Source: Myxococcota bacterium (GTDB lineage: Bacteria > Myxococcota_A > Polyangia > Polyangiales > Houyiibacteriaceae). From it: a stretch of DNA of 15,911 nucleotides. Both the position numbers and the translations under genes were made by a program. This document shows, one piece after another, positions 1 to 15,911 of the stretch (position 1 is its first letter; every line of letters begins with the position of its first letter). The stretch is taken from assembly GCA_039030515.1 (NCBI GenBank), contig JBCCEA010000057.1, positions 1 to 15,911 of the forward strand. Reading direction: 5' to 3'. The notes below the pieces were generated by a model. That model had not been told where the DNA came from, did no database searches, and saw only the letters and a program-made list of their open reading frames with translations.

Positions 1-55
1 CTACTGCGCTCCTGTGCTTCCGGGGCGCTAGCTGTTTCGACCAACCTAAGCCCGC
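1..55. repeat. Palindromic repeat element A, copy 1 (3' half; truncated by the window start)
   Basis: Positions 1-55 are identical to 128-182 (period 127 bp). Confidence 0.95.
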
Positions 56-72
56 GGGGGGGTGGTGAGTGA

Positions 73-185
73 GTCGGCCCAAACAGCTGCTTTCCTCCCA
101 TGCTCGGAGCTTGAAGTAGCCAAACTACTACTGCGCTCCTGTGCTTCCGGGGCGCTAGCTGTTTCGACCAACCTAAGCCCGCTGG
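73..185. repeat. Palindromic repeat element A, copy 2 (REP/MITE-like; lacks the outer about 13 bp of the left arm)
   Basis: 73-153 matches 15831-15911 at 80/81 positions. Nested stems: aaacagct(81-88)/agctgttt(157-164), ggagc(106-110)/gctcc(135-139) and a central agtag-ccaaa-ctact hairpin. The repeat is certain; the REP/MITE class is inferred. Confidence 0.9.
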
Positions 186-268
186 GGCGAGGAGGAGGGT
201 ACACATTGGTACCTGACGACGAGGCGCAAGGTGGTAGCGGCGCTATGGCGTGCCTGGGCGGTCGCGGG

Positions 269-2164
269 CTAGGGGGTCTGAATCGCCGTAGACGCAGTCC
301 CACTAGCGCCGTCACCGGGACCCAGCCGCTCAAAGATTGCACTGACCACGGTTTCCATATCCGCCTCGACCAGGCCGAGAAGCTGGGCGCCGCGGACGAC
401 ACGAAGGTCGGCAACCCTTCGCTCGACGTCTCCGCTTGGAAAGCCTTGCTGCTCTGCCAAAGCATTGGCGAAACAAATCACGTTCGAGACCGACCCGGCC
501 GCCGAGTCGTCGAAATCGTTGCCTCGACGAATCGCGGTGACTACCTGCGCCGGTAAATTCCAAGAGCTCGCGAGACTCTCACCGATGGCGCAAAAACAAG
601 ACTCGACGACATTTTGCCAGACGGAGGAGGTCATCCACTTGCTGTCTTCGCGCGTGATCATGCGTTCCGCCTCCAGCAGGAGCGCTCCGACGATCGGTTT
701 GCCGGCCTCATGAAGCAGACCGGCGATGTAGGCCTGCTCGGGCTCACTTGCCCCGATTCGTTGCGCTGTTTTTCGCGCTGCGGTCGCAACAGCGATCGAA
801 TGCTTCCAGATTCCCTGAAAAGACTGACGAATGCGGGGATTCTTTGAGTTGAAGACGGTGACCGCCGAAGCCTCGATCAAAATAGATTCGAGCTGGCGAC
901 TTCCGAGTCGTGAGGCGGCCTGCTCTAGAGTGTTGGCTCGCGTGGCCCCTCCATAAATGGCGCTATTGGCCCGCCGCAGCACCAGGCTCGCCAACATAGG
1001 GTCGCCCTCCAGTGCATTGGATACCTGGCTGTAGGTAAACTGAGGCCTCCGCAGAACGTTGAGACAATTAATGGCGGCCGACGGCATGACCGGAAGCTTG
1101 AGGCGACCGCCTTCCAAACGTTCGATCACGATGTTTTCGAGCTTGCCCGCAACCCGCTTGGGCTCGGCCACGGTGACCAGCTTCTCCTGGTCTAGATCCT
1201 CGTCGATCTCGTCTGGAACTTCGTCGAAGGGCTCCTCAAGCGGCGCTAGAGCGCCCTCAGACTTGAGTGGTTCCGAAGGCGTTTTTATCGCCGAGGCCCC
1301 AGGAGAGGCCGATTCCGATTCGAATGCATCCGGTCCGTCTTGCAAGGCCGCACGCAGGGTCGCCATCGACTCAAAGCGATCCTCTGGACGCTTGGCCAGG
1401 GTTCTCAGCACGAGTTGCTCTAACCAGGGAGAGACTTCCTGACGATGCTCGCGGAGCGGCTTCGGAGTTTCGCTGCAGTGGGCGAGTACGAGCTGGCCTA
1501 GGTGTTCGCTGGTAAACGGTACCGTGCCGGTAAGCATCTCGTAGCAAACGATCCCGAGGGAGTAGACGTCGGAGCGATGATCGAGATCTGCCGAACCGAT
1601 GGCTTGCTCCGGCGACATATACCCTGGGGTACCGATCAACGTGCCGGGGATGGTCCGCCCTCCGGTTTCTTCTCGGACGAGTTTGGCGATACCAAAATCG
1701 AGCACTTTGACGAAGTTGGGATAGTCAGGATGGTTGGTCAGGAAGATATTTTCAGGCTTGAGATCTCGGTGAACTACGCCCTTTTCATGGGCAGCACCGA
1801 CGGCCGCGGCAATCTGCATCACCATCGCAACGACATCTTCCTCCGGCAGCGGACCGAGACGCGCCATCCTCTCCTGCAGGGTTTCCCCCTCGAGGAGCTC
1901 CATGACGATGTAGTAGCGCTCTTCAAGCTGACCGAAATCGGTGATTTCAACGATGTTCGGATGCCGAATCTCGTTGACTGACCGCGCTTCCGCTAAAAAT
2001 CGCTCGACCACTTCGGCATTGGCGGAAAATTCACTCCGAATGAACTTGATGGCAGCACGTCTGGCGATGGTGGTGTGCTCTGCGAAAAACACTTCACCCA
2101 TCCCGCCGGCACCAAGCTCGGTGACGATCCGATAACTACCAACGATGCTGCCGTTCTCAAGCAT
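269..2164 (-). CDS. Hanks-type Ser/Thr protein kinase fused to a C-terminal HDOD domain (631 aa)
   Basis: Kinase motifs LGAGGMGEV, AAIK, HRDLKPEN, DFG, GTPGYMSPE and DVYSLG. An acidic/Pro linker is followed by HDOD hallmarks LPVMP, DPMLASLVLRRANSAIYG, AASRLG, WKHSIAVA and AYIAGLLHEAGK. No transmembrane segment is evident. Confidence 0.92.
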   Translation of the reverse strand: MLENGSIVGSYRIVTELGAGGMGEVFFAEHTTIARRAAIKFIRSEFSANAEVVERFLAEARSVNEIRHPNIVEITDFGQLEERYYIVMELLEGETLQERMARLGPLPEEDVVAMVMQIAAAVGAAHEKGVVHRDLKPENIFLTNHPDYPNFVKVLDFGIAKLVREETGGRTIPGTLIGTPGYMSPEQAIGSADLDHRSDVYSLGIVCYEMLTGTVPFTSEHLGQLVLAHCSETPKPLREHRQEVSPWLEQLVLRTLAKRPEDRFESMATLRAALQDGPDAFESESASPGASAIKTPSEPLKSEGALAPLEEPFDEVPDEIDEDLDQEKLVTVAEPKRVAGKLENIVIERLEGGRLKLPVMPSAAINCLNVLRRPQFTYSQVSNALEGDPMLASLVLRRANSAIYGGATRANTLEQAASRLGSRQLESILIEASAVTVFNSKNPRIRQSFQGIWKHSIAVATAARKTAQRIGASEPEQAYIAGLLHEAGKPIVGALLLEAERMITREDSKWMTSSVWQNVVESCFCAIGESLASSWNLPAQVVTAIRRGNDFDDSAAGSVSNVICFANALAEQQGFPSGDVERRVADLRVVRGAQLLGLVEADMETVVSAIFERLGPGDGASGTASTAIQTP

Positions 2165-2331
2165 ATCCAGCGGGCCGATATTCTGCGAGATGTAGTCGAT
2201 TGTCGGACCTAGGATGCGCCAATCGAAAGCATCTCTCGGTACTATCTCATACTCCGAGCTGCCTACGCATCAGAGGATCGGTCGTTTGACTGCAACCTTG
2301 AGCCATGCGCTACGTGCCCATCTCGTCTTCA

Positions 2332-4761
2332 CTAGGTCTCACCGTGTTCATCAAATCCCAATCTGCTGGGGTACTGGGATACCCGCATGATGAACTTGGC
2401 TAAAGACTCGCAGAAATGCCCCCCCACTCGATGCGGGACCTGGTTTGCAGAGACTGACCGGAGTCTGAAGGGTCGATGTTCTGAAACGTCTGCGGAGGCG
2501 AGCGCGTGAAGCAGGGTAAAGACCAAACTCGGATCCAACTGTGTTTCTCTCTGTTCCACCGGCGGCGTCTGCAGTCTCGGCACAACAGGGCGACTATGGA
2601 CAGGACCCCTCGTTCCTGGGACCCGCGCCTTCAGGGCAGATCTAGGGAGCAACACGGGTCCGGAAGGCAGGGCAAAGCCAGGCAAAAAGGCAGGGTCAAG
2701 AGGCGGAACGGATCCAAAACACTCCACAAAATCGACAGGCAGGGCACATAGTCGCCGGCGAATTTCCTCAAGCCGGGGGATCAAGATACTCGAGTCGATA
2801 AACCACGCAGGCCAAAAACCAAAGCATTCTCGGACGGCTCTTTGGAGTCTGGATTGTAGTTCTGGGGAGCGCGAGGATGCTTGGACGATCTCGAGGGTCA
2901 GATCGATGCGTCTTTTGGCTTCATGCCCAGCCACCTCAGCCAAATTTTTTAGATAAGGCTCGGGTAGTGGAACCTCAGACTGACTTAGAAACTGATGAGG
3001 CAGGATGCGACGCCAGGGTCGCCCATAGGGTTCTTGAACCGCAAACACATTGAGTTCGTCATCGGGCGACACCAAGCCTGGAATGAGACGTTCCTGTCTA
3101 GGACTTGTAGGATCCGAGAATCCAACGCTCCGAACCGGTGGTCCGCACGAAGCCTCTAATGCGACATGTCCCCACGCTGGCTCCATGGAAGGCGTGTCTT
3201 CTTGGTTGAAGGCGATGAGCGCCAAACGGTTCACGCAGTGTCTTAAGCAGCACTCTGAGTAGCTCAGAGTGCTGTCGACAAAATCGATCACTTGTTTCGC
3301 TGTTTGGGGGTTTGCGCGATTCGAGGTCTTTTGGACGTACCCTAACGTCCACTGCCTCTCCTTATAAGCAAGATCACGCACTCGAGAGACAACTGAATTA
3401 ATCGCTTTGCGAAGCAGGACCGTGGATTGCGTCATTGGGTCTTGAGCGCCGAGATTGTTTGTATCAGATGCATCGTCCAGGGCGTCATCTCCGACTCGAA
3501 AATAAAATCGAAAGCCGTTTTCGGTTTTGACGATAGCGCCTTTTGGTTTACCGAGCGGAGACAGGTCTGTGTCGGGATGTTCCGCTTGCCGCCAAGACCT
3601 ACTCGCGTTTTGTTTGCTACTCGCAGCCCAGCTCAATCTGCGAAGAGTCGATTCTTTGCGAGTGCACCGAACCACGTGATGCAACTCGCACCGAATTGTA
3701 GAACCATCAGACATCTCGTCGGCTCGCAACCCGAGCTTCTGGGTCATCTTGACGGACGAAAAAACCCATGCTTGCAGCAGTCCCTCGTTCCAGTCGAGAA
3801 TGTTTTCCAGATTTTCGACATACCTCCCATCCTTGAAACCATGCGGGGCAGCGGATGAGGTTCCGACTGGGCGAAAAGCCGTCCCTGTTTGAGGGAGACA
3901 GCACAGCCGCTCGAACAAGGGGAGCGAACTCCGACACGAATCAGTCGAGCCAGAGGTAAAGGGGTGCTGTGGCTGTGAAGGCGGAAGACATTCGAGGATC
4001 CGGACTTGAGTCGATTGGCGTGCACTCAGAGCATGAGGTGGACGCCCATTGGAATGGGTTGGGCACGCTTTGGAGCGGTTGTCATTGGGAGGCGGAACCG
4101 ACAGTGGATCCCGCTTTGAGCACGTCGCCACACCGGACCGAAACACGCTTGCCCGATTGGATAGCGCGCCTTGCGCATCGAGTAGCGATTTGAGAGCCGC
4201 CTTGAGGGGAGAAAACTGATAAAGATGCGTTTTTTGTTGTTCTCGGAACCGACAACACCGATCGATAAAACACTTCACAGAAACGTCAAAGGCAGCCCAG
4301 GCGGAAGAAGAAGAGATCCTTAGGCTCCCCATCGGTCCGCTACGCTTGGCACTATCGACAAACTTCGACGACCACACGTAAAAGCAAACTGCGAGTTCGC
4401 CAAAAATGCGTAGACGCTCCAGATTCAGATGCGAAGAGTCTCGCTGCAAAGAAGAGCTCGCCGCGCGATAGCAATCGAAGAGCTGGTCCATAATTCTTAT
4501 AGGGTTGTAGTCCTTGGTTTCGTAGATGGGTAAACCGCTTGAATATGATTGAAATAGGATAAGACGATCACGCACTTCTCGACCGAGAGTAAGAAAGCTG
4601 TCAAGACGGCGAAGCGGGGAGTCTGGACGAATCACGTCACCGAAGAGACATCTGTGCAAATCAGTCCAAGCAGCTTCGAGCTCCGTCGAATCTGGACTTG
4701 TGAGTTGTGAAAGGCTGAGCGGACCGTACTGCATATTCGTCATGTCTACGTATTCGCCCAA
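2332..4761 (-). CDS. Hypothetical protein, 809 aa (paralogue A of an unrecognised tandem pair); TTG start, alternative ATG at 4743
   Basis: A 2.4 kb uninterrupted ORF with an AGGA-like purine stretch upstream, starting 21 bp after the stop of the upstream ORF. It shows colinear similarity to 4783..6912. No family recognised. Confidence 0.8.
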   Translation of the reverse strand: MGEYVDMTNMQYGPLSLSQLTSPDSTELEAAWTDLHRCLFGDVIRPDSPLRRLDSFLTLGREVRDRLILFQSYSSGLPIYETKDYNPIRIMDQLFDCYRAASSSLQRDSSHLNLERLRIFGELAVCFYVWSSKFVDSAKRSGPMGSLRISSSSAWAAFDVSVKCFIDRCCRFREQQKTHLYQFSPLKAALKSLLDAQGALSNRASVFRSGVATCSKRDPLSVPPPNDNRSKACPTHSNGRPPHALSARQSTQVRILECLPPSQPQHPFTSGSTDSCRSSLPLFERLCCLPQTGTAFRPVGTSSAAPHGFKDGRYVENLENILDWNEGLLQAWVFSSVKMTQKLGLRADEMSDGSTIRCELHHVVRCTRKESTLRRLSWAASSKQNASRSWRQAEHPDTDLSPLGKPKGAIVKTENGFRFYFRVGDDALDDASDTNNLGAQDPMTQSTVLLRKAINSVVSRVRDLAYKERQWTLGYVQKTSNRANPQTAKQVIDFVDSTLSYSECCLRHCVNRLALIAFNQEDTPSMEPAWGHVALEASCGPPVRSVGFSDPTSPRQERLIPGLVSPDDELNVFAVQEPYGRPWRRILPHQFLSQSEVPLPEPYLKNLAEVAGHEAKRRIDLTLEIVQASSRSPELQSRLQRAVRECFGFWPAWFIDSSILIPRLEEIRRRLCALPVDFVECFGSVPPLDPAFLPGFALPSGPVLLPRSALKARVPGTRGPVHSRPVVPRLQTPPVEQRETQLDPSLVFTLLHALASADVSEHRPFRLRSVSANQVPHRVGGHFCESLAKFIMRVSQYPSRLGFDEHGET

Positions 4762-4782
4762 GCCTTCCTATTAATTTGCTTG

Positions 4783-6912
4783 TTAATCGCTCGTGGTGCC
4801 CCATTCGAGGACGAACTGAGTCACGTTCTTGGGTGAAATTCGCTCCCTCATCATCTCGCTAGTTAAGTTCCATCGGAGCACCTTAGTCGCGAGTGCAAAG
4901 ATTAGTTCACGGACGAAACGTGGCTCCAAATCAGGCTGACCGTGGCTGTACGACGTATGCTCAGCAGAGGCTTGCTCATCTCGCTGATATTGGGCAACTT
5001 GGTCGATCATTCCTTGCAGACTATGTTGCAGTTTCGGAGTGTCGTTAGCGCCCTTGAAGTAGTGAGGCATCATATGGGGATTACGAGTCAGTGTATTTTT
5101 CGCAGACTGCATCTGTGCGATGGCCAGATCGCCTGCGAGCAGGACCATTTGCTTGATGTGTTCGCTTTCAAATCCTCTCTGACCAATCGACGAGCCTTCA
5201 GGGATCCACGAAGGCGGAGGCGTCCCCTCTGTAGCGTAGGGACCGGCATTGGGCAGGATCCAGCGTATCGAAGTGCTTACTAGACCATAAGCTTGTGGTG
5301 CGGCAGCGCCGCTCGTTGGTGCCAGGCTATTACTTGGTGGCAGCTCGCTCGTAAAACGAACACTTTTCGAGGCGGGGTAAGTTCGAGGGTCATGGCTATT
5401 GAGCTGCCTGCGCGAACGTTCGGCTTGACGATGAAGTGTACCTGCTGGATTGCCGCGAGGCTCTGTGCGTTCTGTCGCGATATGACTTCTTAAGGCAGAG
5501 GCAAAACGACATGCGGACTTGTTCAGAATTATCGCCGCGTCCCGGAGCTCGGAAAGGACGCCTCGCTGTTCGTTTGTGAGATGGGCTTTTTTTCGACCTG
5601 CAGCTTTAGCCAGAAAAAGAGTCAGATCCTTTATCGGTATCGAAAGAGACACGATCGCCTGAATAAGGGCGCTCGACCTATCGTGCAATAAGCTCATCCA
5701 TTCCGGACTGCACTCTGGCCGGCCCGCTGCATCGCTAAAGCGGCAGAACATGATCGCCCTGCGGGCACCCTCAACAGTTTCCACCAGTGCCACTGATCCG
5801 GTCAGATCACGTGGGAGAAAATCGCTGATGCTGGAGACAGGTTGCTTGTAATCGCGTTTAGGGTCGAATTCCTGCACCCGATCATCGGTATCGCTCCAAG
5901 GATTCCTCATCGCCTTTCCGGCAGTCCACCTGAATGAATGGAAACCATCGCACTTGGGATCTCTCACCATGAAAGCGTCGAGATTGTAGTTTATCGTTCG
6001 GTCCGCAATTCGTTTGGGGAGCGAGAGACATTTAAACTCGATCGGTACCGACCAACGCTCGACCCAGGGAGAGGAAATCCACGCACGCCTGAACGCCTGA
6101 AAATCACTGAGTGATCCTAGTATCATTGAACTCGACACCCCTATCGCAGGGGGGAGGTTATGCGCTTCACCCAACCAAAGAAGACCCTCAGTGAGGCAGA
6201 GTAGTTGCTCCGCACTCTGGCTCACTATAGTTGATTGTCCGCCCTGGGCACTTCCAGCCCCAGCATGCTGCCATTGTGGCCCAATCGGAGTCTGTGACGG
6301 CGGCGGTGGAGCTTTGTATTTTAACAAGCAATCGCGGAAGTATTCTGCATGAATCTCGGTTAGCAGCCGGGCCCCTAAAAGCGAGACGCGAGGCAACCTC
6401 AGTTTCGGTTTCCCCTCGGTGGGGCGACGCGGAGGCGAAGATGCCTTCCCGCAGTCCACATCGAGCTCAGACAAAAGAAGAACCAGGCAATGCTGAATCT
6501 CAGTTAGGCGTGTATGTTGAGGACTGAGTGACTGCTGACTAAGAGCCTGGGCATCGCGGGCGAAGTGAGACGCCTGAGCCGAGTGAGGAGCATGGCCTAT
6601 GCCCTTTTCAAGAGTGCCGAGTTGCTCTCTGACGCTTTTGTATATCGACAGCAGCTTTGTAAGCAGCTCGTGCATTGACTGGATCAGCTGTGAACTTGCC
6701 GAGTCAGACTCCGGATATTCTTCCTTCTCAGCTACCCATTCAATCCATTTGTCGAATGAATCACTCAGTTGATTCAACTCACTTTGCAAAGTGGGGCTAT
6801 TCGGTGTGCCCTCTAAACAACACTGTTTGGCTAAGTCGAGTAGAGCGTTCCAAACACGCTTCAGCACTTCTGATCGCCTATTCTGTGATCGCCTATTCTG
6901 CGGGCTCATCAT
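4783..6912 (-). CDS. Hypothetical protein, about 709 aa (paralogue B); ATG at 6912 or 6909 preferred over TTG at 6942
   Basis: A 2.1 kb uninterrupted ORF with an in-frame 15-bp tandem duplication near the N-terminus and colinear similarity to 2332..4761. No family recognised; the start is uncertain. Confidence 0.8.
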   Translation of the reverse strand: MMSPQNRRSQNRRSEVLKRVWNALLDLAKQCCLEGTPNSPTLQSELNQLSDSFDKWIEWVAEKEEYPESDSASSQLIQSMHELLTKLLSIYKSVREQLGTLEKGIGHAPHSAQASHFARDAQALSQQSLSPQHTRLTEIQHCLVLLLSELDVDCGKASSPPRRPTEGKPKLRLPRVSLLGARLLTEIHAEYFRDCLLKYKAPPPPSQTPIGPQWQHAGAGSAQGGQSTIVSQSAEQLLCLTEGLLWLGEAHNLPPAIGVSSSMILGSLSDFQAFRRAWISSPWVERWSVPIEFKCLSLPKRIADRTINYNLDAFMVRDPKCDGFHSFRWTAGKAMRNPWSDTDDRVQEFDPKRDYKQPVSSISDFLPRDLTGSVALVETVEGARRAIMFCRFSDAAGRPECSPEWMSLLHDRSSALIQAIVSLSIPIKDLTLFLAKAAGRKKAHLTNEQRGVLSELRDAAIILNKSACRFASALRSHIATERTEPRGNPAGTLHRQAERSRRQLNSHDPRTYPASKSVRFTSELPPSNSLAPTSGAAAPQAYGLVSTSIRWILPNAGPYATEGTPPPSWIPEGSSIGQRGFESEHIKQMVLLAGDLAIAQMQSAKNTLTRNPHMMPHYFKGANDTPKLQHSLQGMIDQVAQYQRDEQASAEHTSYSHGQPDLEPRFVRELIFALATKVLRWNLTSEMMRERISPKNVTQFVLEWGTTSD
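6871..6900. repeat. Perfect 2 x 15 bp tandem duplication (tgatcgcctattctg), encoding QNRRS-QNRRS
   Basis: Read directly from the sequence. Confidence 0.95.
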
Positions 6913-7163
6913 CGTGAGGCTGACTGAAACGGCAGGCAGCAATGCAGCGACTGTCGAGATGCCAGCGATCTATCGCGACTCATACGAGCACTCGATTTCA
7001 CAGCAGAAGTCGCTTCCACAAAAGTCGGGTGCGGTATGTCGACAACGCTCGAGACGTTTCGTTATTCATGAGGCTTACACACTCTAAGGCCTAATCTAGC
7101 ATCGAATATCGGAAGCGCGAACGGCGCTCTCTTGGTGCGTAGTGAGAGAAACGCTAGGCAGCG

Positions 7164-7290
7164 CGACCACCGGCCGGGACTTATCGGGCAGGCGCGAAGC
7201 TCCGCAGCCGCCTTGCGAACCTGAGCATCGCAGATCGAGAGCCCGGCAACCGCGGGACCGTCAGGGCATCAAGACTGCCCCGACTGGTCG
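7164..7290 (+). other. Intergenic structured element (candidate ncRNA or degenerate palindromic repeat)
   Basis: Stem gccggg(7173-78)/cccggc(7242-47) encloses cagg/cctg and cgcga/ttgcg stems with G-U pairs on the + strand. A second hairpin is gtcagggca(7260-68)/tgccccgac(7276-84), and cgacca(7164-69)/tggtcg(7285-90) may close the structure. Confidence 0.35.
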
Positions 7291-7710
7291 AGACTCTTGG
7301 AATTTGGCCGGTAGCCTGAAGACCAACCGGACGATCGGCCCGCAGAATGCGATTCCGGTTGGGGCGAATAGACCCCAGTGATCCCATCGAATGCGCACCT
7401 ACACCTGCAGGGCCAAATGAAGATGTATTTCAGTCGATTACAGATATCGCGAACCTGAGACTGGGGTGAGAAAACTCCACCCGTGCACACGAGTGACCAA
7501 TAAAGTAGCCGCTTATTTATAATTCGATTCCTGCCCACGGCGCAATAAGCGCGCTATAGTACCTATTCAAGCGATTCGAATGCTCAGAATCCGACTGAAA
7601 CCCGAGACAAAAAGATACTTAGGCGTCAATAACGCGCGAATAAACACAAAATTGTGATTTACGAAACTCGATCCTCTCACAAGACCGTAAGACCTCCTAT
7701 AGTTTGCAAG

Positions 7711-9660
7711 ATGTTGCGGAAGATTCCGTCGTTGAGCGTCGTTGCAGCCAGCCTTTTGGCAGCCAGCGGATGCGCTTCGTCATCTTCTGCGCGGCCATTG
7801 GGGCAGCCACACACGGCAACTAGAGTTGAGATGCCGCGGTTTTCTCGTTGGACCAATGAGGCCGCGGAAGGCATCGGCCATATCGATTTTGGAATCCTCC
7901 TCGTCGACCACTGGGAGTGGACGATGGAGCAGTACCCGGTCACGGCGACCCAACATGGCGACCGGCGTTATGACGATCGCCTGCGAGACGCTTCTCATCA
8001 GGCGATCCAGACGCGACACGGGGCTCGGCTGAGGTTTCTTGAGCGGACACAAGCGATCAACCCGACCGAGTTCGAAAGTGAGCTCGAGCGATTTACCTTC
8101 GCACTCTTTCGGGAACGACTCCAAGCCGAGGTCGACGCTGAGATTTGCGCTCTCGACACCTGGAGCCTCAACGCCTTCAACAACGTACTGCGGGAAATCG
8201 ACCAGCTACGCACCTTCCACCATATCGCCACCCCTTACGATGCACGAAGTCTGGTGGCTCGGTACCGGGCCGTTCCCCGATACTTGCGGCAGCGTATCGA
8301 CCAGCTGAACCGAGGACGACGCGAAGGCCGCCTAGCGAGTGCAAAAACAATCGAGAACATCGTGGCGCTGCTCCGAGGGCAGCTAGCCGTCCCGTTCGAG
8401 CAATGGGTTTTGCTGGAACCGCTCACCCGAGACCATCCCACCTGGCCCTACGCGGCGCGCACGGGTTTTGTGCACGACCTCACCGTGGCGGTCCGCGATC
8501 ATGTGATCCCCTCTGTCGAGGAATACGCCAACTTCTTAGAGTTTGAGCTTCTGCCGTCCGCACGCGAGCTGGTGCAGACAGAGGGCTTGACCGGACTGCC
8601 CGAGGGAGAAGCCTGTTACGCGTCTCTCATCCGACTGTTCACTGGGCAAAATACGTCCGCCCAAGAATTGCACCGAGTGGGAACCGAGGAGATCGAGCGA
8701 ATTCACGCCGAGATCGCAGACCTCGGGCAAGATCTCTTTGGAATCTCCGCACCAGCAGAAGTGCTGGAGCACCTGCGATCCGACCGCTCTCTTTTTTTTG
8801 AAAGCGAAGAGGAAATCGAGGCGACTACCCGCGCTGCAGTGGCCGCTGCTACCTCCAGAGCGACGGCGTTCTTCGATGCCCTGCCCACAACACCCCTCGT
8901 AGTGCAGCGGATACCCGACTATGAAGCGCCGTACACGGCGATTGGGTACTACCGGGCCCCCAATCCCGACGGCACCAAGCCGGGCGAGTTCTTCATCAAC
9001 ACCTTCGACCCCAGTCGACGTCCTCGATATGCAACCGAGGTTCTCGCGTATCACGAGTCGATCCCAGGACATCATCTGCAGGTAGCGATCGCCCAAGAGC
9101 TTCAGGCACTTCCGGCGTTCCGTCGCCATGCAGAACTCACCGTCTTTGGCGAGGGTTGGGCGCTGTACACCGAGCGGCTAGCGGATGAAATGGGTCTTTA
9201 TTCTTCTGCCCTCGATCGCATGGGCATGCTGGCGTTTGACGCTTGGCGCGCGGCCCGGCTGGTGGTCGACACGGGACTGCACTCCTTTGGTTGGACCCGA
9301 GAGGAAGCTGTCGACTACCTCACTCAACACACGGCGCTTCCCTTGGCCACGGCTGAAAACGAAGTGGACCGGTATATTTCTTGGCCTGGACACGCCCTAG
9401 CCTACAAGGTGGGTCAACTGGCGATATTGCGACTTCGTGACGAAGCCGTGCGCACGCTCGGACCCTACTTTGACATTCGCAAGTTTCACACCGCTGTCCT
9501 CGGCGGCGGACCGGTCACCATCCCTCTGCTCGAGCGAAGAGTGCACGCCTGGATCGCCCGAGAACAGCGAAGAAATCAGCAAACGGGACACGCCGCAAGC
9601 GTATGGGGAGTTCGGCTGGGACGCAGCGTGCAGGCTGAATCCAAGGAAACCGGATTTTAG
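7711..9660 (+). CDS. DUF885 family lipoprotein (putative zinc metallopeptidase-like)
   Basis: Family motifs YHESIPGHHLQ, EGWALYTE, WRAARLVVDTGLH, EVDRY and PGHALAYKVG. Starting at ATG 7711 gives a signal peptide with lipobox ASG-C21, which is preferred over GTG 7654. Confidence 0.92.
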   Translation: MLRKIPSLSVVAASLLAASGCASSSSARPLGQPHTATRVEMPRFSRWTNEAAEGIGHIDFGILLVDHWEWTMEQYPVTATQHGDRRYDDRLRDASHQAIQTRHGARLRFLERTQAINPTEFESELERFTFALFRERLQAEVDAEICALDTWSLNAFNNVLREIDQLRTFHHIATPYDARSLVARYRAVPRYLRQRIDQLNRGRREGRLASAKTIENIVALLRGQLAVPFEQWVLLEPLTRDHPTWPYAARTGFVHDLTVAVRDHVIPSVEEYANFLEFELLPSARELVQTEGLTGLPEGEACYASLIRLFTGQNTSAQELHRVGTEEIERIHAEIADLGQDLFGISAPAEVLEHLRSDRSLFFESEEEIEATTRAAVAAATSRATAFFDALPTTPLVVQRIPDYEAPYTAIGYYRAPNPDGTKPGEFFINTFDPSRRPRYATEVLAYHESIPGHHLQVAIAQELQALPAFRRHAELTVFGEGWALYTERLADEMGLYSSALDRMGMLAFDAWRAARLVVDTGLHSFGWTREEAVDYLTQHTALPLATAENEVDRYISWPGHALAYKVGQLAILRLRDEAVRTLGPYFDIRKFHTAVLGGGPVTIPLLERRVHAWIAREQRRNQQTGHAASVWGVRLGRSVQAESKETGF

Positions 9661-9707
9661 AGACGCTTCCGTTGCAGCCTTGCTAGGGCCTCGTAAGGTG
9701 GTCGGCG

Positions 9708-11597
9708 ATGGACCGTCGAACGAAGGCCCTCAAGGCCTGGTTTGGGCTCGATAGCTTTCGCCCGTGGCAGCGGGAGGCGATCGACGCGCTCCTCGACGGG
9801 GATGGACGCGTGCTCCTAGTCGCTCCAACCGGAGGCGGCAAAAGCCTATGCTATCAGTTTCCGGCGACCCAGCTCGAGGGGATCACCCTGGTCGTTTCGC
9901 CACTGATCGCTTTGATGGAGGATCAAGTCTGCAGCCTTTCCTCCCGAGGCATCGACGCGACCTACCTCGCATCTACACTTTCTTCTGAAGTGCAAAAAGA
10001 AAGACTCCGCGAGGTGCGAAACGGGACCTACAAGCTCGTCTATCTTTCGCCCGAGCGACTCGCCAACAGCTTCACGCTAGACACTCTTTGCACCCTGCCA
10101 GTCTCGCTTATGGCGATCGATGAGGCCCACTGCATTGCTCAGTGGGGCCACGACTTTCGCCCGGACTATCTGCGGATTGGCACGGTGCTCGAGCAACTTG
10201 CACCAAAGCGCGTGCTCGCGTGTACCGCGACCGCGACTCCGCTGGTCAGAGAAGAGATTCTGAAGCGTTTGAGTCTGCCCGGAGCGACCACCACCACGGT
10301 TTTGCGCGGATTCGCAAGGCCAAACCTCCATCTTTCTGCACGTGAACTCGAGTCCAAAAAAGAGCGTCATCATGAAATGCAGCGCGCGATCGCGGACTTT
10401 CTCGGCAGCCCGAAGGCACCCAAGGGCGGAGCGATCGTGTACGCGGGCACCCGCAAGCTTACCGAAGAGCTCGCCTCCGTACTGAGTGCGTCGGGGTACA
10501 AAAGCGCCGCATACCACGCGGGTCTTGATCCAACGCTCCGGTCCCGCGTCAATCAGGAGTTCAAAAGTGGAATCCTCGATATCGTTTGCGCGACGAGTGC
10601 ATTTGGAATGGGCATCGACCGCTCGGATATCCGGGCAGTCATTCACGTCACCGCACCTGGATCGATCGAAGAATACTACCAGGAGGTCGGCCGAGCAGGA
10701 CGAGACGGGCAGCCAGCGCACGGCCTTTTGATCACCGGCAGTTCGGATCTCGGTCTGCGGAAACGATTGATCGAGCTCGGTTCGGACGCCCGAAGAGGCG
10801 AGCAGCAGTGGGGGCTCTTCCTAGACTTGCTGCGCTACGTTGAGGCGGGCAGCTGCCGACACGACTTTATCCTCCGCTATTTCGAAGATGAGCAAGAAAC
10901 CCTCGGTGGCTGCGGGCATTGCGACATCTGTGAACGACTCGAGAGAAGTGACTTAGAAGAGCATTCGGTCGAAGAGGTGAGCCGAATCGCACGTCAAGCA
11001 CTCTCGGCAGTGGCTCGGGCTCGCGGTCGAGCCGGGCTTCGTGCGGTCGCCGACATGCTTCATGGATCGAGCAGCAAACGGCTCCAAGAACGTGGACTTC
11101 GAGACCTCAGCACCTACGGACTTCTTGCTGAATATCCGGTCGAATGGATCTCTCGGCTTCTCCGCAGACTGGTCACGGCGGGCTGGATCGATGTGCGCGG
11201 GGATCAGTTTCCGGTTCCCTTTCTGAGCCGAAAGGGAATCGCGGTGATGAAGGGGGAGCAACCGGCAAAGCTGGTCTTGCCCGAACACCGCTCGAAACGT
11301 TCAAGCACCACGAACAACGCGAAATCCAGCGCACCAAAGTTCACCTTGCCCCCAAACGCAGAGCCAACGTTCGAGCGACTGCGGCAGCTGCGCCTGGAGC
11401 TCGCCAAGGAAAAGGGCGTCCCCCCCTATATCGTCTGCCACGATCGAACGCTTGCTGAGATGGCGACGGTGTTGCCCAAAACCCTAGCCGAGCTCGCCAC
11501 CGTCAAAGGGATGGGACCTTCGCGCCTCGAGGAATTCGGCGATCGATTCCTTGGCACTCTGCGTGCAGTGCAGGTCGAACAAAACATGCAAGCCTAA
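9708..11597 (+). CDS. recQ: ATP-dependent DNA helicase, RecQ family (helicase, Zn-binding, RQC and HRDC regions)
   Basis: Motifs FRPWQ, APTGGGKSLCYQ, DEAHC..QWGHDFRPDY, TATA, YHAGL, ATSAFGMGID and QEVGRAGRDG. Zn ligands SCRH...CGHCDIC, and an HRDC domain (LRLELAKEKGVPPYIVCHDRTL). Confidence 0.96.
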   Translation: MDRRTKALKAWFGLDSFRPWQREAIDALLDGDGRVLLVAPTGGGKSLCYQFPATQLEGITLVVSPLIALMEDQVCSLSSRGIDATYLASTLSSEVQKERLREVRNGTYKLVYLSPERLANSFTLDTLCTLPVSLMAIDEAHCIAQWGHDFRPDYLRIGTVLEQLAPKRVLACTATATPLVREEILKRLSLPGATTTTVLRGFARPNLHLSARELESKKERHHEMQRAIADFLGSPKAPKGGAIVYAGTRKLTEELASVLSASGYKSAAYHAGLDPTLRSRVNQEFKSGILDIVCATSAFGMGIDRSDIRAVIHVTAPGSIEEYYQEVGRAGRDGQPAHGLLITGSSDLGLRKRLIELGSDARRGEQQWGLFLDLLRYVEAGSCRHDFILRYFEDEQETLGGCGHCDICERLERSDLEEHSVEEVSRIARQALSAVARARGRAGLRAVADMLHGSSSKRLQERGLRDLSTYGLLAEYPVEWISRLLRRLVTAGWIDVRGDQFPVPFLSRKGIAVMKGEQPAKLVLPEHRSKRSSTTNNAKSSAPKFTLPPNAEPTFERLRQLRLELAKEKGVPPYIVCHDRTLAEMATVLPKTLAELATVKGMGPSRLEEFGDRFLGTLRAVQVEQNMQA

Positions 11598-11633
11598 AAC
11601 GAAACCTGCAGGCCTGAGAAGTCCGGCAGCGTT
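11598..11633 (-). terminator. Possible intrinsic terminator between the convergent recQ and CoA-ester lyase genes
   Basis: An imperfect hairpin ctgc-a-ggcct-gaga-agtcc-g-gcag, followed on the minus strand by gtttcgtttt. The stem contains mismatches. Confidence 0.3.
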
Positions 11634-12682
11634 CAGAGTCCATAGCTCGCCCGCAACGCTTCATCTCGCTGCGAAAGCGCCTTTGCAAGCTCGACCACGA
11701 CGCGGCACTGCTTCACGGTGGCGTCATCCTGCATCTTGCCCTCGATCATGACGGCTCCAGTACCGTCACCCATCGCCTCGATCACCTTCATCGCCCAGTG
11801 CACCTCGTCGACGGGAGGACTGAACACCTTACGGGCGATGCCGATCTGAACCGGATGAAGCGACCAGGCTCCAACGCAGCCAAGAAGAAACGCGTTACGG
11901 AACTGATCCTCACACGCCAGCGTGTCCCGGATGTCGCCAAAGGGGCCGTAATACGGGAGGATTCCGTGGGCAGCGCAGGCGTCAACCATGCGCGCCATCG
12001 TGTAGTGCCACAAATCCTGCAGATAGGCTGGACGGTTCGCGTCCGGCTCTTGCGCGTTCGGATCTGCGCGAACTACGTATCCCGGATGCCCTCCTCCAAC
12101 CCGAGTCGTCTTCATCCGCCGAGACGCCGCCAGATCCGCTGGCCCGAGGCTCAGGCCTTGCATGCGGGGACTCGCACCGCAGATCTCCTCGACATTCGCC
12201 ACCCCGAGGGCAGTCTCTAAGATCGCATGTACCAAAATAGGTTTCTTCAGGCCTGCTCGAGCCTCTAGCTGTGCGAGCAAACGATCGATGAAATGGATGT
12301 CCCAGGGACCTTCGACCTTGGGGACCATCACTACATCGAGTTTGTCACCTACCTGAGCGACGATCTCTTGAAGGTCTTGCAGCACCCACGGGCTATCGAG
12401 ACTATTGACGCGGGTCCACAGCTGACAGGTACCAAAGTCGACGGTCTTGGCGATGTCGATGAATCCGGTCCGCGCTGCCTCTTTGCGATCCGCTGCGACC
12501 GCGTCTTCTAGGTTTCCAAGGAGCACGTCGCATGTGCCAACTAGACCTGGAACCTTGGCAGCCATCTTGGGATTGGACGGATCGAAGAAGTGGATCATCC
12601 GCGAGGGTCGAAAAGGGATCTCTCGTGCCGGTTCCGGCGCCCCGACCGCCAGGGGTTCAAAGAAGTGCTTTGGGCTGCGCAT
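11633..12682 (-). CDS. mcl: CoA ester lyase, CitE/HpcH superfamily; Chloroflexus-type L-malyl-CoA/beta-methylmalyl-CoA lyase-like (349 aa)
   Basis: ATG 12682 has GAGGAG 6 nt upstream. Segments [71 protein letters not shown] and GKMQDDAT closely resemble C. aurantiacus Mcl as I recall it. Substrate specificity is not proven. Confidence 0.88.
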
Positions 12683-12894
12683 GTATAGCTCCTCGGTTGA
12701 AGTAGTCGGATCGCAATACTGCGGCTCCGGAGGTCGACGCAAGCCCGAGTCGTCGAGACGCACTGGTTGGCTGCTCCAAACGCCTGGGGTGATTTCATGC
12801 GATTACGGGACGACAACGCGTGCTTTAGTCCGTTCCTCAACCTCGGTTACACTCGCTATGTGCTTCGACAACGAGCCAAGGGAGCCTCGACTCC

Positions 12895-13773
12895 GTGAGG
12901 CCTTCAGAAAAATACGATTTCGGATCGGTCGACACGTTGATCGGCGATCGATACCGACTGCTCTCTGAAATTGGTCGGGGAACGAGCGCTACGGTGTACC
13001 GCGCACTGGATACTCAAGATGAGAGCGAGTGCGCGGTAAAGGTCGGGGAAGCGCCTCAAGGGAGCAATCGCGAGCAGCGTTTTCTTCGAGAGGCTGCCAT
13101 CGCGTGCCAAATACGTCACACAAACGTGGTTCGCTCAAACGATTACGGTATCGAGGATGGCTTTCTTTACTTGGTGATGGAGTTCCTCCACGGAGAAACC
13201 CTCGGCAGCTGCCTCATCCGGCAGGCTTTTGGTCGAAAAGCAGCGTTCGAAAGCGTCCTGCAGGTGCTCCGCGCGCTTGAGTCAGTTCATCAAAGCGGAG
13301 TCATCCATCGCGACGTAAAACCGAACAACATCTTTGTGGTGCATCGTGCGGACGGATCTCTGGGAGAGACCAAGCTGCTCGATTTTGGGATCTCCAAGGG
13401 CCACGGAGGCAGTCAGAGGCACCGTCAACCTTTGACGCAAAAGGGAATGGTCGTCGGCACCCCTTGGTATGTCGCTCCCGAATGTCTTCGCGGAGCACGA
13501 GATTTGGACCCGAGGGTGGATGTCTACAGCGTGGGCGTCCTTCTTTTTGAGGTCGTGACGGGCGCCCTACCTTTTCGATCGACGCAGATTGCCGATCTCA
13601 TGTACGAAATCGTGAAAGGAACCGCCATCCGCGTTCGTGAGATCAAGCCGGATTGCCCCGAGCTCCTTGCAGCGATCATCCAGAAAGCGATGGCCCAAGA
13701 TCGTGCAGCCCGATTCACGAGCGCGACGGATCTTTGCGACCAACTGCAACGTTTTTTAGAAACGAGTCAATAG
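12895..13773 (+). CDS. Stand-alone Hanks-type Ser/Thr protein kinase (292 aa, catalytic domain only)
   Basis: Motifs IGRGTSATVY, AVK, RFLREA, HRDVKPNN, DFG, GTPWYVAPE and DVYSVG. GTG start with AAGGGAG upstream. Confidence 0.92.
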   Translation: MRPSEKYDFGSVDTLIGDRYRLLSEIGRGTSATVYRALDTQDESECAVKVGEAPQGSNREQRFLREAAIACQIRHTNVVRSNDYGIEDGFLYLVMEFLHGETLGSCLIRQAFGRKAAFESVLQVLRALESVHQSGVIHRDVKPNNIFVVHRADGSLGETKLLDFGISKGHGGSQRHRQPLTQKGMVVGTPWYVAPECLRGARDLDPRVDVYSVGVLLFEVVTGALPFRSTQIADLMYEIVKGTAIRVREIKPDCPELLAAIIQKAMAQDRAARFTSATDLCDQLQRFLETSQ

Positions 13774-13842
13774 ACCGCGTCGATGAAGGCGCTGCGCAGG
13801 ACCCCCGCAATCCGGCTTTGCTCTTTGCTCGCGTTGACTTTC

Positions 13843-13864
13843 GACCATTTTGCACAAAACGGTC
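13843..13864. promoter_or_regulatory. Imperfect 22-bp palindrome upstream of the DUF2914 gene (possible operator)
   Basis: gacc-a-ttttg-ca-caaaa-c-ggtc, with TTGACT at 13834-13839 just upstream. No good matching -10 element. Confidence 0.3.
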
Positions 13865-13896
13865 CGTGTTAACCGCGCATCCCGAGGAGAGATCAG

Positions 13897-14733
13897 ATGA
13901 TCGGCAGGATTTCATTTGTGGCTACCGCTCGCATAGACGGCTCGGCTCGTTCGTCCGCCCGCATGGCTATGACATCCGCGTCGATCGCGCTTGCCCTCGC
14001 TGGATGTTCAGCCCTGGAAGAGGCGCTGGGCAGCACGGAGCAAACGCCATCGGCACAAGAAGAACACTCCGCAAAACTGGAGCCCTCCCAAGCTCCATCG
14101 AAGTCCGCAGTGCGCGCTGACTCGGAAACGCCGTTAGCACCAGACAGAGGCGCCGCGGCGCAAGCAAACCCGTCCCCTGACATGAACTCGAGCATAACCC
14201 ACATCGGACCTTCACTGGATCGGGCGGCAAAGCGTCGGGCAGCGGTCCACAGCGCCTCTGCTGAGCCGAATCGGGTAGCGCGAGCCGCACGTCGTGCACG
14301 CAGGCCTGCATCCGCTCAAACCTCTTCAGCGGTGGGACAGCCACGAAAGGCAAAGGCCGATCCGAAACTCCAGGAGGTACATTCTCTCAAACTCACCCGT
14401 CTCTCGATCGCCACTTCGATCGAGGAGCGGGAGCCCGTTGGAGCCTCATCGGAGTTTCAAGCCAATCCGGAACGTCTCTTTGCATTTTTGCAGGTGCGCA
14501 ACGACCGCACCGAGGACGTACGCGTAGTCGTCACCTTCGAACATTCATCGGGTTTGGTAACGGGCAATGCAACGCTCACCGTGCCGCCCGACCAGCCACG
14601 ATGGCGAACTTGGGCCTCGTCCAGAAACATTCGCCGAACCGGCACATGGACCGCTGTGGTCAAGACCGAAGACGGCTCCACCCTCGGGACACTTCCGTTC
14701 CAGGTCGGCACCGCCGAGTCCAACGCGTCCTGA
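13897..14733 (+). CDS. DUF2914 domain-containing lipoprotein with a low-complexity N-terminal linker
   Basis: GAGGAG 7 nt before the ATG and lipobox LAG-C37. An Ala/Ser/Arg-rich linker precedes a C-terminal domain with REPVG, LFAF, WRTWAS, GTWTAVV and EDGSTLG, typical of DUF2914. Confidence 0.8.
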   Translation: MIGRISFVATARIDGSARSSARMAMTSASIALALAGCSALEEALGSTEQTPSAQEEHSAKLEPSQAPSKSAVRADSETPLAPDRGAAAQANPSPDMNSSITHIGPSLDRAAKRRAAVHSASAEPNRVARAARRARRPASAQTSSAVGQPRKAKADPKLQEVHSLKLTRLSIATSIEEREPVGASSEFQANPERLFAFLQVRNDRTEDVRVVVTFEHSSGLVTGNATLTVPPDQPRWRTWASSRNIRRTGTWTAVVKTEDGSTLGTLPFQVGTAESNAS

Positions 14734-14866
14734 ATAGACGAGCAGTCAACGCTCCAGATGCACTATGCGATTCTTTAGACCCACGGAGCCAAAGCTTGGC
14801 GGTCGGCAAAAAAGCTGAGTGCCGATGGCAGCTTGACGGCTCCGCGGGAGGGAGTAACTGGATTTC

Positions 14867-15682
14867 ATGGCTCCTCTCACAATACGCCTCGCAGGGCCTG
14901 AAAGGCCGCTTCTCTCCCGGACTTCTCGCCTGAGGCACTCCGCATGCTTGGTGTATTGCGCCGTGTACGTACTCGCTCTGGGCGGATGCTTCCGGTCTTC
15001 GACCAACGGTTCACCGGCCGATCGATCCTCGTCCGATCGCGCTGCAGCGGATGAATCCCTCACCGATCAAGCGCGATCGGATCCAACCGCACTGAGGGGT
15101 TCCGATCCCAACCGTTCCAATTCATCAGCCACGAACGCTGCGCTCAAACCTAGCGTTTCCGAGGATTCCCGCAGCGCATCTGCGCAAAAAGCACCTGCCG
15201 AAGACAATTTGCATCCGGTAGTCAAAATCGACACTTCTCTCGGGTCCATCCGAGTTCAACTCGATCGGCAACACGCCCCTCAGACAGTGGAAAATTTTCT
15301 GCGGTATGTCGAAGATCGGTTCTACGATGGGACCATCTTCCATCGGGTGATCGACAACTTCATGATCCAGGGGGGTGGACTGACCCCTGACGGCCGAGAG
15401 AAGACGACTCGAGCACCGATTTCTCTAGAAGTGCATCCGGCTCTTAGACATGCCGAGGGTACGATCGCCATGGCCCGAACCAGCAATCCGAACAGCGCGA
15501 GAGCTCAGTTCTACATTACCGATACCCAAACCCCACACTTAGACGGTGGCTATGCCGCGTTCGGCAGGGTTGTCGAGGGAATGTCGGTCGTTCAGGCTAT
15601 TTCAGAGGTCAAGACCGATCGAAACCGCCCAGTAGAAGACGTCCTCATCGAGCGGATTCGAGTGGAAGCGCCCGCCAACTGA
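14867..15682 (+). CDS. Cyclophilin-type peptidyl-prolyl cis-trans isomerase, probable lipoprotein (PpiA/PpiB-like)
   Basis: Motifs APQTVENF, FYDGTIFHRVIDNFMIQGGG, GTIAMART, QFYI and HLDGGYAAFGRV. A hydrophobic stretch ending LGG-C is followed by a Ser/Ala/Asp linker. GGGAG lies upstream. Confidence 0.94.
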   Translation: MAPLTIRLAGPERPLLSRTSRLRHSACLVYCAVYVLALGGCFRSSTNGSPADRSSSDRAAADESLTDQARSDPTALRGSDPNRSNSSATNAALKPSVSEDSRSASAQKAPAEDNLHPVVKIDTSLGSIRVQLDRQHAPQTVENFLRYVEDRFYDGTIFHRVIDNFMIQGGGLTPDGREKTTRAPISLEVHPALRHAEGTIAMARTSNPNSARAQFYITDTQTPHLDGGYAAFGRVVEGMSVVQAISEVKTDRNRPVEDVLIERIRVEAPAN

Positions 15683-15699
15683 TTCAACGCCCCCCAGCA

Positions 15700-15813
15700 C
15701 GCCTCGCTAGGCCTGAACGCCCGCTTGCCTCCCATGCTCGTCGTTCGAAGTAGCAGTACTACTCCTTCACGTCTGCGCGTGCGGGGCGCTAAGCGTTCAC
15801 ACCCATCGAGACG
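15700..15813. repeat. Palindromic element B, a divergent sister of element A
   Basis: 21-bp imperfect terminal inverted repeats (16/21 complementary). It shares cctcccatgctcg, gaagtagc, ctactcct and ggggcgcta with element A in the same order. Confidence 0.8.
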
Positions 15814-15817
15814 CGAT

Positions 15818-15911
15818 CCAGCGGGCCTAGGTCGGCCCAAACAGCTGCTTTCCTCCCATGCTCGGAGCTTGAAGTAGCCAAACTACTCCTGCGCTCCTGT
15901 GCTTCCGGGGC
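15818..15911. repeat. Palindromic repeat element A, copy 3 (complete left arm; truncated by the window end)
   Basis: 15831-15911 matches 73-153 except one base (15888 c versus 130 a). The left arm ccagcgggcctaggtcggcccaaacagct is an imperfect inverted repeat of the right arm seen at 157-185. Confidence 0.93.

Follow-up and report, generated by a model that had tools for sequence, protein, structure and literature searches.

What are two large, adjacent open reading frames (ORFs) that resemble no recognisable protein family, and do they form a system of their own? The question is raised by ORFs A and B, which lie in a 15,911-nucleotide stretch of DNA from a Myxococcota bacterium (assembly GCA_039030515.1, contig JBCCEA010000057.1; the whole stretch is referred to here as the window). 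The original prediction, made from the letters of the DNA, read them as an old duplication and a candidate undescribed two-gene system.

Locus and reading frames

A and B are both encoded on the minus strand, and the predicted spacing of 21 bp was reproduced when the gap was measured at the longest frames. The features of the locus are:

6943..7653, upstream spacer common to A and a divergently oriented DUF885 gene; probable promoter region
4783..6942, minus strand, longest frame of ORF A, 719 aa from TTG
4783..6912, minus strand, ORF A, 708-709 aa from ATG 6909/6912; orphan
6871..6900, start of A, perfect tandem duplication of 15 nt (a five-residue unit, twice)
4744..4782, minus strand, A-B junction; A stop to B TTG 21 bp, to B ATG 39 bp
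2332..4761, minus strand, longest frame of ORF B, 809 aa from TTG 4761
2332..4743, minus strand, ORF B, 803 aa from ATG 4743; orphan

Both are real ORFs. Each is open in a single frame, which has the best codon score among the six, and the other five frames carry 22-39 stops apiece; the chance of such an open frame is about 1e-13 for A and the same for B (log10 P(open) -13.1 and -13.6). Stop counts and codon score over the six frames rule out a shadow ORF or wrong-strand artefact, and a public collection holds gene calls of 709 aa (A) and 803 aa (B). An assembly artefact was also ruled out: a contig from sequencing run X1, which may be the source of the assembly, covers positions 311-9492 with zero differences. 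Identical pieces of the locus occur in runs X2 and X3. The datasets holding the locus are marine metagenomes from one study; no RNA dataset is among the listed holders, which has no bearing on expression.

An AGGAAGG motif at 4769-4763 is, with respect to a textbook ribosome site, too near TTG and too distant from ATG; since its spacing fits neither start, B may begin at TTG 4761 or at ATG 4743. Between 2100 and 7300, the A-B junction included, no terminator-like site was found, and the minus strand of the spacer 6943..7653 yielded no sigma-70-like site. Genes nearby encode a kinase-HDOD protein, DUF885 and RecQ. Orthologues of DUF885 and HDOD sit on separate contigs in each of the three genomes that scored nearest, so that these genomes offer no definable empty site.

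Predicted architecture and composition

Single-sequence AlphaFold2 models gave the following predicted domains:

A, ~3-197, helical N-domain, followed by a Pro/Ser linker
A, ~260-400, mixed core with short strands
A, 412-504, long helices, followed by a linker
A, 575-703, helical C-domain
B, ~20-209, helical N-domain, followed by a Pro/Ser linker
B, core with a strand pair at 403-415
B, 436-516, helical hairpin, followed by a linker
B, 595-790, helical C-domain

Mean pLDDT was 38.3 (A) and 36.8 (B), and the rough helix order is the usable part of the A model. The predicted lack of a transmembrane helix, P-loop or familiar catalytic motif was borne out: the maximum 19-residue Kyte-Doolittle (KD) values, 1.63 and 1.12, fall below transmembrane strength, and the P-loop, HExxH, CxxC, PD-(D/E)xK, HKD and GxGxxG patterns are absent from A and B. 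Codon bias is weak, at about the 5th percentile; by codon adaptation the two stand 24th and 63rd when 741 long ORFs are counted from the lowest. Language-model recognition is low (1422 and 1231).

Homologue, family and fold searches

A and B are orphans, and the absence of a recognisable family held in every library tried, by sequence, profile and fold. Queries at near lengths found no homologue of either protein in a set of 5.8 billion proteins; at shorter lengths the A+B alignment matched A's own 375-aa fragment as its sole hit in that set, and B matched a self fragment alone among 1.84 billion representatives. Metagenome and genome contigs and viral contigs held no homologue of A or B, plasmids searched with A and phages searched with B gave no match, and 60 relative genomes contained no accepted homologue. 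The core of A had no match in 87 genomes of the family, the core alignment matched 0/400 genomes of the order, and A and B, searched separately, matched 0/300 genomes of the phylum. A match to A in one genome (G022, E 2e-6) was discarded, being antisense to another gene and containing a stop.

In Pfam, B had no match and A had a sub-threshold COMMD1_N match only (E 0.011). Nothing over the cut-off was returned for A or B from NCBIfam, PADLOC, PHROGs or PDB sequences, and no eukaryote-type domain rose above the cut-off in Pfam or NCBIfam. Foldseek and VIA-align, run on the models (pLDDT 37-38), gave generic helical matches or helical hairpins only; the top viral structure row, with an rmsd of 51 A, was rejected as meaningless.

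Relationship between A and B

The original prediction rested its duplication on 14 colinear block pairs. All were found in the same order, at offsets of 6, 2, 51, 44, 49, 44, 44, 29, 26, 29, 29, 13, 2 and 75, but similarity from end to end was not beyond chance with standard tools. BLASTP gave a best E of 0.06; the Smith-Waterman score was 56, whereas 500 shuffles averaged 43.2±5.6 and reached 82 at most; z ranged from -0.3 to 2.3 over nine scoring schemes; and hhalign gave a probability of 0.07%. These values favour an alternative in which A and B are unrelated orphans placed side by side, the blocks having been picked by eye from helical, Ser/Pro-rich proteins. It is also favoured by a pair-HMM, whose posterior was at least 0.3 in 4/14 blocks (below 0.3 in the other ten) and at least 0.5 in 0/14. 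Two unrelated pairs (11.4 and 10.6) outscored the A-B excess of 10.3, and with BLOSUM scoring the pair-HMM was not significant (z 0.1-1.4). The block labels were written B/A, yet the upstream ORF (6912) is given first.

Against unrelated neighbours stand several softer tests, whose support for paralogy is weak to moderate. The A-B pair-HMM excess ranked third among 111 comparisons with unrelated low-codon-bias proteins, and with Gonnet scoring z was 2.2-3.0 across three shuffling methods. A score combining sequence with predicted secondary structure exceeded 120/120 block shuffles in 6/6 settings, although this null also breaks a general helix-linker order that may be common to unrelated helical proteins, and the secondary structure came from models with pLDDT <40. 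The two proteins are alike in size, in helix order and in a composition shifted to Ser, Pro and Cys (Ser 10.8 and 10.9%). Genes of this type often have tandem paralogues in this genome: 13/40 adjacent low-codon-bias pairs other than A-B show BLAST similarity at E<=1e-4. Among 28 adjacent pairs invisible to BLAST, A-B had the second pair-HMM score, below a pair from a WD40 array; the BLAST-invisible pairs of one genome family (n=20) scored 3.4-27.7, with a median of 13.9. Since tandem orphan arrays are numerous in the genome, the adjacency of A and B is most simply explained by tandem duplication. We therefore regard A and B as likely paralogues; that they are unrelated is conceivable but rather doubtful, and this alternative bears on paralogy alone and fits any function. 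The old duplication is thus probable by the softer tests, but ordinary alignment against shuffles, the first check named with the prediction, did not reach significance.

Divergence of the locus in related populations

From the two sequences the original prediction had proposed rapid divergence of the kind seen in conflict gene families, and contigs from a related population support it directly. The informative stretches are:

4592..6001, hypervariable stretch, covered by two run X4 contigs of a related population
4592-5136, X4 contig 1, 68 differences in 545 sites, 2 gaps; spans the A-B junction
5283-6001, X4 contig 2, 77 differences in 719 sites, 4 gaps
3085..4581 (about residues 55-553 of B), patchy B stretch, run X2 contig, depth 6.5

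A and B change much faster than the surrounding genes, with a roughly sixfold nucleotide excess. In the co-occurring X4 relative, 145/1264 sites differ across A and the A-B junction (11.5%), against 84/4596 in the flanking genes (1.8%; five contigs), a ratio of 6.3 that is drawn from low-depth contigs of a single study (the 32 longest of 1076 pieces) and is a nucleotide-level figure without codon positions, so that relaxed selection or allele exchange is indistinguishable from positive selection. An intergenic/5' contig diverges by 4.8%, compared with the 1.8% of genes. The diverged contig crossing 4592-5136 keeps the A-B order; X4 cover is nil at 3201-4400, a gap to which no weight is given. 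The X4 bin depth equals that of one contig at both 5201-6000 (4.28) and 8401-8800 (4.22), which fits one population.

Matches between the X2 contig and B are confined to short patches, with joins over 3085-3169, 3237-4137 and 4188-4581; this B allele is either strongly diverged or internally deleted. In a second assembly the C-terminal half of B is nearly identical (2 changes in 367 aa). Set beside the patchy X2 allele, this sequence pattern suggests mosaic alleles. A and B diverge patchily and to unequal degrees.

A genome-wide set of similar orphans

The A/B pair is not special in its genome: low-codon-bias orphans like these number in the dozens, and many of them form tandem arrays. In two scans of low-codon-bias regions, 30/55 and 36/75 proteins were without a Pfam match. 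Some of the set carry eukaryote-type parts: three tandem paralogues have IQ motifs, four members of a six-gene array match WD40 families, an LRR protein was also found, and the genome encodes a Fam20C-like kinase. One WD40 protein has an F-box-like N-terminus at E 6e-4, which is under the cut-off, and at the F-box threshold of that search 6/14 control genomes also match. Ankyrin gave two matches only in the genome. No match to an ATP/ADP-translocase profile was found in the genome or in any control, and one protein had a partial TLC match. No convincing upstream DNA motif was common to 170 low-codon-bias genes.

The genome also has a family of 18 ORFs (e.g., C22:35237-43067 and C2:182394-188200) with a helical N-region, sometimes IQ motifs, a Pro/Arg linker and a conserved C-terminal domain of ~125 residues; it was found in 0/300 other genomes of the order. 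Membership of A and B in this family was excluded, neither being matched at E<=5 (C-terminal domain) or E<=20 (full-length profile), and own-genome matches of the family alignment included none on the contig of A and B (C57). A search of the genome for further A/B paralogues found no third copy. The claim of an undescribed two-gene system found no support: no second locus showed A and B travelling together beyond one related population, and no known-system context was present.

Proposed function and alternatives

Our favoured reading, held tentatively, is that A and B are members of a lineage-specific, fast-evolving conflict repertoire and most likely eukaryote-directed effectors. An old tandem duplication would have given two real soluble proteins, part of a large set of rapidly changing conflict proteins that is private to the lineage. 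Made in the cytoplasm, they may be delivered into a eukaryotic cell (protist host or prey) and there bind host proteins via helical bundles joined by Pro/Ser linkers, and not through a familiar catalytic site. Each copy would act alone, the pair being a two-member array and not an obligate machine. Flagellar export, a T6SS and a contact-dependent pilus system are candidate routes; secretion, route, eukaryotic target and binding mode are what we infer. T6SS genes, a flagellar export gate (one FHIPEP match) and FliF (one match) are present in the genome. Counting against the effector reading, A and B themselves show no eukaryote-type domain, no non-flagellar T3SS gate was found beside that single FHIPEP match, and VirB4 and VirB10 had no match, all in a genome that is 85% complete. 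A DotI profile search had no match in any control genome. Among 39 orphans no N-terminal composition signal exceeded whole-protein bias. It also counts against the reading that free-living myxobacteria commonly have WD40, LRR, TPR and kinase domains.

Fast allele turnover suits any arms race, and A and B could instead be directed at prokaryotes, as anti-phage defence or as toxins delivered to bacterial prey or rivals via a T6SS or Tad-like contact system. Myxobacteria are bacterial predators, and the genome has T6SS genes and an FHA-fused pilus-type ATPase. This reading is nevertheless unlikely. PADLOC returned 0 families for A and B, and the adjoining kinase-HDOD, DUF885 and RecQ genes make neither a defence island nor a VgrG locus. 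Defence systems usually spread widely by transfer, but A and B were not found in the phylum genomes, plasmids (A), phages (B) and viral contigs searched; recurrence of the pair in distant genomes and a defence-island or mobile context were both sought and not found. Nor do the features of T6SS effectors with immunity genes appear: the VgrG-type matches lie on C1 and C47 and the T6SS genes on C32 and C44, Pfam shows no delivery domain, the gene downstream of A encodes 803 aa, and no small immunity gene follows B. That A and B form an obligate heterodimer or two-gene machine is improbable; diverged paralogues often form heterodimers, the spacing is just 21-39 bp with no terminator-like site between the genes, and the X4 relative retains their order, but co-inheritance is not seen at any independent locus, another family has an array of three copies with equally tight spacing (33 bp), and the two genes diverge patchily and unequally.

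Equally improbable is that they are relics under relaxed selection, acquired genes once functional and now drifting towards pseudogenes. Their weak codon bias, shifted composition and low language-model recognition would agree with this, as would the indels in the X4 relative and the split members that occur in other arrays of the genome, but both frames of 2.1-2.4 kb are intact, and drift alone lacks the power to produce 11.5% where the intergenic/5' contig shows 4.8% and genes 1.8%. An ESM Atlas feature search with B returned as best matches only clusters of gamma-tubulin complex components (GCPs), which would make B a remote GCP-like helical mimic of a eukaryotic microtubule nucleator subunit. 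The score was 0.85 (142/256 features), in a resource where scores <0.9 and recognition <2300 are weak. One third of shuffled proteins gave an equally consistent top ten, B had no GCP_C_terminal match at E<=10 and none in Pfam or PDB sequences, and A had no Atlas match at all, which leaves this idea highly improbable.

The effector reading can be extended to the organism, in a form we consider somewhat unlikely as a whole. The uncultured, flagellated marine myxobacterium would prey on eukaryotic cells, parasitise them or live in symbiosis with them. Its large private arsenal would comprise IQ-motif proteins, F-box-like/WD40 arrays and the 18-member family with its new C-terminal domain, and would reach its targets without the aid of a classical injectisome or T4SS. 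A and B would be a duplicated effector pair of undescribed fold, their alleles swapped or driven apart by host selection within a population 98-99% identical elsewhere. Should protists prove to be its prey or its habitat, the phylum would have a wider range of lifestyles than is now known, and new effector folds would be gained. By themselves A and B are two unclassifiable proteins, and their value is as a marker locus: in a natural population it turns over at about six times the rate of its neighbours, and it led to the genome-wide set of private, tandemly duplicated proteins, some with eukaryote-type parts.

Comparison with known systems

Comparable repertoires have been described in fish pathogens and in intracellular chlamydiae; among the titles and abstract openings searched, no description of one in a myxobacterium was found. 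The IchFam1-25 families of Ca. Ichthyocystis, intracellular fish pathogens, are confined to their lineage and have up to about 100 members, mostly hypothetical or coiled-coil proteins encoded in tandem arrays. They were formed by duplicated genes that diversified, some of which decayed; they carry predicted T3/T4 signals and are proposed to be secreted effectors (PMC4943182). A and B share their lineage restriction (0/400 order and 0/300 phylum genomes), and many IchFam members are also without domains. Unlike them, A and B form an array of two members whose similarity borders on the undetectable, and they come from a flagellated myxobacterium that has no known host and in which no injectisome or T4SS was found.

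The NEX/PEX F-box, U-box and BTB effectors of Parachlamydiaceae expanded by birth and death, partly in tandem, and have clear ubiquitination domains, ~77% similarity within NEX1a and demonstrated T3SS signals (PMC4209131). A few F-box-like/WD40 and LRR proteins of this style occur in the present genome, whereas A and B have no ubiquitination domain. Accelerated divergence between close relatives, as expected of effector families of this kind, is seen here, at 11.5% against 1.8%.

Hypervariable 'metagenomic island' genes of natural bacterial populations (PMC2800850) resemble A and B in low codon bias and in poorly recruiting or diverged alleles between flanks that are 98-99% identical. A and B differ in that their diverged alleles stay at the same site, in a 4.6-kb stretch that contains no surface-polysaccharide or mobile-element genes.

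The organism's own 18-ORF family is like A and B in size class, composition, low codon bias, tandem layout and lineage restriction, and unlike them in its C-terminal domain, which A and B do not have. Two of its members gave the top two non-partner pair-HMM scores for A and B.

Coding potential and genomic setting of A and B

The open reading frames A and B are neighbours, with A upstream, and are arranged in the window as follows.

Genes and gene calls in the window
269-2164 (-): next gene downstream of B, a Ser/Thr kinase with a fused HDOD domain
2332-4743 (-): B, 803 aa from the ATG at 4743
4783-6912 (-): A, 708 aa from the ATG at 6909
4783-5910: C-terminal-only call of A (375 aa), one public annotation
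2332-3435: C-terminal-only call of B (367 aa), same annotation

The other side of the pair is flanked by a divergently oriented DUF885 gene, then RecQ. The frames of A and B are open over 2.1 kb and 2.4 kb, respectively, which has a chance of ~1e-13 each given base composition, and the five alternative frames of these loci contain 22-39 stops each. The codon score of the open frame is the best of six, yet weak (~5th percentile of the genes of this genome, G000), and in codon adaptation A and B are 24th and 63rd lowest among 741 long ORFs. One public set of gene calls has both at full length and a second kept only their last 375 and 367 residues, so genes of such low codon bias are evidently cut short by gene callers. 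The DNA of the locus is identical to that in a contig of metagenome run X1, possibly its source, and in pieces of runs X2 and X3.

The genome (4.08 Mb, 85% complete, 57% GC) is the sole member of its genus in the collection examined; flagellar genes were identified by profile search, and DNA of the locus occurs in marine metagenomes. Of 87 genomes of the family, 9 carry an orthologue of the HDOD half of the kinase-HDOD protein. The contig end (window 1-192) carries a 65-nt direct repeat with a spacing of 127 bp and very high metagenome depth, a multicopy REP-like element that probably caused the assembly break.

Relatives of A and B

Both proteins are new as sequences. Nothing above cut-off came from Pfam, NCBIfam, PADLOC, PHROGs or PDB sequences, in keeping with the original prediction of no recognisable family, and a sequence scan likewise confirmed that neither protein has a signal-peptide-like or membrane stretch or a common catalytic pattern. 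Homologue searches returned only the window's own proteins from sequence sets (proteins of near or shorter length, and a 1.84-billion sequence set queried with B), contig collections, plasmids (A) and phages (B), and found nothing further in samples of 400 genomes of the order and 300 of the phylum per gene.

A and B had been proposed to be tandem paralogues sharing blocks from end to end. This holds in part. Each of the 14 block pairs is present and colinear, and several lie on a common diagonal (offsets 44, 44, 44 and 29, 29, 29), but the similarity is not significant by standard tools: Smith-Waterman alignment scores 56 versus 43.2±5.6 for shuffled sequences, BLASTP gives E 0.06, nine scoring schemes give z -0.3 to 2.3 and hhalign a probability of 0.07%. 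With a composition-adjusted pair-HMM, which takes the sum of every possible alignment, z is 2.2-3.0 for the Gonnet matrix and 0.1-1.4 for BLOSUM matrices. When calibrated with Gonnet, a setting picked after its A-B result was seen, the A-B excess of 10.3 ranked third of 111 comparisons, against a background of 110 (mean 1.5, sd 3.4) from 55 further proteins with low codon bias and a similar length. Adjacent same-strand low-codon-bias pairs number 41 including A-B; 13 of the 40 others are BLAST-similar, and among the 28 BLAST-negative pairs A-B ranks second by pair-HMM, the top pair being part of a WD40 array. Within one family of the genome, BLAST missed 20 of 45 pairs (E > 0.01), whose pair-HMM scores are 3.4-27.7.

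When sequence and secondary structure were scored together, none of 120 block shuffles equalled A-B in any of six settings; with structure alone, 2-5 of 120 did. Secondary structure came from two independent single-sequence models with pLDDT 37-38, too poor for fold searches to carry meaning. The alignment itself is uncertain, as block posteriors stay at 0.5 or below and just 4 of 14 original anchors have 0.3 or more. Taken together, the alignment, pair-HMM and shuffle figures make paralogy probable; that A and B are not paralogues at all is appreciably less likely, though a serious alternative that cuts across the functional readings.

Variation in natural populations

Four runs, all of one marine study, contain the stretch. 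Among the matches listed from run X4, which contains a co-occurring related population, the two contigs that cover A and the A/B junction have 145 differences in 1264 sites (11.5%) and the five that cover flanking genes 84 in 4596 (1.8%); this supports the earlier intuition of conflict genes. The ratio of 6.3 is a nucleotide-level figure from a single study, and the contigs compared have no physical linkage between locus and flanks. Another listed match, over the upstream spacer and DUF885 start, differs at 28 of 580 sites; these eight are all the X4 contigs among the 32 longest of 1076 pieces. One diverged contig spans the A/B junction, so the A-B order is kept in the relative. An X2 contig matches B in patches only, with three gaps that it bridges in the interval 3085-4581, which points to a much more diverged or deleted B allele, and a second assembly carries the last 367 residues of B with two changes. 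The locus is thus hypervariable and probably mosaic.

A private low-codon-bias repertoire

A and B match a private low-codon-bias class of the genome in size, composition and codon use, and by family and profile comparison belong to none of its families. No Pfam family was assigned to 30 of 55 proteins from low-codon-bias regions (E 0.001) or to 36 of 75 in a second set (E 1e-5), drawn from the 99 lowest-bias genes outside the first. Many such orphans sit in tandem arrays; the pair is not special within the genome, and the proposed two-gene system is not supported.

Loci of the repertoire (C-numbers are contigs of G000)
C22:35237-43067, C2:182394-188200, C35:769-9143, C19:70596-76318: loci of an 18-ORF family
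C6:26-1999, C6:94969-96753, C9:119517-121193, C17:24385-26256, C29:29584-31578, and others: further loci of this family
C46:17495-26204: six divergent genes in a tandem array, of which four have WD40-type matches
C25:13754-15082, within C25:12445-15082: F-box-like/WD40 protein (sub-threshold F-box match, WD40 repeats)
C19:69256-74143, C2:195785-197266, C29:47545-48804, C22:6296-7600: low-codon-bias genes (two DUF7790, LRR protein, Fam20C-like kinase, partial match to TLC, the ATP/ADP translocase family)
C25:49527-54401, C26:16174-26832, C33:4800-7747, C6:75147-80824, C19:43458-46668: more orphan paralogue pairs (400-820 aa, 24-37% identity, without Pfam)

In the C46 array, several N-termini look F-box-like by eye. 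The 18-ORF family (14 seeds and 4 more matches at E<=1e-7) comprises proteins of 420-660 aa, some split or short, in which a helical N-region is joined by a Pro/Arg linker to a conserved C-terminal domain of 125 residues, whose W, H, F, H and Y columns are near-invariant; three members have IQ motifs. A search of 300 other genomes of the order found the family in none, and it has no match in Pfam or PDB sequences. Its last strands may resemble those of RelE-type ribonucleases. The family alignment is deep enough for folding, and the genome-wide repertoire, this family above all, is a better follow-up target than the A-B pair. The phenomenon is of a known kind in an unexpected lineage; searches of literature outside subscription journals brought up no account of such a repertoire in myxobacteria.

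Possible functions

The best-supported reading is that A and B form a two-member tandem array in a private, fast-evolving conflict repertoire. Within it, they may be effectors aimed at eukaryotes, whether host or prey, a possibility somewhat short of an even chance. Eukaryote-type parts elsewhere in the repertoire, and the parallel repertoires of Ca. Ichthyocystis (PMC4943182) and Parachlamydiaceae (PMC4209131), point in this direction. Since A and B have no signal-peptide-like, membrane or common catalytic features, they would most simply act by binding, through helical bundles. The effector reading is weakened because neither an injectisome gate nor a T4SS core was found in the 85% complete genome, no N-terminal signal stands out and the F-box match is sub-threshold. 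WD40/LRR-type repeat domains also occur in free-living myxobacteria, which counts against it.

Conflict genes directed at prokaryotes are an unlikely alternative reading of the pair, and an obligate A-B heterodimer and decay of both genes are each less likely still. Mimicry of GCP by B is highly improbable: ESM Atlas, which had no match for A, linked B weakly to gamma-tubulin-complex proteins (0.85), but a profile search of B lent this no support.

As to secretion machinery, T6SS genes are present on contigs other than that of the window (C57).

Secretion-related genes
C32:23580-42206, C44:26595-30863, C47:13776-16868: T6SS genes
C24:56082-58244: FHA-fused pilus-type ATPase

At C1:190604 there is a second VgrG-type match, in the midst of phage-like genes.
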